Assembly (NCBI GenBank): GCA_964436015.1 | Contig: CAYTAR010000005.1 | Coordinates: 17,714 to 81,713, forward strand | Reading direction: 5' to 3' | DNA from: an uncultured Candidatus Saccharibacteria bacterium | GTDB taxonomy: Bacteria > Patescibacteriota > Minisyncoccia > Phycocordibacterales > GCA-2401445 | DNA: 64,000 nucleotides | Shown: positions 1 to 64,000 of the stretch, piece by piece | How positions within the stretch are numbered: position 1 is the first letter of the stretch | How the letters are laid out: the number at the start of each line of letters is the position of its first letter | Translations under genes and position numbers: made by a program | Notes under the pieces: generated by a model | Databases searched by the model: none | Seen by the model: the letters and a program-made list of their open reading frames with translations, nothing else | What the model was told of the DNA's origin: nothing

Positions 1-617
1 ATATTGTAGACGCAGCTGTGTTCGTGAAAGATAAAGTAATTCCCATTGACTCAAAATTTTCTCTTGAGAACTATAACCGGCTATCAGAAACACGTGATGA
101 GACGGAGCGTGCTCGATTAGAGAAGGTGTTTGTATCTGACCTTAAAAACCGTATTACGGAAACTGCGAAATACATTAGACCTGAACACGGCACGACTGAT
201 TTTGCATTTATGTTTATTCCGCACGAGGCGATTTATTATGATTTGCTCGTGAATAAAGTAGGGGCGCTTCGTGAAGAGACTGAAAGTTTGATACAACGTG
301 CCGCAGGGAAGTACAAGGTAATTATTGTGTCTCCCACATCTTTCTTAGCGTACTTGCAAACGGTGCTTCAGGGACTTAAAGCGCTTGAGATAGAAGAGCG
401 TGCAACTGAGATCGTGAAGCGCGTAGGTGAGCTTGCGAAGCACTTGAAGGCGTACGAAGAGTACTATATGAAAATGGGTAATTCACTTGATACAGTGGTC
501 AACCAGTACAATCTTGGCGGAAAAGAGTTTAAAAAAATAGATAAAGATATTTTGCGTATTACAGGAGAAACGCCGTCGCTTATTGTGCAGGAAATTGACA
601 AAGTAGATAAAGATTAG
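1..617 (+). CDS. rmuC: DNA recombination protein RmuC, C-terminal part (5' end lies outside window)
   Basis: Reading frame open to the window edge; RmuC-like conserved block (DFAFMFIPHEAIYYDL); a terminator follows. Confidence 0.65.
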   Translation, partial: IVDAAVFVKDKVIPIDSKFSLENYNRLSETRDETERARLEKVFVSDLKNRITETAKYIRPEHGTTDFAFMFIPHEAIYYDLLVNKVGALREETESLIQRAAGKYKVIIVSPTSFLAYLQTVLQGLKALEIEERATEIVKRVGELAKHLKAYEEYYMKMGNSLDTVVNQYNLGGKEFKKIDKDILRITGETPSLIVQEIDKVDKD

Positions 618-729
618 TATTATTTTTTTGACTTTTTGCGTAAAGGAGGGTTCCTGACATATAAGCTACACCATGGTCCCCAATTCAACCTGGTGAATGA
701 ATAGTGCTAGACAATAGAGCAAAAAGTTA

Positions 730-756
730 GGCGCGACCAATGGTCGCGCCTTTTTT
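730..756 (+). terminator. rho-independent terminator downstream of rmuC
   Basis: GGCGCGACC-aatg-GTCGCGCC hairpin followed by TTTTTT. Confidence 0.6.
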
Positions 757-914
757 ACGCTCCGAGTACGGGAGCAGAATGAAGTACACAATGGTGAGCG
801 CGTACAGCGCGATTAGGGGTACAAAAATACACCAAAAACAAAGGGAAAATAATACTCGCTTCATAGTGAAATACAATCTGTATACAGCGTATATGATTGC
901 TCTTTATACGTCAA

Positions 915-1499
915 TTAGAACGGTAGTGTGTGTGTAAGTAGCGATTCCGCCTTTTCTTCCCATGTTTGGGTATTGAGGGGAATTGTTTTGATACTTCGTT
1001 TTATCCCAAGGTCAACGTATTTGAGTGCGTTATTTTTGCACGCGTAATCATACACCTGCTTAGTTATTTTTACGTCTTCTAAACAGTATTTAATCACTTT
1101 GTCCTTCTGTCCATTTCTCCACCAGGTGATAGCTTCAAGGCCGTGTCCAATTTTCTTTTTCCCAAGTGTCGCTTCAGCGATAGTATCAAGTTTAATTCTT
1201 CTACCGAGAACATTTTTTACTTCACGTAAAATGTCCAGACTTTTTATTGTGGTAAGGTCTCCGGGGTAGTACTTGTTGAGGAGGGGTATATCAAAGTGGT
1301 CAGAGTTAAATCCAATGAGCATGTCAGCTTCTTCAAGAATAGGCCAGAGTTTGGGGAAATCTTCTTGTAAGTAGGATGAATACTCATCGGTCTCCGAATC
1401 GTGAATACAGACTACTGAAATATCCAAATCTGCTGGGTTATTGCTACCAACTTCAGTGAAGATGTTGGAAGTTTCAACATCAAATGTTATTTTTCTCAT
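915..1499 (-). CDS. DEDD-family 3'-5' exonuclease (DnaQ-like fold)
   Basis: N-terminal FDVET acidic motif and later H..D motifs typical of DnaQ/RNase T-like exonucleases; 194 aa; its 3' end overlaps the hisS start. Confidence 0.55.
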   Translation of the reverse strand: MRKITFDVETSNIFTEVGSNNPADLDISVVCIHDSETDEYSSYLQEDFPKLWPILEEADMLIGFNSDHFDIPLLNKYYPGDLTTIKSLDILREVKNVLGRRIKLDTIAEATLGKKKIGHGLEAITWWRNGQKDKVIKYCLEDVKITKQVYDYACKNNALKYVDLGIKRSIKTIPLNTQTWEEKAESLLTHTLPF

Positions 1500-2751
1500 T
1501 CGTAATTTTTTTAGTAATTTCTAGTATGAGGGTGTTACGGTCTACATTTTCAAGAAAATTCTCATATCCTGCAGACTGGGAGAGAATTGAGCAGGAGAGG
1601 AGATTGCTCTTCTTTTCATTATCACCGATGCACATAATAATTTTCGTACCTCTTTTTCCTGCTTTTGCAATTTTATCGCTGATTTTTCTGTCAGTGTAGT
1701 CAACTTCAACATGCAACTTAGCATCTCTCAATTCATTCGCAATTTCATGTACAAGGCTGATATCTGAATCATCCATGGTAAGTATTGCAACATCTGCACT
1801 GCCTCCCGCTTTTTTAAGCATGTCACGTATTGAAAGTGTATCCCGTATGGTTACATCACCCATACCGAAGCCAACTGCAGGTATACGCTCATTATCAAAG
1901 AGTGCGGTGAGGTTGTCGTATCGTCCTCCGCCGAAGAGGGATCGGTTATTCTCAGGGTGGGTATCAAACACTTCAAATACTACTCCGGTGTAGTAGGTAA
2001 ACCCGCGCACCAATTCAGGCGTAAACACGACATTGTGTATCCCTCGTTCAGCAAGCATGCGCTCAAGTTCAACAATACGGTTACTTTTCGGCATATCAAG
2101 CGAAATCTTTTTTCCAAGTTTTTCCATCATGAGTCCATCAAAATCAGAAACTTTTGATTTTTTGTCTATCAAAGAGCGCGCGATTACGACCTCTTCAGGC
2201 GAGAGTCCTTGCTCCGCAAGAAATGTATCAAATGCTTCGCGGTCGTTTATCTTGATTACAAATGCGTCTTGGGAAAGTCCGAAGCGGGTAAGTATCGTAT
2301 GTGCAATTTCAATAATTTCCGCATCAGCGTGAAGCGTTGGAACTCCAAATATGTCAACGTTGAGTTGCCAGTGCTCACGCAGTCTTCCACGTTGCGGTCG
2401 CTCGTACCGGAACACGTTGGGAATTGAGTACCACCGAATAGGGAATCCAAGATCTCGTCTTTTTGCTGAAATCATGCGAGCAAGCGTTGGTGTCATTTCG
2501 GGTCTCAACGTAACCGAACGCTCACCACGGTCGGTAAATGTATACGTTTGCTCATTTACTATTTCATCGCTTGTTTTTGACCGATACAACTCTGAGGGTT
2601 CTAAAATAGATGCGCCATATTCAACATACCCAAATGATTCAACCGTCTTCCTCATAGTTTCAAAAAGATATTTTTGCACTGCCATATCATCAGGATAAAA
2701 GTCTCGCACCCCTTTGTACGGATCAGTGGGTAATTTGTGTTGCTCTTCCAT
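1480..2751 (-). CDS. hisS: histidyl-tRNA synthetase
   Basis: Class II aaRS motifs (RGFTYYTGVVFE, GGGRYDNL) and an anticodon-binding C-terminus. Confidence 0.9.
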   Translation of the reverse strand: MEEQHKLPTDPYKGVRDFYPDDMAVQKYLFETMRKTVESFGYVEYGASILEPSELYRSKTSDEIVNEQTYTFTDRGERSVTLRPEMTPTLARMISAKRRDLGFPIRWYSIPNVFRYERPQRGRLREHWQLNVDIFGVPTLHADAEIIEIAHTILTRFGLSQDAFVIKINDREAFDTFLAEQGLSPEEVVIARSLIDKKSKVSDFDGLMMEKLGKKISLDMPKSNRIVELERMLAERGIHNVVFTPELVRGFTYYTGVVFEVFDTHPENNRSLFGGGRYDNLTALFDNERIPAVGFGMGDVTIRDTLSIRDMLKKAGGSADVAILTMDDSDISLVHEIANELRDAKLHVEVDYTDRKISDKIAKAGKRGTKIIMCIGDNEKKSNLLSCSILSQSAGYENFLENVDRNTLILEITKKITNEKNNI

Positions 2752-2781
2752 AATGTGCTTATTTTATCTAATATACACAGT

Positions 2782-3528
2782 ATGAACAAGGTAGAGCCAT
2801 TTTGGAAGTTATACGGAGAGACGCCAAAGCAAGCACTAGAGCGTTTCAGGGTGAGTTACGGAGTAGAGGACTCTATACCACTTTCGTACGCGGGAAGGCT
2901 TGACCCTCTCGCAGAAGGGGTGTTGCTCGTACTTGTAGGAGAGGGAAATAAAGAGCGGGAGCGGTATCTCAACCTTCCAAAAACATACGAGTATGAGTTA
3001 GTGTTTGGGATTGAAACCGATACCCATGATGTATTAGGCATCCCGCGAGTAAGAGATATGAGTATGGTTGAAGGTAAGGCGGTTGAGGAGTGGCTACAGG
3101 GAACCAAGGGAGATATCGTACAGACGTACCCCGCATTCTCTTCAAAACCTTTCAAAGGCATGCCACTCTTTATGCACGCAAAAGCAGGTACGGTGAGTAA
3201 TGATGAATTACCCGAGCACTCCGTAACAGTGTATTCACACACACTGATTGATATGTCTGTTGTTGGAGGAGATATGATACTTTCAAAAGCATTACATGCC
3301 ACCGGAATGGTTTCGGGTGAATTTAGGCAAAATTTAATAGCAGAAAAATGGAATGAACTTGCGCCGGTAATATCACATAAGAATTTTTCCATTGCACGTA
3401 TTCAACTTACTTGCGGAAGTGGTACGTACGTGCGCGCGTTTGCTCGCGATATTGGCGAGGCGCTCGGTGTTGGAGCATTTGCGTTTCGCATTGTACGAAC
3501 TGCGGTTGGAGAATACACTGTGCGATGA
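2782..3528 (+). CDS. TruB-family tRNA pseudouridine synthase paralog (second copy in window)
   Basis: GRLDPLAEGVLLVLVGE catalytic-Asp block and SGTYVRAFARDIGEALG motif resemble TruB; the internal ATG at 2782 avoids overlap with hisS. Confidence 0.6.
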   Translation: MNKVEPFWKLYGETPKQALERFRVSYGVEDSIPLSYAGRLDPLAEGVLLVLVGEGNKERERYLNLPKTYEYELVFGIETDTHDVLGIPRVRDMSMVEGKAVEEWLQGTKGDIVQTYPAFSSKPFKGMPLFMHAKAGTVSNDELPEHSVTVYSHTLIDMSVVGGDMILSKALHATGMVSGEFRQNLIAEKWNELAPVISHKNFSIARIQLTCGSGTYVRAFARDIGEALGVGAFAFRIVRTAVGEYTVR

Positions 3529-3573
3529 GCATGTTCTATGTTAGAATGCCCTCAATTATAAGTAACATAGCGT

Positions 3574-4596
3574 ATGACAAAAAAATTAGATATTGTAGCG
3601 ACCATCGGTCCGGCATCAGAAACACCAGATATGCTTGAAGCGATGCATGACGCGGGAATGACCATTGCTCGATTAAACTTCTCACACGGAACAATTGATA
3701 CACATCAAAGAATTTTAAATGCAGTACGAGAGGTGTGTGCAAGCGGAAAGGAAATTAAAATATTACAAGATTTGAGTGGACCAAAGATTCGCATCGGAGA
3801 TTTTTATCAGCCGGTGGTAGTTCTTAAGGAAGGTGATATGTTTGTACTTACCACTGAGGAGTGTGTAGGAAATGAACATCGTGCATACATAAATTACCCA
3901 AAATTGCCTGAAGAGGTATCCATTGGTAACCACATTCTTCTTGATGATGGAAAAAAGAAATTGAAGGTAACCCACATAGAGGGAACTGAAGTGCACACCA
4001 TTATTGAGGTAGGCGGAGAGACAAAGGGAAGAAGAGGGGTGAATATTCCAGAGGCGAATCTTACTATCAGGTCACTTACTGAAAAGGATAAGAGTGATGT
4101 GTTGTTTGGAATACAGAATAATGTTGAGTATATTGCATTTTCATTTGTCAGAAAGCCAGAGGATGTTGATGAGCTTCGGGCAATACTTGATGAACATAAA
4201 AGTAATGCAAAGATTATTGCGAAAATTGAAACACTTGAGGTGCTACAGCATTTAGATGAGGTGATTGAGAAGTCAGATGGAATAATGGTTGCGCGCGGAG
4301 ATTTGGCGGTTGAAGTTGGATTTGCAAAAGTTCCTTTAATTCAGAAAGATTTAATATGGCGCGCAAATAAAGCTGGTAAGTTTGTTATCACTGCGACACA
4401 GATGCTTGAATCAATGATCAATTCTCCTGTGCCAACTCGAGCAGAAGTGAGTGATGTTGCAAATAGTATTTTAGATGGAACAGATGCGGTAATGCTCTCT
4501 GAGGAGTCTGCATTGGGGAAACACCCAGTAAAAGCAGTTTCTGTTTTTACGGCTATATACAACGAAGTTTCGCATAAATTGGAGGAAAAAGCGTAA
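3574..4596 (+). CDS. pyk: pyruvate kinase, short form lacking the C-terminal regulatory domain
   Basis: N-terminal IGPAS block, K/R catalytic region and [10 protein letters not shown] motif; only 340 aa. Confidence 0.85.
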
Positions 4597-4603
4597 GAAA
4601 AAC

Positions 4604-4631
4604 TTGCATATAATTTTGTTTGTGGTATACT
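4604..4631 (+). promoter_or_regulatory. sigma70-like promoter upstream of the RRM protein gene
   Basis: TTGCAT - 16 nt - TATACT located about 80 nt upstream of the ATG at 4715. Confidence 0.4.
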
Positions 4632-4714
4632 ATTTGTGTAGATAATCTCTGTGCTCCTCTAATGTAGGGTGTTCAAGAGAGGTCGCTCTACGTTTTAGCA
4701 AGGAATTTCAAAGT

Positions 4715-4975
4715 ATGGCAAAGAAACTATACGTTGGTGGTATTCCATATCGTACATCAGAAGATGCTCTCAAGGCACACTTCGGACAATATGGTGAAGT
4801 GGTAAACGCTTCAATACTTACTGACAAAGTAACAGGCCGTTCTCGAGGATTCGGATTCGTCGAAATGGCGAATGACGATGAGGCGCAAAAAGCAATTGAT
4901 GCACTCAACGGAACTGAGTTCGAAGGACGAAACCTTACAGTCAATGAGGCACGACCTCGCCCAGAGCGAGCGTAA
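4715..4975 (+). CDS. RNA-binding protein with RRM domain
   Basis: KLYVGGIPY (RNP2) and RGFGFVEM (RNP1) motifs; 86 aa. Confidence 0.85.
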   Translation: MAKKLYVGGIPYRTSEDALKAHFGQYGEVVNASILTDKVTGRSRGFGFVEMANDDEAQKAIDALNGTEFEGRNLTVNEARPRPERA

Positions 4976-4983
4976 TGCAAACA

Positions 4984-5010
4984 AAAAAACCGTTTCGGCG
5001 GTTTTTTTGT
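4984..5010 (+). terminator. rho-independent terminator
   Basis: AAACCG-tttcg-GCGGTTT hairpin followed by TTTTTT, directly after the RRM gene stop. Confidence 0.6.
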
Positions 5011-5039
5011 TTGGGTACTTTTACGGTACAATAGTGAGT

Positions 5040-5285
5040 ATGGAGAATCTTGCGCTCGCGATGACTGTAGTAGAACGCATGCACGAGGGTGTGCTGTGGT
5101 TGGTGTTTTTTATAGTGTTGTTTCTATACGCAATTGCAACGACGATTCTGGTGTACCATTGGCACAAGTATGGACTTGAAGGTGACCGAACTTTGGTACG
5201 TGTCGGATATTTTTACGGAGCACTTTCACTATCTCTTATACTGATAGCGGGAGTTTCATTATATATGATGTATATGCCGGTATGA
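5040..5285 (+). CDS. small membrane protein (YdbS-like partner of the PH-domain protein)
   Basis: Internal ATG after the terminator; two predicted TM helices; overlaps the next gene by 4 nt. Confidence 0.45.
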   Translation: MENLALAMTVVERMHEGVLWLVFFIVLFLYAIATTILVYHWHKYGLEGDRTLVRVGYFYGALSLSLILIAGVSLYMMYMPV

Positions 5286-5806
5286 TAGGAATGTATAATT
5301 TGGAAGAATCGGAAGTAGTATTAAAAATTGTCAGAAGGCATTGGTTTATTATGCTCGGTGAAGTTGTGGGCGTACTGCTTGCAATCGTAACTCCTCTCGC
5401 ACTACTTTTTTTTATTGATAAGTATACAACTGAAACAATTGAGGTGTTAACTAATACATATCTCATTCTGTTTGTGTATGCATTATGGATACTGGTAGTA
5501 ATAATACAAGCAGCGTTTGCATGGACTAACTATTATTTTGATATGTGGATCATTACCAGTAAGCGCATTATCCACGTTGAACAGAAAGCAATGTTCAGTA
5601 GAGTGATGTCTAGTTTTAGGTTGGAGCGAATACAGGATGTAACCGTGGACATACACGGACTCTTCCATACCGTGTTTGATTTTGGGGATATTCAAGTACA
5701 GACTGCTGGGGCGGAACGAAAATTTATTTTGGAGACAGCGCCTAATCCAAACGAACTTAGAGATTTTATTCTCAAATTACATACACAAAAAATGGGGGAA
5801 GCATAG
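5282..5806 (+). CDS. membrane protein with bacterial PH (bPH_2/YdbT-like) domain
   Basis: Two N-terminal TM helices followed by a region resembling bPH_2 (IITSKRIIHVEQ...FDFGDIQVQT). Confidence 0.55.
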   Translation: MIGMYNLEESEVVLKIVRRHWFIMLGEVVGVLLAIVTPLALLFFIDKYTTETIEVLTNTYLILFVYALWILVVIIQAAFAWTNYYFDMWIITSKRIIHVEQKAMFSRVMSSFRLERIQDVTVDIHGLFHTVFDFGDIQVQTAGAERKFILETAPNPNELRDFILKLHTQKMGEA

Positions 5807-5847
5807 TTTTTTGAATAGAAAGCGGCAGAGGGTATCCTCTGCCGTTG

Positions 5848-6033
5848 CTATGATGCGTGCTTTTGTGGGACACGCTCCAAGTCGTTGGGCGCACATACGC
5901 GTGTACTTCCATCATTGAAGAATACTTTGAGCATTCCTGATGAGTGTAGTACTTTTTCTACACGTCCTCGCCTGCGGGGCTTTCTTTTTTCAACGACTTC
6001 GGTTCCCTCAAAGAACAGAAGGTATGAGTCCAT
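5848..6033 (-). CDS. hypothetical small protein downstream of the RND pump
   Basis: 61-aa ORF on the same strand 47 nt after acrB-like stop; basic N-terminus; no recognisable domain. Confidence 0.25.
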   Translation of the reverse strand: MDSYLLFFEGTEVVEKRKPRRRGRVEKVLHSSGMLKVFFNDGSTRVCAPNDLERVPQKHAS

Positions 6034-6080
6034 AGATTTCCTTTCATTCAGGGTTTACTTAACTATAGCACAAGAATATT

Positions 6081-9000
6081 CTACTGTGTTGTAGTTCCCG
6101 AGTACCGGTAATAGAGAATAGGGATAAGAAGGAGTGTTAATACAGTTACAAAAGAAAGACCGAACATAATGGTATACGCGAGTGGTCCCCATATATCTGA
6201 GGCAAACAAGAGAGGTATTACACCAATTACGGTGGTGATAGTTGTAAGAAGGACGGGGCGTAGACGAGCGGTGCTTCCTGCAATAACTGCATCAAGAAGT
6301 TTTTCTTCAGGATGACTCCTACGCTCTCTATTGATTGAATCAATGAGGATAATAGCGTTATTCACTACAATTCCCGCAAGAGTAATGAATCCAAGAAGAG
6401 AAGGGAATGAGAGTGCGCGTCCGGTGATAGCAAGACCGCTCAACACTCCAATTGAGGTGAGTGGAACTATTGAGAGTATGAACGCGGTTTGTTTGAATGA
6501 GTTGAATTGGAGCACGAGAATTGAGAGCATAAGAATCAGTCCAAATATCAAAGCAAAGAACATATCAATGAAGGATTCTGTTTGTTCTTCATTTTCTCCA
6601 CCAACTCGTATCATTACTCCATCGGGAAGAGTCTGTTGTTCAATTTGTTCAAGGAATGTTGTATTGATTTCACGTAAGTTTGATCCAGCGGTAATATCCG
6701 CACTCAGTGTCGCTACGCGAAGTCGGTCCTCGTGTTGGATGCTGGTCGGACTTTTTTGAAGCTCAATCGTAACGAGCGATCCTAGGAGCACTGTATTGCC
6801 TGTTGGTGTTTTGATTGGTAATTCACGAAGTCTATCAATACTTACTTGTGTCAATTCATTGACTGTTCGGTAGTTTTGATTGAGATTTGCACGCACCACC
6901 ACATCGCTGTCAGTGTCGCCGGTACGGACGCTTGATACAATGGTACCGCTCACTGCTGTTCGTAGCGTTTCCGCGACGGCTAATGGAGATAATCCGACAG
7001 CGGTTACCCGGTCTCGACGAATGCGTAGCGCAAACTCAGTGCCATCGTTTTGAGTGCTTGTAACAACATCGGTAACTCCTGAAATATCTGAAAGCACCGC
7101 TGATGCGGTTTGAATTGCTGACTCTAAGTCTTGCGTGTTGTTTCCAGAGAAAGTAATTACAATAGGTTTTCCAGTTGGAGGTCCATTGCTTGCTTGCGAA
7201 ACACGTACGGTGACATTAGTGATATTTTTTAAATCGTTTCTAAGCAAATCAACTACTTCACTACTCGTTATGTCACGTTCCGGATACAAGTTGATGGTAA
7301 TATTTGCCAACTTGCTGTTGACACCACCTCCACCAACGAAATTACTTCCTTCGCCAACAGTGGTAATGAATGATTCAACGTACGGGTTGGTGTATAGCAC
7401 TTCTTCAACTGCGCGTGTAGCTAAATCTGTTTGCTCAAGTACGGTCCCCTCAGGTTTCTCAATGGTAATGAAAATAAAATCTTCGTTACTCTGAGGGAAG
7501 AATATCACGGTTACAATTCCGAATATTGGGAACGTAAGGGTAATAATGAATAGAATAATCAGAGTCGCAAAAAAAGAATTTTGTTTTTTGCGATTAGTAA
7601 GATATGTTGCAAGAACATTTTTATACGCATTCTGGAATTTATGTGTGTATGCTTCCTGCGCCACTTCAATACGTGAAGTGGTCCTTCTCCTAAGGAAGAG
7701 AGATGCGATAAGTGGAATAATTGCGAGTGCCACAAAGAGTGATGCGGTGAGAACGAAAATAATAGTGAAGGGAATACTCGCGATGAATTGACCAGTAATT
7801 CCAGATATAAAGAAGAGTGGGAAAAACACCGCCACGGTTGTCATTGTTCCTGAAATAAGTGGCCAAGAATACTCTTGAATTGTTTCAAGAGCGGATTGTT
7901 TTTTATCATTCCACTCTTTCAATTTTCCATGCATTGCTTCGGTTACTACAATTGCAGAGTCTACCAATATACCGACAGCGAGAATGAGGGAGAAGAGAGA
8001 GATGAAATTTATGGTATTTCCTGATGCTTCAAGTCCAATAAAAGAAAGTAGAAATGAGAGGGGAATAGCAAGCCCCGCAACAAGTGACTCTCTCCATCCG
8101 ATGGTGAGAAGCAGTAATCCGATTACCAGTAGTACGGTTTGCATACCGCTTGTGGTGAGGTTGCTCAAGTCTCTCCTGATGAACTCTGCTGAATTGAAAA
8201 AGATGAGTGCAGAGCTACCGTCAAGTGTAGTCGCGGTGAGTTCTTCTATTCTTTTTTCTACCGAATCAGCAACGTCAAGAACGCTCGTTCCTCGATTCTT
8301 AAAAATCGCGAAAAGTATTGCCTGTTCAGAGGGAGTATTCTCAATACTCAATCGAGCGAGTGTGCGCATTTTTGAAATATCGTCTGCAATGACCGCTATG
8401 TCTCGGAGAAAGACTACTCCACCACTTGGGGTTCTAAATGTAATACGTTCAAATTCTTCCGCGGTGTTAATATCCGCATCAAAACAAACGGTATAGGTTA
8501 TACCGTTTGTTTCAATGGTTCCGATTGGAATAGTGATGTCGTGTGAGCGGATGCCTGCGGTGATATCACCTAAGGTGAGGTTGAACTGTTGCAGTTTGTT
8601 AGTATCAACGATAACACTTATTTCTCGTGGCGCAGTACCGCTCACTGATACACGCGATACTCCCGGGAGCGACTGTAGATCGCTCTTGAGTTGGGTACCG
8701 ATGTCAGTTAACTCGATTCGTGACGCATCACTTGAAAGCGCAATATAGAGAATTGGCTGGTCAGCAAAGTTAACATCTGTTACTGAGGGGCTTTCTGCGT
8801 CTCGGGGAAGTGTATTCTTTATCTTCTCAACCTCATCTTTCAGTTTATTGATTGATTCATCTATGGGAGCGGTTGCGATATACTCAACCGTGATTGACGA
8901 TACACTCTCCCGCGATACTGAAGATATTTTTTTTACATTCTCAAGGTTTGCAAGCCCATCTTCAAGTGGATTTGTGATTAGTTTTTCCACATCTTCTGCG

Positions 9001-9185
9001 GATGCATTGGGAAGTATGGTGGTAACAATACCGATAGGAATCTGCACTTCAGGAGCAGATTCTTTTGGGATTTGGAAGAGTGATGAAATACCAAGTATGA
9101 TAAGCACCGCAAGAAGCAGGAGGGTGAACTGTTTCTTTTGTATGAAGAATGACCAAATAGCAATCATAGTATTATTCTGATACAA
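6081..9185 (-). CDS. RND family efflux transporter permease (AcrB/AcrD-like)
   Basis: 1034 aa with 12-TM/periplasmic-loop architecture and AcrB-like conserved blocks; start overlaps the MFP gene. Confidence 0.9.
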   Translation of the reverse strand: MYQNNTMIAIWSFFIQKKQFTLLLLAVLIILGISSLFQIPKESAPEVQIPIGIVTTILPNASAEDVEKLITNPLEDGLANLENVKKISSVSRESVSSITVEYIATAPIDESINKLKDEVEKIKNTLPRDAESPSVTDVNFADQPILYIALSSDASRIELTDIGTQLKSDLQSLPGVSRVSVSGTAPREISVIVDTNKLQQFNLTLGDITAGIRSHDITIPIGTIETNGITYTVCFDADINTAEEFERITFRTPSGGVVFLRDIAVIADDISKMRTLARLSIENTPSEQAILFAIFKNRGTSVLDVADSVEKRIEELTATTLDGSSALIFFNSAEFIRRDLSNLTTSGMQTVLLVIGLLLLTIGWRESLVAGLAIPLSFLLSFIGLEASGNTINFISLFSLILAVGILVDSAIVVTEAMHGKLKEWNDKKQSALETIQEYSWPLISGTMTTVAVFFPLFFISGITGQFIASIPFTIIFVLTASLFVALAIIPLIASLFLRRRTTSRIEVAQEAYTHKFQNAYKNVLATYLTNRKKQNSFFATLIILFIITLTFPIFGIVTVIFFPQSNEDFIFITIEKPEGTVLEQTDLATRAVEEVLYTNPYVESFITTVGEGSNFVGGGGVNSKLANITINLYPERDITSSEVVDLLRNDLKNITNVTVRVSQASNGPPTGKPIVITFSGNNTQDLESAIQTASAVLSDISGVTDVVTSTQNDGTEFALRIRRDRVTAVGLSPLAVAETLRTAVSGTIVSSVRTGDTDSDVVVRANLNQNYRTVNELTQVSIDRLRELPIKTPTGNTVLLGSLVTIELQKSPTSIQHEDRLRVATLSADITAGSNLREINTTFLEQIEQQTLPDGVMIRVGGENEEQTESFIDMFFALIFGLILMLSILVLQFNSFKQTAFILSIVPLTSIGVLSGLAITGRALSFPSLLGFITLAGIVVNNAIILIDSINRERRSHPEEKLLDAVIAGSTARLRPVLLTTITTVIGVIPLLFASDIWGPLAYTIMFGLSFVTVLTLLLIPILYYRYSGTTTQ

Positions 9186-10767
9186 CAGTTACGTTGTCAC
9201 CCTCATTCAATCCTCGAGCATCTGTAACGATGCGTACTGAGCTTGGAATATTGCGCACTTGAGCGGTATCGCCAAGTATTTTTTCAACGAACACTGGGTG
9301 TGCTATGAGTGTGTTCTTTTCACTTACTGAAAATACAACCGTGTCATTGAATCTCACTTTGAGAGCGGAAAGGGGAAGAGTAGACACTTCGTTTGTTTGA
9401 GAAGAGGCTTCAACCATACGCTCAATAGTTACCGGTACGGTACTATTGATGAATAACGAAGGTGAGCTTTCAGTGAGCGCTATGCGCACCTCTCTTTTGC
9501 CCTCTATGGTGAGTGCTGGGCTAATGTATGACACTATTCCTTGGTATGTGCCATCAATAAGTGCGCGTGCACCCACATTGATCACTGCTCCTTCTTGTTC
9601 ACTAACATACGTAACAACTGATGGGTATTCATCTCCAATCACATTTACAATAACGTCATTCTGGTTTACGAATGTTCCTAGTCTAATTGACATGTCATTC
9701 AACACTCCGGTTATCGGACTTCGAACGAGTGTGTAGCCAAGTGAGATCTGTGCATCACGTACTCCAGCACGGGCTTGCTCCACGCTCGCTTCTGCAGAAA
9801 GAACATCTTCGTTTTCTGCTCCAGTGACACCGAGTGCTCGCTCCTGCTCTGCGATCGCAAATGATGTTTCAGTATTTACAAAAGTGTTACGCGCTTGCGC
9901 GACTAGAGTAAGTGCACTTGTAATACTTGTTCGAGATGATTGCATGCTTGCTTTGTATCCATCAAGAGTAGATTGTGTCCTTTCACTGTCCGGAGTAAGT
10001 TCTGAAACTACCTGTGAGAGTGTATTTACAAAATTTACCAACATGTCTAAGTCTGACTCTGCGGTGTGCATGAGAGGGATAAAGGAGTCATTAGCTGGCC
10101 TCATCAAAAGTGTGTTCTCCCAGAAAGACAAACGTCCCTCAATTAAAATTCGTTCTGCTTCTAGGTTAATTTTTGTTTGGTAACTAGCGACGGGTATCGT
10201 GAGAGTAGGGTAGGTAGTTTTTGGGTTACTAAAAAAAATATCAGACTTGTTCCGTATCGCATCATCGATTGATATATATGCACTTCGAAGAGAGTTGTAG
10301 ATTCCATCAAGTGCTTGTTCTCGGTTTGCTACCGCTTGTTGATACCTGATCTCAATGATTTCAGTACGAGCAACTCCACTTTGACCAGTAAGTTTTGCAA
10401 GCATGGATTCTGCTTGTGTGAGAGCCGCTTCTGCGCGTGCAAGGGAAGCGTACTCACGTTCATTTTCAATTTCCGCGATAAGTGTACCAGCAGATACCTT
10501 GTCACCACGGTTTTTATAGATTCGGGTAATTATTCCAGTTTTTCGTGCGCGTACCGTTGCGTCAGTAGCTGATTCAACCACACCGCTTGTCTCAAGTGCT
10601 ACTGCTTGAGCAAAATCTACGGGAAAACGCACGAGTACCGAACGGGTAGTGTCGGTTGCAGAAGAGGTATTTTCATTGCCATTTCCGCGGACAATCAATG
10701 AAATAAGCACAATACCTGCGAGTATTGCTATGATGAGAATTTTTCTGCGTTGTATGAATGCAACCAT
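9172..10767 (-). CDS. efflux RND periplasmic adaptor (HlyD/membrane fusion protein family)
   Basis: N-terminal TM, coiled-coil region and barrel-sandwich hybrid motifs (GDKVSAGTLIAEIE); lies upstream of the RND permease. Confidence 0.75.
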   Translation of the reverse strand: MVAFIQRRKILIIAILAGIVLISLIVRGNGNENTSSATDTTRSVLVRFPVDFAQAVALETSGVVESATDATVRARKTGIITRIYKNRGDKVSAGTLIAEIENEREYASLARAEAALTQAESMLAKLTGQSGVARTEIIEIRYQQAVANREQALDGIYNSLRSAYISIDDAIRNKSDIFFSNPKTTYPTLTIPVASYQTKINLEAERILIEGRLSFWENTLLMRPANDSFIPLMHTAESDLDMLVNFVNTLSQVVSELTPDSERTQSTLDGYKASMQSSRTSITSALTLVAQARNTFVNTETSFAIAEQERALGVTGAENEDVLSAEASVEQARAGVRDAQISLGYTLVRSPITGVLNDMSIRLGTFVNQNDVIVNVIGDEYPSVVTYVSEQEGAVINVGARALIDGTYQGIVSYISPALTIEGKREVRIALTESSPSLFINSTVPVTIERMVEASSQTNEVSTLPLSALKVRFNDTVVFSVSEKNTLIAHPVFVEKILGDTAQVRNIPSSVRIVTDARGLNEGDNVTVVSE

Positions 10768-10848
10768 AGATAAAGTAGTAACTATTTGATAGTCTTATAT
10801 GTATAAAGAAAACGAGAGAATTTTAGCACAATTTTATATTTTAGTCAA

Positions 10849-11526
10849 ATGTCGCTTGAGATACTTTCAGATATCATACTCGTTAACAAACCACGTGGAA
10901 TGAGCTCTTTTGACTGTATACGAATTCTTAGGCCTGTCTTGAAGGTTAAAAAAATCGGACACGCGGGAACTCTTGATCCAAGGGCTGAAGGACTCCTTAT
11001 TCTTGGGGTGGGATCTGGAACAAAAAAACTTACTTCCTATATCGGTTTGGACAAAGAGTACGAAGCTACTATTAGATTAGGTGTTGCAACTGATACGGGT
11101 GATTTAGATGGAGTAGTCACGGAAGAATGTGTGGTGAGTGAAGTGTCACAGGATGCTATTGTGCGAGCGCTCGATACTCTTGTTGGTGAGCATGAATATG
11201 AAGTGCCTGTTTATTCTGCAATAAAAAGAAATGGGAAACCACTGTATAAATATGTTCGTGAAGGACTACCTGTTCCTCGTGTGGTGCGTAGTATGAACGT
11301 GTATTCATATGTACTCATAGGGGTGACGCGTTCTCATCCTTACATTGATATACAGGTTACTTTTCATGTTGCAAGCGGTGTATACATACGAAGCCTCGCG
11401 GTTGCGGTCGGTAAGATTCTCAAGTGTCCAGCGGTACTTGAGAAACTGGTACGAACTCGTGTGGGGGATTTTTCTTTAGAAGACGCATACCCACTTTCGT
11501 TACTCACAAAGGAGGTCAAAGAATAA
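10849..11526 (+). CDS. truB: tRNA pseudouridine(55) synthase TruB
   Basis: HAGTLDP catalytic motif, YxIRLG block and the SGVYIRSLA motif. Confidence 0.85.
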   Translation: MSLEILSDIILVNKPRGMSSFDCIRILRPVLKVKKIGHAGTLDPRAEGLLILGVGSGTKKLTSYIGLDKEYEATIRLGVATDTGDLDGVVTEECVVSEVSQDAIVRALDTLVGEHEYEVPVYSAIKRNGKPLYKYVREGLPVPRVVRSMNVYSYVLIGVTRSHPYIDIQVTFHVASGVYIRSLAVAVGKILKCPAVLEKLVRTRVGDFSLEDAYPLSLLTKEVKE

Positions 11527-11551
11527 CTTCAGTGAATGGTATACTGATGGT

Positions 11552-12724
11552 GTGACTTCATACGCAAACACTGCTTATACAAAAAGTATAACGCTGTTGT
11601 CTCGCCTGAGTGCCAAGAGCGGTTTTTTGGCATCCCTAGATACTAGAGATAATTACCCGCGGGTGTGGGCCAGAGATGGAATGATAAGCGGTATCGCGTC
11701 CCTCATGAGCGGTAATCCTGAACTTGTTGGTACTTTTCTTCGTACACTTGAGACGCTTAAAACATACCAAGATACAACTGGGCGTATTCCAAGTAACATT
11801 GATCATTTGACCGGAAGTGTGAGTTTCGGGAGTACCGTGGGAAGGATTGATGCGACGCTGTGGTATGTGGTTGGAGTAACCCAGTACATATTGCGAACTG
11901 GCGAGTTTGAGCGACTACATTTTTTTGAGGATTCAATTCGTAAAGCGATTTTTTACCTTGAATGTTTGGAATTAAATGGGAAAGGGTTGTTGTATATTCC
12001 ACCTGGTGGTGATTGGGCTGATGAGTATGTAAATGCAGGATACGTTTTGTATGACGAGGTACTTTACGCGCTTGCGCTGAGTGGTGTTGCGCGTGTTTGC
12101 AAAGATGAAAATTTGTTGAGTAAAGCCGATAGGATACAGAAGCTTATACAGATAAATTTTGTGCCAAGAAAGGAAAATAGTGAAAGCGAGTATGTGTACC
12201 ATAAACGTATCTTTGAAATAGGACTTGATGCAGGTGTTCTGTACCCGCTCTCATACATTAGTAGTGTTGGCGTTGGTGCTCACCTTGATACTTTTGGAGT
12301 GTCGCTCGCGCTGTGCCTTAATTTGCTTGATGAAGAAGCACAAAATGCTATTGCGGAAACGCTTGAGCGGTATTCGGTTTCTGCAAACAAAATACTTCCT
12401 GCATTTATTCCAGTGATAGAGAAAGGAGTGTGTGAATGGGATGAGTTAGTGAAAAATCATTTGTACGAGTTTAGAAATGTTCCGCATGAGTACCATAATG
12501 GAGGACGGTGGCCTTTGGTACATGGTTGGTTTCTTGCTGGAAATCCATTTGCGTTTGGCGGAGTAGAAACATTGGCACGAGTATTTGAGAAAGAAGGGTA
12601 CACGTTTCCGGAATTTTATCATGGAGAGACTGGAATCCCGCGTGGGGTAACTCAACTTGGATTTTCAGCAGCGGCGTACATCATTGCTTACCTGAGAGAA
12701 AAGGATGTCCCCGTATTTGTATGA
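11552..12724 (+). CDS. (alpha/alpha)6-barrel glycoside hydrolase (GH100 neutral invertase/GDE_C-like)
   Basis: VWARDG and GGRWP-like blocks typical of six-hairpin glycosidases; translationally coupled to the HAD phosphatase. Confidence 0.55.
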   Translation: MTSYANTAYTKSITLLSRLSAKSGFLASLDTRDNYPRVWARDGMISGIASLMSGNPELVGTFLRTLETLKTYQDTTGRIPSNIDHLTGSVSFGSTVGRIDATLWYVVGVTQYILRTGEFERLHFFEDSIRKAIFYLECLELNGKGLLYIPPGGDWADEYVNAGYVLYDEVLYALALSGVARVCKDENLLSKADRIQKLIQINFVPRKENSESEYVYHKRIFEIGLDAGVLYPLSYISSVGVGAHLDTFGVSLALCLNLLDEEAQNAIAETLERYSVSANKILPAFIPVIEKGVCEWDELVKNHLYEFRNVPHEYHNGGRWPLVHGWFLAGNPFAFGGVETLARVFEKEGYTFPEFYHGETGIPRGVTQLGFSAAAYIIAYLREKDVPVFV

Positions 12725-13542
12725 TTCTCGCAACAGACTTGGACAGAACACTGCTCCCGAACGGAGACGAACCATACGATGGTACTTTGCCGGAATTTTT
12801 TGATATGGTCAGGCACTATAAGTTCACTCTGGTATACGTGAGCGGGAGAAACCTTTCAATGCTTGAGGACGCAGAACGAGAGTATGGAATTGAGTTACCC
12901 GATTATTTTATCGGAGAAGTTGGTACGGTGGTATATCAAAAAGTGAATGAAAGGCTAGTGTTGCATGAGCAGTGGGGGACGTACATAAAGAAAATGAATC
13001 CCACGTGGAATAGAGAGCGCATTGTGGAATCATTGGCGGATATTCTTGAGCTTGATCCCCAGGAAGATGAAAAGCAGAATCCATATAAAATTAGTTTTTA
13101 TATACATGAGACAAATAGAGAGGATGAGATTCTTTCTCGTGTGAAAAATGCGTGTAAGGAGTTTGCTAATCTTGAGATTGTATACAGCACCGATCCGCTG
13201 TTAAACGGAGTGGGCTTACTTGATGTACTTCCTAAGGCAGCCACAAAATTATCCGCGCTTGAGTTTGTACGAAATACATGCAATGTTCCCGTTCAAGATG
13301 TTGTTTATTGTGGTGATAGTGGCAATGATATTCTTCCGCTTACCAGTGGGTATCGTGGAATATTGGTAAGAAATGCTCACCCGAATATTGTGAATGAAGT
13401 GTGTTCCTTTCATAAAGCAAATGGTAGTGAAAAGAATATTTATCATGCGATAGGGACTGAGTATCATAACGGCAATTACTCTTCGGGTATTATTGAGGGG
13501 TTAGAGCATTATGGAGTAGTTACTCATCGTCATGCAGAGTAA
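12721..13542 (+). CDS. HAD-IIB phosphatase (sucrose-6-phosphate phosphatase/MpgP-like)
   Basis: DLDRTLL motif I and the VYCGDSGNDIL motif; the ATGA overlap with the upstream GH gene. Confidence 0.7.
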   Translation: MILATDLDRTLLPNGDEPYDGTLPEFFDMVRHYKFTLVYVSGRNLSMLEDAEREYGIELPDYFIGEVGTVVYQKVNERLVLHEQWGTYIKKMNPTWNRERIVESLADILELDPQEDEKQNPYKISFYIHETNREDEILSRVKNACKEFANLEIVYSTDPLLNGVGLLDVLPKAATKLSALEFVRNTCNVPVQDVVYCGDSGNDILPLTSGYRGILVRNAHPNIVNEVCSFHKANGSEKNIYHAIGTEYHNGNYSSGIIEGLEHYGVVTHRHAE

Positions 13543-13555
13543 GTCTCCCAAAAGA

Positions 13556-13590
13556 AAAAGTCTGCTCATAACAGACTTTTTCTTTTCACC
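13556..13590. terminator. bidirectional hairpin terminator
   Basis: AAAAAGTCTG-ctcataa-CAGACTTTTTC. Confidence 0.6.
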
Positions 13591-13851
13591 CACTCTTCGA
13601 ACTATTCCTTTTGTGCATACTATTGGGCTGGTTCTCCATCCACGGATGGGAGATTCACTTGTGCCCGTTTTTATATTGTGCTAACAGGGAATGTTCTCCA
13701 AGTGATATTTTAATTTTCCCACTACCATTTTTCATGTCAAACGAGTAATGGGCTTTTTCGTGCATAAGCTGTGAATATGGTGTGCATAGCATGTGGACTA
13801 TGGTCAAGATTGCCGGTTTGTGGTATTTTTTTCCCAGAAAGGTTGCACGAT

Positions 13852-14250
13852 ATGAAAGAGATTGAGGAAATCATTTCGGTGAGAATTGAGAAATTACTTG
13901 CACTGTACATTGATGAGTGTGGAAAGTGGGGTGCAAGTCGGGATACTTCGCGCACTCCTCCAGTGCAGCAGTTGCGACTCGCTCGAGCGGACACCATCAG
14001 GCGTATTGCTATCATAGTGAGTACCGGAAAAGAGAACAGAATACCTCTTGCGGTATTGTTGGAGAATCTTGCCTCATGTGCGTACACTCGCGGTTTTGAG
14101 GGAGCGAGAAGTATGGAGGGTGGTGAGTTTGCCACAGATCCGTATCATTTTGATTTTAAGTGTGCAGATACTCTTCGTGCTGAGATTATCCGCAGGTTTA
14201 ATGATGCGAGTCTCCGTTTGGGATCTTCCAAAAAAAGAAAACGAAAGTAA
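13852..14250 (+). CDS. hypothetical protein with Lys/Arg-rich C-terminus
   Basis: ORF ends KKRKRK and is followed by a strong terminator; no domain recognised; the overlapping minus-strand ORF 13737..14135 has no such signal. Confidence 0.4.
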   Translation: MKEIEEIISVRIEKLLALYIDECGKWGASRDTSRTPPVQQLRLARADTIRRIAIIVSTGKENRIPLAVLLENLASCAYTRGFEGARSMEGGEFATDPYHFDFKCADTLRAEIIRRFNDASLRLGSSKKRKRK

Positions 14251-14253
14251 CAG

Positions 14254-14285
14254 ACGCCGGTCATTTCGACCGGCGTTATTTTTAG
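14254..14285 (+). terminator. rho-independent terminator
   Basis: ACGCCGGTC-atttc-GACCGGCGT hairpin followed by TATTTTT. Confidence 0.65.
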
Positions 14286-14346
14286 ATGCGTGTAGAAAAA
14301 AACGACACTCCTTTTCGGTGTGTCGTTATGTTGCACAATTGTGCAA

Positions 14347-15117
14347 TTAGTTCAGTTCAGCTTCAACCAGCACTGCCCTGAAGAATCGGTGCGGGAAACT
14401 CGTTGGGCTTGCTTGCCCAATCCTGATGAAGTTGCCCGCCGTAATTTCTATTGGCGTGGTTGACACCCAGAGGGGTTCACTGAGTGAGGTTGTGGATTCA
14501 AGGCGGAACGTAGTTCCAGTTTTTCCCCACACCACAATCGGGTGAGTGTAGGTTGTGCCTTCAGTCAACACATCACCAATGAAAAGCGTGAGCACTTCCT
14601 CCTCAGGTACGCCAGTGTAGGTGAATCCAATGTCGTCCCACCAGATTTGACGAGTTGGATCAGAGAACTCAATCCGCAGCCCGTACGTTGGGTTTCCGTC
14701 TTCAATACCGAAGGCAGAGAAGGGGATAGAAATCTCTTGCCAAGCGAGAGACGCTGGATTCGCCGGCATATGTGGCGCGAGTGCCACAGAAGTACTCGCT
14801 TTTCCTTTTCTGTTCGTGAAGAGCGTCAATGTAATGTTTCCAAAGTCGGAAGGCTGAAAGGCCATGACACGAAAGGTAATCGTGTCGTGTCCGACGTCCC
14901 TGGTTTCTGCTCTCCACTCCACCGAGGAGTTTGTGCGTTCCGCAATTGTGCGGAATGAGGCCGAGCCGGTTTGACCTGTAACGCTCACAATGCTCCCCGA
15001 GACGTTTTTTGCCCCGTAAGAGTAAGGTTCATTGTGTGTGTCGGTGAAGACCGACGTTTCGGCAAAAAGCGCCGTGTGTGCCAAGAGTAGCACAGCAACA
15101 ACTGTCAGCATTTTCAT
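14347..15117 (-). CDS. secreted hypothetical protein (signal peptide)
   Basis: MKMLTVVAVLLLAHTALFA signal peptide; Thr/Ser-rich; locally higher GC than neighbours. Confidence 0.5.
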   Translation of the reverse strand: MKMLTVVAVLLLAHTALFAETSVFTDTHNEPYSYGAKNVSGSIVSVTGQTGSASFRTIAERTNSSVEWRAETRDVGHDTITFRVMAFQPSDFGNITLTLFTNRKGKASTSVALAPHMPANPASLAWQEISIPFSAFGIEDGNPTYGLRIEFSDPTRQIWWDDIGFTYTGVPEEEVLTLFIGDVLTEGTTYTHPIVVWGKTGTTFRLESTTSLSEPLWVSTTPIEITAGNFIRIGQASPTSFPHRFFRAVLVEAELN

Positions 15118-15210
15118 AATTAGTAGGTGCAATAGGGTTGAGGTTTGTTTTGTGGTTGTGTACCACTCTAACCATATAATACATAAAAAATAGGATTTGT
15201 CAATATTTAT

Positions 15211-15238
15211 GGGCAAAAAGAAAAGCCCCGCGGGGGGC
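15211..15238 (-). terminator. hairpin terminator after the minus-strand gene 15258..15983
   Basis: GCCCCGCGGGGGGC palindrome with an A/T tract on the minus-strand 3' side. Confidence 0.5.
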
Positions 15239-15257
15239 TTGTGAATTCTTGCGCCAC

Positions 15258-15983
15258 TTATTCAGTGGGCGGGAGTTGGAGCGGAATATGAGCCGTTCCA
15301 ATTCTTGAAAGATCAAACCGTTGCCTCGTAAGAGGGTCGGGATCTGGAGCGTTCTCAATCCACCGTTGAATCCGCCGTTCTTCCATCGGGGCGTTTTCAA
15401 ACTGATGCTTGGTCTGAGGCGCTACAACCCCAAACACTGCATCCGCAAACTTCTTCCACTCATTCATAGGCGGAGGAGGTTGATTGGTAATGTGCGAATG
15501 GAACACCTCCCAAGGAACCTCATTGGGGTTGTTTGGGTATAGCTTGAGTGAGCGACCTGAATGTTCAGGAGTTGTGGGAAGAGGTTCTCGTGAAGGACTG
15601 TACGTTTGACTTTTCTTTTCAAATTTCACCAGCGAGTCATCCGAAATGCTGCAACTCGTAGGGAAATGTGTATGAAGTACGCACGTCATAATGAGGGTTT
15701 CCTCAGGTACGGCGCGTGACTGGCAGTATACGTACAGGCGGGGTTTAAATCCTTCAGTACGCACAATGTCAAAAACAATACCTTCAAGAAGAATGGCTTT
15801 GTCCCGAGTGAGTGTGAATACTCCTCGGCACCTCTGTTCTTGAGTGAAGGTGAGTTCGGACTGACACATCCCTTGAAGTGTCACGTTTTCTGTTCCACTT
15901 TTTGTCCCTCTAATAGAGAGTACCGTGGTTTTGTATGTAGGCTTCATAAAAATACAAGGTTCTACTTGTATACTAGCAGTCAC
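15258..15983 (-). CDS. hypothetical protein with a JAB/RadC-like HxH...S..DD motif
   Basis: VLHTHFPTSCSISDD resembles the HxHx7SxxD JAMM/RadC zinc motif, but the final Asp is shifted; otherwise no match. Confidence 0.35.
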   Translation of the reverse strand: MTASIQVEPCIFMKPTYKTTVLSIRGTKSGTENVTLQGMCQSELTFTQEQRCRGVFTLTRDKAILLEGIVFDIVRTEGFKPRLYVYCQSRAVPEETLIMTCVLHTHFPTSCSISDDSLVKFEKKSQTYSPSREPLPTTPEHSGRSLKLYPNNPNEVPWEVFHSHITNQPPPPMNEWKKFADAVFGVVAPQTKHQFENAPMEERRIQRWIENAPDPDPLTRQRFDLSRIGTAHIPLQLPPTE

Positions 15984-15998
15984 TCACTACCTGTCAAT

Positions 15999-16553
15999 TT
16001 ATTTTTGAGGAGAGGCGTATTTGCGAGAAAATAGTAAACCAACAATAACCCCACACAAAACAGCTGTTACATATATAACCGCTCCTAGTGTGAGTGACAC
16101 GGGAAGTGACCTGAGTGCCCCTAGCACAATAGCACATGACCATGAGACGACTGATACTGAGCCGGTAATGATCAGAAATACTCGTGAGTTTTTGAACAGG
16201 TCTGATTCGTGTGTTGGTATATTGGTAATCGATTTCAGCAGTGGGAAAATTTTAAAATGGAAAAATGCACCGTTGATAATAAGTACTACTACGATACTCA
16301 TTTTCAGAATGAATTTACTTGAATCCAAGTATCCTTCTGGATCGAGTGCAAACAATCCAATACCAGAGGATACAAGCAGGATAAGTCCGCTCCACACCGC
16401 AACACTCATTCGCTTAATAATTCGTATTTCAGTGGGACTGAATATGTAGTCTTTGATTGAAGAGAGAAAAATAATGTCTGTCATAAAAGCTCCACCGGCG
16501 CCAATGGCAACTCCGAATAGATGGAGAATAACAAAAAAGGTATGTACGTCCAT
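15999..16553 (-). CDS. integral membrane protein (about 5 TM), unknown function
   Basis: Hydrophobic helices throughout; same strand and operon context as the downstream hypothetical. Confidence 0.5.
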   Translation of the reverse strand: MDVHTFFVILHLFGVAIGAGGAFMTDIIFLSSIKDYIFSPTEIRIIKRMSVAVWSGLILLVSSGIGLFALDPEGYLDSSKFILKMSIVVVLIINGAFFHFKIFPLLKSITNIPTHESDLFKNSRVFLIITGSVSVVSWSCAIVLGALRSLPVSLTLGAVIYVTAVLCGVIVGLLFSRKYASPQK

Positions 16554-16560
16554 TTCAAAA

Positions 16561-17295
16561 TTATACCCCGTGTGTTTGAGTGTTCTGTGTATAAGTTGAG
16601 AGAAGAAGGGTGACTTCTTTTTGTGTTAGAGGACGAAAAGTCCCTTTCTTGAGTGAGCCGAGGGATATGTGCATGAAGCGTGTTCGTGCTAAGGACGAAA
16701 CCACTGCACCGATTGACGCGCACATCCGTCTAATCTGGTGTTTCTTTCCTTCAACGAGTGCAATGAAAAAAGATTTTTCTCCGATTCGCTTGATTCGCGC
16801 AGGTTTAGTTCGGTACCGTTCAATTTTTATGCCATTGCCAAGCATGCGAAGTTTTGCGTCTGATACAGGAGTTCCAACCGTTACGCGGTACTCTTTCTCG
16901 TGTTCAAACTTTGGGTTGAGAACAGAGTCGGTAATACGTCGGTCATCGGTAAGAAGAATGAGTCCCGTCGTATCTTTATCAAGTCGCCCAATAGGGTAGA
17001 GGCCGGTTAGTCCAGTTGCTTGAATAATATCTTTTTCTCCTAACTGTGGGCTGTGTGTTACCACTCCCGCAGGTTTGTGGTAGGCGTAGTAACGGAATGT
17101 ACGTGTGCGGATTTTCCGTGATACGGTAACCGTATCACTCTGTTCTACTTTGTCTCCATGGTGCGCAATTTTATTATTGATGTGCACGAGACCTTGCGTA
17201 ATGAGTTCATCTGCCTCACGGCGCGAAGAAACCCCGGTACGTGCGAGGTATACATTTATACGAAGAGGAAATGACAGACTGTTATGTTGGTCCAT
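16561..17295 (-). CDS. rsuA: rRNA pseudouridine synthase, RsuA/RluB family, with S4 domain
   Basis: N-terminal S4 RNA-binding region and the GRLDKDTTGLILLTDD catalytic motif. Confidence 0.85.
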   Translation of the reverse strand: MDQHNSLSFPLRINVYLARTGVSSRREADELITQGLVHINNKIAHHGDKVEQSDTVTVSRKIRTRTFRYYAYHKPAGVVTHSPQLGEKDIIQATGLTGLYPIGRLDKDTTGLILLTDDRRITDSVLNPKFEHEKEYRVTVGTPVSDAKLRMLGNGIKIERYRTKPARIKRIGEKSFFIALVEGKKHQIRRMCASIGAVVSSLARTRFMHISLGSLKKGTFRPLTQKEVTLLLSTYTQNTQTHGV

Positions 17296-17343
17296 ATATT
17301 ATATTATACCACAAAAAACATATTTTGCAAATACTTATAAAAT

Positions 17344-17366
17344 AAAACCCTGTTGAGCAGGGTTTT
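17344..17366. terminator. hairpin terminator
   Basis: AAAACCCTG-ttgag-CAGGGTTTT. Confidence 0.55.
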
Positions 17367-17374
17367 GGTATGCT

Positions 17375-17662
17375 TTACACATGAAAGATGAAGCTTCTTC
17401 TGACTTCAGGAGTAGCACGGTTAATAATTGACTCCAGAGCATTTCGGGCGGCAGGGTCCCTTATCAGGCATGCGTTTGTGATGACACTGTCACTCACACA
17501 ACCACTTATCGACATTATGTGTAAGGTAGCATTGAAGACTTTGAGGCGTATCTCAGGTTTTTCTAAGTAGTCTAGATCAATTTCACCTGAGTGCATGAGA
17601 ATGAAATAGAGTGGAGTTTTTGATGTCTGTTCAATAGAGACAATAGTGTATCCAGTGTTCAT
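17375..17662 (-). CDS. hypothetical small protein
   Basis: 95-aa ORF ending just upstream of the 17344 terminator; no domain recognised. Confidence 0.3.
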   Translation of the reverse strand: MNTGYTIVSIEQTSKTPLYFILMHSGEIDLDYLEKPEIRLKVFNATLHIMSISGCVSDSVITNACLIRDPAARNALESIINRATPEVRRSFIFHV

Positions 17663-17754
17663 AGAATCTACCCATTACCTTATGTTTTTACGAAATGTTT
17701 GTCAATTTTGAAAATTACTTTAGCTAGCGTACAATAATGCCGTTACTAGCATAA

Positions 17755-19056
<1,302 letters not shown>

Positions 19057-19144
19057 TTACGAAGTGGTTAATGCACAATAAAACACTACTCTCTCGGGTA
19101 GTGTTTTATGTTGTACTTACAGGAAGAATTGATACAATACGTTC

Positions 19145-20656
19145 ATGAAAAAAACACGACAAGTCGCACTTATTATCCTTGATGGGTGGGGGTACCGAGA
19201 AGAGACGAAAGATAATGCGATACGGCAAGCGAATACTCCGGTCATGGATCGTCTGTGGAATGAATTCCCGCACGCACTCTTGATGGCAAGTGAGGAGCAT
19301 GTTGGACTGCCACAAGGTCAGGTGGGGAACAGTGAAATCGGGCACACCACTATTGGTGCAGGGACGGTCATTGATTCAGACTTGGTACGTATTACCAAAG
19401 CGGTTGAGACGAGATCGTTTGGTACAAACAAAACATTCTTAGATTTATTTGAGCACGTAAAAAGTCATGGTTCTGTTCTGCATGTCATGGGTCTTATTGG
19501 GCGAGGAGGGGTACATGCGCACAGCACACACTTGGAAGAATTTCTGCGTGTGGCTCACGCAAGTGGAGTTGGAGAGATTGCGGTGCATGCATTTACAGAT
19601 GGGAGAGATTCTTCACCTAATGAAGCGCACGAGCACATCAAGGAACTTGAACATATCTTGGCAGAGCTTGGTATAGGATACATCGCGTCGGTATCGGGAA
19701 GATTTTTTTCAATGGATAGGGATAACAATTGGGATCGTCTGCAAACATTTGAAAAAACCGCTTTGTTCTGTGAAGGAAATGTGTGTCATATTCCGCCGAC
19801 TGAGGAATTGAAGCGTCAGTACGGTGAAGGAAAAAGCGATGAACACATTGAACCATTTATTGTACGCAAAGCACCGTTAAAAAAACATGATGGAGTATTT
19901 ATTTTTAATTTCAGAGCCGATCGCGTGAGAATGCTCACGAAACGTCTCACTGACATCAAAGCAGAACTTGATTTGAAAATTGTGACTCTAACTGAATACC
20001 AGAAAGATTTTCAAGTGGACGTGGCATTTCCGGTAATGGGAATAAAAACCACACTTGCTGAACAGGTAAGTTTGAATGGTTTGACACAAGTGCACATTGC
20101 AGAGACAGAAAAGTTTCCACATGCTACGTACTTTTTAAATGGGGGACGAGAGGAACCGCACGTGGGAGAAGAACATGTGGTGCTTCCGAGTAGAAAGGAT
20201 GTGTTAACGCATGATTTAGCACCTGAGATGCAGGCAATGGGGATTGCTGATGTGGCAATACAGAAAATAGAGAGTGGAGCAGATTTCACTTTTATCAATT
20301 TTGCGAACCCTGATATGGTGGGGCACACCGCCAATGTACCAGCGATTATAACTGCCATAGAAACAACTGATCGTGAATTAGGAAGAGTGCTAGATGCGCT
20401 CCTTGCTCGTGGAGGAGTGGCGTTTGTAACGGCAGATCACGGAAATGCTGAGATAAACCGTGACCCGAAGACAGGAGAGAAGCATACTGCTCATACACTC
20501 TCGCCGGTCCCCGCGATTCTGACTGACAAAGGACTCACACTTCATGATGGGTCTCTCAAGGATATAGCTCCGACCGTGCTTGCGTTACTCAATCTTTCCA
20601 TTCCTTCTGCAATGACAGGCGCGTTGCTTTTTGCAGAAAATAAAACACACCAGTAG
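19145..20656 (+). CDS. gpmI: 2,3-bisphosphoglycerate-independent phosphoglycerate mutase
   Basis: ILDGWG N-terminal motif and the ADHGN motif. Confidence 0.9.
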   Translation: MKKTRQVALIILDGWGYREETKDNAIRQANTPVMDRLWNEFPHALLMASEEHVGLPQGQVGNSEIGHTTIGAGTVIDSDLVRITKAVETRSFGTNKTFLDLFEHVKSHGSVLHVMGLIGRGGVHAHSTHLEEFLRVAHASGVGEIAVHAFTDGRDSSPNEAHEHIKELEHILAELGIGYIASVSGRFFSMDRDNNWDRLQTFEKTALFCEGNVCHIPPTEELKRQYGEGKSDEHIEPFIVRKAPLKKHDGVFIFNFRADRVRMLTKRLTDIKAELDLKIVTLTEYQKDFQVDVAFPVMGIKTTLAEQVSLNGLTQVHIAETEKFPHATYFLNGGREEPHVGEEHVVLPSRKDVLTHDLAPEMQAMGIADVAIQKIESGADFTFINFANPDMVGHTANVPAIITAIETTDRELGRVLDALLARGGVAFVTADHGNAEINRDPKTGEKHTAHTLSPVPAILTDKGLTLHDGSLKDIAPTVLALLNLSIPSAMTGALLFAENKTHQ

Positions 20657-20672
20657 AGAATACTCTGGTGTG

Positions 20673-20984
20673 TTATGCGCGTGCGACATAGATAGTGATA
20701 CGGGTGATGCCGGTATCACGGTCTGTGTGCTTCGTATGTTTGGAAACAATATCTCCATCTTCCTCAAGTTGTTTGAGTAGGAGAAGAAGTGCGAAGGAAC
20801 TAATGAATCCTCCCCGAGCGCGAATTTCCAAGAGAAGTTCGCGGAACTCAAGGTGCTGTCTTTCATCAAGAATGGAAATGATTCCCTTGCTGTAAACTGG
20901 TTCCATTATTGAAGAATGGATAAGCATTCCAATTGCAAGCAGGGTGCTTGAAATTGCACACAAAAGAAGTAGTTGCAGGTCCAT
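20673..20984 (-). CDS. hypothetical small protein
   Basis: 103-aa ORF convergent with gpmI; N-terminal hydrophobic segment; no domain recognised. Confidence 0.3.
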   Translation of the reverse strand: MDLQLLLLCAISSTLLAIGMLIHSSIMEPVYSKGIISILDERQHLEFRELLLEIRARGGFISSFALLLLLKQLEEDGDIVSKHTKHTDRDTGITRITIYVARA

Positions 20985-21137
20985 ATAATCTCACCTGATA
21001 ATACGGTAATACACATATTCGTCAATCGCGACCAATATAGGTTCTTGAGTGTGATACAATATGAATAATTATTAATGGTATAAAAATGATATGAGCATGC
21101 ATGCTGATTTAATGAAAAAAAGAGGACTTTATGCGAC

Positions 21138-21269
21138 ATGGCACAAGAAAGAGTATTGCCAGCCGTTGCACTGGATGGCGTTTTTTACGGTTTCTTTTTA
21201 TTCAGCGTTTACTATTCTTGGAGAGATTGCAGTATATTCAGTAGAGGTATCGTTGGTTTAAAAAAATAA
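21138..21269 (+). CDS. candidate small hydrophobic peptide (43 aa)
   Basis: AAAGAGGA RBS 8 nt upstream of the ATG; a strong terminator immediately follows. Confidence 0.2.
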   Translation: MAQERVLPAVALDGVFYGFFLFSVYYSWRDCSIFSRGIVGLKK

Positions 21270-21296
21270 AAAAGCGCCTTCAGGGCGCTTTTTTGT
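21266..21296. terminator. bidirectional terminator
   Basis: AAGCGCCTT-c-AGGGCGCTT hairpin flanked by A-run and T-run. Confidence 0.6.
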
Positions 21297-21352
21297 TGTC
21301 TTTATAAACCTTTAGGTTATTCCAAGGGGACCCCTTGGAATGAGATAGTGAA

Positions 21353-21985
21353 TCATTTTGGTGAAAGTACTGGCATTTGAGCAATGTAGGTGCGTGTTTC
21401 AAGTGCATCTAGTATCGCGTGTGCTACTGCAGTTCTTGATATTGCTCCGCGTGCCGGTCCGTGTTCGGTGGCGGTATATTCTTTTTTAGTTGGGTTTTCT
21501 TTTCCTAGTTTCAACACACGAAATATTGTCCATTCAAGGTTTGACCTCTTAAGTACTTGTGCATGTTCTCGACCATCAGTAACTCGCTCTGGGTCAATAT
21601 GCTCTACAAAAAAATTTGCAATTCTATCAAAAAGGGAAGGAGTGTCACCTGAAATTCGTACGCCAGTGCCGGTAAGGCTTATGATACGGGTAACACTGCA
21701 TTCATTCATACAGTCCACGACGTTTTGTATTCCTTTAGTTTGAAGAAATGGATCTGAGTGGGAAATATGCCCGATAACACTTACCACCGCATTAGATCCT
21801 TGCACTGCAGAGAGTACGAATTCGCGATTAAGTATGTCACCCACCACAACACGGACATTGGGAGGGAATAGTGATACTGACTGCTCAGCTCTTACAAAAG
21901 CGCACACGAGATGTCCGTGTGAGAGAGCCTCTTCTACCAGTGGTATGCCGGTCCGCCCATCTGCTCCAAAAATAGTTATATTCAT
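21353..21985 (-). CDS. NAD(P)-binding NmrA/SDR-like oxidoreductase
   Basis: MNITIFGADGRTG Rossmann GxxGxxG motif at the internal start; 210 aa. Confidence 0.7.
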   Translation of the reverse strand: MNITIFGADGRTGIPLVEEALSHGHLVCAFVRAEQSVSLFPPNVRVVVGDILNREFVLSAVQGSNAVVSVIGHISHSDPFLQTKGIQNVVDCMNECSVTRIISLTGTGVRISGDTPSLFDRIANFFVEHIDPERVTDGREHAQVLKRSNLEWTIFRVLKLGKENPTKKEYTATEHGPARGAISRTAVAHAILDALETRTYIAQMPVLSPK

Positions 21986-22142
21986 TGGGACGTTTTTTTC
22001 TAGGATTATTATATAAGTGTACCATGAGAATATCGGCACGACCGCCTTCCTTAATGATGCATGATTTCCACAAGAGGTATTGACTAAATAGACTTTTTTA
22101 GTATAATAATATGAAATTTGTTCCACGTTCACCTATATTCAT

Positions 22143-22352
22143 ATGGCACGAGTTCATATTCTCGTAGCGGGAAATGTCCCGTTACGGCAATTGCCAGAAA
22201 TTCATCTACTTCTAAAACGCATGGGCGTTTTGGAAGTAGAACAGAATGGGTCTCCACACTCACTGTTCGGTGATTCTCATCCGGGCGTAGTCCGTGAGCT
22301 TGCCCGACTGCGGTGCATTGCCCGTGCGTATGTGGTTCCCGAAGGTGCATAA
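22143..22352 (+). CDS. hypothetical small protein (GC-rich ORF)
   Basis: 69-aa ORF followed by a + strand terminator; ATG directly after a TATATT box, possibly leaderless. Confidence 0.3.
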   Translation: MARVHILVAGNVPLRQLPEIHLLLKRMGVLEVEQNGSPHSLFGDSHPGVVRELARLRCIARAYVVPEGA

Positions 22353-22375
22353 TTTGTTCTCGTGCACAGAATCAA

Positions 22376-22402
22376 ACCCGTCAGTAATGACGGGTCTTTT
22401 TT
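22376..22402 (+). terminator. rho-independent terminator
   Basis: ACCCGTCA-gtaa-TGACGGGT hairpin followed by CTTTTTTT. Confidence 0.6.
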
Positions 22403-22483
22403 TGGGAGGTAAGAGGGGTTTGCAGAATGTGTCTTTTTTGTTACTATAGTTCTCGTGCATATCGCTTTTGATACGTGCACCAT

Positions 22484-22497
22484 TCCGCGGTAGCTGT
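22484..22497 (+). repeat. duplicated fragment of the tRNA-Asn 5' end
   Basis: ATTCCGCGGTAGCT occurs here and again at the true tRNA start (22573-22586). Confidence 0.4.
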
Positions 22498-22574
22498 CCC
22501 TGCCTGCCGGTAGGCAGGTTGGTAGGTATACGTAACTACCACGAAACGGTATCAAGGAATGCATATAGATTTAT

Positions 22575-22647
22575 TCCGCGGTAGCTCAGTTGGTAGAGCG
22601 TCTCGCTGTTAACGAGAGGGTCCTAGGTTCGAGCCCTAGCCGCGGAG
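22575..22647 (+). tRNA. tRNA-Asn (anticodon GTT)
   Basis: Hand-folded cloverleaf: acceptor TCCGCGG/CCGCGGA, D arm GCTC/GAGC, anticodon loop CTGTTAA, T arm CTAGG-TTCGAGC-CCTAG, discriminator G. Confidence 0.85.
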
Positions 22648-22907
22648 CCGTATAAAAAAATCACCTCTTATATTCTTGAGGTGATTTTTTTATACTTACT
22701 TACACGCGGCAGGGCTCGAACAGGAAAGGGGTCGGGAAAACAGTCGTTTTCCCGTGGAGTGAGAATGCATAGGTATGCATTCGCAAGACCGGAGGCAGAC
22801 GTGCCGAGGTGGGGTCGCAGGCTTTTTCAGCAGAAAAAGACCCGTGACAGGCAGTGAGTCTTCGAACGTTGGAAAACCGTAGGTTTCCAAGGAGTTCGAG
22901 CCCTAGC
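22645..22907 (+). repeat. 263-bp direct repeat copy 1 (att-like; starts at tRNA-Asn 3' end)
   Basis: About 99% identical to 29544..29806 (3 mismatches); begins GAGCC (tRNA 3' end) and ends GGAGTTCGAGCCCTAGC (tRNA T-arm-like core). Confidence 0.9.
22653..22694. terminator. bidirectional terminator just after tRNA-Asn (inside the repeat)
   Basis: AAAAAAATCACCTC-ttatattctt-GAGGTGATTTTTTT perfect 14-bp stem. Confidence 0.7.
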
Positions 22908-22965
22908 TTATATACGAGTACTTTGGATTTTAGAGTGTACTCACGAATAAAATCCTTAGTAACTC

Positions 22966-23034
22966 GTGACCGAGTCCTAGCCGCACACTACACCACAAAA
23001 TTCCAAAAATAATTGTACGTATCCCTGTTTTCTC
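22966..23034 (+). repeat. tRNA-Asn 3'-end-like fragment (F1) plus conserved AT-rich motif (M1)
   Basis: GTGACCGAGTCCTAGCCGCAC matches the tRNA 3' end at 15/16; followed by CAAAAATAATTGTACGTATCCCTGTTTTCTC; the unit recurs at 30020, 30727 and 31991. Confidence 0.7.
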
Positions 23035-23086
23035 TCAAACTCAGCATCTTGTGCTGCCACTGTATGTATATGTAAATCTATCTTTA

Positions 23087-24250
23087 TCATCGATTACCTT
23101 TTGCCCTGTTATGTGTCTTACACAACATCTGGCAATTTTTTGCGTCCGTTGCACCACCCTTACTCCACGCTGCCACATGGTCGGCATCCATGTCGCTTAG
23201 ACCCCAGATTTTCTCTTTGTTGGCATCATGCCCAATTGCACAAAGCGGACAGTTTGATTCGCCCTTTTTCTTTGCTGTGGCAGTTTGAGCTTCATACACT
23301 GAACGTTTGGTTGCATCATCAAACACACGTACATCAAGTAGTTTTGTATCAACTTCACCACCTAAGACGTACTCAAAGATTCCTTTGCGGTTCTTTACGT
23401 ATGCATCACCATAGAGCCGTTGCACTGCTGTGGCTACTTTCTTAGGATCATATTTTTTCTTGTGATAGGTTTCGTAAAGTCTATTCCATTCCAATCCTCT
23501 CATTTCACTCTCAACATCTGTGAATGTTTTGGATACCCAGTCAATGACTTTATCAAAGTGATTCTTTAGCTCCGTAATGTTCTTATCGTTACGATGCTTA
23601 CTCATGTAATTGTCTATGGCACCATCAGAAACCCAGTCTAAAGCTCGCTCCAAATATGCTTGGCGTTTGATGTCACCAGCAATATAGGCACTCCACTTCT
23701 GCACATTGGCGTTTTGACTGTTACTAAACTCTTCACGTGCCTTAGTAACAAAAGGACCCGAATAGACGGCGTTTAAAATCTCCTGCTCAGTTAGCGGCAC
23801 TCCAGCAATATTAATAGTCTTGAACCAATCCTTGATCTCTGGCTCGTCGCCCTCGCACACATACACCAACAATTTGGTGTTTAGTATCTGTTCACGCTGA
23901 CTGTCAGCCATACCGCTGTAGTACTGCTCATGGCCGTTCTTGTCTTTAACAGCAAACTTACCGGTAACAAATCGTCCAATACTGGTAATGCGCTGTTGGC
24001 CATCGAGGACCTCAAATTTGTCTTTTCCAACTTGGTTAAAATAAATCAAACCAATGGGGTATCCCTTCAAAATTGAGTCAATCACAGCAACATCCTTTTT
24101 GCCGTCAGCATAAATATAGTTACGTTGATATTCTGGTTGAATCGTTAGCTTGCCAGACAAACCAAACAAACCCTTTCCTTCCAACTCGTTATACACGAAG
24201 CCGTCGCAAACTTCTTCGATGGTGATGTCATTTTTTAGCGTTGTTTTCAT
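23087..24250 (-). CDS. DUF262 (ParB/GmrS-like) N-terminal domain + C-terminal HNH nuclease (GmrSD-like type IV restriction candidate)
   Basis: DGQQR motif of DUF262; C-terminal CPLC...[10 protein letters not shown]...[13 protein letters not shown] zinc-finger motif. Confidence 0.75.
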
Positions 24251-24252
24251 AA

Positions 24253-25440
24253 CTATTTTTTCTTGTGCTTGATTAAAACTCTCTGATAAACTTTTTCCAG
24301 TAAACCATTGACTTTCACGACTCCGCTAGCGTTAAGATCATAGATGCCTGTCTTGCCAAATTTATCTAGATACGCCTGTTTACATTCTGTAGATGTGTAA
24401 ACTTTGGTTTTTTGTTTATATAAATCCTCATTTTCACACATACCAACAATCTTAAATTGGTCAGGGTTATATTTATCTAGGAAACTAATTGGCACCCCCA
24501 TAACACCACCATAGTCACTAGGAATTGCTTTAGCGAACGGCACCTCAATGGCATCGTAATTTTCATATTTCAAATAGCTCGTTTCTTTCTTTTGTATCTG
24601 CTTATTAAATTTTTTATTTTCTGCCATGGTCATAAATTCAAGTGGTTGGTGACGACGACCATGATCAAGATTAGTAAACCAGCGAACACCCATCACACGC
24701 GCGTAGTGAACGCCATTTTTATCAGTCCGCCAATTGCCAATTTCCTTGAAAATATAATGCGGAACTACAAACTCTCTATCTCCACTACTTATACTTGGTC
24801 CAAGCCAGACCTTATTCTCTTTAATCATTGGAAAAACTTCTTTGTAAGTTATGGCATTCAAGTTACCAATGATTAGAAATTGTTTTTTGTATTCAAAAAG
24901 CTGAGTAATGTACTCACGGAATAAACTAAAGGGAGGATTAGTGACGACAATATCACTTTGCTTGAGAAGCTCCACGCATTCATCACTTCGAAAATCACCG
25001 TCTTCTTCGAGCGGTGCCCACTCGTTATTTTTATTAGCTTTAAGCTGCAAAGCAATGTCTTCAAGTGTGAATGAACCGTCGCCATCAACATCACCAACCT
25101 CGTTGATGATGAACTTGTTTGCGGTAATTTTTGGCCGCCCTTTAGCTGGTTCAAGAGTGACATCGTCACCAAACAGACCGATTTGAGTATTTGCAACCGG
25201 TGAAGGTTTGTAGCTAGTGGTAATGAGCCTCTTTAATCCTAGTCTATTAAAATTTAGAACGAAATATCGAAAGAAATTGCTTTCATATGGATCATCACAA
25301 TTGCTATAAATTACTTTACCCTTGAAAGTATCAGGGTCGTATTCAAGATAAGACTCGATTTCTTTTTGAATGTCCGAATACTGGGTATAAAACTCGTCAT
25401 TCTTTGTCCGCTTTGCGTTTGTAAGATTTTTGTTTGCCAT
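24253..25440 (-). CDS. gamma-class N6-adenine DNA methyltransferase
   Basis: N-terminal DEFYT (HsdM/IIG-like motif) and catalytic VVTNPPF (motif IV). Confidence 0.8.
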
Positions 25441-25445
25441 AACAT

Positions 25446-26435
25446 TTACAGAGTTTTTCTTCGTGTGAGGATCGGCTTAGCATCCAGTGAACCGATAAAG
25501 TAAAAACTATGGTTGAGATAGCTTGCCATTTCTTCTACTTCAGATAATGCATTGTATATAGCATTTCCCAATTCATACTCTTTTGTATTGCATTTGATTA
25601 TCTTGTCGCCAAAGATATCAGTGGCCTCATTCTTATCAATCACAAACCCATGATCCTTGTATTCATATACAAGACGCTCGGCAATATCTTTGGGCGTATT
25701 GGCAAGCTTGCTCGCTCGAGGACTGAGTAATCTTTCCGCATATTGCATTGCAGATTCCGCAACACGTTCGTAGTAACCCACCTGTACTGGTTCAACAGAA
25801 AGATTGAGATACTGCGCAAACATTGAGGCAGATGCGGGATATTTTTTTACAAGACTGGCAATGTGTTCAATTGAATTCTTTAGACCGAGAGCAGGTACCC
25901 TGCGTCCAGAGACTTCAGATTTCATCTGTGGATCAATTGGACCAAGCTCACTCATACTGCCCATATGTATCTCATCAGATGCACACGCTAGAAGAGTAGC
26001 TGCTGACTTAGCATAACGAGGCACAACGGTTACGAATTTCTTATTAGAAAACTCAGAACAAAGTTTCCCAATCAAATATGCTGATCCTGGCTCTCCACCA
26101 CCAGAGAGTAAGATGAGCAGAAGTGGTTTATCGTTGTTGAACTCTGTTATCGCTTCATAGATTTTGTCAGAGTCACCCTTAACCAAAATCGTATTATCGA
26201 ACAGGATTAGAGTATTGAAGTCTTCACCACAATCATGTTTATTAACTTCTTGTCTAAGAAATTTCTTTAAGAGAGCCGAGAACTCATCCTGTTTTGTTCG
26301 AGTCCCGTTTTTACCATAACCATCTACAAGAACGGTAAACAGGTCAACAAAAGATATTTCTTTCTTTTCTGAAGACTTTGGCTGACTGGCCTTAGTTGTC
26401 GTTGCTTTTTTAGGTGTTGGTTTCTTGTTTTTCAT
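25446..26435 (-). CDS. SDH/S49-family Clp-fold serine protease (SppA-like)
   Basis: LLSGGGEPGSAY and ACASDEIHMG blocks typical of the S49/SDH peptidase fold; Lys-rich N-terminus. Confidence 0.6.
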   Translation of the reverse strand: MKNKKPTPKKATTTKASQPKSSEKKEISFVDLFTVLVDGYGKNGTRTKQDEFSALLKKFLRQEVNKHDCGEDFNTLILFDNTILVKGDSDKIYEAITEFNNDKPLLLILLSGGGEPGSAYLIGKLCSEFSNKKFVTVVPRYAKSAATLLACASDEIHMGSMSELGPIDPQMKSEVSGRRVPALGLKNSIEHIASLVKKYPASASMFAQYLNLSVEPVQVGYYERVAESAMQYAERLLSPRASKLANTPKDIAERLVYEYKDHGFVIDKNEATDIFGDKIIKCNTKEYELGNAIYNALSEVEEMASYLNHSFYFIGSLDAKPILTRRKTL

Positions 26436-26437
26436 AC

Positions 26438-27133
26438 TTATTTCTCGTTATCGAGCATAACTTTCAACTGGAAGATTGTATCTGACTTCAGCTTTGCCCG
26501 TGCAGAGTCTTTCTGTGGATCGGACAACAACTCACCAAGACCATCCAAGATGTGCTTGTTATCCATCTTTTCCAGCATATCAATACATTTCTCCAGCGTT
26601 TCTTTGAAAGACATTCCTGAGCGCTGTTCCACTATTTCGCGATTTATTGACCAATTACTCTTAGCAAAGTAATTAACGTCAAACACGTCTCGGCTCGTCT
26701 TGCCGACACGTTCATACATCGCCATGAGTTTGTGGGCAAACATATCCTCCTGGACCATGACGAGCATTGAAATACCCAACAATGTCTTCATCTCGTATCG
26801 TGAGCCAAATTGTCTGCGATTGACCTCGACCTTTATGTTCTGAGCTTTCGGATCATAAGAGACGACATGGAGCAAGTTAAATCTCTTGATGCGAGAGTCG
26901 AGCACTTTGCCATACTCTTTGACAATAGTGCTGACCTTTTCAAACACCTCATCCTCCTTTGATTCGTCCAGCAAATCAAAGTCTAGGTCTACCGAATTAC
27001 GCGGCAAGTCATAGAACATAAGTGCCGCAGTACCACCTTTAAACCCGAGGCAGGGGGCAATGGAGGTATCAGAGTAGATATCTTTCAATATCTGCAACAG
27101 GATATTTTTATGTTTTGAATAGTCTAAGGTCAT
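26438..27133 (-). CDS. abiEii: AbiEii/AbiGii-family nucleotidyltransferase toxin (type IV TA)
   Basis: FKGGTAALMF...RNSVDLDFDL NTase motif; overlaps upstream abiEi stop by 4 nt. Confidence 0.8.
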   Translation of the reverse strand: MTLDYSKHKNILLQILKDIYSDTSIAPCLGFKGGTAALMFYDLPRNSVDLDFDLLDESKEDEVFEKVSTIVKEYGKVLDSRIKRFNLLHVVSYDPKAQNIKVEVNRRQFGSRYEMKTLLGISMLVMVQEDMFAHKLMAMYERVGKTSRDVFDVNYFAKSNWSINREIVEQRSGMSFKETLEKCIDMLEKMDNKHILDGLGELLSDPQKDSARAKLKSDTIFQLKVMLDNEK

Positions 27134-27732
27134 ACGGTTTTTTCTTTGTTATAGGCTTTGAAGTATTCTTTTACTTTCTTCTCCAATCGCTTGTTGTGAT
27201 AGATAGGCGCGATTTTAAAAACCTTATCCCAATCCAAACTAGCCAAGTTATCGAAATGATAGTCTTTGCTCACGTAGATACGATCCAAAAATGCACGTTC
27301 TTTTGTCGCGATCGAGTAGCCCGCTTTGCTTTCAATGCCAGCAGTATTACTCAAGACGTAATCTTTCATGCGGATAAAAGTGATCTTCTGGTCTCCAACT
27401 ATAATTTCGCGATTTACGTATGAGGCAACAAATATATTTCCGTAGTATTGGAAGCTAACCCCCTCACGAGTTAAAACAGTTTCAAAGCTTACATAGGAAG
27501 GCGTATAGATTCTGGTTGCTAACTCAAAGCGATCGTAGTTCTTGTCTTTTGCATACAAGCCACGACGTACTCGAATCAACTTTCCGGCCTTCACATATCG
27601 CTTTAATCGATCAGTGACAACAGAACTATCATCTTCATTCCACAACAAAGCAGCGTCTTTCGTAGAAAAGACTGTCTTGGAAGATCTTAACAAGACCTCT
27701 AAAAATTCTCCTTTTGTTGGTATTTTATCCAT
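27130..27732 (-). CDS. abiEi: AbiEi-family antitoxin/transcriptional regulator
   Basis: Position immediately upstream of and overlapping abiEii; N-terminal winged-helix-like region; internal ATG chosen. Confidence 0.65.
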   Translation of the reverse strand: MDKIPTKGEFLEVLLRSSKTVFSTKDAALLWNEDDSSVVTDRLKRYVKAGKLIRVRRGLYAKDKNYDRFELATRIYTPSYVSFETVLTREGVSFQYYGNIFVASYVNREIIVGDQKITFIRMKDYVLSNTAGIESKAGYSIATKERAFLDRIYVSKDYHFDNLASLDWDKVFKIAPIYHNKRLEKKVKEYFKAYNKEKTV

Positions 27733-27838
27733 TTTCAGTCTAGAAAGGGTATTTAAGTCCCTTTCCAGTAACAATATAGCATATTTTAGATAACTCAACA
27801 AATGGGGATAAGGGGAGAAATAAGCATATCTAGTACAT

Positions 27839-27902
27839 GTCTTATAATATTATAAGACATCATCATGTTGCTGTTTGTCTACTTATAATATTATAAGTAG
27901 AC
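27839..27902. promoter_or_regulatory. two perfect palindromic operators in the divergent abiEi / 27911 promoter region
   Basis: GTCTTATAATATTATAAGAC (20 bp, 27839-27858) and GTCTACTTATAATATTATAAGTAGAC (26 bp, 27877-27902) share the core CTTATAATATTATAAG. Confidence 0.6.
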
Positions 27903-27910
27903 TTTCAGCT

Positions 27911-28879
27911 ATGAAGAAATCTCCCCTAGAACAAGTCAAAGCAAAGCTTAATAAGTACTACTTGGCTGCTTTGACTGCGGAAGAGCTGCAGCTTTATTTT
28001 GACTCGCGACTTGAGAAGGTCTTGCGTGACAAGAAGATCGTAACCCTGCGAGAGCTTGGGTATCTGCTCTGTGAGACTGGTCCGGGTGATCGTCGCTTCG
28101 ATCCACGACACATTCCACTACTTATTCAGGACGGTCTTCTCTCTACTTCCCCGTATGGAAGTATCCCTGAAATTATTGAGCTTGGAGAGAAGAAAAAGAA
28201 AATTGATGAGTATCTCAGAGATAATCAGGATACAGAAGCTGCTAGAAAGCTGATTTTAAAAGTTCTCGCTACCTATGCCAGTGATCTGACAGTGGTCTCG
28301 AAAGATCTGTTTGTTGTGGACGGCATGTTCGGTAAGATTCCAGTTTCTTTTCTTGTTAAGAATGGACAGTGGATACTCCCTGATGAAGAGCTATTTTCCT
28401 TCTTGCAAGAAGCACAGCGTAAAAAACGGCTACCTGTAGTAGTAGCCAGAAAGATATCGGGTATCTTGTTTCCGATGTTCAAAGGTATTTCAGTTTTGGG
28501 ATTGAATCTTTACAAGACGTACCTACCAAAGAATGCCAAAGGACTGGTTGACGCGGCAGTCATTCCTGCCCAGGGTTTTATGAGAAAGTTGCGATACTCC
28601 GGTCAGTTTGAATACCTCACAAAGGACTATATAGAAGGGATTGAAGACGAATATTGGACCGGTGATCCACTCAAGAACTTTTTGGAAGTAATCATGCCCA
28701 GGCATGCAGAAGACTACTATCAGCGTTTTGTTGATCAGAAGATCACTACCGCAGATAACTTCGCTGATACCGTGTCGCAGTTCCGAAAAAACAAAGCCAC
28801 CAAAGGTCTTCTGAATACTTATGAAGCGCAGGAGAATTTGATTCAAGAACTCAGTAAAACAACTAAGAAAGGCTCATGA
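27911..28879 (+). CDS. hypothetical protein (322 aa), divergent from abiEi
   Basis: ATG at 27911 (the ORF track TTG start at 27875 lies inside the operator palindrome); no domain recognised. Confidence 0.5.
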   Translation: MKKSPLEQVKAKLNKYYLAALTAEELQLYFDSRLEKVLRDKKIVTLRELGYLLCETGPGDRRFDPRHIPLLIQDGLLSTSPYGSIPEIIELGEKKKKIDEYLRDNQDTEAARKLILKVLATYASDLTVVSKDLFVVDGMFGKIPVSFLVKNGQWILPDEELFSFLQEAQRKKRLPVVVARKISGILFPMFKGISVLGLNLYKTYLPKNAKGLVDAAVIPAQGFMRKLRYSGQFEYLTKDYIEGIEDEYWTGDPLKNFLEVIMPRHAEDYYQRFVDQKITTADNFADTVSQFRKNKATKGLLNTYEAQENLIQELSKTTKKGS

Positions 28880-29388
28880 AAACGAACGGATGGCACAAAA
28901 GAGTACTGCTGAAACATGCTAAAGAAATAACGACTAATGGGATGACCTATGCAGTCATTGCGCTTGTACTCTTACTCTGGCACTTTGCTCTTGATATGAA
29001 ATTTCAGTGGCAACAGATAGCACCTTTGTCAGAACCAAGTATCTTTGTCCGTGCATTTTACAGCGCATTCACGTTTGGAACATTAGGCCTATTACTGTAT
29101 GTACTCCGCTTTTACAAAGTCTTGCACGACATCATGGTTAAAGCTTTCGGTATGTGGGAACTCTATAACCTGATCAAAGCGGTGATCTGGCTGGGCTTAA
29201 TGTATGTCTCTTATGCCTATCTCGTACCATGGCTATTTAAGTTTTTGAATACTGGAGCGTCTGTTCTTTTCAACATTGCCAACCTGGTGCTATATATCGC
29301 ACCTCCTATAGGTATTGCTTTGATCGTAAGCATTATTTATCTGATCCTCAAAAATAAATTCGCATTGAGACATCGTGCCCCGAAATAA
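28876..29388 (+). CDS. 4-TM membrane protein, translationally coupled to the upstream hypothetical
   Basis: ATGA overlap; four hydrophobic helices; no domain recognised. Confidence 0.5.
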   Translation: MKTNGWHKRVLLKHAKEITTNGMTYAVIALVLLLWHFALDMKFQWQQIAPLSEPSIFVRAFYSAFTFGTLGLLLYVLRFYKVLHDIMVKAFGMWELYNLIKAVIWLGLMYVSYAYLVPWLFKFLNTGASVLFNIANLVLYIAPPIGIALIVSIIYLILKNKFALRHRAPK

Positions 29389-29543
29389 CACACGGACTCA
29401 TTGTAGTTGCTTAGTATTCAAACACCTCGTGCCTATTGCATGTACTTCGGGAGGATCGGCGTGATACCGGCACGTTCCAATGCTTCGCTGGAACGTCGCC
29501 AGAAGTCCGCTTCAATAGCGGTTCTAATGCGTCGCATTCCGTC

Positions 29544-29806
29544 GAGCCGTATAAAAAAATCACCTCTTATATTCTTGAGGTGATTTTTTTATACTTACTT
29601 ACACGCGGCAGGGCTCGAACAGGAAAGGGGTCGGGAAAACAGTCGTTTTCCCGTGGAGTGAGAATGCATAGGTATGCATTCGCAAGACCGGAGGCAGACG
29701 TGCCGAGGTGGGGTCGCAGGCTTTTTCAGCAGAAAAAGACCTGTGATAGGCAGTGAGTCTTCGAGCGTTGGAAAACCGTAGGTTTCCAAGGAGTTCGAGC
29801 CCTAGC
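29544..29806 (+). repeat. 263-bp direct repeat copy 2
   Basis: Identical to 22645..22907 apart from 3 mismatches; includes the same terminator hairpin (29552-29593). Confidence 0.9.
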
Positions 29807-30019
29807 ATTTATGTGTATTCGAAAGACGGAGCGTACGAAGTCGCCTTCTTAGGCGTGCGCGAGTCGGGTGAGAAGCGAACACTTGGAGCTTTGCAAGACC
29901 TTTTGAGCTGTTTTGTGAGTGAAGCGAAATAAAAGAGTCAAAAGGTGTACAGAATCTGTAAGATTCGCGAACACTTAGTCCGCACAGTGTGCAAAGCACA
30001 TGAGCAGACTTAGTGATTT

Positions 30020-30088
30020 GTGACCGAGTCCTAGCCGCACGCTATACCACATAACTTCAAAAATAATTGTACTTATCCCTGTTTTCTC
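30020..30088 (+). repeat. tRNA-Asn 3'-end-like fragment (F2) + motif M2
   Basis: GTGACCGAGTCCTAGCCGCAC then CAAAAATAATTGTACTTATCCCTGTTTTCTC. Confidence 0.7.
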
Positions 30089-30181
30089 CAAGGTATTTTT
30101 CTGTTGCCTGAGATGGGAGTCAAATTATTGACTTTTAATTAGTAAGAGGTAATCTTGATTCAGAAAGTTTAAAACATTTTT

Positions 30182-30514
30182 ATGAACAAGACACCTATTC
30201 CCTGCCGCTGTGGAAGAAATCCAGAGGTGAACACTAACCTACGTGGATATCGACACTCTATTTCATGTAAATGCGGGACAAGTGAAATAAACTTCATCAC
30301 GTGGTCCGACAACGAACAGAAACTACAGGACAACTGGGAATCCCTTATCAGGGGTACACCCTACAAACATAGCGTCCAACACCTGCCAAATCCAGAAGCT
30401 GAGATGCAGGTATATGTGGCGACAATTGGTAGTGAGAATTACGATACTAACCCACTTCGCCGATACATTCGGGCAACTGGAGGCCACTGCTCAGGCGGCG
30501 GTGGTCCTTGCTAA
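30182..30514 (+). CDS. hypothetical zinc-ribbon protein (CxC...CxC)
   Basis: PCRCG...SCKCG pairs of cysteines; a terminator-like hairpin follows (about 30529-30570). Confidence 0.35.
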   Translation: MNKTPIPCRCGRNPEVNTNLRGYRHSISCKCGTSEINFITWSDNEQKLQDNWESLIRGTPYKHSVQHLPNPEAEMQVYVATIGSENYDTNPLRRYIRATGGHCSGGGGPC

Positions 30515-30726
30515 AAACATCAACAAAATCACGAACCCGCACAAGCAAAAGCTACGGCGGGTTTTTCTTTTATACGCCTCCGAACTTACCCAACCTTTCA
30601 ATACTCAATTTAACCAAAGGATATATCCTAAACAGTTCGGTGAATATGTAATTTGGGAAGCATAAAACACAAAGTCCTCGTGAGAAGCAGGGGATTTTTT
30701 GTGTCCTTTCGGCTAGGACTAAAAGA

Positions 30727-30788
30727 CGAAGCCCTAGTCGCACACTACACCACAAAATTTCAAAAATAATTGTACTTATCCTTATTCT
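30727..30788 (+). repeat. tRNA-Asn 3'-end-like fragment (F3) + degenerate motif M3
   Basis: GAAGCCCTAGTCGCAC then CACCACAAAATTTCAAAAATAATTGTACTTATCC. Confidence 0.6.
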
Positions 30789-30895
30789 TCTATGATTTGA
30801 CAAATACTACAATTAATGCTCTACTTAGACTTAGAAGCAATGACCGGATAAGTGTCCGAAAACAGGCTTATACTTGAACCTACAATAAAAGGACT

Positions 30896-31303
30896 ATGTC
30901 GAGCACAATGGCAGACGCGCTAAGTAAAGTTGGACTGATTACTGAGCAGGAAAAATACCGGTTACTCGCAGACCAGGCCCACTCAATCGCTGAACGTGAA
31001 GCGCTGTGGAAGAAAACTGCGAGTATGGGGAATCAAACGGAGCACCTTGCTCTTGTTCAGAATTGCTCAGCAATTAGTGAGTTCAAGGATTCCGCGAGAA
31101 AACTTCTCTGCGAATATCCCGAGTTGGCAGGTGATGTTGTAAAGGCTTCACAACGATTCAAAGAACAAAAAGGTGGAGACAAGTTGGTATGTCTGTGCGG
31201 CCAGGTAGAAACCCTGTTACGGCAAATTCAACCAACGAAACGCGAGCGCTTTCTCAAACGAGCGTTCCGTTGCGCAGATAGCACTGTTCCCATTCACTAC
31301 TAA
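30896..31303 (+). CDS. hypothetical protein (135 aa)
   Basis: ORF with its own terminator; no domain recognised. Confidence 0.45.
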   Translation: MSSTMADALSKVGLITEQEKYRLLADQAHSIAEREALWKKTASMGNQTEHLALVQNCSAISEFKDSARKLLCEYPELAGDVVKASQRFKEQKGGDKLVCLCGQVETLLRQIQPTKRERFLKRAFRCADSTVPIHY

Positions 31304-31347
31304 ACGATAACCCTTAATGAGAAAGGCACTCATATGTCTGCTTAATT

Positions 31348-31376
31348 AACCCACACATTGGTGTGGGTTTTTTTAT
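31348..31376 (+). terminator. rho-independent terminator
   Basis: AACCCACAC-attg-GTGTGGGTT hairpin followed by TTTTTTATTT. Confidence 0.65.
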
Positions 31377-31406
31377 TTATTTCCCCTCGCACCAAAGGCT
31401 CAAAAG

Positions 31407-31427
31407 ACGAAGCTCTAGCCGCGAAAC
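31407..31427 (+). repeat. tRNA-Asn 3'-end-like fragment (F4)
   Basis: GACGAAGCTCTAGCCGCGAAAC; the CTAGCCGCG stretch matches the tRNA acceptor 3' strand; followed by TTGACT-17-TATCAT promoter-like boxes. Confidence 0.55.
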
Positions 31428-31525
31428 ATTGCTTGACTTTTAATATATAATGTGTTATCATATAAAAAGTAATTCCAACCGTATGGTTAGGTGGTTCCGA
31501 AAGGAATAACAAGGTAATTGTATCC

Positions 31526-31846
31526 TTGAAAAATACATCAAAAACAGATAAGAGAATGGAGTTAATTATGGCCAGAACATTAAGAGTAGTAAGTTGTCCC
31601 GACCGCCTAAAACTGGCGTTTTGTCTCCTTGAAGGGGACAATAAAAATCAGGCCCCAGTACAGTTCATGGTTAAGGAGAACGATGGCGAAAATCAATGGG
31701 CAGAGTATGTAAATCTTGACAGCATAGGAAGGGAAGACGGGAGTGGAGGTAATTTCAACCTAACTGGATGGAATACCGCAAACAAAGCTCGCGTCAGGAT
31801 TTTCCTTTCACTTAAACACCGCTCTGGCGTGATGACTTTCGAGTAG
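31526..31846 (+). CDS. hypothetical protein (106 aa; alternative start at 31556)
   Basis: ORF with its own promoter-like boxes and terminator; no domain recognised. Confidence 0.4.
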   Translation: MKNTSKTDKRMELIMARTLRVVSCPDRLKLAFCLLEGDNKNQAPVQFMVKENDGENQWAEYVNLDSIGREDGSGGNFNLTGWNTANKARVRIFLSLKHRSGVMTFE

Positions 31847-31860
31847 TACTCTAATCAAAT

Positions 31861-31894
31861 CCACTGCGCAGAAACCTGTCGCAGTGGTTTTTTA
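31861..31894 (+). terminator. rho-independent terminator
   Basis: CCACTGCG-cagaaacctgt-CGCAGTGG hairpin followed by TTTTTTATTT. Confidence 0.65.
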
Positions 31895-31990
31895 TTTGTA
31901 TAAACTTAGATTGCTTAATTTTTAATAATTTACCTTTAGTTTGTAGTGCTGAGCGTGTTTAGTATAGAGAATTGTGTATGGATAGAATAT

Positions 31991-32054
31991 GAAAAATAAT
32001 TGTACTTACCCCTGTTTTCTTCTTATCCCTGTTTTCTTATCCCTGTTTTCTCTC
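31991..32054 (+). repeat. motif M4 with a triplicated TATCCCTGTTTTCT unit
   Basis: GAAAAATAATTGTACTTACCCCTGTTTTCTTCTTATCCCTGTTTTCTTATCCCTGTTTTCTCTC. Confidence 0.7.
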
Positions 32055-32093
32055 GGAAGTGAAAGAAGTCACTATTTCTGCTAAAATAGCCTC

Positions 32094-32681
32094 ATGGGAC
32101 CTCAAAAAGATTGGTCTGACTATTACAAAGCAACACAATCAAAACCGCCTAGGCCACTCTTGGTTAAGGCACTTGAGTATGTAAACAATAAAGTTAAGGC
32201 TATTGATATTGGTGGGGGTGCGCTCAACGACACAAAATATCTCCTTGATCAGGGGTTTGAAGTAACAGTAATTGATAAAAGCCCGCTGGTGGAACAAGAG
32301 GCTAAAAAAATACCAAACAATAAGCTACAGGCAATCACTACTTCGTTTGAAGATTTTAGTTTTTCAAATGAGGAGTATGATCTTGCTTCAGCAATGTTTG
32401 CACTTCCATTTACATCACCAACTCATTTCAATGAAGTGCTTGAAAAGATAAAAAGGTCACTCAAGAAGGGTGGGATATTTTGCGGTCAATTCTTTGGAGA
32501 TCGTGATGAATGGAATATAAATCCTAAGATGACTTTCCATACTAAAGCAGAAGTCGAAAATCTTCTCAAGGACCTCGAGGTTATTTCTTTTAAGGAAGAT
32601 GAGAAAGAAGACAAGACTGCCACTGGTGGCATGAAGCATTGGCACATCTTTCATATAATTGCTCGCAAAAAACGAGGTTAA
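32094..32681 (+). CDS. class I SAM-dependent methyltransferase (TehB-like)
   Basis: AIDIGGGALNDTKYLLDQGFEVTVIDKSP motif I/II; 195 aa. Confidence 0.7.
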   Translation: MGPQKDWSDYYKATQSKPPRPLLVKALEYVNNKVKAIDIGGGALNDTKYLLDQGFEVTVIDKSPLVEQEAKKIPNNKLQAITTSFEDFSFSNEEYDLASAMFALPFTSPTHFNEVLEKIKRSLKKGGIFCGQFFGDRDEWNINPKMTFHTKAEVENLLKDLEVISFKEDEKEDKTATGGMKHWHIFHIIARKKRG

Positions 32682-32708
32682 ATCTCGTTCTGTATAACTA
32701 GTTATTTT

Positions 32709-33251
32709 ATGAAAACATTAAATAAGTATAATATCGGAAAAATTGCAGAAAGAATTGTTATGAATGAATTAGAATCTCGGGGCTACAGAGCAACAGATTT
32801 AAACAAAGATGGCCTCAGTGCAAACTCAGATATTTTAGCTGCTAAAGGTGGAAAAACTTGGCAGATTCAAGTAAAAGGGTCTACTAATAAAATTACAGAT
32901 AGATGGTGGGTTCAGTATGGATATTGTAATGAGAAAATTATAAACAAAGAATCCAGTGTATTTAATAGCAAAGATTCTTTTTATTTTGCTGACTATGTTG
33001 CTCTTGTTGCTATAAAATCACCATCTGATTATCGTATATTTATTATGCCTTCAAGAATAGCGGAAAGGGCAGCACAATTAAATTTGGATAGATATTATAG
33101 AAGACCTAGGGTTAGAGATGGGGGTGTTAGACAGCCTGGTAAAATTTGGGTTGCAGTTGAGAGAAGTAAATTAGAAAGACAAAATGATCCTTCGTTAGAT
33201 AAAGAACGAAGTATATTACAAAAAAGTGAAGATCAATGGGAATTAAAATAA
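32709..33251 (+). CDS. PD-(D/E)xK fold protein resembling Holliday-junction resolvase Hjc (QxK variant)
   Basis: SDILAAKGGKTWQIQVKGS matches the Hjc core D..K..hhIEVK with Q in place of E; the gene is very AT-rich. Confidence 0.45.
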   Translation: MKTLNKYNIGKIAERIVMNELESRGYRATDLNKDGLSANSDILAAKGGKTWQIQVKGSTNKITDRWWVQYGYCNEKIINKESSVFNSKDSFYFADYVALVAIKSPSDYRIFIMPSRIAERAAQLNLDRYYRRPRVRDGGVRQPGKIWVAVERSKLERQNDPSLDKERSILQKSEDQWELK

Positions 33252-33434
33252 TTTTTTATAATTTATCCTATCAAAATTTTAATATTAAAACCAAGTAGTT
33301 AGATGTTAATCATTAGAGCCACAAAATTTACACTTAAAACCCCAAGACTAAAGTCTCAGGGTTTTAAGTTTATAATCACTCGGCCACGGGGCGAGTGAGA
33401 TATGCCTCGTACAAAAAATGACACCATGAGTAAT

Positions 33435-33689
33435 CTATGCAGTTCGTATAGCTTTAACAATCCCAATGAGCACAATTGCTCCTAGAAGAGCTACGAGAAA
33501 ACTATACAAGTTGAAACTGGTAATGGCGCCAGTTTCTCCAAAAAAACTCATAAGCCATCCGCCAATTACTGCACCTATTACACCGACAACTACATTAAGT
33601 ATGAGGCCTTGTGAATTGTCAGTTCCCATAATGATTGATGCTACCCAACCGACGAGTCCTCCGAATATAATCCAAATAATAACTCCCAT
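33435..33689 (-). CDS. GlsB/YeaQ/YmgE family stress-response membrane protein
   Basis: 84 aa with Gly-zipper TM helices (GGLVGWVASIIMG...GVIGAVIGGWL). Confidence 0.85.
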   Translation of the reverse strand: MGVIIWIIFGGLVGWVASIIMGTDNSQGLILNVVVGVIGAVIGGWLMSFFGETGAITSFNLYSFLVALLGAIVLIGIVKAIRTA

Positions 33690-33790
33690 ATGGTTTTGTG
33701 GTTAGCTGATAATATACCCCTGATGTTGTTTTATTCCCTATATTTTATTCTGGTATTTTTTACCCTTTCCTAACTCTGTTCCTCTTAGCT

Positions 33791-33964
33791 CTAATTTTTG
33801 TTTTCCTTTTCTTCCTCAGAGTCATCTGCTGATTCATGGGAGACTTCAGCATCAGTAGTCTTCGCATCAGCAACTCTTTGCTCAGCATGCGTCTTTTCAT
33901 CGACGGCTTTTTTTACGTTATGGTTAGACTTTTCTTCTTTATTGCGATTATTGTGTTCATTCAT
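33791..33964 (-). CDS. candidate small Lys/Glu-rich hydrophilic protein (57 aa)
   Basis: Reads MNEHNNRNKEEKSNHNVKKAVDEKTHAEQRVADAKTT...; the alternative + strand ORF 33798..34013 is Ser-rich and low-complexity. Confidence 0.25.
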   Translation of the reverse strand: MNEHNNRNKEEKSNHNVKKAVDEKTHAEQRVADAKTTDAEVSHESADDSEEEKENKN

Positions 33965-34129
33965 ATGTTTGTTGTTGTTAATTATTAATACTAATAATAG
34001 GGGTTATACATAAACCGCCGAGCAATGGAGAAAACTATTACAGACTGTTTGATTCTGTAATTTTCTTTTGAATCAAACGGCATAGTTCGTATAGAGGTTA
34101 TATTAAAAGTTAATTCTAATAAAAATAGT

Positions 34130-34378
34130 ATGACAACAGTAATAAATACGCCTCCAGCACATAACACTAATACAGAGCGTACTGACGCGGGGGGTTGGGC
34201 TGTAGCAATAATTGTTCTGATCGCGGTTATAGGAACTGGAATATTTTTCTGGCTCAATTATCGAGATACTCCAGCACCAGCGCCACAGACTCCAAGTGCT
34301 GCAGATACTTCAACCAATATAAACGTTACACTTCCAGGCACAGATACTGAAGATCCAGAGGCAACTGATTCCGAGTAG
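34130..34378 (+). CDS. small single-TM protein with a Pro/Thr-rich tail
   Basis: One hydrophobic helix (WAVAIIVLIAVIGTGIFFWL); 82 aa. Confidence 0.4.
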   Translation: MTTVINTPPAHNTNTERTDAGGWAVAIIVLIAVIGTGIFFWLNYRDTPAPAPQTPSAADTSTNINVTLPGTDTEDPEATDSE

Positions 34379-34469
34379 TTGCGAAACTTCCGATTTTGAA
34401 CCTCGGCAAGGGGAGGATTCGTGTGGTCCAAAAGGTTACTTGTTAATGATTTCAACGTATACTATTTAC

Positions 34470-35225
34470 ATGAACAAAACACTTATATGGGTTGCCGTTG
34501 TCATTGTATTGGCTATAGGGGTGTGGTCCTTTTTTCAAAAAGAAGAGGTTGCTCCTATTGGAGGAAGTAGGGATAGTAATGGCTGTTTGGTCGCGGGGGG
34601 TTACACTTTTGATGAAGAGGTAAGGGCGTGTATTAGAGCATTTGAAATGACCCCCGATATTAAGCAAGCGTCTAGGTTGGCGGTTGAGCGTGTCGGAGCA
34701 GGTTACGCGCTTACAGTCGTATCATTTAATTCGTATGAAGAAAAGGGGAACTACGACATTATGCTTGAGCGAGGAGAAGAGCGCACAAAAGAGGCCGTGT
34801 ATATTCGCCAAGGAAATGTTGTTGAACCGCAACGTGTGCAGATATATTACTATAATGCGGAGCAAGACAGTGATGCAGAAGGAAACATTCAGTGCAGTAA
34901 AGACGGACTGGTCGCGCTTGAACGTGAAATACCACCAACACAAACTCCTCTCAAGGAAGCTATTGAACTTCTCCTTGAGGGTCGCGTAACTCCAAAAGAG
35001 AAAACGCAGGGTATCATGACAGAATTTCCTCTTGAAGGTGTGGTGTTGATGAATGCATCTATCGTAGATGGAGTTGCAACGTTGACTTTTGATGACCCGC
35101 AAAATAAGACCGGTGGTGGTTCATGTCGTGTGTCCATACTGTGGGCGCAAATTGAAGCGACCGCAAAACAGTTCCCGGCTGTAGAGTCGGTACGCTTTTT
35201 GCCGGAGGAGTTATTCCAGCCCTAA
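34470..35225 (+). CDS. GerMN domain-containing membrane-anchored protein
   Basis: N-terminal TM then a C-terminal GerMN-like region (LLEGRVTPKEKTQGIMTEFPLEGVVLMNASIVDGVATLTF). Confidence 0.65.
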   Translation: MNKTLIWVAVVIVLAIGVWSFFQKEEVAPIGGSRDSNGCLVAGGYTFDEEVRACIRAFEMTPDIKQASRLAVERVGAGYALTVVSFNSYEEKGNYDIMLERGEERTKEAVYIRQGNVVEPQRVQIYYYNAEQDSDAEGNIQCSKDGLVALEREIPPTQTPLKEAIELLLEGRVTPKEKTQGIMTEFPLEGVVLMNASIVDGVATLTFDDPQNKTGGGSCRVSILWAQIEATAKQFPAVESVRFLPEELFQP

Positions 35226-35281
35226 ATCTATTATTTCGTCTCCGAGGTCCAACCTCGGTAAGGGTCTAATTATGATATAAT

Positions 35282-35497
35282 GTGGTTATGCAAAAAATAG
35301 CTACACGAATTTTTATCTATTCTTCAATAGCGTTTGGGATAATCGGAATGGGTATTGTGTTAACTGCTTCTGGACCTGATACTCCAGATTCAAAACTTGA
35401 TGAAACATTGATCAGGCTCCTCTTTGCGACGGTTTTCATTATACTTCCTTCATTTGCGTTAAGCATTGCAGGTAAATACTTAAATAACAATTCGTAG
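35282..35497 (+). CDS. small 2-TM membrane protein
   Basis: Two hydrophobic helices; 71 aa. Confidence 0.35.
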   Translation: MVMQKIATRIFIYSSIAFGIIGMGIVLTASGPDTPDSKLDETLIRLLFATVFIILPSFALSIAGKYLNNNS

Positions 35498-35559
35498 ATT
35501 TCCATAAGACAAAGAGTATATGTAGAAGCTCGCATAGCCACATTCAGCACGTTGTAAGT

Positions 35560-36273
35560 ATGGCCACTGAATTAATACAAAAGGAGTTACGAAAATACGC
35601 GAGTAAAAAGCGTGCTTTGGTGAGTCGTCGGTTTTTCAAAACAGGAAAGGGTCAGTATGGAGAGGGGGATATATTTGTGGGAGTATCAAACCCTGATGCA
35701 CGCAAAGCGGCGAAAATGTTCGTACACGCCTCTTTTTCTGATATTAGAGCGTTGCTTGAGTCTTCAGTTCACGAAGACCGTTTTGTGGCACTTGAAATAC
35801 TTGTTGCGCAATATGAGAATGCAAAAAAGAAGAATGAAACTAAAGTTCGAAAGAGTATTGTTGATTTTTATTTAGCACATACTGACAGGGTTAACAATTG
35901 GGACTTGGTTGATACCAGCGCTCCGTATTTACTCGGGGATTACCTTCGTAAAAAGTCAAAAAGTATTTTGTATCGCCTGGTACAATCTAAAAAATTGTGG
36001 GAAAGAAGAATTGCGGTTGTATCTACACTTGGATTGATACAGGTGCATATGTATACCGACACCTTGAAGCTCGTTTATATATTGCGGAATGACCGTGAGG
36101 ATTTGATTCATAAAGCGTGCGGATGGATGTTGCGAGAGGTAGGGAAGCGGGATAAACTGACACTCGTTAATTTTCTTGATACGCACGGATCGTCTATACC
36201 GCGTACAACACTTCGGTATGCGATTGAACGATTGTCTCTAAAGCAAAGAAAACGATATATGGGCAAAAAATAA
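35560..36273 (+). CDS. DNA alkylation repair enzyme (AlkD/AlkC-like HEAT-repeat glycosylase family)
   Basis: ELRKYASKKRALVSRRFFKTGKGQYGEGDIFVGV N-terminus characteristic of this family. Confidence 0.8.
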   Translation: MATELIQKELRKYASKKRALVSRRFFKTGKGQYGEGDIFVGVSNPDARKAAKMFVHASFSDIRALLESSVHEDRFVALEILVAQYENAKKKNETKVRKSIVDFYLAHTDRVNNWDLVDTSAPYLLGDYLRKKSKSILYRLVQSKKLWERRIAVVSTLGLIQVHMYTDTLKLVYILRNDREDLIHKACGWMLREVGKRDKLTLVNFLDTHGSSIPRTTLRYAIERLSLKQRKRYMGKK

Positions 36274-36294
36274 CCCCGCAATGTATTGCGGGGG
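36274..36294 (-). terminator. hairpin CCCCGCAAT-gt-ATTGCGGGG (copy 1 of 2)
   Basis: Same 21-nt hairpin recurs at 36806..36830; the U-tract lies on the minus-strand side. Confidence 0.45.
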
Positions 36295-36805
36295 GATCTC
36301 ATAGGCAGATAGGTCTTTTTTATTTTCTGAATTAATGATAGTTTTATATAGGAAAGGAATAAAGGCGATGAGAAGAATAGTAGGATTTATAACACAACCT
36401 TCAGTTACCTCGTTTGGCGATAATGTGTATCGCCCGAGATACTTTTCTGTTTTGTCAGACATGCTTTGTCTTTTTACCCTTGGAATCATCAAGCCAAGGA
36501 GGAGGAAAGGAGAGGTTTGCTTCGGTGACCTTTCATTCTAGTTATTGCGCTCGCTCAACACCCACTTGGAGTAATCCTTGTGGGTGTTTTTTTGAAAGGG
36601 AATCAGGGGGGGGCTAGTTACATTCAGGCCCAGTAATTGAACCAAGAATTTGCAACATAGAGCCGTTGTGGTCTATACATGAACTATATGCTTCGGAACT
36701 TAGTGGTATTGAAATCGCAAATTTAGATATTATTCCAGATGCATTACATCTATAAACTTTTATTTGAGTATATGCTGTATGTAGTGTGTATAAGTGTATA
36801 TATAA

Positions 36806-36830
36806 AACCCCCGCAATGTATTGCGGGGGG
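36806..36830 (-). terminator. hairpin CCCCCGCAAT-gt-ATTGCGGGGGGG (copy 2), terminator of the minus-strand gene 36842..37108
   Basis: Hairpin followed on the minus strand by TTTTATATAT. Confidence 0.5.
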
Positions 36831-36841
36831 GGGGTAGGAAA

Positions 36842-37108
36842 TCAGGAGATGAGTTCCTGCAAGTATCCTTGAGGTGTGAATCTGCGCGTACGCATGTGAG
36901 AGGCGAGGCGCATTTTGAACTGTTCCTCAAGTCCGGGAGTCCTCTCCCAATCGAGCCTGACGCCAATCCTGTGACAGGTGAACGTGAACGGGTCGGGGCA
37001 CGCGTTTGGACTTACCCCAAACAGGGTGCAGATATCTCTCTGTGAGACGTTGCGGTTGAACTCCACATGGAGGTTATTCCCTGTGCATTCAATGACAGAT
37101 GTTTGCAT
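36842..37108 (-). CDS. hypothetical HTH-like protein, possible transposase N-terminal remnant
   Basis: ICTLFGVSPNA resembles the IS630-type HTH FGVSP motif; short, no catalytic domain; higher GC. Confidence 0.25.
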   Translation of the reverse strand: MQTSVIECTGNNLHVEFNRNVSQRDICTLFGVSPNACPDPFTFTCHRIGVRLDWERTPGLEEQFKMRLASHMRTRRFTPQGYLQELIS

Positions 37109-37214
37109 AATGTACTGTATTCCTTGTTTCGTTGCTCTCACCTTGAGATTGTTCCAACAAAAACAATCACACTATTCTACAGTAAAACGTAATTTTGTCA
37201 ATTCTCACCTGTGA

Positions 37215-37245
37215 AAAACCGCCACTCAAAGAGAATGGCGGTTTA
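37215..37245 (-). terminator. hairpin terminator
   Basis: AAAACCGCCA-ctcaaagagaa-TGGCGGTTT. Confidence 0.5.
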
Positions 37246-37476
37246 GGTGTCCGGAGTCTTCGGGTGGGCAGTAATACTCATTATCCGATTTGCTAGGCGT
37301 GGATGTTTTCCGAGCTCGAGGATTGTGTGTAGGTATTCATCGGGAGCAATACCTGTGATTTGGTTAAGTGTGGACAAAAAACGGACATTCCGTAGTCCTT
37401 GTGCACGCGCTACTTCCATTACACCGATATGTTTGGACGCGTGCTTCCAAGTGAGTCTAATAGTAACAACATGCAT
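37243..37476 (-). CDS. hypothetical small protein
   Basis: 77-aa ORF ending at the terminator; no domain recognised. Confidence 0.25.
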   Translation of the reverse strand: MHVVTIRLTWKHASKHIGVMEVARAQGLRNVRFLSTLNQITGIAPDEYLHTILELGKHPRLANRIMSITAHPKTPDT

Positions 37477-37534
37477 CTGTGTATGATAGTACCGATAGAT
37501 ACGGGTATTGGCAACTTTGCTATACTTTGAGTAT

Positions 37535-37756
37535 ATGTATGTAAAAGTACGAGTTACTGCTGGTGCAAAGAAAGAGAAAAGTATCCGTTTGTCTGAGTCT
37601 TTGTTTGAGATACAGGTAAAAGAGCGAGCGGAAAGAAATATGGCAAATAGGAGGGTTCAGGGTATTCTCGCTGGCGAGTTTACAGTACCTCCTCGCTCGG
37701 TGCGTCTCATTAGCGGACATAGAAGTCCTGTAAAGGTTTTTTCAATTGATGTATAA
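37535..37756 (+). CDS. DUF167 (YggU/UPF0235) family protein
   Basis: VKVRVTAGAKKE...ANRRVQGILA...RLISGHRSPVKV matches the DUF167 consensus. Confidence 0.7.
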   Translation: MYVKVRVTAGAKKEKSIRLSESLFEIQVKERAERNMANRRVQGILAGEFTVPPRSVRLISGHRSPVKVFSIDV

Positions 37757-37763
37757 TAAAAGT

Positions 37764-38129
37764 ATGGCAACAAATATAAAAACAAAACATATTGAGCTTA
37801 CCCCAGAATTGAGGGATATTATCACTAAGAAGGTGTCTGCGTTTGATAAGTTGGTTGATTTGAATGATTCAAGCCTGATACTTGATATAGAAATCGGAAA
37901 GGCGACGGAGCATCATCAGAATGGCGATATATATCGAGCTGAATTTAATATTTTCTACAAGGGAAAGACATACCGTGCAGTGGCTGAACGAGGAGATTTG
38001 CAGACCGCGATAGACGAGGCACAGGGTACAATGCTCCATGAATTAAGACAGGGGAAAAGTGAGCGAATTTCTGCACTAAGGAAGGGAGGAATGATGGTAA
38101 AAGAAATGTTACGTAAGTTCTACAAGTAG
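37764..38129 (+). CDS. hpf: ribosome hibernation promoting factor (HPF/RaiA)
   Basis: [22 protein letters not shown]-terminus and size typical of the short HPF/YfiA family. Confidence 0.75.
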
Positions 38130-38764
38130 TGATGGATCCGTTACATCAAAAATTGAGCCCCTTTATTACATTTCCGTTCCTTGGGTTGTGTTTAGCATTC
38201 GTAATTTTTCTACATTTTATGGTACAAAAAGCTGGAGGGTCGGGTGATGACTTGTTTGTAAATGCACATAGAAACTTTGACGGTGTGGGGAGTATGGTTG
38301 TGTTAGAAACTTCTCTTGGAAGTATTACGGTTGAATTATTTTCGGAAGAGGCTCCAACTACAGTCGGGAACTTTATTCGCCTTGCTCAAAATGGTTTTTA
38401 TGATGGAACCAAGTTTCATCGAGTGATACGTGGATTCATGATTCAAGGAGGTGATCCGCTTTCAAAAGGAATTGATGAGCGTGTGTATGGGACTGGCGGT
38501 CCGGGGTACACCTTTCCTGATGAGATACATGATGTAAAACTTACTAAGGGGATTCTCGCTATGGCGAATGCAGGTCCGAATACTAATGGAAGTCAGTTTT
38601 TTATTGTTACTGCAGACGCGACACCATGGCTTGATGGAAAACACACCCCGTTTGGTCGTGTGATAAATGGAATGGATGTGGTTACAGCAATTGAGTCAGT
38701 TAAAACTAAAGAGAGGGATATACCGGTAGAACCGGTAATACTGACTACGGTCAGAGTTGAGTAA
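38129..38764 (+). CDS. cyclophilin-type peptidyl-prolyl cis-trans isomerase with N-terminal TM anchor
   Basis: [25 protein letters not shown] and [10 protein letters not shown] cyclophilin signatures. Confidence 0.9.
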
Positions 38765-38776
38765 CGCTTAATATAA

Positions 38777-38813
38777 AAGCCCGTGAACAACTGCGTTGTT
38801 CACGGGCTTTTTG
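38777..38813 (+). terminator. rho-independent terminator
   Basis: AAGCCCGTGAACAA-ctgcg-TTGTTCACGGGCTT followed by TTTG. Confidence 0.65.
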
Positions 38814-38814
38814 T

Positions 38815-39708
38815 TTAGATGTAGTAGCGAACATCTAGCTCCCCAAGCTCGGTGCACCACTTGTGCAATATAACCGCAAGCGCTCCGCCACATACCGCAA
38901 GAGTTCCGAAGTATGCGAAGTCTCCGAATGTGTGAAGTCCTTCAGGGTAGCAGTAATGACCCAAAAAGACACAAAGACCAGCGATAATGCTTGCAGATGG
39001 ACCTCGGTAGAGGAGCAAATTAGTAACCAGTGTCAAAAAGAGATCCACTATCCAAAAACATAACGCTACGAGAAAAAAGATACATGACCACCATAGCCAA
39101 TATTTGGCATAGTAGGCCATAATTGAGAGTACAATGATGCTACATATTTCTTTGGTGTGTGTGTACTTCCACTCTTTTTTCCCAAACCAAGTCTCCATGC
39201 GCTCAAGGAAAATGGACAGCGTTATGGTGATAGGGAGCAGGGTAAATCTCCCAACACTCCTTCTTCGCAATTCAAATATCCCTGCAAGAAGGAGCATTCC
39301 TAACCCCATGATTACACCAGTTAGTAGGTAGTAGGCTACAAAGCCTCCGACCATTCTTAGTATGTCAAAAAACAAATTGCCTTCAGGTGGCATTTTCCCT
39401 AGCATGACAATGTTTTGTTTGATGAAGATACCAACAATAATTATTCCTCCAATGATGAGGAGCGTGTGCTGAAGAGAAAATGCCTTTTCCAAACGAGCTG
39501 AGGCATTTTTTGCTTGTGCACCGAATGCTCCTCGCACGGAATGTATTTCTCGCTTCACCAGTGTGAAGAGGAATTGGTCAGGCACAAAGAGCGCAATGAG
39601 TGCGCCCGCAAACACACCATAAAACACGTCTGAGATGAGGGCGACTGCGTAGCCGAAGACCGTACCGGAAATTACTGCCAGAAACAGCTTAAGGGCTATA
39701 TTATTCAT
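38815..39708 (-). CDS. polytopic membrane protein, unknown function
   Basis: About 8 predicted TM helices; 297 aa. Confidence 0.5.
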   Translation of the reverse strand: MNNIALKLFLAVISGTVFGYAVALISDVFYGVFAGALIALFVPDQFLFTLVKREIHSVRGAFGAQAKNASARLEKAFSLQHTLLIIGGIIIVGIFIKQNIVMLGKMPPEGNLFFDILRMVGGFVAYYLLTGVIMGLGMLLLAGIFELRRRSVGRFTLLPITITLSIFLERMETWFGKKEWKYTHTKEICSIIVLSIMAYYAKYWLWWSCIFFLVALCFWIVDLFLTLVTNLLLYRGPSASIIAGLCVFLGHYCYPEGLHTFGDFAYFGTLAVCGGALAVILHKWCTELGELDVRYYI

Positions 39709-39861
39709 AATGTGCGTTCAAGGTTGAGGTTTATTCTGCGTACACTATTGCGTGTGAGAGGCTATTTGTCAATCAAAAGCCAAGAAATTAACTCAACCGC
39801 AAGTCGGACTTGCAAAAAGGTAATGTTGCGCAATATAAAATCTCTATATTCCTCTATTTTC

Positions 39862-40719
39862 CTAGGAAGCTAAGAAGGTTTGATAGTCCATTTCTTTTTT
39901 TCCTTCTGGTATCACGCGCATAATGGAAAGTGTCCCATCTCTGTATTCCGCGGAGACAATTTTTACTCTTATGCGCGCTCCATTTTTTTCAATAAAAAAA
40001 TAGGTCCCTGGCCACCCTTCAAGCGCGCGTATTTTGAGAAAATTTTTGTATGCGTCATCAGTGAGGGAAATTTCACCGTCAGTTTTTGTTATTTTTTTAC
40101 AGTATGTTGCTTCTGCGTGGTTCTGATCTTTCGGTAACAGTTCGCCCGCAAGGTAGGGAGTGATAGACTGAACCAAAAGTTCCCCTCCAATACTCGCAAG
40201 CGTATCGTGGAGTTCGTGAGCATGTGGTGGCCACGTCTCCGGTGTGTATGTTTTTTGTAGGAGGAGTGGTCCATGATCCATTTTTTCGTCCATAAGCATA
40301 ATACTCACCCCTGTATTTTTATCATCACTTAGTATCTGTGATTGTATTGGTGATGCGCCACGATACTTAGGTAGGAGGGAAGGGTGGACATTAAGAATAC
40401 CTTTACGAGGGATGCTAATAATACTCTGGGGGATTATTTTTCCGTATGAAGCGAGTACAAAAAAATCCCATGTTACTCCAGTTGTGTAAGGACGAATGGA
40501 TTCCAAAAAATTATCATCAAGTATTTCAGGTTGAATACTGGGAATGTTGAGTGTTTCGGCCATTACTTTTACGGGAGAAGGGGTGAGAATAAGTTTTCTC
40601 CCTTTTGGTTTATCAGGTGTCGTAACAATGAGTGATGGGCGCAAGTTGTGGGACAGGAGTTTAGCAAGCACAATTGTGCTAAATTCAGATGATCCGAAGA
40701 AAATGAATGTAGGAGGCAT
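39862..40719 (-). CDS. fmt: methionyl-tRNA formyltransferase
   Basis: GILNVHPSLLPKYRGASPIQ motif. Confidence 0.9.
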   Translation of the reverse strand: MPPTFIFFGSSEFSTIVLAKLLSHNLRPSLIVTTPDKPKGRKLILTPSPVKVMAETLNIPSIQPEILDDNFLESIRPYTTGVTWDFFVLASYGKIIPQSIISIPRKGILNVHPSLLPKYRGASPIQSQILSDDKNTGVSIMLMDEKMDHGPLLLQKTYTPETWPPHAHELHDTLASIGGELLVQSITPYLAGELLPKDQNHAEATYCKKITKTDGEISLTDDAYKNFLKIRALEGWPGTYFFIEKNGARIRVKIVSAEYRDGTLSIMRVIPEGKKEMDYQTFLAS

Positions 40720-40724
40720 AGTAA

Positions 40725-41234
40725 TTATTTTGTGTCTTGAGGAGGACTGTATTCAATATCAATCGCCTTATCAGTAAAGAGTATTCCATCAAGGTGGTCT
40801 ATTTCATGTTGAAAAATTTGAGCAAGTAGCTTTGTCGCTCCAAACCGCTTTTTATTCCCTTGTTCATCATATGCTTCCATGAGTACTTTTTCTGAGCGAA
40901 GTACTTTACCATATACCCACCGAATGGAGAGACATCCCTCTTCCATGAGCTGTTTTTTCTGAGATCGCTTCACTAGTACTGGATTGATAAATACCGTGTC
41001 GTTTGATGGAGGTTTCGCTCCTTTACTCAGAGGTATTTTTTTTGACACGATAAACATCCGTATTGACTCTCCTATTTGAGGAGCTGCAAGTCCTGCACCA
41101 TCGTTCTCACGATCAAGCGCTTCTCGCATGTCGGCAATGACCTGTTGTATGCGTTTGCTCTGTATATCAGCGATCGGTATCGGAGTTGCCACTTCACGGA
41201 GAACCGGTGCGTCTTTTTGAAGTATGGTTACCAT
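40725..41234 (-). CDS. def: peptide deformylase
   Basis: GLAAPQIG, EGCLS and HEIDHLDG motifs. Confidence 0.9.
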   Translation of the reverse strand: MVTILQKDAPVLREVATPIPIADIQSKRIQQVIADMREALDRENDGAGLAAPQIGESIRMFIVSKKIPLSKGAKPPSNDTVFINPVLVKRSQKKQLMEEGCLSIRWVYGKVLRSEKVLMEAYDEQGNKKRFGATKLLAQIFQHEIDHLDGILFTDKAIDIEYSPPQDTK

Positions 41235-41271
41235 ACGAGTACTATATCAGAAAGCAATTCTCAAACAACTG

Positions 41272-43155
41272 TTAGAGAATTGTTTCTGGATCAACAACAA
41301 GAGTGCTCTGTTGTGGGAGGGTAGCCAGTATTTGGATAAGGTTTTTATCAATCCAGTCGCGGTGCGACACAAAAATAATAAGGTGCATTGAGAATAGGCC
41401 TTTTTTCTGAACAAATGCTGGATATGTTTTTGGATTGTACTCGGTAAGTTTCTCGGAAATGTCGGTAATAGTTTTCTTTGCGCGTTCTTTTTTGTCAGTG
41501 ACCGTAATGCGAATAGGAACGCTAAACGGTGGGTAATTAAACTCTTGCCTGAGTGCTAGTTCAGTCCGGAGAAATTCAAGTAAACTACCACGCATCGCGA
41601 ATCCAAGTGTGGGGTCATTCGGTTCTCGTGTTTGAATAATAAACTGCTCAGTGCTATTTGATCGGAGTGTGGTTACGAGGGATACGATGCGTTCGTTAAT
41701 CCTAAAATCTGGAATGGCGAATAGCGAGTCAATTGAGACAATTCCTACAAAAGGGATTGGTTCTGCAAGGAAGTGTATCGCTGTTTCTGTTCCAACGAGA
41801 ATCCCTCCTGGTGTTTCTCTGAAAGCGGAATATATTTTTTTACCTTTGGCGTAGGTACTTGCGGTATCAGAGTCAAGATGGAACACTCGTGCGTTAGGGA
41901 ATTGTTCTTTAATTTCTTCAACGATGCGTTCGGTACCGATACCAAATGTCTTCAAGTTCCAACCGCCACACGTACGGCAGGTTTCTTTTGCTGAACGTTT
42001 TTCTCCGCATCGGTGACATAAGAAGACGTTCCCGCTTGCTGTTTTATGTAAGACTATGGTTTTGTTACATTGAGTGCACAGTACGACGCTCCCACAGTCG
42101 CCACAGAGTGTCTGTGGGGCTAGTCCTCGTTTTGCATTGAACAAGAAGAGTTGTTTGCTTTCATCATGCGCCCGCTCAATTAGTTTTTTGAGTGGGTGAG
42201 TGAGCACGCTCCACGGTTCGTTGTTTTCAACCGCCTTTTTTCGTTCTTCTTCTACATCAACTATCGTACAGACCGCGTTCGTAAGTGGTCTGAAGGTGAG
42301 AGAAGAAATAAGAGCTGGGTCTGTATCCTCAATTGTTTTAAATGTTTCAAGTGAGAGCACAGTATCTGCACGTACCAGTCGTATGCGAGATGCGCGAGCA
42401 AAAGCTTCAATGTAGTAGGTATAAGAAATAAAAGGTTGTGCGTGTGTTCGGTACGCGCGAGATGCTTCGCGTTCAATAATAATGGTTCGAACATCAGGGC
42501 GTGGGAGTGCAAGGAATGGAGGAGTTGCAATGAGAAGGATTGGATGTGGGTCATGTACCGCGCGTTCAGCAGTCTCTTTTTGTTGTTTTTTAGTAAGCGT
42601 CCCATGGAGTACGTAGGTGTACGCTTCTATTCCGCGCGAAAGGGTAGTGAACAGTTTCTCTGCATCGTGCTGTGTTGGCACTATGATGCAGACTGACTCT
42701 TTTTGGGCGAATGACTCTCGCACAATACTCTTGTACTGAGCAAACCGGTCTGCATCTGTCGCTTGAATGTATTGTTGTTCAAATAGTGTACTGGTACCCC
42801 TCTGTTTCCCTGGCGAGTATTCTCCTTCTGAGAGCGCGTGTGCAATGGTATGAAAAAGGATACCTCCGACGTTTGTTGCGTAGTAATCCGCACACTGCTT
42901 GCTTGCAGTAATAACCGCAGGGTCAAATGTCACATGAGTTTGCTTTGGATGAATTTTCCGTAATGCAAACCGTGCGCCCTTTATGTGAGTCTTCTCTTTT
43001 TCTGCTGGCGTTGAATGTATCACCAGTGCGCGTGTGTTTTTCCCCCTGAGTGGCACAGATATGACCGCTCCTTCAGGCACATCAACACTGCAGAAGTAAG
43101 ACAAGTGCCCTACACGCGAGTTGCGTGATATTGGAATAACGGATATAAGAAACAT
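41272..43155 (-). CDS. priA: primosomal protein N' (PriA) helicase-like
   Basis: Cys-rich zinc-binding insertion (CGDCG...CTQC...CHRCG...CRTCGG) within helicase C-terminal region; N-terminal ATPase motifs are divergent. Confidence 0.65.
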   Translation of the reverse strand: MFLISVIPISRNSRVGHLSYFCSVDVPEGAVISVPLRGKNTRALVIHSTPAEKEKTHIKGARFALRKIHPKQTHVTFDPAVITASKQCADYYATNVGGILFHTIAHALSEGEYSPGKQRGTSTLFEQQYIQATDADRFAQYKSIVRESFAQKESVCIIVPTQHDAEKLFTTLSRGIEAYTYVLHGTLTKKQQKETAERAVHDPHPILLIATPPFLALPRPDVRTIIIEREASRAYRTHAQPFISYTYYIEAFARASRIRLVRADTVLSLETFKTIEDTDPALISSLTFRPLTNAVCTIVDVEEERKKAVENNEPWSVLTHPLKKLIERAHDESKQLFLFNAKRGLAPQTLCGDCGSVVLCTQCNKTIVLHKTASGNVFLCHRCGEKRSAKETCRTCGGWNLKTFGIGTERIVEEIKEQFPNARVFHLDSDTASTYAKGKKIYSAFRETPGGILVGTETAIHFLAEPIPFVGIVSIDSLFAIPDFRINERIVSLVTTLRSNSTEQFIIQTREPNDPTLGFAMRGSLLEFLRTELALRQEFNYPPFSVPIRITVTDKKERAKKTITDISEKLTEYNPKTYPAFVQKKGLFSMHLIIFVSHRDWIDKNLIQILATLPQQSTLVVDPETIL

Positions 43156-43156
43156 A

Positions 43157-43921
43157 TTATGGAATAATCTGCTCTAACGTGTCGCCATTGAGCACGTATA
43201 GTGAACCATCATTTCCAGGAGAGAATCGCACGTTAGATCCACGATAGAGAGGTTGGAAGTTTTGAGGAATTCGCGTATCTATTTCAATAGCGAGAATATC
43301 TGTGTTGGTGCTAAAAATTACCACATCATTCCAGTTATCAAGGAAACCAACAGAGGTAATTGGTACAATGGGCTTAACGATTTGTTTTTCTCCGGAACAT
43401 GGCGTTACTTCGTCACTACAGAATGAGCGTGGGGGAGTGCTGGTTCCATTCCATGAGACGACTAGCGCTCCGTCATCTATGAATGCGAAAATATCTCCTT
43501 GTGGAGAGCGTAATGGCATATCACGAGTTGGGAGAATTGAGTTTTCAACGGTGTTTCGTATGGTGGTGTATTCAGGGTCGTTTTGAGGAATGAGAAAACC
43601 TCGTGTGTTACGTGAGAAGAGGAAGGGGTGCATGGTGAGTTGCTCTCCTGAATCTACTTCAAATTGCTTTGACCAAGGGAATAGGCCATCATGCGAAACA
43701 ATGATACTGTGTGTCCCACGAGAGATGGTACTGGTGAATGTTTGGTTTGATATACTTCCAGATTCTTTCTCGTTTATGTACACTGTTGCGCCGTCATAGG
43801 GTGCGATAATAGTGAGTACTGCCTTTGTAGAACCACTATACGCAGTGGCAATATAGACGACACCTATGGTGACGAGTAGCCCTATAAGGAGTATTCCAAT
43901 GGTCCAGTTGCGTTTCTTCAT
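43157..43921 (-). CDS. membrane-anchored hypothetical protein
   Basis: N-terminal TM helix followed by a beta-rich extracellular region; no domain recognised. Confidence 0.45.
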   Translation of the reverse strand: MKKRNWTIGILLIGLLVTIGVVYIATAYSGSTKAVLTIIAPYDGATVYINEKESGSISNQTFTSTISRGTHSIIVSHDGLFPWSKQFEVDSGEQLTMHPFLFSRNTRGFLIPQNDPEYTTIRNTVENSILPTRDMPLRSPQGDIFAFIDDGALVVSWNGTSTPPRSFCSDEVTPCSGEKQIVKPIVPITSVGFLDNWNDVVIFSTNTDILAIEIDTRIPQNFQPLYRGSNVRFSPGNDGSLYVLNGDTLEQIIP

Positions 43922-43963
43922 ATCTACATACTTACAAAAAAGAGAGACTTTGACAACTAGTGG

Positions 43964-45499
43964 CTACTTTTCTCTCAAAATACTGATGCGCGCACCGAGG
44001 CTGTTGAGTCGTTTAATAATATCCTCGTACCCACGGTTAATACTATAAATATTTCGAAGGATTGAACGACCGTGTGCTCCGAGCATCCCAATTAGAATAA
44101 TTGCCCCTGGGCGAAGTGCGGGTGGGCAAATAACCTCAGCTGGTTTGAGTGTGCTTGGTCCAAGTATAAGTATGCGGTGTGGATCAAGGAGTACTGTGTC
44201 TGCACCAAGTTTGTCTAATTCTTTGTAGTGTATTGCTCGTTTTTCATACACCCAATCATGAATCATCGTCTGACCAGCCGCCTGTGTTGCAATAAGTGCA
44301 AAAAATGGAAGGTTGTCTATGTTGAGTCCTGGGTACGGGCGACATTCAATTTTTTCTGGAAGTGCGCGGAGTTTTGACTTTTTAACCACCAGGTCAACGA
44401 GTTCAGTTTTATTATTGTGCGAAAGGTATATATTGCTTTGTGTGTACCGCAGACCCATTGTCTTAAGTTTGAGAAGTTCAAGTTCAAGAAAACGGATAGG
44501 CGCTCGTTTTATGGTAATGGTTGATTGTGTGGTGATTGCAGTCGCGATAAAAAACATTGCATCAATTGGATCTTCAGCAAGGTGGTAGGTAACATCGGTA
44601 TGTATGCGTGAAAGTCCTCGCACCGTGAGGGTGCTGGTTCCTATTCCTTCAATACCAACTCCAAGGAGCTCCAGGAAAAAACACAGCTCTTGCACTTGGT
44701 AGTTCGCAGATGCATACCTAATCACGGTCGTTCCTGGTGTGGTCGCTGCTGCCATAAGCGCATTTTCAGTTACCGTATCTCCAGATTCATACAGTACGAT
44801 GTCTTTTGGCGAACGTGTGGTACTTGTTATTTCATACGAGTTGGGAGTTTCTACTATTTGTGCACCAAATGATTCAAGCGCGAGAAAGTGCGGGTGTACC
44901 GTTCTACTTCCAAGTTTACATCCACCTGGTTGTGGGATGGTAAATTGTTTGTAGCGATGGAGGAGGGGGCCAATCATCATGATTATACTGCGGGTTTTCT
45001 CTGCCGAAACGGTATTCATATTCTTGAAATGCAATTGCTCAGGAACCGTTATTTCAAGAGAAGTTTCTTTTCTTTGTACTTTTACTCCAATACTTACGAG
45101 TACTTCAATAATTCTGTTTACCTCTTCAATCTTCGGTACGTCAATGAGTGTAGTTTTCCCTGTATTCAAGAGTGAAGCAAACAGAAGTGCAACCGCAGCA
45201 TTTTTTGAAGTTCGTGTTTCTATGGTTCCTGAGAGGGGGGTTCCTCCGTGTATCTCAACATTGAGCGCACCATCTGATAGTTCAACTATATCGCGCTCAA
45301 GTGCGTCACTGATACTCGCAAGGAGTGCAGTAGAGACATTTTGCTCTCCATTTTCTATACGTGCGATGGCGCTTTGAGTAGTGTTAATACGTTTTGCTAA
45401 TTCTGCCTGAGTCAGATTTTTTTCTTCACGAAGTTTTTGAATAAGTGAGCCGATAAGTACAAGTTTGTTTATGGGTGTTTGTGGTGTGCGTTTTTTCAT
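43964..45499 (-). CDS. murA: UDP-N-acetylglucosamine 1-carboxyvinyltransferase with N-terminal XRE-type HTH domain fusion
   Basis: N-terminal LTQAELAKRINTTQSAIARIENG HTH_3 motif then MurA blocks (SKNAAVALLFASLL...); start at MKKRTP, supported by TTGAAC-17-TATGAT promoter 7 nt upstream. Confidence 0.8.
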   Translation of the reverse strand: MKKRTPQTPINKLVLIGSLIQKLREEKNLTQAELAKRINTTQSAIARIENGEQNVSTALLASISDALERDIVELSDGALNVEIHGGTPLSGTIETRTSKNAAVALLFASLLNTGKTTLIDVPKIEEVNRIIEVLVSIGVKVQRKETSLEITVPEQLHFKNMNTVSAEKTRSIIMMIGPLLHRYKQFTIPQPGGCKLGSRTVHPHFLALESFGAQIVETPNSYEITSTTRSPKDIVLYESGDTVTENALMAAATTPGTTVIRYASANYQVQELCFFLELLGVGIEGIGTSTLTVRGLSRIHTDVTYHLAEDPIDAMFFIATAITTQSTITIKRAPIRFLELELLKLKTMGLRYTQSNIYLSHNNKTELVDLVVKKSKLRALPEKIECRPYPGLNIDNLPFFALIATQAAGQTMIHDWVYEKRAIHYKELDKLGADTVLLDPHRILILGPSTLKPAEVICPPALRPGAIILIGMLGAHGRSILRNIYSINRGYEDIIKRLNSLGARISILREK

Positions 45500-45505
45500 T
45501 ACAAA

Positions 45506-45535
45506 ATCATAGCATATATGTGATATATGTTCAAA
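45506..45535 (-). promoter_or_regulatory. sigma70-like promoter of the HTH-murA gene (near-leaderless)
   Basis: On the minus strand, TTGAAC - 17 nt - TATGAT, ending 7 nt before the ATG. Confidence 0.45.
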
Positions 45536-45668
45536 ATGAACCATGTTGGGATAAAAATTATCTTTGAGCAAAAAAGCTTATGAATTGGCAGTGCCAGTGA
45601 GTTTTCATGAGTCGGTAGTTACAACACTCATTTACGGCACCAGTGCTACTCTGGTATGATGGAGTGAT

Positions 45669-46682
45669 ATGGGATTTTTTACTCACAAGATTGGTATTGA
45701 TTTGGGAACCGCAAACACGTTGGTCTACGTACCAAAGCGTGGCGTTGTGGTGAATGAGCCATCAGTAGTTGCAGTCTCAGAGCTTGATAATAGAATTCTT
45801 GCGGTAGGACTGGAGGCAAAAAATATGGTTGGACGAACTCCAGATAATATTATTGCGTATCGCCCTATGCGAGACGGGGTGATTGCCGATTATCGGGTTA
45901 CAGAGGCAATGCTCCGATATTACATTAAGAAGGCGCTTGGCCGTTGGAATATTTTGAAACCTGACGTTCTCGTCTCGGTGCCCGCGGGCGTTACTTCAAC
46001 CGAGCGACGTGCTGTGATTGAGGCAGCAATGAAGGCGGGAGCTCGGAATGCGTACGTGGTAAAGGAGCCAATTCTTGCAGCAATTGGTGCAGGTATTCCT
46101 ATTCATGAAGCAAAGGGGAGAATGATTGTTGATATCGGTGGCGGTACTACTGATGTGGCGGTTATATCGCTTGGAGGAATTGTTGCGTGTACCTCAGTGA
46201 AGTGTGCGGGTGATCGGATTGATAGTGCCATTGCTGACTATGTAAAGAAGACTTTTAATCTTGCTATTGGAGATAAGACTGCAGAGGAGATAAAGATGAA
46301 AGTGGGCACTGCCGTTCCACTAGAAGACCAGCTCGGCATGGTCATCAAGGGAAGAGATTACATTACCGGGCTTCCTCGAACCGCAGAAATACAAAGTAAC
46401 GAAATCGTGAAAGCTATTGCAAAAGAACTTCGTGAGATGGTAAAGGCAATTAAAGATGTGCTACAAGATACTCCTCCAGAATTATCTGCAGATATTATTG
46501 ATCACGGAATTACGATGACCGGAGGGACTTCACAGCTAAAAAATCTTCCAGAGCTCGTATATCGTCGCACGGGGGTAAAGGCGGTACTTGCTGACAACCC
46601 GCTCTACTGTGTAGCGCGGGGAACCGGTATTGCGCTTGAGCATTTGGAAACATACAAAAAGAGCATTATCACCAAACGGTAG
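45669..46682 (+). CDS. mreB: rod shape-determining protein MreB (copy 1)
   Basis: IGIDLGTANTLVY actin-fold N-terminus. Confidence 0.9.
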   Translation: MGFFTHKIGIDLGTANTLVYVPKRGVVVNEPSVVAVSELDNRILAVGLEAKNMVGRTPDNIIAYRPMRDGVIADYRVTEAMLRYYIKKALGRWNILKPDVLVSVPAGVTSTERRAVIEAAMKAGARNAYVVKEPILAAIGAGIPIHEAKGRMIVDIGGGTTDVAVISLGGIVACTSVKCAGDRIDSAIADYVKKTFNLAIGDKTAEEIKMKVGTAVPLEDQLGMVIKGRDYITGLPRTAEIQSNEIVKAIAKELREMVKAIKDVLQDTPPELSADIIDHGITMTGGTSQLKNLPELVYRRTGVKAVLADNPLYCVARGTGIALEHLETYKKSIITKR

Positions 46683-46833
46683 CAAGACAACTTCTCTCGA
46701 TGATGTATACTAAGGGTAGTCGTACACACATAGGTAAGGAGGTCATACGTTTGGTTGTTTGGGAAAACAAATCAATATACACCATGTGTGCGCAGGTTCG
46801 GCGATAGCCGAACCTGCTTTATACTATAGAGAT

Positions 46834-47472
46834 ATGCATTCATACATCATAGAAGGATCATATGAATTGGTGCGTCCACATATTCGCGAGTTTTGCGAAC
46901 GTACATTTAATATCACCACTAGTGCGAATTCAGATTTCATAGAACTTACCTTTGTTCAGTGTGGTGTGGAAGGAGCTCTCACGGTCCGTCAATTTCATAA
47001 TCAAAAATCATTCACCGGAATGAGAGTTATTGTATGCTCATTTGTTTCTATGACACATGAGGCACAAAATGCACTTTTGAAAACACTTGAAGAGCCGAAT
47101 GCAAACGTGTGTATTATTCTTGCGCCACGCAGTGCACACGCGCTCATACCTACGATACATTCACGAGTAACACGTCTGCCTTCCATCCAAACTGATACAC
47201 CTTCTGTTCTTGATACAACCACAGATAGTTTTCTTGAGGGTACACTTTTGACGCGTCTCAGTATTGTTGAAAAAATTCTCTCAGATATAGAGGAGGAGAA
47301 GAAAACAAAAGCAGATGTGGTTTCTTTTATTGAAGGACTGCTTAGTACACTGCACTCTCGAGTACCGTCTGATTGGGTAAAGCTTGATCGAGTGCAAAAA
47401 GTACGGAGTATGTTTTTTGACCGTACGCAATCTACTAAGCAACTACTGGAGTATATTGCATACACTCTATAA
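46834..47472 (+). CDS. holB: DNA polymerase III delta' subunit-like clamp-loader protein
   Basis: QNALLKTLEEP...ILAP...IPTIHSRV sensor/lid blocks with a degenerate Walker A; the internal ATG follows a terminator-like hairpin. Confidence 0.65.
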   Translation: MHSYIIEGSYELVRPHIREFCERTFNITTSANSDFIELTFVQCGVEGALTVRQFHNQKSFTGMRVIVCSFVSMTHEAQNALLKTLEEPNANVCIILAPRSAHALIPTIHSRVTRLPSIQTDTPSVLDTTTDSFLEGTLLTRLSIVEKILSDIEEEKKTKADVVSFIEGLLSTLHSRVPSDWVKLDRVQKVRSMFFDRTQSTKQLLEYIAYTL

Positions 47473-47474
47473 TT

Positions 47475-47503
47475 TGCTTTTGTTTATATTTTGTGTTATA
47501 ATA
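47475..47503 (+). promoter_or_regulatory. sigma70-like promoter
   Basis: TTGCTT - 17 nt - TATAAT located 18 nt upstream of the ATG at 47522. Confidence 0.45.
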
Positions 47504-47521
47504 TAAAAAAGGTTCTTAATA

Positions 47522-47947
47522 ATGAAATCCCGTGGTTTTGGTTTGATCGTTGACCAGGAAAAGGGTGTGCGAGTAACGAGTTTACTACGTGCACTTTCGG
47601 ACGCACAGGGTAGAGAGTCGGAGCGCCATTTTTTTCGTGTTGTGTCTGGCATGGTGTTCCCTGTGTGGCTTGATTCAATTATACCTGCGACACAAGAGCA
47701 AGATTTGTGCGAGGGAATTGATTTTGTAGCCAAGACTGATATTGGTGATATTCCCATTCAGATCAAGTCTTCCAGATTAGGGTTGAAAAATTTTGTGGAA
47801 GGAAAACACAAGGGTAGGTACGATAGGGATATATTTGTATTCATCGTGCGCGGAACTGATAGTCCGGAGCGTGTCCGGTCTGTTTTTCTTCAACTTTTTT
47901 CCCGCTGGAGGAGAAAGCTCATGCGGTGTCGCAGTAAGCTTGAGTAA
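47522..47947 (+). CDS. hypothetical protein with Hjc-like PD-(D/E)xK core (QxK variant)
   Basis: IDFVAKTDIGDIPIQIKSS resembles the motif in the 32709 gene and Hjc (D..K..IEVK); has own promoter and terminator. Confidence 0.45.
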   Translation: MKSRGFGLIVDQEKGVRVTSLLRALSDAQGRESERHFFRVVSGMVFPVWLDSIIPATQEQDLCEGIDFVAKTDIGDIPIQIKSSRLGLKNFVEGKHKGRYDRDIFVFIVRGTDSPERVRSVFLQLFSRWRRKLMRCRSKLE

Positions 47948-47980
47948 ACAGAGTAGCAACCTTGCTACTCTGTTTTTTTA
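47947..47980 (+). terminator. rho-independent terminator
   Basis: AAACAGAGTAGCAA-cc-TTGCTACTCTGTTT followed by TTTTTTA. Confidence 0.7.
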
Positions 47981-48015
47981 TTGCTTGAAATACTACTCCT
48001 TGATACAATACTCCC

Positions 48016-48567
48016 ATGGCGTATTCATTTTCTTCACTTGAAACAAAGCTCGCTGACATTCAAAAGTGGTTGTCACGGGAATTTGGAAATATTAGAACAG
48101 GGCGTGCAACTCCGACACTTCTTGATAGTATTTTTGTTGAGTCGTACGGTGCAAAAATGCCGATAGTGCAGGTGGCTTCTATGACGACTGAAGACGCACG
48201 AACACTCCGTGTTGTTCCGTGGGATCAGAGTCTACTCCGTGCAATTGAAAAGGCTATTACCGATGCAGGTCTTGGAGTGTCAGTTGGGGTTGATGATAAA
48301 GGAGTACGAGTATTTTTCCCCGAACTCACCAATGAACGAAGACAAGCACTTCTCAAAGTTGCGAAAGACAAGTTAGAGGATGCTCGTATTTCAGTAAAAA
48401 AGGAGCGAGATTTTGTATGGTCTGATATTCAAGCAAAAGAGAAAGAGGGAGAGTTGAGTGAAGATGAAAAATTCAAACTCAAGGATGAGATGCAAAAACG
48501 AATTGATGCCATGAACGGCTCACTTGATGAAATGCTTACCAGAAAGATTCAGGAAATACAAAACTAA
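48016..48567 (+). CDS. frr: ribosome recycling factor
   Basis: Frr-family sequence over the full length (…RTGRATP…). Confidence 0.9.
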   Translation: MAYSFSSLETKLADIQKWLSREFGNIRTGRATPTLLDSIFVESYGAKMPIVQVASMTTEDARTLRVVPWDQSLLRAIEKAITDAGLGVSVGVDDKGVRVFFPELTNERRQALLKVAKDKLEDARISVKKERDFVWSDIQAKEKEGELSEDEKFKLKDEMQKRIDAMNGSLDEMLTRKIQEIQN

Positions 48568-49664
48568 TGGTTACTGTTATTTTATTCATTGCGATTTTAG
48601 CAATTTTGGTTTTTGTGCATGAGCTTGGTCACTTTTTGGTTGCAAAGCGTGCAGGAATTCGGGTTGATGAGTTTGGTCTCGGATTTCCTCCACGCATTTG
48701 GGGAAAGCAGGTAGGGGAAACCTTGTATTCGATAAACGCAATCCCGTTCGGTGGGTTTGTAAAAATTTTTGGTGAGAATCCTGATGCTGAGGCGATTTCA
48801 GGAGCAGATAGCAGTAGAAGTTTTGTTAACCAGAACCGACTCACGCAGGCAGCGGTTTTAGTGGCGGGTGTAACTTTTAATTTACTTTTTGCATGGCTGT
48901 TATTCTCACTTATGTTCATGGTTGGTTTTCCAGCATCTTCCTACGATAACGAGAATGTGTTAAATGCACGAGTTATGATTACGTCCGTAAAGGAAGGAAG
49001 TCCGGCTCAAGGTGCTGGCATTATTCCCGGTGATAGTATTATTCAGCTTGAGCATTCAGGTGTAGCTCTTTCTGGTAAAGACGTAACTATTGAGTCAGTG
49101 ATGTCTGGAATACAGAGCGCTGGAACAAATGAAATTTCAATAACTCTTTTACGTGGTGAAGAAGAGGTTGTGGTAACCGCAACTCCAGAGACAGGGATTG
49201 TGTCGGACGGCGTAGCGCTTGGGGTTTCGCTTGATATGATCGGCACACTTAAGGTGTCTCCTCTTAAAGCAGTTGCATACGGTTTTATTCAGGTCCGAGA
49301 CATGATTAGCGCGATTACCGTATCACTGTATGACCTTGCGGTGAGTGCGGTGCGTGGCGAAGGGAGTGTGCTCTCGCAAGTAACTGGACCGGTGGGCATT
49401 GTAGGATTGGTGGGAGATGCGTCACGTTTGGGATGGGTCTATTTGATAAACTTTACGGCAATGATTTCAATTCACTTAGCTATTATCAACCTTGTTCCAT
49501 TTCCAGCACTTGACGGAGGTAGGCTACTTTTTGTTGGAATTGAGACGATTATCAGACGAAATATTCCTATGCGTTTTGCAAACTACGCGAACGCAATTGG
49601 TTTTCTCCTATTGCTTACCTTGATGGCGATTGTCACCGTGAGTGATATTGCTCGTTTATTCTAG
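48567..49664 (+). CDS. rseP: RIP metalloprotease RseP (site-2 protease) with PDZ domain
   Basis: HELGHFLVAKRAG HExxH motif in TM1, a PDZ region and the C-terminal LDGG motif. Confidence 0.9.
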   Translation: MVTVILFIAILAILVFVHELGHFLVAKRAGIRVDEFGLGFPPRIWGKQVGETLYSINAIPFGGFVKIFGENPDAEAISGADSSRSFVNQNRLTQAAVLVAGVTFNLLFAWLLFSLMFMVGFPASSYDNENVLNARVMITSVKEGSPAQGAGIIPGDSIIQLEHSGVALSGKDVTIESVMSGIQSAGTNEISITLLRGEEEVVVTATPETGIVSDGVALGVSLDMIGTLKVSPLKAVAYGFIQVRDMISAITVSLYDLAVSAVRGEGSVLSQVTGPVGIVGLVGDASRLGWVYLINFTAMISIHLAIINLVPFPALDGGRLLFVGIETIIRRNIPMRFANYANAIGFLLLLTLMAIVTVSDIARLF

Positions 49665-49722
49665 CTGTGTGTCGTTTTTAGCACGTATTGAGAAAGTATT
49701 CGCTTTGCGATAGAATTGACCA

Positions 49723-50976
49723 ATGCGACAACGTACACTCTTTACCAAAGTTAGAAAAGAAGCCCCAAAAGATGAGGTTTCAAAAAATGCACAACTATTG
49801 ATTCGGGCTGGTTTTATTCATAAGGAAATGGCGGGTGTGTATACACTCTTACCGCTCGGACTTCGGGTAATTCAAAACATAGCTCGGGTTATTAGACGTG
49901 AAATGGATGGGGTGGGAGGAGTAGAGCTTTCATTGACTACACTTCAAGAAAAGGAGGCGTGGGAGAAGACGGGAAGGTGGAGTGATGATGTGGTAGATAA
50001 TTGGTTTAAGACAACACTTAAAAGTGGCACTGAACTTGGGCTTGGGTTTACTCATGAAGAACCACTGACACAACTAATTTCAGAACATGTTGCATCATAT
50101 CGCGACTTACCAATACTTGCGTACCAGATACAAACCAAATTTAGAAATGAACTGCGTGCAAAGAGTGGCATTATGCGCGGGCGTGAGTTTCTAATGAAGG
50201 ACCTGTATTCTTTTTCTCGGACACAAAGTGAACATGATGAGTTGTATGCAAAAATTGCAGAAGCGTACGTTCGTATTTTTGATACGGTGGGCATCGGGGA
50301 GAATACCTATTATACCTACGCGTCCGGTGGAACTTTTGCGAAGTTTTCTCATGAGTTTCAGACGGTAACAGACGCAGGTGAAGATACTATCTATGTTCAC
50401 GAGGAAGACTCCATCGCTATTAATGAAGAAATTATCAAAGATGAATCAATACAGTCACAGTTTAATCTTGAACATTTTGTTCCACGAAAAGCAGTTGAGG
50501 TTGGTAACATTTTCAGTTTAGGAACAAAATTCTCTCAGCCATTGTCGCTTAATTATGTCGCTGATACGGGAGAAAGTATGCCCGTGATTATGGGTTCGTA
50601 CGGTATTGGACTTGGACGATTGATGGGAGTGGTAGCTGAACTGCTTTCAGACGCTCAAGGTTTGGTGTGGCCAGTAACTATTGCACCGTTCACGCTTCAT
50701 TTGGTTTGTGTTGGTGAAGATGAGGAGGTGGTATCGTATGCGGAAGATTTGTACCAAAAGCTACTTACTCGAGGGGTATCTGTGTTGTTTGATGACCGCT
50801 CATTGTCTGCAGGTGCAAAATTTGCTGAGAGTGATTTGATCGGTATTCCTTTTCGTGCGGTCGTGAGTAAGAAGACCATGGCAGACGGAGTGGTTGAGTT
50901 GAAGAAGCGCGCGAGTGGAGCAGTTACGCGAGTGTCTGAGGATGAATTAATGGGTGATATGAGTGCGTATGTTTGA
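49723..50976 (+). CDS. proS: prolyl-tRNA synthetase, short form without INS editing domain
   Basis: Class II motifs and a ProRS-specific N-terminus; only 417 aa. Confidence 0.85.
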   Translation: MRQRTLFTKVRKEAPKDEVSKNAQLLIRAGFIHKEMAGVYTLLPLGLRVIQNIARVIRREMDGVGGVELSLTTLQEKEAWEKTGRWSDDVVDNWFKTTLKSGTELGLGFTHEEPLTQLISEHVASYRDLPILAYQIQTKFRNELRAKSGIMRGREFLMKDLYSFSRTQSEHDELYAKIAEAYVRIFDTVGIGENTYYTYASGGTFAKFSHEFQTVTDAGEDTIYVHEEDSIAINEEIIKDESIQSQFNLEHFVPRKAVEVGNIFSLGTKFSQPLSLNYVADTGESMPVIMGSYGIGLGRLMGVVAELLSDAQGLVWPVTIAPFTLHLVCVGEDEEVVSYAEDLYQKLLTRGVSVLFDDRSLSAGAKFAESDLIGIPFRAVVSKKTMADGVVELKKRASGAVTRVSEDELMGDMSAYV

Positions 50977-52036
50977 GAAAATACTTGATACATTTTATAA
51001 AACTCTTTCAAGTGATATTGGGATCGACTTGGGAACTGCGAACACTCTTGTCTACGTAAGGGGAAAGGGGATTGTTATCAATGAGCCATCGGTAGTAGCG
51101 GTAAACAGAAAGACTGACACTGTGGTTGCGGTCGGAGCGCAAGCAAAAGCAATGATTGGGAGGACTCCTGCACACGTGGAGGTAATTCAACCTTTGATTG
51201 ATGGAGTAATTTCTGATTTTGAGGTAACAGAAGAAATGCTTTCGTACCTACTTAACAAAGCACAAATGCATTCGCGAAGCATGATTGGTCCACGGGTGGT
51301 TATCGGGGTTCCATCGGGAATTACAAATGTTGAGACACGGGCGGTACGAGATGCTGCTCGGAATGCGGGCGCGAGAGAGGTGTACATTGTGGAAGAACCA
51401 ATGGCAGCTGCTATCGGAATAAAATTGCCCGTACTTGAACCCGTTGCCACTATGATACTTGATATTGGAGGAGGAACTACTGATGTGGCGGTTATATCTC
51501 TCGGTGGGGTGGTATGTTCTCGTAATTTGAAGATAGCAGGAGATAGGCTCAACAGTGACATTATCGCGTATATCAGAAATGAATTTAAAATTTTGATTGG
51601 CGGTCGTACTGCTGAAGATGTAAAAATCGCAATAGGTTCAGTTCTTCCCGATCCAAGCGGTCCGGTTGAATCGTCAATCAGAGGAAGAGATTTGATTAGT
51701 GGATTACCACGGGAGGTGGTTATCACTGATGCAGACATTAGAGAAGCAATCGGTCCATCGATTGAAAATTTGGTGGAGGCAGTGAAAGAAGTGTTAGAGC
51801 GTACTCCCCCTGAAATGCTTGCCGATGTAATGCATAGGGGGCTATACATTACTGGTGGTGGAGCTCTCATTCGAGGTTTAGGGGATATGATACAGCACGC
51901 GCTTTCTATTCCGGTGCATAGTGCGGAAGATCCTCTGACCGCAGTGGCACGTGGGACAGGTATTATTCTTGAAAAGATTGAGTTGTATGAACAGGTATTG
52001 TTAGAAAATGAAGATGACCTCCCTCAAACGAAATAG
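50969..52036 (+). CDS. mreB: rod shape-determining protein MreB (copy 2)
   Basis: IGIDLGTANTLVYV motif; directly upstream of mreC. Confidence 0.85.
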   Translation: MFEKILDTFYKTLSSDIGIDLGTANTLVYVRGKGIVINEPSVVAVNRKTDTVVAVGAQAKAMIGRTPAHVEVIQPLIDGVISDFEVTEEMLSYLLNKAQMHSRSMIGPRVVIGVPSGITNVETRAVRDAARNAGAREVYIVEEPMAAAIGIKLPVLEPVATMILDIGGGTTDVAVISLGGVVCSRNLKIAGDRLNSDIIAYIRNEFKILIGGRTAEDVKIAIGSVLPDPSGPVESSIRGRDLISGLPREVVITDADIREAIGPSIENLVEAVKEVLERTPPEMLADVMHRGLYITGGGALIRGLGDMIQHALSIPVHSAEDPLTAVARGTGIILEKIELYEQVLLENEDDLPQTK

Positions 52037-52829
52037 GCGATCAGTTCTTACCAGACTGCGTGTCGGTACGGCAGTGGTAGTGCTTATGTTGTTTGTAACT
52101 GCTACTTTTGTGTTTCCGATGCCACGGGTACTGACTCAGATTGGTTTTGTTATTGCACGTCCAGTGTTGTTTATTGGTTCAGGAATACACCAGATAAGCA
52201 CCACTGGTTTTGCTCTTTTGCAGAGCAAGAGGGCGTTAGTTGCTGAAAACAGAAGGCTCACTCAAGAGTTGCAACAACTCTCAGTTAAATTGCTGGATAG
52301 AAATTTATTAAAAGAAGAGAATCTCGCATTAAAGGAGTCCTTAGGGCGCTCTACATATGAGACTCTTGTGTACGCACCAGTATTAGTTAAACCGAATAAA
52401 TCACCGTATGATGTTCTTATTTTGGATGGAGGGTACGAAGATTCAATTTCAGTTGGTGATTATGTACTCTCTTCAGAGTCAGTAATTATTGGTGAGATTG
52501 TTGAAGTTGGAGCTCATTTATCTCGTGCAAGACTATTTTCAACTTCACGTACTGTTACTCCGGTAGTTATTGCTCCACAATCAATTCCCGCAGAAGCGGT
52601 TGGGCGAGGTAATGGAAATTTTGAAATAAAAATTTCACGAGATATACCCGTTGCAATAGGGGATGAGATTATCGCACCAGGGTTGTCTCCTCGTTTGTTT
52701 GGGGTGGTTGAGGATATTTTTGTAAGCCCCACTGACTCACTTCAAACACTCATTTTCAGAAGCCCAGTAACAATAGCAGAACTCGGTTTTGTATTTGTAG
52801 TCACCCATGATGCGGTTTCAACAGAATAG
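52008..52829 (+). CDS. mreC: rod shape-determining protein MreC
   Basis: N-terminal TM, coiled coil and beta-rich C-terminal domain; position between mreB and mreD/PBP2. Confidence 0.8.
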   Translation: MKMTSLKRNRRSVLTRLRVGTAVVVLMLFVTATFVFPMPRVLTQIGFVIARPVLFIGSGIHQISTTGFALLQSKRALVAENRRLTQELQQLSVKLLDRNLLKEENLALKESLGRSTYETLVYAPVLVKPNKSPYDVLILDGGYEDSISVGDYVLSSESVIIGEIVEVGAHLSRARLFSTSRTVTPVVIAPQSIPAEAVGRGNGNFEIKISRDIPVAIGDEIIAPGLSPRLFGVVEDIFVSPTDSLQTLIFRSPVTIAELGFVFVVTHDAVSTE

Positions 52830-53097
52830 TATGTCATATGGGTGGAAACGACTTGCGTTCACCGGAGCGCTTTTTGTAAGTGTATTCTTGTTACCGTGGT
52901 GGGTAACGCTGTGTATTGCACTTATTGCCCTTTTTTATATTCCCTCCTTCTATGAACTTATCCTAGTAGGGTTATATTTTGATATGATATACGCAACGCC
53001 ACAAATCGGACTCTTTTCGTATACCTATATTGGAATTATGGTAAGTGCCGTGTTGGTACTTTTTGCTCACGTGATGAGGTTTCGTCTCGGTGTTTAG
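52807..53097 (+). CDS. mreD: MreD-like small membrane protein
   Basis: 96-aa polytopic membrane ORF between mreC and PBP2; overlaps the mreC end. Confidence 0.5.
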   Translation: MMRFQQNSMSYGWKRLAFTGALFVSVFLLPWWVTLCIALIALFYIPSFYELILVGLYFDMIYATPQIGLFSYTYIGIMVSAVLVLFAHVMRFRLGV

Positions 53098-53124
53098 GTG
53101 GCGACATGGTAGGATAACCATAAT

Positions 53125-54816
53125 ATGTTTTCACGCAAGCGAAAATCTTCATACTCACATTTGGATATTGCCCCAGAAGATATTTTTTTAGATTCAAGTA
53201 ATTTGCCTGAGTTTAATCGTGCACAGTTTGAGGGGAGAATAGAGCATCCAATTTCCAAAGTCTCGTTACTTTTAATGAGTACCGTGTTTGTCTTGATTGG
53301 TATTTTTTTTCTAGGAAAACTCGGAACACTGCAAATACGTGACGGAGAAGTGTATGCGGGAATTAGTGAGAATAATCGTTTGCAACACGAACTTATTTTT
53401 GCAGATAGAGGGCTTGTATATGACAGGAATGGAGTTGAGCTGGCTTGGAATACACCGAATGAGGAAGATGAATTTGCACGAAGAGCATACACGAATCTTT
53501 CAGGACATTCTCATGTGCTTGGGTATGTCAGATACCCGGCACGAGACGCACAGGGCTTTTATTACCAGACAGAGTACACGGGAGAAAGTGGGGTTGAGTT
53601 GGCATACAACACTGCTCTCTCGGGGCAGAATGGGCTGATGATTATTGAAACAGATGCACTGAGTACTCCAATTTCATCAAATACCGTACGACTTCCTAAA
53701 AAAGGAGAGAGTATTAGTTTAAGTATTGATTCACGCATCCAACACAAGTTGTATACCATCATGGAAGCGTTTTCGCGTGAACGAGGGTTTACTGGCGGAG
53801 CGGGAGGTATTATGGATGTTACGACAGGAGAATTAATTGCGTTGGTAAGTTATCCTGAATATAGTTCTCAGGTACTTGCGAACGCTACTAATACCGTACG
53901 CATACGCCAGTATGAGCAGGACACGCTTGGAACTCCATACTTGAATCGGTTCACAAATGGACTCTATACACCCGGGTCTATAGTGAAGCCGTATGTCGCG
54001 TTGGCTGCACTCAATGAAAAAATAATTAGTCCTCAAAAAACAATTTACAGTGATGGGCGAATGATTGTTCCAAATCCTTTTAATCCAGAGCTACCTTCTG
54101 TCTTTACTGACTGGAAGGCACACGGTTCGGTTAATATGCAACAGGCGATTGCGGTTTCTTCCAACATATATTTTTATCAAATTGGTGGTGGTTTTGAGAC
54201 ACAAGAAGGTTTGGGAATCAGCCGGATAGAGAAGTACATGAATATGTTTGGTTTCGGTAATTCAATTAATTTTCTTCTCAAAGATACTCCACGAGGGGTG
54301 ATACCAAATCCTCTTTGGAAAGCAGAGCAGTTTGATGGCGACATCTGGCGTTTGGGTGATACCTATTTTACCTCAATTGGGCAGTATGGGTTCCAAGTTA
54401 CTCCACTACAACAACTACGAGCAGTGAGTGCCATTGCAAATAAAGGAAGTCTTTTAACCCCAACACTACTAACACAAAGTGTAAGCACTATTGATTCACG
54501 TATACCAATAGATGAAGCGTATTTTTCTATAATATCTGAAGGAATGCGACAAAGCGTACTGTACGGAACCGCAACTGGTATCAATGTGCCGTATGTTTCA
54601 ATTGCAGGAAAAACAGGTACTGCTGAGCTTGGTTCACGAAAGGAGTACGTGAATTCATGGATAACCGGGTTCTTTCCTTATGAGGAGCCACGGTATGCTT
54701 TTGTAGTATTAATGGAGAGAGGGTCACGGGCAAACCTTATTGGTGCTACCGCGGTTGCGCGTGAGTTGTTTGATTGGATGAACCTTAATACTCCTGAGTA
54801 TTTTAGTATTGATTGA
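53125..54816 (+). CDS. mrdA: penicillin-binding protein 2 (elongasome transpeptidase)
   Basis: SIVKP (SxxK), SSN and KTGTA motifs; N-terminal TM. Confidence 0.85.
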   Translation: MFSRKRKSSYSHLDIAPEDIFLDSSNLPEFNRAQFEGRIEHPISKVSLLLMSTVFVLIGIFFLGKLGTLQIRDGEVYAGISENNRLQHELIFADRGLVYDRNGVELAWNTPNEEDEFARRAYTNLSGHSHVLGYVRYPARDAQGFYYQTEYTGESGVELAYNTALSGQNGLMIIETDALSTPISSNTVRLPKKGESISLSIDSRIQHKLYTIMEAFSRERGFTGGAGGIMDVTTGELIALVSYPEYSSQVLANATNTVRIRQYEQDTLGTPYLNRFTNGLYTPGSIVKPYVALAALNEKIISPQKTIYSDGRMIVPNPFNPELPSVFTDWKAHGSVNMQQAIAVSSNIYFYQIGGGFETQEGLGISRIEKYMNMFGFGNSINFLLKDTPRGVIPNPLWKAEQFDGDIWRLGDTYFTSIGQYGFQVTPLQQLRAVSAIANKGSLLTPTLLTQSVSTIDSRIPIDEAYFSIISEGMRQSVLYGTATGINVPYVSIAGKTGTAELGSRKEYVNSWITGFFPYEEPRYAFVVLMERGSRANLIGATAVARELFDWMNLNTPEYFSID

Positions 54817-54950
54817 CTTTAATCCATTTGTAGATACAATTGTTCTATTATTAGCGACGTAGAGTGAGTGAAATGAAAAACCTTTTCATTTCCGAGCCGA
54901 GGAGCTAATACAAGGGTTACTATATCTTTTATCCATGAACTAGGACTTAT

Positions 54951-55415
54951 ATGGGAGGAACTGAATATCTTACAAAAGAAAAATTTGATGAATTAACTCA
55001 AGAACTTGAGCAGTTGAAGCATGTTCGACGAAAGGAGGTTGCTGAACATTTGGAGTATGCTAAGTCACTTGGTGATCTGTCTGAAAATGCAGAGTACCAT
55101 GAAGCACGAGAGGAGCAAGCAATTGTAGAAGATAGGATTGCAAAACTTGAGAACATACTAAAGAATGTTGAAATCGTCGTACCTCATCACAGCGACATTG
55201 TTGAAGCTGGAGCTACTGTTGTATTGAGAAAAGGAAAAGAGAAGAAAGAGGTTACGTATCACATCGTAAGTCCTGAGGAAGCCGATGTTGCTTCTGGAAA
55301 AATATCCTATCGTTCTCCGTTAGGTGAGAGAATGCTCGGACGAAAAGAAGGGGAGACATTTTCCTTCTCTACTCCAAACGGCGAAATGGAATACACCATT
55401 GTAGCTATTAAATAA
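54951..55415 (+). CDS. greA: transcription elongation factor GreA
   Basis: Coiled-coil N-terminus with DLSENAEY and an FKBP-like C-terminus. Confidence 0.9.
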   Translation: MGGTEYLTKEKFDELTQELEQLKHVRRKEVAEHLEYAKSLGDLSENAEYHEAREEQAIVEDRIAKLENILKNVEIVVPHHSDIVEAGATVVLRKGKEKKEVTYHIVSPEEADVASGKISYRSPLGERMLGRKEGETFSFSTPNGEMEYTIVAIK

Positions 55416-55416
55416 A

Positions 55417-55470
55417 CTCTCTCACAAAGAAAAAACACGTACAAATGTACGTGTTTTTTCTTTGTGAGAG
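55417..55470 (+). terminator. long perfect inverted repeat (25-bp stem) terminator after greA
   Basis: CTCTCACAAAGAAAAAACACGTACA-aatg-TGTACGTGTTTTTTCTTTGTGAGAG. Confidence 0.7.
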
Positions 55471-55687
55471 GGATGTGGGTGTGGATAACAATGTATTGCA
55501 GTGGGAAGAAGTGTTATATAATACCTACTAGGTGGGAAGAAGTGGGAAATTTCTTTTTCACCATCCTCTTCCGATTTTGGCTCTTTACTCCCAATAAAGT
55601 ACTCACCACTCATCAAAAAAAGCTCACCACTCATTTTTGATATCACTTTTTGGTAAAGGGCCGTAATCGGGAGAGGACACATTGCGC

Positions 55688-56122
55688 ATGCTTATCGGTG
55701 AATACACACATACGGTCGACGATAAGAAACGACTTTCACTTCCAATCAAGTTCAGAAAAGAGCTTGGGAAAAAAGTTGTTGTCACCCCGGGTTTAGACGG
55801 CTGTTTGTTTGTGTTTACGTTAGCACAGTGGAACGTGATCTCTAAAAAATTGTCTGAGTCATCAATGCTCCAGTCTGATGCACGAAGTTTCAACCGCTAC
55901 ATGTTTGGCGGCGCGGTTGAGGTTTCCGTGGATACGATTGGAAGGATTTTGATTCCAGAATTTCTTCGCGAGCGCTCCAATATCACTGAGACGGTTGTTG
56001 TCATCGGTGTACAGGACAGAGTGGAGATATGGAACGAATCTGCATGGAAAGACTACAAACAATTTGTAGAACGTGAAGCTGACTCACTTGCCGAGAAACT
56101 AGGAAGTATCGGCGTTCTGTAA
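55688..56122 (+). CDS. mraZ: transcriptional regulator MraZ
   Basis: Duplicated MraZ DxxxR-type SpoVT/AbrB-like halves (DDKKRLSLP, DTIGRILIP). Confidence 0.85.
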   Translation: MLIGEYTHTVDDKKRLSLPIKFRKELGKKVVVTPGLDGCLFVFTLAQWNVISKKLSESSMLQSDARSFNRYMFGGAVEVSVDTIGRILIPEFLRERSNITETVVVIGVQDRVEIWNESAWKDYKQFVEREADSLAEKLGSIGVL

Positions 56123-56126
56123 GTGT

Positions 56127-57059
56127 ATGGGACATACCAGCGTATTGCTGTATGAAGCAGTTACCGGTCTTGCGGTTGCAGAGGGAGACGTCATCCTCGA
56201 TGCAACATTAAACGGCGGAGGGCACTCCGAAGCGTTATGCATACGGTATAGCAAATTAGGCATTACTCTGATAGGTGTTGATTTAGATAGTGACGCAATT
56301 GCGCGAGCACGGCGCAGGTTGTCACAGTATCAATGCCCCATTACTTTTGTACAGGAAAACTTTAAGCATACTGACGCAATTATGAAGAAGGCGGGCGTGA
56401 CGGCAATCAACAAAGCATTGTTTGATCTCGGATTGTCGTCATATCAGCTGGATAGCGCAGGGAGAGGGTTTTCTTTCAGGTTTGATGAGCCTCTTACTAT
56501 GACGTTCAAACGTGACCCCGACGTACATGACTTTACCGCACGGGACATAGTGAACGAATGGGAGGAAGAGACGCTTGCAAATATCTTTTTTGGATATGGA
56601 GAGGAAACATTTGCTCGCAGAATCGCAAAGGCAATAGTTGCGCAACGTTCAATTAAACCAATTGATACTACATTTCAATTGGTTGATGTCGTTAAGAGCG
56701 CACTACCAAGCAAGTTTAGAAACGGAAGGATTCATCCTGCAACAAAAGTGTTTCAAGCACTTCGTATTGCGGTTAATGATGAAATAAAAAACATGAAAGA
56801 GGGTTTGCAGAATACTTTTTCTGCCCTTGCTCCATTGGGCCGTATCGCAGTGATTTCTTTTCATAGTCTTGAAGATAGGTTTGTAAAACATTATTTTAGA
56901 CAGCTTGAGCTTGAAGGTCGAGCGACAGTAGTAACTAAAAAAGCAATCATACCAACGGATGCTGAAATTGCACAGAATCCGCGAGCGCGTAGCGCAAAAC
57001 TTCGAATAATAGAAAAACATGATGTACTCGCTAAAAGAAAGAATAATAAACGCACGTAA
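56127..57059 (+). CDS. rsmH: 16S rRNA (cytosine1402-N4)-methyltransferase RsmH
   Basis: HTSVLL N-terminus, DATLNGGGHS SAM motif and the FHSLEDR motif. Confidence 0.9.
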   Translation: MGHTSVLLYEAVTGLAVAEGDVILDATLNGGGHSEALCIRYSKLGITLIGVDLDSDAIARARRRLSQYQCPITFVQENFKHTDAIMKKAGVTAINKALFDLGLSSYQLDSAGRGFSFRFDEPLTMTFKRDPDVHDFTARDIVNEWEEETLANIFFGYGEETFARRIAKAIVAQRSIKPIDTTFQLVDVVKSALPSKFRNGRIHPATKVFQALRIAVNDEIKNMKEGLQNTFSALAPLGRIAVISFHSLEDRFVKHYFRQLELEGRATVVTKKAIIPTDAEIAQNPRARSAKLRIIEKHDVLAKRKNNKRT

Positions 57060-57384
57060 CGGTATTCAGAATACACTTCGTGTTTCTCTGCGTACACTGC
57101 TATTTTCAATATACTCACTCTCAGCACTGCTAGTTGTATGCGTTGCTGTGTATATATTTTTTATATTTAATTCAGTGGTAAACGCTTCAGTTGCCGAGCG
57201 ATTAGAGCAGTCAATTCAAACACTTTCAACGGAAGTTAGCTCGCTTGAGTTTGCGTATATTTCAAAACGAAACGATATAACGCTTGAGTATGCACGAGCT
57301 AAGGGTTTCCACGCTGTAGCGCAAGCGCATTTCATTGAGCTCAATTCATTAGAACGAATTTCTCGAGCTCAGTATGAGAACTGA
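57019..57384 (+). CDS. ftsL: FtsL-like cell-division protein
   Basis: Single TM plus coiled coil; conserved dcw position between rsmH and ftsI. Confidence 0.5.
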   Translation: MMYSLKERIINARNGIQNTLRVSLRTLLFSIYSLSALLVVCVAVYIFFIFNSVVNASVAERLEQSIQTLSTEVSSLEFAYISKRNDITLEYARAKGFHAVAQAHFIELNSLERISRAQYEN

Positions 57385-59092
57385 TTTTTCTTTACGATTA
57401 CGAATCATATTTGCAGGGTTTACCCTCGTGGTTTTAGTGGTGGTTTTCCGATTGTACTCTGTTCAGATTGTGCAGGGCGAAGCCTATGTCGCTCGGGCAG
57501 AAAGTCAGTACTATAAGACCTCTACCGTGCTCACTCCCCGGGGCACTATTTTTTTTACTGATAAGGATGGTAAGACAGTTTCTGCTGGTACCGAGAAGAC
57601 TGGGTATGTGCTCGCAATAAATCCAAGCATTATTAAAGACCCTGAGAGCGTGTACGTTCGTTTGAATCAATTCGTGCCAAGTATTTCAAAAGAAGATTTT
57701 CTAAGAAAAGCACAAAAATTGGATGATCCTTATGAGGAGATAATTCCCCGGTTAGAAGCGGACATAGGAGAACTTATCATAGCAGAGCAGATTCCCGGGG
57801 TAATGCTTTACAGAAATAACTGGCGTTTCTATCCAGGGCAATCCATGGCTTCACATGTCCTCGGTTTCGTCAGTTTTGATGAAGAGAATATGCAACGTGG
57901 ACAGTACGGGGTTGAACGCTACTATAATGAAATTCTTGAACGACAGTCTCGGTCAACCTATGTAAATTTTTTTGCAGAACTTTTTACGAATATTGATTCA
58001 TTTCTTTCCTCAGATAGCTCCGCACGTGAAGGAGACATTGTTCTCACCATTGAACCTACCATTCAGCTTTTACTTGAGCAAAAGCTCGCAGAAATTCATT
58101 CTACGTATGATTCTGAACTCACGGGCGGTATCGTGATTGACCCAAGTACGGGGTCTCTCTATGCTCTTGCGGTTACGCCTGATTTTAATCCAAACAGTTT
58201 TACTACGGTTGACTCAGTTTCAGTATTTTCAAATCCAAATATTGAGAGTGTGTTTGAAATGGGTTCAATCATTAAGGCGCTTACGATGGCAGTTGGTCTT
58301 GATACGGGAAGTGTATCAGCAAGAACCACGTACGATGACACAGGTTCACTTACATTAAACGGACGAACCATCTCAAATTTTGACGGAAGAGGAAGAGGGA
58401 TTGTAAGTATGCAAGAAGTGTTGAGTCAGTCATTGAATACTGGGACAGTATTTACCTTTCAGCAGGTCGGGAACACTCGGTTTGTTGATTACTTACTTAA
58501 TCTTGGACTGGGAGAAGAAACAGGGGTAGACCTTCCATTTGAGACGTCAGGTTTGGTTGACAACCTTGAATCAGCGCGTGATATTGAACTTGCCACTGCA
58601 TCGTTTGGACAAGGTATTGCACTAACACCGATAGCAACGGTACGTGCGTTGTCTGCACTGGCGTCTGGAGGAATACTTCCGTCTCCACACGTGCTATCAG
58701 AGATACGGTACCCAGGTGGGCGAGTAAAGGAGTATGTTCCATTTGAAGGAAGGAGGGTTTTTAGTGAAAAGACATCTGATGAAATTACACGTATGCTTGT
58801 TGAGGTCGTTGACACCGCTCTTAAAAAGGGTGAGTATAAGCACGAGCGGTACAGTATTGCTGCAAAAACAGGTACTGCTCAAATGGTTGATCCGGTAACA
58901 AAGAAATACTCTACAGATAATTTTTTACACTCTTTCTTTGGCTACTTCCCGGCATACAATCCTCGGTTTCTGGTATTCTTGTATACGGTAAAACCACAAG
59001 GGGTAAGCTATGCTTCAGACACGCTTACGGTACCGTTTATGAATATTACAGATTTTTTGATTAATTACTATAACCTTCCGCCCGACAGATAA
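57374..59092 (+). CDS. ftsI: peptidoglycan D,D-transpeptidase FtsI (PBP3)
   Basis: SIIKA (SxxK), SLN and KTGTA motifs; N-terminal TM; dcw context. Confidence 0.85.
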   Translation: MRTDFSLRLRIIFAGFTLVVLVVVFRLYSVQIVQGEAYVARAESQYYKTSTVLTPRGTIFFTDKDGKTVSAGTEKTGYVLAINPSIIKDPESVYVRLNQFVPSISKEDFLRKAQKLDDPYEEIIPRLEADIGELIIAEQIPGVMLYRNNWRFYPGQSMASHVLGFVSFDEENMQRGQYGVERYYNEILERQSRSTYVNFFAELFTNIDSFLSSDSSAREGDIVLTIEPTIQLLLEQKLAEIHSTYDSELTGGIVIDPSTGSLYALAVTPDFNPNSFTTVDSVSVFSNPNIESVFEMGSIIKALTMAVGLDTGSVSARTTYDDTGSLTLNGRTISNFDGRGRGIVSMQEVLSQSLNTGTVFTFQQVGNTRFVDYLLNLGLGEETGVDLPFETSGLVDNLESARDIELATASFGQGIALTPIATVRALSALASGGILPSPHVLSEIRYPGGRVKEYVPFEGRRVFSEKTSDEITRMLVEVVDTALKKGEYKHERYSIAAKTGTAQMVDPVTKKYSTDNFLHSFFGYFPAYNPRFLVFLYTVKPQGVSYASDTLTVPFMNITDFLINYYNLPPDR

Positions 59093-60375
59093 TGAAAAAT
59101 TTTTTAAAAAAAACTCTCATACGGATACTGACACTGCAGGCGCAGTTTATATTAAAAAAATATAAACCTCGTATTATTGCGGTAACAGGCTCTGCTGGTA
59201 AAACTTCTGCAAAGGACGCAATTACTGCCGTCATGGAAGGTTTCTTTTCGGTGAGAAAAAGTGAAAAGAGTTATAACAGTGAGATTGGAATACCGCTTAC
59301 TGTGCTTGGGGTACCGAATCAATGGGGAAATATTTTTGGATGGCTTGGAAATATTGCACAAGGGTTGATTACCATGTGTACGAATGTTCGGTATCCGGAG
59401 TGGTTAGTGCTTGAGGTAGGTGCGGATAAACCAAATGACATTCAAAAGGCGATGGAATGGATTCACCCAGATATCTCAGTGATTACTGCCATTGGTGAGG
59501 TTCCCGTTCATGTTGAATACTATGATAGCCCCGAAGCGGTTTTTAAGGAAAAGTGCAAGTTACTTCATGGATTGGTAAAGGGAGGTATTGGGATTGTTAA
59601 TGCTGATGATGCGTTGTTGAAGGAGGTAGTGGTTCGGGATGATGTTCGTTTGGTTACGTATGGATGGAGGAAAGGAGTAGATGTTCATGCTACTCACGCA
59701 TCAGTTATGAGTGAAAACAATACTTTGACTGGAATGTGTGCGAAAGTAAAAATTGGTAAAAGTGTTTTTCCAATTCGGGTACGTGGAGTGCTCGGTAATC
59801 AACAAATATACCCAGCTCTTGCGGGACTCGCGGTTGCACATGTTCTCGATAAAAATATACTCATGAGTCTTCATGCGCTTGAAAGGAAAGTACCTGCACC
59901 AGGAAGAATGAGAATCTTAGAAGGGACTGCTAGTTCAGTCATAATTGATGATACGTATAACGCATCTCCACTTTCAATGTCGTCTGCTCTTGATGCGTTA
60001 GCTCAAGTACCTGCAACTCGTAGAATTGTATTATTGGGTCACATGGCTGAGCTGGGGACCTTTAGTGAATCAGAGCACACAAAGCTAGGAGAGCACGCTG
60101 CTCGGGTTGCAGATCTTGTACTCACCTCAGGTTCACAATCGGACGGTATTGCTGATGCGGTGCGAAGACGAAAGGGAACAGGAATGGTTGTTTCTTTTTC
60201 AGGACCTGAACACGCTGCGCAATATGTATCAGCAAAGATAAAGGCTGGAGATGTTATTCTGGTAAAAGGTTCACAGTCTGCACGAATGGAAAAAGCAGTT
60301 AAGTTGTTACTTGCGAAACCAGAAGATGCGGAGAAGTTACTCGTGCGACAGGAGGATGAGTGGAGGAAGAGGTAG
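59092..60375 (+). CDS. murF: Mur ligase, most likely UDP-MurNAc-tripeptide--D-Ala-D-Ala ligase MurF
   Basis: AVTGSAGKTS P-loop typical of MurF; dcw position after ftsI. Confidence 0.65.
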   Translation: MKNFLKKTLIRILTLQAQFILKKYKPRIIAVTGSAGKTSAKDAITAVMEGFFSVRKSEKSYNSEIGIPLTVLGVPNQWGNIFGWLGNIAQGLITMCTNVRYPEWLVLEVGADKPNDIQKAMEWIHPDISVITAIGEVPVHVEYYDSPEAVFKEKCKLLHGLVKGGIGIVNADDALLKEVVVRDDVRLVTYGWRKGVDVHATHASVMSENNTLTGMCAKVKIGKSVFPIRVRGVLGNQQIYPALAGLAVAHVLDKNILMSLHALERKVPAPGRMRILEGTASSVIIDDTYNASPLSMSSALDALAQVPATRRIVLLGHMAELGTFSESEHTKLGEHAARVADLVLTSGSQSDGIADAVRRRKGTGMVVSFSGPEHAAQYVSAKIKAGDVILVKGSQSARMEKAVKLLLAKPEDAEKLLVRQEDEWRKR

Positions 60376-60609
60376 AACAGAGATTAGAGAGAAGAGATTA
60401 GAGATTAGAAAGGAAAGAGACAAGAGGAAAAACAGAGATCAGAGAGAAGAGATTAGAGATTAGAAAAAGAAAAGAAAGAGAAATTTAGGAATGATGTTTA
60501 TTTTCTTATAGAAACCCTTATCTTACGATATATCGTAAAATATAGGAAAAGTGAAAAGAAAAATGGTAAGCATAGAACAGAGATTGGTGATTGGAGATTA
60601 GAATTGAGA
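60375..60609 (+). repeat. purine-rich degenerate tandem repeat (about 36-nt unit, 3 copies)
   Basis: GAACAGAGAT(T/C)AGAGAGAAGAGATTAGAGATTAGAAA at 60375 and 60431, degenerate copy at 60573; multiple GGA triplets. Confidence 0.6.
60523..60538. promoter_or_regulatory. palindrome TTACGATATATCGTAA (copy 1 of a 4-member family)
   Basis: Related perfect palindromes at 60657..60678 (CTGTAGCGATATATCGCTACAG), 61276..61293 (CATACGATATATCGTATG) and 61434..61459 (ATATCTTACGATATATCGTAAGATAT). Confidence 0.5.
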
Positions 60610-60877
60610 ATAAAGATATAAAATATCGATTAAAAGATAAAAAAGGAAATATAAATCTGTAGCGATATATCGCTACAGATTGCTCTCTAAAAATAAACAG
60701 CACCTATTGATGCTGTTTATTTTTACGCTTTGTGTCACAAGTTACTAAGTCTGCTCCTGTGCTCCGCACGGTGCGCGGACTAAGTACTCGCGACACCGTC
60801 TCGCCTGTCGCAAAGCGACACGGCTCCGACTTCACACTTCGCTCGCACGCAAAGCAGTTTGCGTGCTTTACGCTCGT

Positions 60878-60896
60878 GTGACCCTACGGGGAATCG
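60878..60896 (-). repeat. 19-nt duplicate of the tRNA-Glu 3' end
   Basis: GTGACCCTACGGGGAATCG is identical to 61094..61112 in the tRNA-Glu gene; in direct orientation relative to it. Confidence 0.6.
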
Positions 60897-61028
60897 GTAA
60901 CGCATAAATTTCCTGACGGAAATTTTGCGCGACCCCGCCTCATCTGTTTCTGCCTTGAGCAAAAGGCTCAAACAGAAACATGACTGCGGCTTTCGATTCC
61001 CCGCCGCAAGGTGTGCAGACACTTTGCT

Positions 61029-61102
61029 TAGGGTCACCGCAATATTCAAAAACAAAAATGCGCTAAGCGCATTTTTGTTAAGAATATATAGCGGTGACCC
61101 TA
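61029..61102. repeat. about 74-bp near-perfect palindrome whose right arm is the tRNA-Glu 3' acceptor end
   Basis: TAGGGTCACCGC (61029-61040) is the reverse complement of GCGGTGACCCTA (61091-61102); the inner arms also pair around the centre GCGCTAAGCGC. Confidence 0.6.
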
Positions 61103-61166
61103 CGGGGAATCGAACCCCGATTTAAGCCTTGAGAAGGCCTTGTCCTAACCGTTAGACGATAGGGCC
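61095..61166 (-). tRNA. tRNA-Glu (anticodon CTC)
   Basis: Reverse-complement cloverleaf: acceptor GGCCCTA/TAGGGTC (one G-U pair), anticodon loop TTCTCAA, T arm CGGGG-TTCGATT-CCCCG, discriminator A; CC encoded at 61093-61094. Confidence 0.8.
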
Positions 61167-61176
61167 AATGCGACAA

Positions 61177-61205
61177 AATATAGCAGAGTGAATGCTTTTT
61201 GACAA
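61177..61205 (-). promoter_or_regulatory. sigma70-like promoter for tRNA-Glu
   Basis: On the minus strand, TTGTCA - 17 nt - TATATT, ending about 11 nt upstream of the tRNA 5' end. Confidence 0.4.
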
Positions 61206-61646
61206 TGGATATATAATCCAGTTAAGTGCACCTCATATACAATTTTTTAGAATTGAAGTCTAAGAAAATCCATACCATACGATATATCGTATGATATGAA
61301 GGTAAAAGAAAAAAGGGTTCTAGAGAGACGATATAACCTGCACAGAGGATTGCAAATTTCCCGCCATCCCGCTGACATGTATAGGTTAAAAAAATACGTA
61401 ACTGTACTAATTTTTAACAAGTATTTGATAACCATATCTTACGATATATCGTAAGATATGACTGAGTTACAAAAACAATCAAAATATTTTCAATCACCAT
61501 ACAATCTGATTTGCGCCAAGAAATGAATTTAAAAAGTATGTGTGGGGGGTATGAATTCGCAAAAAGTGATTTTAGAAATACGTACATAGAATTTAAGTCC
61601 AAAAACAAAACTTGAAAAACCCTATAAAATATGTTCTAATTGCGAA

Positions 61647-62624
61647 ATGGCATTTACTGATGAAGTACACATACATCTCAAAGCTGGTCGCGGAGGCGAC
61701 GGCGTTGTTCGCTGGCGACACGAAAAAGGGAAGGAGTTCATGGGACCAGCCGGTGGAAACGGCGGAAGAGGAGGGAGTGTGTTCGTTACCGCAATTCATG
61801 ACATTATGCGCCTCGCATCCTTTCGTCATGTAACTGAACTGACCGCAGGCAATGGAGACCCCGGGTTTAACTCAAGCAAGCAAGGTAAGTCTGGAAAAGA
61901 TTTAGTTCTTGAAGTTCCAGTTGGAACGGTTATCACAAACATGAACACGGGAGAATCGTGGGACTTGGTGAACGTGGGGGAAACGGCGGAAATTCTTAAA
62001 GGTGGACCTGGAGGGATGGGGAATGAGCATTTTAAAGGTTCCACAAACACTACCCCAACAAAAGCCACTTCTGGAAAAAATGGTGAAGAAGCAGATTTTC
62101 TTTTTGAACTGAAGCTCATCGCCGACATTGGTTTTGTGGGTTTACCAAATGCGGGTAAATCAAGTTTGCTTAATGAGATGACCAAAGCGCATGCAAAAGT
62201 GGGTGCATATTCTTTTACGACCCTTGAACCGAACCTTGGTGCAATGAACGGTTTTATACTTGCAGACATCCCAGGGTTGATTGAGGGAGCGTCGGACGGC
62301 AAGGGGCTCGGACATAAGTTTTTGAGACACATTGCCCGAACGAGAATGTTGCTTCATTGTGTATCTCTGGAATCCGAGAACCCTTATAAAGACTACCTAT
62401 CTATCCGAGATGAGCTAGAAAAGTACGATGCACGTTTGATCGAAAAAGATGAAGTCGTGGTTCTCACCAAAACTGACACGGTTGATGAGAATCGTCGTGC
62501 AGAGGTACAAAATGAGTTTGCGATTACTGGTAAGCTCGTATTGACGGTATCTATTCTTGATGATACTTCAGTTAAACATTTAAAGGAAAAACTATCAACG
62601 CTTCTGGGTAGCCAAACAGTCTAA
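61647..62624 (+). CDS. obg: GTPase Obg/CgtA
   Basis: Gly-rich Obg fold N-terminus (GGDGVV...GGNGGRGG) and G-domain motif GLPNAGKSSL. Confidence 0.9.
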   Translation: MAFTDEVHIHLKAGRGGDGVVRWRHEKGKEFMGPAGGNGGRGGSVFVTAIHDIMRLASFRHVTELTAGNGDPGFNSSKQGKSGKDLVLEVPVGTVITNMNTGESWDLVNVGETAEILKGGPGGMGNEHFKGSTNTTPTKATSGKNGEEADFLFELKLIADIGFVGLPNAGKSSLLNEMTKAHAKVGAYSFTTLEPNLGAMNGFILADIPGLIEGASDGKGLGHKFLRHIARTRMLLHCVSLESENPYKDYLSIRDELEKYDARLIEKDEVVVLTKTDTVDENRRAEVQNEFAITGKLVLTVSILDDTSVKHLKEKLSTLLGSQTV

Positions 62625-62643
62625 TTTCGTCTATGCTATCTGC

Positions 62644-64000
62644 ATGACAAAGGAGTATATTCCAACCATTGGTCTTGAAATACACGCAGAACTGGCAACG
62701 GCCACAAAAATGTTTTGTAGGTGCGCAAACAACCCCGATGCTGAGCTTCCAAACGCACACGTGTGTCCAGTGTGCATGGGACACCCAGGAACTTTGCCTA
62801 CAATAAATAAGCAGGCGGTAAAAAATGTAATCACCATCGGATATGCGGTTTCTGGCACGATTGCAAAAGAAACAAATTTTGATAGAAAAAACTATTTTTA
62901 TCCAGACATACCAAAAGCGTACCAAATCAGTCAGTACAAGCGACCTCTTGTCTCGGGAGGAAGCTTGCATGGAGTAGAGCTCACTCGAATACATTTAGAA
63001 GAAGACACAGCTCGTTCGTCTCATGAAACTAGCAAGGGGAGTTTAGTTGACTACAATCGCTCGGGACTTCCTCTTATGGAATTAGTTACCGAACCAGTAA
63101 TTCGCAGTGGCGAGCAAGCAATGGAGTTTGCACAAGAGCTTCAGTTGCTTCTCCGGACTTTAGGTATCGCTCACGCAAATATGGAGAAGGGAGAAATGAG
63201 AGTAGAAGCCAACATCTCGGTTAGCAACTCGGATACTCTCGGTGTAAAAGTTGAAGTAAAAAACCTTAACTCATTCCGCTCGGTAGGACGTGCAGTTGAT
63301 TACGAGATCGCTCGTCACATTGCGCTACTTGAATCAGGGGGAGTGGTAACTCAGGAGACCCGAGGGTGGGATGAAGTTGGTCAGAAGACATTTACCCAGA
63401 GAAGCAAAGAGAACGCACATGACTATCGATACTTCCCAGATCCTGATCTGCCAGAACTTGATATCTCACTCATTACTGAGTTTTCAAAAGAGGAGATAGA
63501 AAAGACGATGCCTGAGCTCCCATGGGTAACCCGAAAACGGTACATTGATGATTTTAATATGAGCTTAGACAATGCGAACATGCTACTCGCAAATAGACCC
63601 CTCGCATCTTTCGCTGAGAAGGTCATGGCTGGACTAAAAAGTGAGAAAGATAAAGTGCTTGCACTCAACTATATTACAAGCGACCTTGTAGGACTTATAA
63701 AGAAAGACACAACTGAGACATCTCGGGAGTACGAGGTTCCACACACGGTATCCGAGATTGCCTTCATTGAGTTAATAGACATGATTGCCAAAGCCGAGCT
63801 TTCGTCTCGGGGCGCAAAGGACACTCTGGCACGTATGTACTCAGTAGGAGGAGGCGCAAGAGAGATAGCCGAGAAGAATGGATTGATTCAAAAAAATGAC
63901 GAAGGAGCACTCAAAGCTGTTGTCGCCGAGGTGCTCTCAAAGAACGAATCTGTGGTTCTTGATTATAAAAACGGAAAGGAATCCGCCCTCCAATTTCTCG
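62644..64000 (+). CDS. gatB: Asp-tRNA(Asn)/Glu-tRNA(Gln) amidotransferase subunit B (3' end outside window)
   Basis: Manual translation gives MTKEYIPTIGLEIHAEL...CPVCMGHPGTLP...DYRYFPDPDLP; no stop before the window edge, so absent from the ORF track. Confidence 0.85.
   Translation, partial: MTKEYIPTIGLEIHAELATATKMFCRCANNPDAELPNAHVCPVCMGHPGTLPTINKQAVKNVITIGYAVSGTIAKETNFDRKNYFYPDIPKAYQISQYKRPLVSGGSLHGVELTRIHLEEDTARSSHETSKGSLVDYNRSGLPLMELVTEPVIRSGEQAMEFAQELQLLLRTLGIAHANMEKGEMRVEANISVSNSDTLGVKVEVKNLNSFRSVGRAVDYEIARHIALLESGGVVTQETRGWDEVGQKTFTQRSKENAHDYRYFPDPDLPELDISLITEFSKEEIEKTMPELPWVTRKRYIDDFNMSLDNANMLLANRPLASFAEKVMAGLKSEKDKVLALNYITSDLVGLIKKDTTETSREYEVPHTVSEIAFIELIDMIAKAELSSRGAKDTLARMYSVGGGAREIAEKNGLIQKNDEGALKAVVAEVLSKNESVVLDYKNGKESALQFL

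Follow-up and report, generated by a model that had tools for sequence, protein, structure and literature searches.

Genes A and B lie next to each other within a defence island, and the locus raises the question of whether the soluble protein and the small membrane protein that they encode constitute one defence module. The original prediction, made on the window (the whole stretch of DNA analysed here, 64,000 nucleotides in length), proposed such a module and placed it across a shared operator region from an AbiE operon. Related loci are denoted below by L numbers.

Organization of the cassette

The features of the locus are summarized in Table 1. A, B, and the AbiE block lie inside a 6.5-kb cassette that adjoins tRNA-Asn and has direct repeats on either side (274 nt, 97%, and 80 nt). 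The predicted placement of the two genes, opposite abiEi and abiEii in a repeat-bounded mobile defence cargo, was upheld, and the translational coupling of A and B through an ATGA stop/start overlap (28876–28879) was confirmed. The block common to the window and L010 spans 23079–29555, and homology ends at 29555. The flanks of the window cassette are unlike those of L010 on both sides, and B lies within the cassette and inside the direct repeats.

On the other strand, abiEi matched PADLOC PDLC02255 (8.6e-57, with the alignment beginning at residue 32) as well as Pfam AbiEi_4; the AbiEi homologues in related loci have 195–205 aa. The abiEi and abiEii ORFs overlap and are followed by more genes. 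One of these, encoding the SDH/ClpP-like protease, is an insertion in the abiE-RM operon that was seen only in the window and not in L010. The Rfam scan returned two tRNAs and no other RNA, and the idea of a conserved RNA downstream of B was rejected, as conservation was limited to the close relative.

Table 1. Coordinates of the features in and around the cassette.
Feature	Position	Strand	Remarks
tRNA-Asn	22575–22649
Left direct-repeat copy	22640–23034	+	Starts within the 3' end of tRNA-Asn
R-M pair	23087–25440	-	Pfam/PADLOC matches
GmrSD_N+HNH endonuclease	23087–24250	-	Member of the R-M pair
EcoRI-like adenine methyltransferase	24253–25440	-	Member of the R-M pair
SDH/ClpP-like serine protease	25446–26435	-	Pfam SDH_protease 2.1e-12
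abiEii nucleotidyltransferase toxin, 231 aa	26438–27133	-	PADLOC PDLC02324 2.5e-77; Pfam AbiEii 1.1e-15
abiEi antitoxin/repressor	27130–27732	-	Likely start Met24 of ORF 27130–27801; ~200 aa, like homologues
abiE-proximal hairpin (GAAAGGG...CCCTTTC)	27742–27764	-	10–32 nt before the likely start of abiEi
IR1, 24-nt perfect palindrome ATGTCTTATAATATTATAAGACAT, core TATAATATTATA	27837–27860	.	Ends 50 nt before the ATG of A
IR2, 26-nt perfect palindrome GTCTACTTATAATATTATAAGTAGAC	27877–27902	.	Ends 8 nt before the ATG of A
Gene A, soluble protein, 322 aa	27911–28879	+	ORF from ATG 27911
Gene B, membrane protein, 170 aa, about 4 TM	28876–29388	+	ATG overlaps the TGA of A as ATGA
Right direct-repeat copy	29539–30088	+	Includes terminator-like hairpin 29549–29594

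Gene B and its family

Kyte-Doolittle analysis of B gave strongly hydrophobic segments at residues 23–43, 99–117, and 139–163 and a weaker one at 56–77, and the AlphaFold model has helices at 6–40, 56–76, 79–90, and 94–166. The N-terminus, the central loop, and the C-terminus are rich in K/R, in line with a predicted 4-TM N-in/C-in topology. We found 151 homologues of B and, with a profile, 186 clusters, all of which belong to Patescibacteria. The identity within the family is 55–91% (mean column identity, 70%; 45 invariant columns), and dN/dS is 0.03–0.13 at dS 0.3–0.9. A scan of the GTDB species genomes with a single-sequence pattern, which is of low sensitivity, gave 8 loci, a patchy distribution. 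One protein that bears the name Candidatus Curtissbacteria has approximately 61% identity, which suggests horizontal transfer.

The only Pfam match of B was SK_channel, which was below the cut-off (E 0.01), and no match was obtained in NCBIfam, PHROGs, or PADLOC-DB v2 (E up to 0.1). No described holin or membrane-effector family was matched in PHROG, Pfam, NCBIfam, or PADLOC, and the Foldseek search against PDB gave nothing useful (E at least 3.6). B was not found in IMG/VR (alignment scan) or in PLSDB plasmids (tblastn).

Partners and junctions of gene B

At least 20 unrelated proteins are encoded upstream of B, which is in each case the last gene on the same strand. The partners identified include NACHT/STAND, TPR-PIN, OLD-like ATPase, UvrD, and DUF4209 proteins, often following type I or DpnII R-M operons, and many partners have no known domain (families of 195, 451, 360, 425, 522, 570, 781, and 1185 aa). 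The 45 distinct junctions, which involve 26 upstream clusters, comprise 17 overlaps and 14 gaps of 0–10 nt (31 of 45 tight), and approximately six have a gap longer than 40 nt. In at least 13 loci B closes a slot of the form hsdM-hsdS-hsdR-ygjP-[variable gene(s)]-B; L011 and L012, for example, have hsdR-ygjP and B in common and differ in the cargo in between. Within B clades at least 90% identical, the partners differ and the downstream gene is the same.

From these distributions we infer that B is a generic membrane component common to many defence modules. B is a co-transcribed and usually translationally coupled terminal gene behind whatever defence gene is upstream; recombination would swap the upstream cargo while B stays, and the protein would serve as an effector or as an envelope sensor or anchor for many cytosolic defence modules. 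OLD-type ATPases with UvrD helicases, STAND NTPases, and PIN proteins are described as self-sufficient systems. Such kinds among the partners should not need a membrane protein, which counts against the shared-component reading, as do the junctions with gaps longer than 40 nt and the housekeeping genes found downstream of B at some loci.

Alternatively, B may be a passenger, namely a conserved non-defence membrane protein at the border of a recombination hot spot in which defence cargo builds up, and the tight junctions would then reflect only the compaction of Patescibacteria genomes. The constancy of B and its downstream genes during the swapping of upstream cargo fits a passenger, as does the very strong purifying selection on B. 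Housekeeping genes follow B in places (rpsJ/tuf in L060 and TspO in L061, the latter adjoining B also in L020 and L043), and the partners have no common C-terminal motif; a docking motif of this kind was considered and rejected, as none was seen. Nevertheless, B and the gene upstream of it invariably occupy one strand, and the conservation of B begins exactly at the ATG and leaves no conserved promoter region, so the idea of a conserved promoter or RBS ahead of B was rejected as well. A passenger also accords poorly with the patchy distribution (8 loci in the low-sensitivity single-sequence scan; 186 clusters with the profile), with the horizontal transfer suggested by the Candidatus Curtissbacteria protein, with the location of the window copy inside a mobile cassette whose flanks differ from those of L010 on both sides, and with the reappearance of the same partner families beside different B clades. 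We regard the passenger explanation as rather doubtful.

Gene A and its predicted fold

An alternative start of A at TTG 27875 would give a longer protein; the N-termini of the homologues align to the ATG instead. We found 102 homologues of similar length and 122 profile hits, and a dN/dS of approximately 0.1, a value that applies to B as well, indicates that both genes are real and conserved. No TM segments were found in A. In agreement with the original prediction, neither A nor B has a recognisable domain according to Pfam, NCBIfam, PHROGs, PADLOC, and PDB. A had no match in Pfam, PADLOC-DB v2 (E up to 0.1), or PHROGs, and its sole match in NCBIfam was NirJ1 (E 0.034; 12.8 bits, where the cut-off is 650 bits). 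In PDB, only noise was obtained with the sequence and the profile of A (e.g., GGDEF, E 0.5). Nine of ten distant A homologues had no Pfam hit, and the tenth, P0259, had two sub-threshold ones (E ~0.02). Neither HTH nor WYL was present in the Pfam scan of A (E up to 0.1). A role of A as another AbiEi-like antitoxin was considered and dropped because hhalign of A against AbiEi (probability 0.1) shows no relationship.

No annotated homologue of A or B was found, and literature searches on DUF4209/EMARD, CPR defence, and three-gene AbiE gave no description of either family. A was absent from IMG/VR (alignment scan), PLSDB plasmids (tblastn), and GenBank phages (tblastn). Since B is likewise missing from the first two, a phage or plasmid origin is unsupported.

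The structure searches suggested with the original prediction gave weak restriction-endonuclease-like matches for A and, with Foldseek against PDB, nothing for B. In the AlphaFold model of A (pLDDT 92.5), helical domains at the N- and C-terminal ends flank a central, putatively restriction-endonuclease-like alpha/beta domain. The best Foldseek matches (PDB, BFVD) were models of phage "restriction endonuclease" (probability 0.98–0.99), along with EndoMS and MspJI, all of them below significance (best E 3e-3, TM ~0.25). The catalytic D...(D/E)xK motif is not conserved in the family alignment: position 137 is D/E in part of the family only and is otherwise T, K, Q, A, S, or G, and the acidic residue two positions before K150 is absent. 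The invariant residues of the family are N151, W154, and K181. These weak matches suggest that the core of A may be a restriction-endonuclease-like fold minus the D...(D/E)xK motif.

Association of gene A with AbiE

Homologues of A, profile-only relatives among them, are divergent from AbiEi and AbiEii in 9 lineages with 4 AbiEi subtypes. The spacing between A and AbiEi is approximately 175–240 bp in the window, L010/L026, L007/L008, L072-75, L076, L078-81, L082-84, and L059, and the distant homologues in L086 and L089 have the same arrangement. At the A loci, AbiEi belongs to PADLOC subfamilies 02255, 02241, 02267, and 02228, and AbiEii, at those loci scanned, to 02324, 02313, and 02304. Beyond AbiEii, gene content changes between loci. 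As evidence against this association, two distant A homologues, in L087 and L090, have no AbiE. The constant partner of A is AbiEi with AbiEii, and A is best read as a third gene of AbiE loci in Patescibacteria that is conserved and transcribed divergently.

Palindromes upstream of gene A

Upstream of A there are always one or two palindromes whose core is TATAATATTATA-like and whose arms co-vary: both sides had changed in 13 of 21 pairs, and the observed values were reached by none of 500 shuffles. Among the closer homologues, IR1 typically ends approximately 50 nt and IR2 approximately 8 nt from the ATG. The IR1 hairpin was calculated at -9.5 kcal/mol (z -6.1) and the IR2 fold at -23.4 kcal/mol (z -6.5), and in the predicted fold of the window an extended IR2 stem pairs with the AUG. 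The core (TTATAATATTATAA-type) overlaps -10-like hexamers. The exact core occurs twice in the 64-kb window, and up to one mismatch gives 3 matches against 0.26 expected. Across 91 loci, the core is located upstream of A homologues only, with the exception of one upstream of the neighbouring SLFN gene of L087.

The inverted repeats track A and not AbiEi, and the core is kept upstream of A even in L087 and L090. The abiE side has its own proximal hairpin, whose arms vary yet remain complementary in L072, L076, and L059 (judged by eye), together with a -10-like promoter region. The shared operator of the original prediction was not borne out: the palindromes adjoin and travel with A, abiE has its own hairpin and promoter region, and the sequence between the genes is thus no single operator common to both.

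In another explanation, A is an independent effector or toxin, e.g., a divergent nuclease, that is simply repressed by AbiEi from the common intergenic region, and the palindromes are AbiEi operators. The promoters of AbiEi proteins contain paired inverted repeats to which these proteins bind (PMC7319586), the closer homologues of A always adjoin AbiEi, and the putative restriction-endonuclease-like fold is in keeping with such a role. We consider this explanation unlikely, since the palindromes persist where AbiE is missing and lie at the start of A, at least 100 nt from an abiEi gene that has its own hairpin. Furthermore, the palindrome core is unchanged over four AbiEi subfamilies, whereas neither AbiEi nor Rv2827c binds the repeats of the other (PMC7319586), and A lacks the conserved D...(D/E)xK motif.

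In regards to the reading of A as the third gene of AbiE loci, A would bind its palindromes, either as a DNA operator or cruciform or as a 5'-UTR hairpin, and would be an autoregulated regulator or sensor for the adjoining AbiE/R-M operon and not a nuclease. The lack of a recognisable HTH in A and of significant fold matches counts against this reading. The arms of IR1 and IR2 differ within a single locus, which speaks against a simple operator recognised by its sequence outside the core. Alternatively, the palindromes may represent symmetric promoters, or templated repair may keep them perfect.

Distribution of the A+B pair

Direct adjacency of A and B is limited to the window and its ~89–91% identical relatives L010 and L026. 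The claim that the two genes form one conserved module failed, and B has at least 20 other partners. B, even as a remnant, was not found in 23 loci fetched via A homologues (more than 8 lineages), and in L059 the two genes are 3.5 kb apart on opposite strands. Each gene separately co-occurs with defence genes (A with AbiE in 9 lineages, B behind many defence genes), and the adjacent pair is confined to one lineage. The layout of a soluble protein with a small polytopic membrane protein, on which the original prediction drew, describes the general deployment of B, but A and B are not a dedicated pair.

RexAB of phage lambda and Kiwa (4-TM KwaA with KwaB) are defence systems in which a soluble protein of approximately 300 aa is combined with a small membrane protein that has 4 TM, and A with B has the same composition. 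Unlike these systems, A and B match no PADLOC family and A no Pfam family, the pair is not conserved, and B has many partners; compared with Kiwa, the gene order of A and B is also reversed. It is very unlikely that A and B make up a self-contained two-gene abortive-infection module in which a soluble sensor A activates a membrane effector B: the ATGA overlap, the retention of the pair in L010 and L026 with dN/dS ~0.1, the general coupling of B to soluble defence proteins, and the RexAB- and Kiwa-like layout speak for it, but A occurs without B or apart from it, B occurs with other partners, the constant partners of A are AbiE and its own palindromes, and PADLOC, which covers known and candidate defence systems, gives no family for either protein.

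Comparison with other known systems

Described AbiE systems are bicistronic (PMC3985639). The window has a bona fide AbiEi and AbiEii, with inverted repeats near the promoter as in the known cases (PMC7319586, PMC3985639), but the repeats of the window track A. It differs in the third, divergent gene of 300–400 aa with its own twin palindromes, which is found alongside four AbiEi subfamilies; A is not similar to either AbiEi or AbiEii, and A and B match neither profile. BrxR/CapW proteins (wHTH-WYL) are approximately 300-aa regulators that head varied defence operons and bind the inverted repeats preceding them (PMC9122601), and A resembles them in size and in the inverted repeats that precede it. 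A differs from them in having no HTH or WYL match in Pfam and no such fold among the top 50 PDB hits, and in its putative restriction-endonuclease-like core.

In regards to B, Zorya provides a functional analogy only, in that a constant membrane part (ZorAB there, B here) is used with interchangeable cytosolic proteins. However, B consists of one 170-aa protein that lacks MotAB-like features, and its partners are unrelated whole systems and not a few effector types. Type I R-M operons can nest accessory defence genes, such as PrrC in the EcoprrI locus. The hsdM-hsdS-hsdR-ygjP-[variable]-B slot resembles this arrangement, but it is closed by a constant membrane gene and its cargo is far more diverse.

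Interpretation and significance

We hold with moderate confidence that two independent recurrent themes are juxtaposed in the 6.5-kb mobile defence cassette adjoining tRNA-Asn. The direct observations are those on gene structure, the distribution of the families, linkage, covariation of the palindromes, and selection, and we infer from them DNA or RNA binding by A and a defence role for B. A joint reading is possible and is put forward tentatively. In it, B, as one extremely conserved 4-TM protein, would be the constant half of a modular, Patescibacteria-specific two-part immunity and the common membrane effector or envelope sensor; B would be translationally licensed by, and function together with, more than 20 unrelated cytosolic defence proteins that are exchanged upstream of it, and A would be a reader of twin palindromic hairpins in a three-gene AbiE. 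In that joint reading, the degenerate restriction-endonuclease fold of A would control a toxin-antitoxin and R-M operon.

Patescibacteria (CPR) constitute a large share of bacterial diversity, and CRISPR is rare among them (PMC6509639); phage resistance in these organisms is poorly understood. If A and B were both passengers, the locus would still be a record of a precise slot for the swapping of cassettes (R-M ... [cargo] ... B) and of an array of cassettes, bounded by repeats, beside a tRNA gene. Should A be a functional third AbiE component, a widespread toxin-antitoxin defence described as bicistronic would gain a further layer of regulation or sensing, new to it, in the form of a compact protein-palindrome pair that is testable in E. 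coli. If B is a shared membrane hub, many systems would be served by a single effector or sensor, which is rare, and B would provide a simple genomic marker, with the gene preceding B as a defence candidate, for new defence genes in uncultivated bacteria.

Gene Structure and Genomic Context

The two ORFs of the original prediction, encoding a 322-aa protein (A) and a 170-aa protein (B), were confirmed, and the TGA of A overlaps the ATG of B as ATGA. Hydrophobicity analysis gave no transmembrane segment for A and about four for B. A longer form of A starting at a TTG (27875) is unlikely because the N-termini of the homologues align to the ATG, and is also disfavoured because the extension would cross a conserved palindrome.

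AbiEi and AbiEii, the antitoxin and toxin of the AbiE system, are encoded divergently from A. Beyond AbiEii lie genes for an SDH/ClpP-like protease, an EcoRI-like methyltransferase, and a GmrSD_N+HNH endonuclease. A direct repeat (274 nt at 97% identity, plus 80 nt) flanks the cassette on both sides, with tRNA-Asn directly adjoining the left copy; the predicted position opposite AbiE in repeat-bounded cargo therefore held. The homology of the window to L010, the closest relative (Patescibacteria UBA3530), includes everything but the protease gene and corresponds exactly to the inter-repeat space, which indicates that the cassette is a discrete mobile unit with B as its last gene.

The protease gene was found in the window only and is lacking from L010, L026, L007, and L072, which otherwise have the operon in common with the window. 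The bounding repeat (approximately 450 nt) begins within the 3′ end of tRNA-Asn, and its 3′ part (…AAAAATAATTGTACTTATCCCTGTTTTCT) is found again, in shorter form, ahead of small ORFs (30.2, 30.9, and 32.1 kb) and near tRNA-Glu. These copies look like an array of cassettes serially inserted at one site. In several unrelated Paceibacteria contigs (L004/L007/L072), spoVG adjoins islands carrying A or B, which suggests a chromosomal hot spot at spoVG.

Coordinates of features in the window and, where named, in comparison loci (L numbers) fetched through homologues of A or B.
Feature	Position	Strand	Description
A	27911–28879	+	ORF, 322 aa, ATG to stop
B	28876–29388	+	ORF, 170 aa
AbiEi		opposite to A	PADLOC 8.6e-57
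AbiEii		opposite to A	PADLOC 2.5e-77
SDH/ClpP-like serine protease gene	25446–26435	−	between AbiEii and methyltransferase
IR1	27837–27860		perfect palindrome
IR2	27877–27902		perfect palindrome
abiEi-proximal hairpin	27742–27764		GAAAGGG-N9-CCCTTTC, TTAA in loop; equivalents in L072, L076, L059
DNA homology to L010	23079–29555		protease gene excepted
Bounding-repeat copies and shorter relatives	22640–23034, 29539–30088, 30712–30791, 31992–32051, 60734–60793 (−)
Long palindrome, L089	5925–5985		58 nt, perfect
Acidic protein gene, L025	6583–6882		after B
Difference between L001 and L002	11.6–15.3 kb		serine-recombinase element
Related element, L082	9.1–13.2 kb		after A homologue

Distribution of the A and B Families

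A sequence search gave 102 full-length homologues of A (34–89% identity), and searching 1.84 billion representatives with a profile gave 122 matches, including relatives of 330–440 aa aligned over the central region. In regards to B, 151 homologues (186 by profile) were found at 55–91% identity, and their alignment has 45 invariant columns and a mean column identity of 70%. All named members of both families come from Patescibacteria MAGs (Paceibacterota, Niyogibacteria, and Curtissbacteria); no members of either were present in IMG/VR or among PLSDB plasmids, and GenBank phages gave no match to A. As judged from these searches, A and B are real families restricted to Patescibacteria. As predicted, neither protein had a meaningful match in Pfam, PADLOC, NCBIfam, or PHROGs; both fall outside every family of PADLOC, which covers known as well as candidate defence systems and in which the neighbours of A are genuine AbiE members and A and B are not. 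The dN/dS values were approximately 0.1 for A and 0.03–0.13 for B, with synonymous divergence of 0.3–0.9 between close pairs. For B, these values indicate that conservation stems from purifying selection rather than from recent spread.

The pairing of A with B is not conserved. B directly follows A in a single lineage only, represented by the window, L010, and L026, and tblastn found no trace of B in the 23 loci that A homologues had led to. In L059, the two genes share one island, yet lie 3.5 kb apart on opposite strands. The proposed novel module thus survives as two apparently undescribed genes in a mobile defence cassette but not as a conserved pair; A occurs with AbiE and B with many defence partners. 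The A+B layout resembles RexAB and Kiwa in outline only.

Association of A with AbiE

A lies approximately 175–180 bp from AbiEi, in divergent orientation, in every closer lineage examined (window/L010, L007/L008, L072–75, L076, L078–81, L082–84, and L059), and the linked AbiEi and AbiEii proteins are 195–223 and 231–259 aa, respectively. The genes past AbiEii vary (EcoRI-MTase/GmrSD-HNH/KAP NTPase; DEAD helicase; N6_N4 MTase+SLFN; type I/IIG-like R-M). The same layout was found for the distant, profile-only homologues in L086 (365 aa) and L089 (399 aa); the latter is divergent from AbiEi_4/AbiEii, with NERD, integrase, and relaxase fragments adjoining. The AbiEi proteins linked to A belong to four PADLOC subfamilies (02255, 02241, 02267, and 02228), which rules out inheritance of a single ancestral locus. 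The distant homologues in L087 and L090 are without AbiE and come after HATPase_c_4-containing genes (SLFN_AlbA_2 in L087, DUF4062 in L090). AbiE systems described so far are bicistronic (PMC3985639), and our literature search found no account of a third gene.

Control Regions between A and abiE

IR1 and IR2 have a common 12-nt core, CTTATAATATTATAAG, which is absent from the rest of the window (3 matches allowing one mismatch, against 0.26 expected). Among 91 fetched loci, the core was confined to sites just upstream of A homologues, among them those of AbiE-less L087 and L090, apart from one extra site upstream of a neighbouring gene in L087. Typical distances to the start codon in the closer homologues are approximately 50 nt from the end of IR1 and approximately 8 nt from the end of IR2. 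The arms beyond the core vary from locus to locus, and within a locus IR1 and IR2 differ as well, with complementarity kept: both sides had changed in 13 of 21 arm pairs and 88% of cells were paired, values reached by none of 500 shuffles, and slid controls gave only 37–53%. By this distribution, the palindromes belong to A. abiE has a separate hairpin, placed 10–32 nt ahead of the likely AbiEi start, and a -10-like region. The single operator proposed for A and AbiE must therefore be replaced by two separate control regions.

Dyad symmetry past the common core favours either a structure of the hairpin or cruciform type or a dimer-bound -10 element that is symmetric and bidirectional; we do not rank these. 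In the predicted fold, the extended IR2 hairpin of the window pairs with the AUG of A (−23.4 kcal/mol, z −6.5). The L089 palindrome has 22-nt GC-rich arms around TTAATAATATTATAA and lies approximately 12 nt before the A homologue. The abiEi-proximal hairpin is conserved too, and its arms vary among lineages with complementarity retained; it may be an AbiEi operator or a 5′-UTR structure.

Structure and Proposed Role of A

The AlphaFold model of A was confident (pLDDT 92.5, pTM 0.89) and comprises an N-terminal helical domain with an invariant ETGPG loop, a central alpha-beta-beta-beta-alpha-beta region, and a C-terminal helical domain. No significant match was obtained with Foldseek, or in the PDB by sequence. 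The best partial Foldseek matches, all non-significant, were consistently restriction-endonuclease-like and comprised phage "restriction endonuclease" models (probability 0.98–0.99, E 3e-3 to 3e-2), EndoMS, MspJI, archaeal splicing endonuclease, and the Cap4 SAVED/CARF receptor. The family alignment shows no conservation at the canonical D...(D/E)xK positions, and its invariant residues (N151, W154, K181, and K202, plus the KKISGILFPVFKG motif) are predominantly aromatic or basic. The core may have a catalytically inactive fold that now serves in nucleic-acid binding. From the modelled fold, the AbiE linkage, and the palindromes that accompany A, the most economical reading is that A would bind DNA or RNA and act, under autoregulation, as a regulator or sensor of the AbiE/R-M operon. 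A is similar to defence-island regulators such as BrxR in position and in having inverted repeats upstream, though not in fold.

B and Its Upstream Partners

B has three strong hydrophobic segments and one weaker, with K/R-rich termini and central loop, a pattern consistent with four TM helices and cytoplasmic termini. Its model was only moderate (pLDDT 78), and structure search gave no PDB match. In all 66 B-carrying loci, B is on the same strand as the preceding gene. The 45 distinct junctions comprise 17 overlaps (4 or 11 nt) and gaps of 0–10 nt (14), 11–40 nt (4), and >40 nt (6); the remaining 4 lack a resolved upstream ORF, two being near contig ends. Conservation starts exactly at the ATG of B, and neither a conserved upstream region or own promoter nor a C-terminal motif common to the partners was detected.

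The upstream proteins form 26 unrelated clusters (81 to 1954 aa). Many have no known domain, and the identifiable ones are classic defence architectures: NACHT and nSTAND3 NTPases, TPR plus PIN-TPR-GreABC, AAA_15/AAA_21 with or without OLD-type TOPRIM, UvrD helicase, DUF4209, DUF2254, and HsdS. A recurrent slot, hsdM-hsdS-hsdR-ygjP-[1–3 variable genes]-B, was found in at least 13 loci (L011, L012, L025, L041, L049, L001, etc.), and L030 and L042 have DpnII system-[variable]-B; such R-M-embedded slots recall PrrC-type arrangements. B copies at least 90% identical have differing partners and the same downstream gene. L011 and L012 have in common hsdR-ygjP, B (97%), and a downstream gene that, from its sequence, we take to be an IS256-like transposase, whereas the cargo between differs. 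Conversely, divergent B clades reuse the same partner families. Cargo exchange is thus faster than the divergence of B and probably proceeds by recombination, with B and the R-M genes as arms.

Slot cargo includes a three-gene set (DUF2254 of 826 aa, 367 aa, and 451 or 195 aa; L004, L011, and L037) that looks like an undescribed system. An acidic protein family of approximately 100 aa (METESKQQILERRKEIEQEL…), with no Pfam match, starts 3–5 nt after B in L025, L040, L041, L038, and L039 and precedes B in L064. L001 and L002, the same 0.95-Mb genome sampled twice, differ by a serine-recombinase element approximately 1 kb downstream of B that carries 193-aa, 66-aa, and DUF5659 genes.

We modestly favour B as a functional membrane component common to many defence modules, because coupling to the upstream gene on a common strand is near-universal, no promoter of its own was detected, its distribution is patchy among named lineages from Paceibacterota to Curtissbacteria, and in the window it lies inside a mobile cassette whose flanks differ from those of L010 on both sides. 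B could act as an effector, or as an envelope sensor or anchor, with a Zorya-like logic of constant membrane part and variable cytosolic part, and translation of the upstream gene would license production of B. Modestly less favoured is a conserved gene of unrelated function bordering a recombination hot spot. Against a common membrane component, several partners are of kinds described as self-sufficient systems, and some B genes adjoin housekeeping genes (L060 and L061).

Significance

The observation in the original prediction was confirmed and its interpretation partly supported. We hold the genomic facts on A and B with high confidence and the proposed mechanisms with low to moderate confidence. 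In place of one novel two-gene module, the interest now lies in two separate regularities, both apparently undescribed. One is a third gene that accompanies AbiE and has twin co-varying palindromes; the other is a membrane tail gene, promiscuous and highly constrained, in defence operons of Patescibacteria.

Follow-up and report, generated by a model that had tools for sequence, protein, structure and literature searches.

The locus lies in a window of 64,000 nt (the whole stretch of DNA that was analysed) and is organized around a minus-strand gene encoding a MurA enzyme with an XRE-type HTH domain at its N-terminus, which we refer to as HTH-MurA. A predicted promoter and a predicted operator lie directly upstream of its start codon, with mreB beyond them in the divergent orientation, and a gene for a PEGA-domain membrane protein follows murA. 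The features are listed below by position.

43157..43921, minus strand: gene for a PEGA-domain membrane protein (PEGA E 8e-6), 42 nt after murA
43964..45499, minus strand: HTH-MurA coding sequence, a single ORF of 511 aa plus stop, with its ATG at 45499
43979..45259, minus strand: MurA catalytic module, aa 81-507, from the NF006873 match and the alignment with PDB MurA chains
44918..44920, minus strand: codon of the catalytic Cys194 (PGGCKLGSR loop), read from the sequence and from the PDB alignment PGGC(A/K)(I/L)G
45266..45298, minus strand: flexible linker, aa 68-78 (AF2 pLDDT about 60, below 50 at aa 73-75)
45278..45442, minus strand: XRE/Cro-C1 HTH_3 domain, aa 20-74 (Pfam HTH_3 E 1e-14)
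45353..45382, minus strand: TTQSAIARIE (aa 40-49), covering the first part of the recognition helix plus flank, with Q42, S43, R47 and E49 invariant in the 81 HTH-bearing sequences
45500..45505, minus strand: TTTGTA, the six nt from the -10 to the ATG, with no SD; the mRNA is predicted to be leaderless
45506..45514, minus strand: extended -10 TGcTATGAT (TATGAT at 45511-45506), overlapping the right arm of the operator
45509..45524, no strand assigned: predicted operator, ATAGCATATATGTGAT on the plus strand and ATCACATATATGCTAT on the gene strand, the top PWM hit and in the family register
45529..45534, minus strand: -35 hexamer TTGAAC, with a 17-nt spacer to the -10
45631-45660, plus strand: promoter-like site of mreB, TTTACG-18-TGgTATGAT, 8 nt before the mreB ATG
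45669..46682, plus strand: divergent mreB (MreB_Mbl E 3e-134)

The original prediction had left the strand of the gene unstated; it is the minus strand. The HTH-MurA frame contains no internal stop, ends at 43964 with the stop codon included, and encodes a protein that begins MKKRTPQ. We chose the ATG at 45499 as the first one fitting the relatives, and the N-termini of the homologues agree with this choice. The NCBI gene call (P0001, 526 aa) is 15 codons longer at the N-terminus and starts at an ATG at 45544; this start is probably wrong, as it lies upstream of the -35 hexamer and the extension would run across both the promoter and the operator. The original prediction that an HTH domain is fused in frame to a complete MurA was borne out, and the peptide LTQAELAKRINTTQSAIARIENG that it quoted is found in the protein: both domains sit in one uninterrupted ORF, both score above curated cutoffs, and both are conserved in relatives. 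The gene for the PEGA-domain protein is probably co-transcribed with murA, and the two genes are arranged alike in the closest relative, L081.

The C-terminal part of the protein matches the Pfam EPSP_synthase family (aa 84-498, E 1e-47) and belongs to the NCBIfam MurA subfamily NF006873, which it matches with 325.9 bits against a cutoff of 297 over profile positions 4-416 of 419. The cutoff of the stricter MurA equivalog TIGR01072 is not reached (315.1 vs 392.7), and the AroA profile gives HTH-MurA just 65 bits. Residues K99, N100, C194, R199, D395, R421, R463 and R489 are invariant among 82 sequences; their motifs align with those of the MurA chains in the PDB, and we take them to correspond to the catalytic residues Lys22, Asn23, Cys115, Arg120, Asp305, Arg331, Arg371 and Arg397 in E. 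coli MurA numbering, the motif alignment placing Cys194 at Cys115. From its sequence, the MurA half is thus predicted to be catalytically competent. Compared with the canonical enzymes of E. coli, E. cloacae and C. difficile (PDB 1UAE, 1NAW, 6Q03), residues 81-507 share the same two-lobed fold (E 3e-50 to PDB chains) and every active-site residue, including the Cys that is the target of fosfomycin. The differences are a low identity (about one third in the PDB alignment), about 12 inserted residues near aa 357-380, and the extra 80 residues of HTH and linker. We found no solved MurA with such an extension: the 32 PDB chains retrieved at E <=1e-20 are 418-458 aa long and align from query residue 76 onward.

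The N-terminal domain is a member of the XRE/Cro-C1 family, with 54.7-58.9 bits for Pfam HTH_3 over aa 20-74 against a cutoff of 23. AF2 places four helices in it, at residues 12-26, 31-38, 42-49 and 57-67, with a pLDDT of 80-91 across aa 11-50 and 74 across aa 51-70. In a sequence search, its closest PDB relatives were DNA-binding repressors and antitoxins (the 434 repressor, HipB, PezA and C-proteins), and nothing but DNA binders and MBF1/EDF1 was retrieved.

To learn how far the architecture extends beyond this locus, which the original prediction had proposed as a check, we turned to related genomes and found the extension in them as well. Both HTH_3 and EPSP_synthase are present in all 120 of the best homologues (63-81% identity). 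A GTDB search found at least 583 species with a relative, from which 80 loci were kept, and 79 of these have both domains, with a match that begins at residue 16 or earlier. The carriers range over Patescibacteria (including Paceibacteria and Saccharibacteria) and cultured Actinomycetota; among the kept loci the latter are represented by Knoellia, Brachybacterium and Nocardioides, and further carriers include Terrabacter, Phycicoccus, Humibacillus and Intrasporangium, among others. Moreover, many clusters at 50% identity cross the junction between the HTH and MurA in a representative search with aa 1-130, which returned mostly fragments. On average, pairs of sequences are 55.5% identical in the HTH and 61.4% in MurA, and residues Q42, S43, R47, E49, G51, Q53 and N54 of the HTH are invariant in 81 of 81 sequences. 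Enzyme and DNA-binding domain are therefore joined in one polypeptide, with both under purifying selection, as in a trigger enzyme. That a small regulator gene and murA had been joined by a frameshift or by misassembly is practically inconceivable, as the same fusion is found in independent assemblies and also in the complete genomes of cultured Actinomycetota.

The promoter of murA is predicted from a TTGAAC-17-TATGAT pair in which the last base of the -10 lies at -7 relative to the ATG, and there is no AGGAGG-like element before the ATG. Promoter-like matches in the 3-kb murA region occur at the level expected by chance (6 found, 6.0 expected in shuffles), so the call is based on position and comparison and not on the match itself. 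With an extended -10 (TGcTATGAT), six nucleotides, an ATG and no SD, the transcript would start on the ATG or no more than a few bases from it, giving a leaderless mRNA. This arrangement, which had been taken as near-leaderless expression of murA, stands as described, except that it is not peculiar to murA and is general in the genome. Even a loose SD match is present at only 9 of the window's 55 ORF starts, and in 9 of the 40 ATG genes the -10 hexamer ends exactly 6 nt before the ATG, which forms a positional peak. These counts suggest that genes of this Paceibacteria genome are as a rule expressed from leaderless mRNAs with no SD. The leaderless mRNAs of Actinomycetota and Deinococcus-Thermus likewise have a -10 ending 6-7 nt before the ATG and no SD; here, by contrast, the arrangement is a general style in a Patescibacteria genome, and the -10 of murA is embedded in a predicted operator.

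This operator is a 16-bp palindrome found upstream of HTH-murA genes, with consensus ATAGCATATATGCTAT and half-sites centred 10 bp apart, about one helical turn. The sequence ATANCANNNNTGNTAT, allowing at most one mismatch, occurs within 120 nt upstream of murA in 60 of 77 loci, compared with 0.083 occurrences per kb elsewhere. The site in the window is one mismatch away from ATANCANNNNTGNTAT and in the same register as in relatives; its right arm is perfect and its left arm has diverged (ATCACA instead of ATAGCA). When we scanned the 64 kb with a PWM built without the window, this site ranked first with 17.6 bits, the next hit reaching 11.6; the family median is 22.8. The weaker hits lie at 62624-62639 (11.6 bits) and 27776-27791 (10.8 bits). 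The window therefore holds a single convincing palindrome, and the idea of a regulon within it is unsupported. A local dyad, CATATAT-N3-ATATATG (45513-45529), was also considered and set aside as secondary, because it consists of AT repeats and does not share the register of the family site. In the actinobacterial loci the operator takes the variant form ATCTCA-N4-TGAGAT at -27/-28. Cultured carriers such as Knoellia subterranea, Terrabacter and Nocardioides have a promoter of the ATCTCATAT-N-TGAGAT type.

With the last in-frame ATG ahead of the HTH taken as a heuristic start codon in the relatives, 46 of the 76 HTH-bearing loci whose upstream sequence was usable have an operator beginning at -23 to -29, which puts the end of the -10 about 4-10 nt before the start. 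At these positions the right arm of the operator is itself the extended -10, TGnTAnnnT, so that the palindrome at the gene's own promoter overlaps the -10, as a cognate operator would. About a third of the loci have their palindrome 30-175 nt ahead of the assigned start, and the leaderless geometry is therefore not universal.

Several observations tie the palindrome to the HTH. The fourth base of the operator, base 4 of the half-site, varies with residue 41, the first of the recognition helix: T41 goes with G in 66 of 72 half-sites and S41 with T in 69 of 78, a co-variation that represents few independent events, as it is largely split between two clades. The only relative that is devoid of the HTH (L058) has a decayed left arm and has kept the -10 arm. 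In metagenomes, a gene with an XRE HTH is transcribed away from the exact 18-mer within 800 nt in 52 of 80 loci, a density of 0.48 per kb compared with 0.003 per kb further off. Four of these loci are murA, and most are Gp49-XRE toxin-antitoxin modules. The XRE antitoxins paired with Gp49 (PF05973, HigB/RelE-like) and small standalone XRE autoregulators have an HTH about 45-50% identical to that of HTH-MurA over aa 20-74. Both share the recognition helix T[TK]QS[AV]I[AS]R[IL]E.G, and the identical 18-bp palindrome stands immediately upstream of the operon in Gp49-XRE modules and at standalone XRE genes. Unlike in those antitoxins, the HTH of MurA is covalently fused to an essential enzyme and is not paired with a toxin: no Gp49 toxin gene adjoins murA, whose neighbours encode the PEGA-domain protein and MreB, and HTH-MurA does not qualify as a type II antitoxin.

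Taken together, these results point to HTH-MurA as a bifunctional enzyme and autorepressor, a 'trigger enzyme' derived from an antitoxin-like HTH and operator module, a reading to which we assign a probability of about 70%. The HTH, tethered by the flexible linker, would bind the 16-bp palindrome, presumably as a dimer. Since the predicted site covers the spacer as well as the extended -10 of the murA promoter, bound HTH-MurA would exclude RNA polymerase, and negative autoregulation of this kind would hold MurA at a set level. The HTH and its operator may be a module common to the XRE antitoxins of Gp49-type systems that was captured by MurA. Autoregulation, one of the two roles originally suggested for the domain, thus finds strong support in comparison, through the presence of the palindrome on the gene's own -10 across phyla, the co-variation with the recognition helix and the tie to XRE-HTH genes elsewhere. 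Points against the model include the imperfect site in the window, with its diverged left arm and a score below the family median, and the fact that MurA enzymes have generally been described as monomeric in their crystals.

The other suggested role, a localisation of MurA coupled to the adjacent mreB, is not supported. RodZ binds MreB through an XRE-like HTH, and it too is a cell-wall and morphogenesis protein encoded next to mreB, so the domain might work as RodZ does and tether MurA to filaments of MreB; in the window mreB lies divergently beside murA, and it was matched in 39 loci, in most of them divergently upstream of murA. Nevertheless, with 16 bits the domain falls short of the cutoff of 24.6 for the RodZ-type HTH_25 profile, HTH_3 reaching 58.9, RodZ is not among the PDB matches of the HTH, and HTH-MurA has neither a transmembrane segment nor the RodZ C-terminal domain, its HTH leading directly into MurA. 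In addition, the fusion and the palindrome are kept in Saccharibacteria and Actinomycetota loci that gave no mreB match within 4 kb on each side. The palindrome thus tracks murA and not mreB and, with its co-variation, points to DNA recognition, which makes the tether highly improbable. Proximity to mreB also bears on the possibility, very unlikely in our judgement, that the palindrome is a promoter feature only, formed by two back-to-back extended -10s (TGCTATA on either strand) that serve divergent leaderless transcription with no repressor involved. It would account for the right arm being a TGnTAnnnT -10, and it fits with the divergent mreB of about 35 Paceibacteria loci, where the intergenic region can be as short as 64 nt, and with leaderless promoters being common in this genome. 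However, the left arm is absent at the other leaderless promoters of the window, mreB has a -10 of its own near its ATG, in most loci far from the palindrome, the palindrome is kept in Saccharibacteria and Actinomycetota loci with no mreB match nearby, and elsewhere it is specifically associated with HTH genes.

We also considered that the palindrome could be the operator of a separate XRE regulator, for example a Gp49-partnered antitoxin, with the HTH of MurA serving for protein contact or retaining a vestigial antitoxin-like role. Proteins that read the palindrome do exist outside MurA, as many standalone XRE genes and Gp49-XRE modules have this 18-mer as their promoter-proximal site. We nevertheless regard this as unlikely: the window contains no other gene with a similar HTH, murA is the only XRE-like gene found beside the site in all but one related locus, the recognition helix of the MurA HTH has invariant residues and shows co-variation with the site, and the site has decayed in the relative that has no HTH.

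Autorepression by HTH-MurA has precedents in BirA (biotin-protein ligase and repressor of the bio operon), NadR and PutA, which likewise combine a DNA-binding domain and a metabolic enzyme in one polypeptide. BirA has an N-terminal DNA-binding domain, targets the promoter of its own pathway and binds a site over the core promoter, and the same is predicted for HTH-MurA. The domains differ in type: that of BirA is a winged HTH, that of PutA a ribbon-helix-helix, NadR has an HTH of its own kind, and HTH-MurA has one of the Cro/C1 (XRE) type. Dimerisation of BirA depends on its ligand (BirA-bio-5'-AMP), and a counterpart in HTH-MurA is hypothetical. It is conceivable, and we offer it tentatively as the less probable outcome, that HTH-MurA is a one-component regulator with its MurA domain as the sensor, and that the supply of peptidoglycan precursors sets murA transcription directly. 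The open and closed states of MurA, governed by the binding of UDP-GlcNAc, PEP and UDP-MurNAc, might then, as for BirA, determine whether the protein dimerises or binds its operator, and such control could reach mreB in the compact intergenic regions of Paceibacteria. As Gp49-XRE toxin-antitoxin modules use the same operator, antitoxins in the same cell could also cross-regulate this committed step of wall synthesis.

MurA catalyses the committed step of peptidoglycan synthesis and is the target of fosfomycin, and the control known for it in model bacteria acts post-translationally, through ClpCP proteolysis with ReoM/IreB in Firmicutes and through feedback by UDP-MurNAc. Full-text literature searches returned nothing on HTH-MurA, a DNA-binding MurA, the palindrome, or leaderless expression in Patescibacteria. 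If the proposed role is true, a MurA equipped with a repressor domain and an operator of its own would represent a new and minimal solution to wall-precursor homeostasis, conserved across much of Patescibacteria, which have very few regulators, and in several cultured families of Actinomycetota. The comparison also reveals an XRE HTH and operator module common to toxin-antitoxin systems and a housekeeping enzyme. With a concrete 16-bp site and cultivable carriers such as Knoellia, Terrabacter, Nocardioides and Brachybacterium, the hypothesis is directly testable.

On the minus strand of the window, a single ORF holding murA stays open between an in-frame TTG (45571) and the stop (43964), and the HTH-MurA start that agrees with the relatives is the ATG at 45499 (MKKRTPQ..., 511 aa). 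The public gene call, P0001 (526 aa), begins at the ATG at 45544 and adds 15 residues (MVHFEHISHICYDFV, window 45500-45544); it is probably over-extended, MVHFEHISHICYDFV being promoter and operator read as protein. A Pfam search placed HTH_3 at residues 20-74 (E 1e-14) and EPSP_synthase at residues 84-498 (E 1e-47), and the original prediction of an HTH fused in frame to a complete MurA held, as both domains match within one ORF and the fusion is kept across relatives. NCBIfam assigned the enzyme part to MurA (NF006873, 325.9 bits against a cutoff of 297; AroA reached just 65); the protein scores below the strict TIGR01072 equivalog cutoff and, by this measure, is a member of a divergent MurA clade. 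In a comparison with the PDB, which matched 32 chains (all E at most 1e-20, 418-458 aa), solved MurA structures aligned to residues 76-511 only, the N-terminal extension was absent from all 32, and the PGGC(K)LGSR loop with the cysteine targeted by fosfomycin was retained. The AlphaFold2 model (pLDDT 86.6, pTM 0.80) has the HTH as four helices (12-26, 31-38, 42-49, and 57-67), a low-confidence linker (residues 68-78), and a MurA part confidently modeled as two lobes. Compared with all the solved MurA structures aligned, there is an insertion of ~12 residues at window 44360-44430 (residues about 357-380, the YLSHNNKTELVDLVVKKSKLRAL region), predicted as strands with good confidence.

HTH_3 and EPSP_synthase occur together in all 120 of the best homologs of HTH-MurA (63-81% identity, 499-538 aa), drawn from NCBI, JGI, ENA, and Logan assemblies, and a scan of GTDB species representatives found a relative in at least 583 species. 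In 79 of the 80 GTDB loci kept the alignment begins at residue 16 or earlier, so related MurA orthologs do carry the same extension. Among them are Paceibacteria/Parcubacteria, Saccharibacteria, Uhr-, Doudna-, Kerfeld-, Gracili-, and Peribacteria and, unexpectedly, cultured Actinomycetota (Knoellia subterranea, Brachybacterium vulturis, and Nocardioides). A second protein search found the fusion to be common in Intrasporangiaceae and Dermatophilaceae (Terrabacter, Phycicoccus, Humibacillus, Intrasporangium, Tetrasphaera, and Nostocoides), annotated as MurA or "helix-turn-helix domain-containing protein". An assembly or frameshift artifact was rejected, since these homologs, loci, and cultured Actinomycetota share one architecture. 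Across 82 sequences eight catalytic MurA residues are invariant, as are HTH residues Q42, S43, R47, E49, G51, Q53, and N54 in all 81 HTH bearers; pairwise identity averages 55.5% in the HTH and 61.4% in the enzyme part, and judged from these sequences purifying selection acts on both halves. In an unbootstrapped NJ tree, an actinobacterial clade (L057, L059, L064, L065, L072, L074, L075, L077, and L078) is sister to a Saccharibacteria clade (L045, L048, L049, L052, L056, and L076). Recognition helices are nearly identical between the two groups (SAINRIEKG.QN.SLEMLARI), and cultured Saccharibacteria are epibionts of Actinomycetota; taken together, the tree, the helices, and this lifestyle hint at transfer of the gene between host and epibiont.

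The upstream DNA of the relatives, translated in frame, repeatedly gives "HICY", "SIYAI", or "YIAY", which represent a single DNA motif in different frames, so the conservation is non-coding. When aligned on the start codon, most related loci contain a 16-18-bp palindrome, in these forms:

TATAGCATATATGCTATA, in Paceibacteria
TATATCATATATGATATA, in many other Patescibacteria
TATCTCATAT.TGAGATA, in Actinomycetota and some Nomurabacteria-like loci

The motif ATANCANNNNTGNTAT, with at most one mismatch, lies within 120 nt upstream of murA in 60 of 77 loci, against a background of 0.083 per kb in the other 639 kb of these loci (~0.01 expected per promoter), and most of the other loci have a recognizable variant at the same position. 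The arm centers are 10 bp apart, the classic geometry of Cro/C1-type HTH dimers (434, lambda, and P22 repressors). Since the right arm TG[C/A]TAT forms an extended -10 box with the next three bases, and only a few bases separate the left arm from the -35 upstream of it, protein bound at this site would occlude the core promoter. The predicted operator of the window, at 45509-45524 (ATCACATATATGCTAT on the gene strand), is an imperfect copy with a perfect right arm and a diverged left arm; the closest relative, L081 (81% identity), has ATCTCATATATGCTAT in the same register. With a PWM trained on relatives only, whose training sites score 10.1-26.0 bits, this site ranks first in the 64 kb (17.6 bits; the runner-up has 11.6). 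The weak matches at 62624-62639 (ATTTCGTCTATGCTAT, 11.6 bits) and 27776-27791 (ATAGCATATTTTAGAT, 10.8 bits), the latter at the edge of the divergent intergenic region 27802-27874, are probably not true sites, because they score at or just above the lowest training site. The six loci of the Saccharibacteria clade have a second operator-like 16-mer (ATATCAGCCTTGAGAT or ATATCAGCCTTGATAT) at +142 from the start codon, inside the HTH-coding region, which could be a coding coincidence or an auxiliary site.

A DnaA-box consensus, TTATCCACA, also recurs upstream of HTH-murA: it is perfect in seven loci (L028, L030, L035, L037, L038, L039, and L050), and 15 further sites with one mismatch lie in the 150 nt upstream of the start, 12 of them in murA orientation. 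It is mostly located just upstream of the palindrome and the -35, nearly always in the orientation of murA, at 0.59 per kb versus 0.010 per kb elsewhere in the loci. The window has no copy within one mismatch; the sequence that comes nearest, TTATCCCAACA, lies on the gene strand some 45-55 nt ahead of the murA ATG. The box might act as an additional regulatory input, or it might belong to the mreB promoter.

In the window, the murA promoter reads TTGAAC-17-TGcTATGAT-TTTGTA-ATG. Promoter consensus matches were not above chance (6 found, 6.0 expected in shuffles), and it is the position that supports the call. Of the 76 related loci with an HTH that were scored, 46 have the operator starting at -23 to -29, which puts the end of the -10 some 4-10 nt ahead of the start codon; the actinobacterial loci have a TAnnnT hexamer that stops 6-7 nt short of the ATG or GTG. 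Starts of relatives were taken as the last in-frame ATG before the HTH, a heuristic that is conservative for this distance. The palindrome lies 30-175 nt upstream of the start in about a third of the relatives, so that some lineages have a leader or the start is wrongly assigned there. Among the 40 ATG genes of the window, TAnnnT ends exactly 6 nt before the ATG in nine, five of these with TGn (any other distance accounts for about 0-3), and even a loose SD match was found at only 9 of 55 ORF starts. In mreB, TGgTATGAT likewise stands 8 nt before the ATG. Examples of genes in this style are:

15999-16553, minus strand
19145-20656, plus strand
40725-41234, minus strand
48016-48567, plus strand
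49723-50976, plus strand
45669, plus strand

The spacing peak and the scarcity of SD sequences suggest that leaderless, SD-free initiation is a genome-wide style; the near-leaderless promoter originally proposed for murA is thus upheld by its position, but it is not peculiar to this gene. By these sequence patterns, operon-first genes of this Paceibacteria-like genome seem to be expressed from leaderless mRNAs by default. A full-text literature search found no description of leaderless expression in Patescibacteria.

Does the HTH of MurA read the palindrome? Immediately before its invariant Q-S, the recognition helix has T where base 4 of the half-site is G (66 of 72 half-sites) and S where that base is T (69 of 78). 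This co-variation largely tracks clades; L005 and L012, however, have S inside the "T" clade, each with the G lost in one or both arms. The sole HTH-less relative among the loci kept, L058 (1140-1260; murA starts MKMNLKIEGG, mreB 104 nt upstream), retains the -10 arm TGCTAT, with TATATT 6 nt before the second ATG, while the left arm has decayed. In the reverse direction, we searched metagenome contigs for the exact 18-mer TATAGCATATATGCTATA. Among the 80 matches listed (L082-L161), which span a wide range of GC content, only 4 were HTH-murA, whereas in 52 an XRE-HTH gene begins no more than 800 nt from the palindrome and points away from it; the density of such genes was 0.48 per kb near the 18-mer and 0.003 further off in the same loci. 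One context is a standalone HTH_3 (XRE) protein of ~95 aa whose ATG abuts the palindrome (MKRQHLDF...TKQSVISRLESG), and the other is an operon, directly preceded by the palindrome, in which a Gp49 (PF05973, HigB/RelE-like) toxin gene is followed by that of an XRE antitoxin. The recognition helices of these XRE proteins (GTKQSVISRLESG) are similar to that of MurA (NTTQSAIARIENG). The palindrome is present twice in L161, at a distance of 33 bp, and twice in L159, about 1 kb apart. The palindrome is therefore a companion of the HTH rather than of murA or mreB, and these associations suggest that MurA captured an autoregulatory module of the antitoxin type.

Searched against the PDB, the HTH finds its best matches chiefly among repressors and antitoxins that bind DNA (434 repressor, HipB, PezA, ClgR, and R-M controller proteins), and eukaryotic EDF1/MBF1 appears with them. 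PezA (PDB 2p5t) is the second-best match (window 45353-45442) and also an NCBIfam match. PezA is the antitoxin that counters the zeta/PezT toxin, and this toxin poisons MurA via UDP-GlcNAc-3-phosphate (PMC3062530). The likeness is probably generic XRE similarity, though it is a curious link between an antitoxin HTH and MurA.

It had also been proposed that the HTH localizes MurA by coupling it to MreB. The neighborhood of murA is as follows:

Downstream, minus strand: PEGA-domain membrane protein, 627-aa protein without a Pfam match (presumably PriA-like), def, fmt
Divergent, plus strand: mreB, holB, 141-aa ORF, frr, M50 protease

Tethering would fit the position of mreB, which is divergently upstream of murA in most of the 39 loci with an mreB match, the intergenic region measuring just 64-200 nt in about two dozen loci. 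However, the register of the palindrome is fixed relative to murA, not mreB, and Saccharibacteria and Actinomycetota keep both fusion and palindrome in loci with no mreB match in the 4 kb on either side; two actinobacterial loci have unrelated Pfam-matched flanking genes (FadB-like protein, methyltransferase, GDPD, and MFS transporter). The HTH also scores only 16 bits against the RodZ-type HTH_25 profile (cutoff 24.6). For these reasons we rank tethering low. In the window ~110 bp separate the two promoters; in the most compact loci the palindrome directly adjoins the -35 of mreB, which makes co-repression of mreB conceivable there.

We thus favor autoregulation, which the original prediction had also offered as a function of the HTH, and infer that dimeric HTH-MurA binds the palindrome and shuts down the leaderless promoter of its own gene, which would hold the concentration of MurA constant. 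The architecture, the conserved catalytic and DNA-reading residues, the promoter-embedded palindrome with helical-turn spacing, the co-variation, and the palindrome-HTH gene link were all observed in the sequences compared and lend this prediction comparative support. HTH-MurA would resemble the trigger enzymes BirA, NadR, and PutA, which are enzyme-repressors, and likewise autoregulating XRE proteins. More speculatively, ligand-induced closure of MurA, or the "dormant" UDP-MurNAc complex known from the MurA literature, might modulate operator binding by analogy with BirA, and antitoxins sharing the operator might cross-talk with murA. Precomputed Pfam annotations already show the domain architecture, and MurA is the routine name of these proteins; our full-text literature search found no description of HTH-MurA, its palindrome, or the link of the palindrome to Gp49-XRE modules. 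The interest of HTH-MurA is that it concerns the enzyme of the committed step of wall synthesis, an antibiotic target, that it is conserved across two phyla, and that it comes with an explicit predicted operator, testable in cultured hosts.
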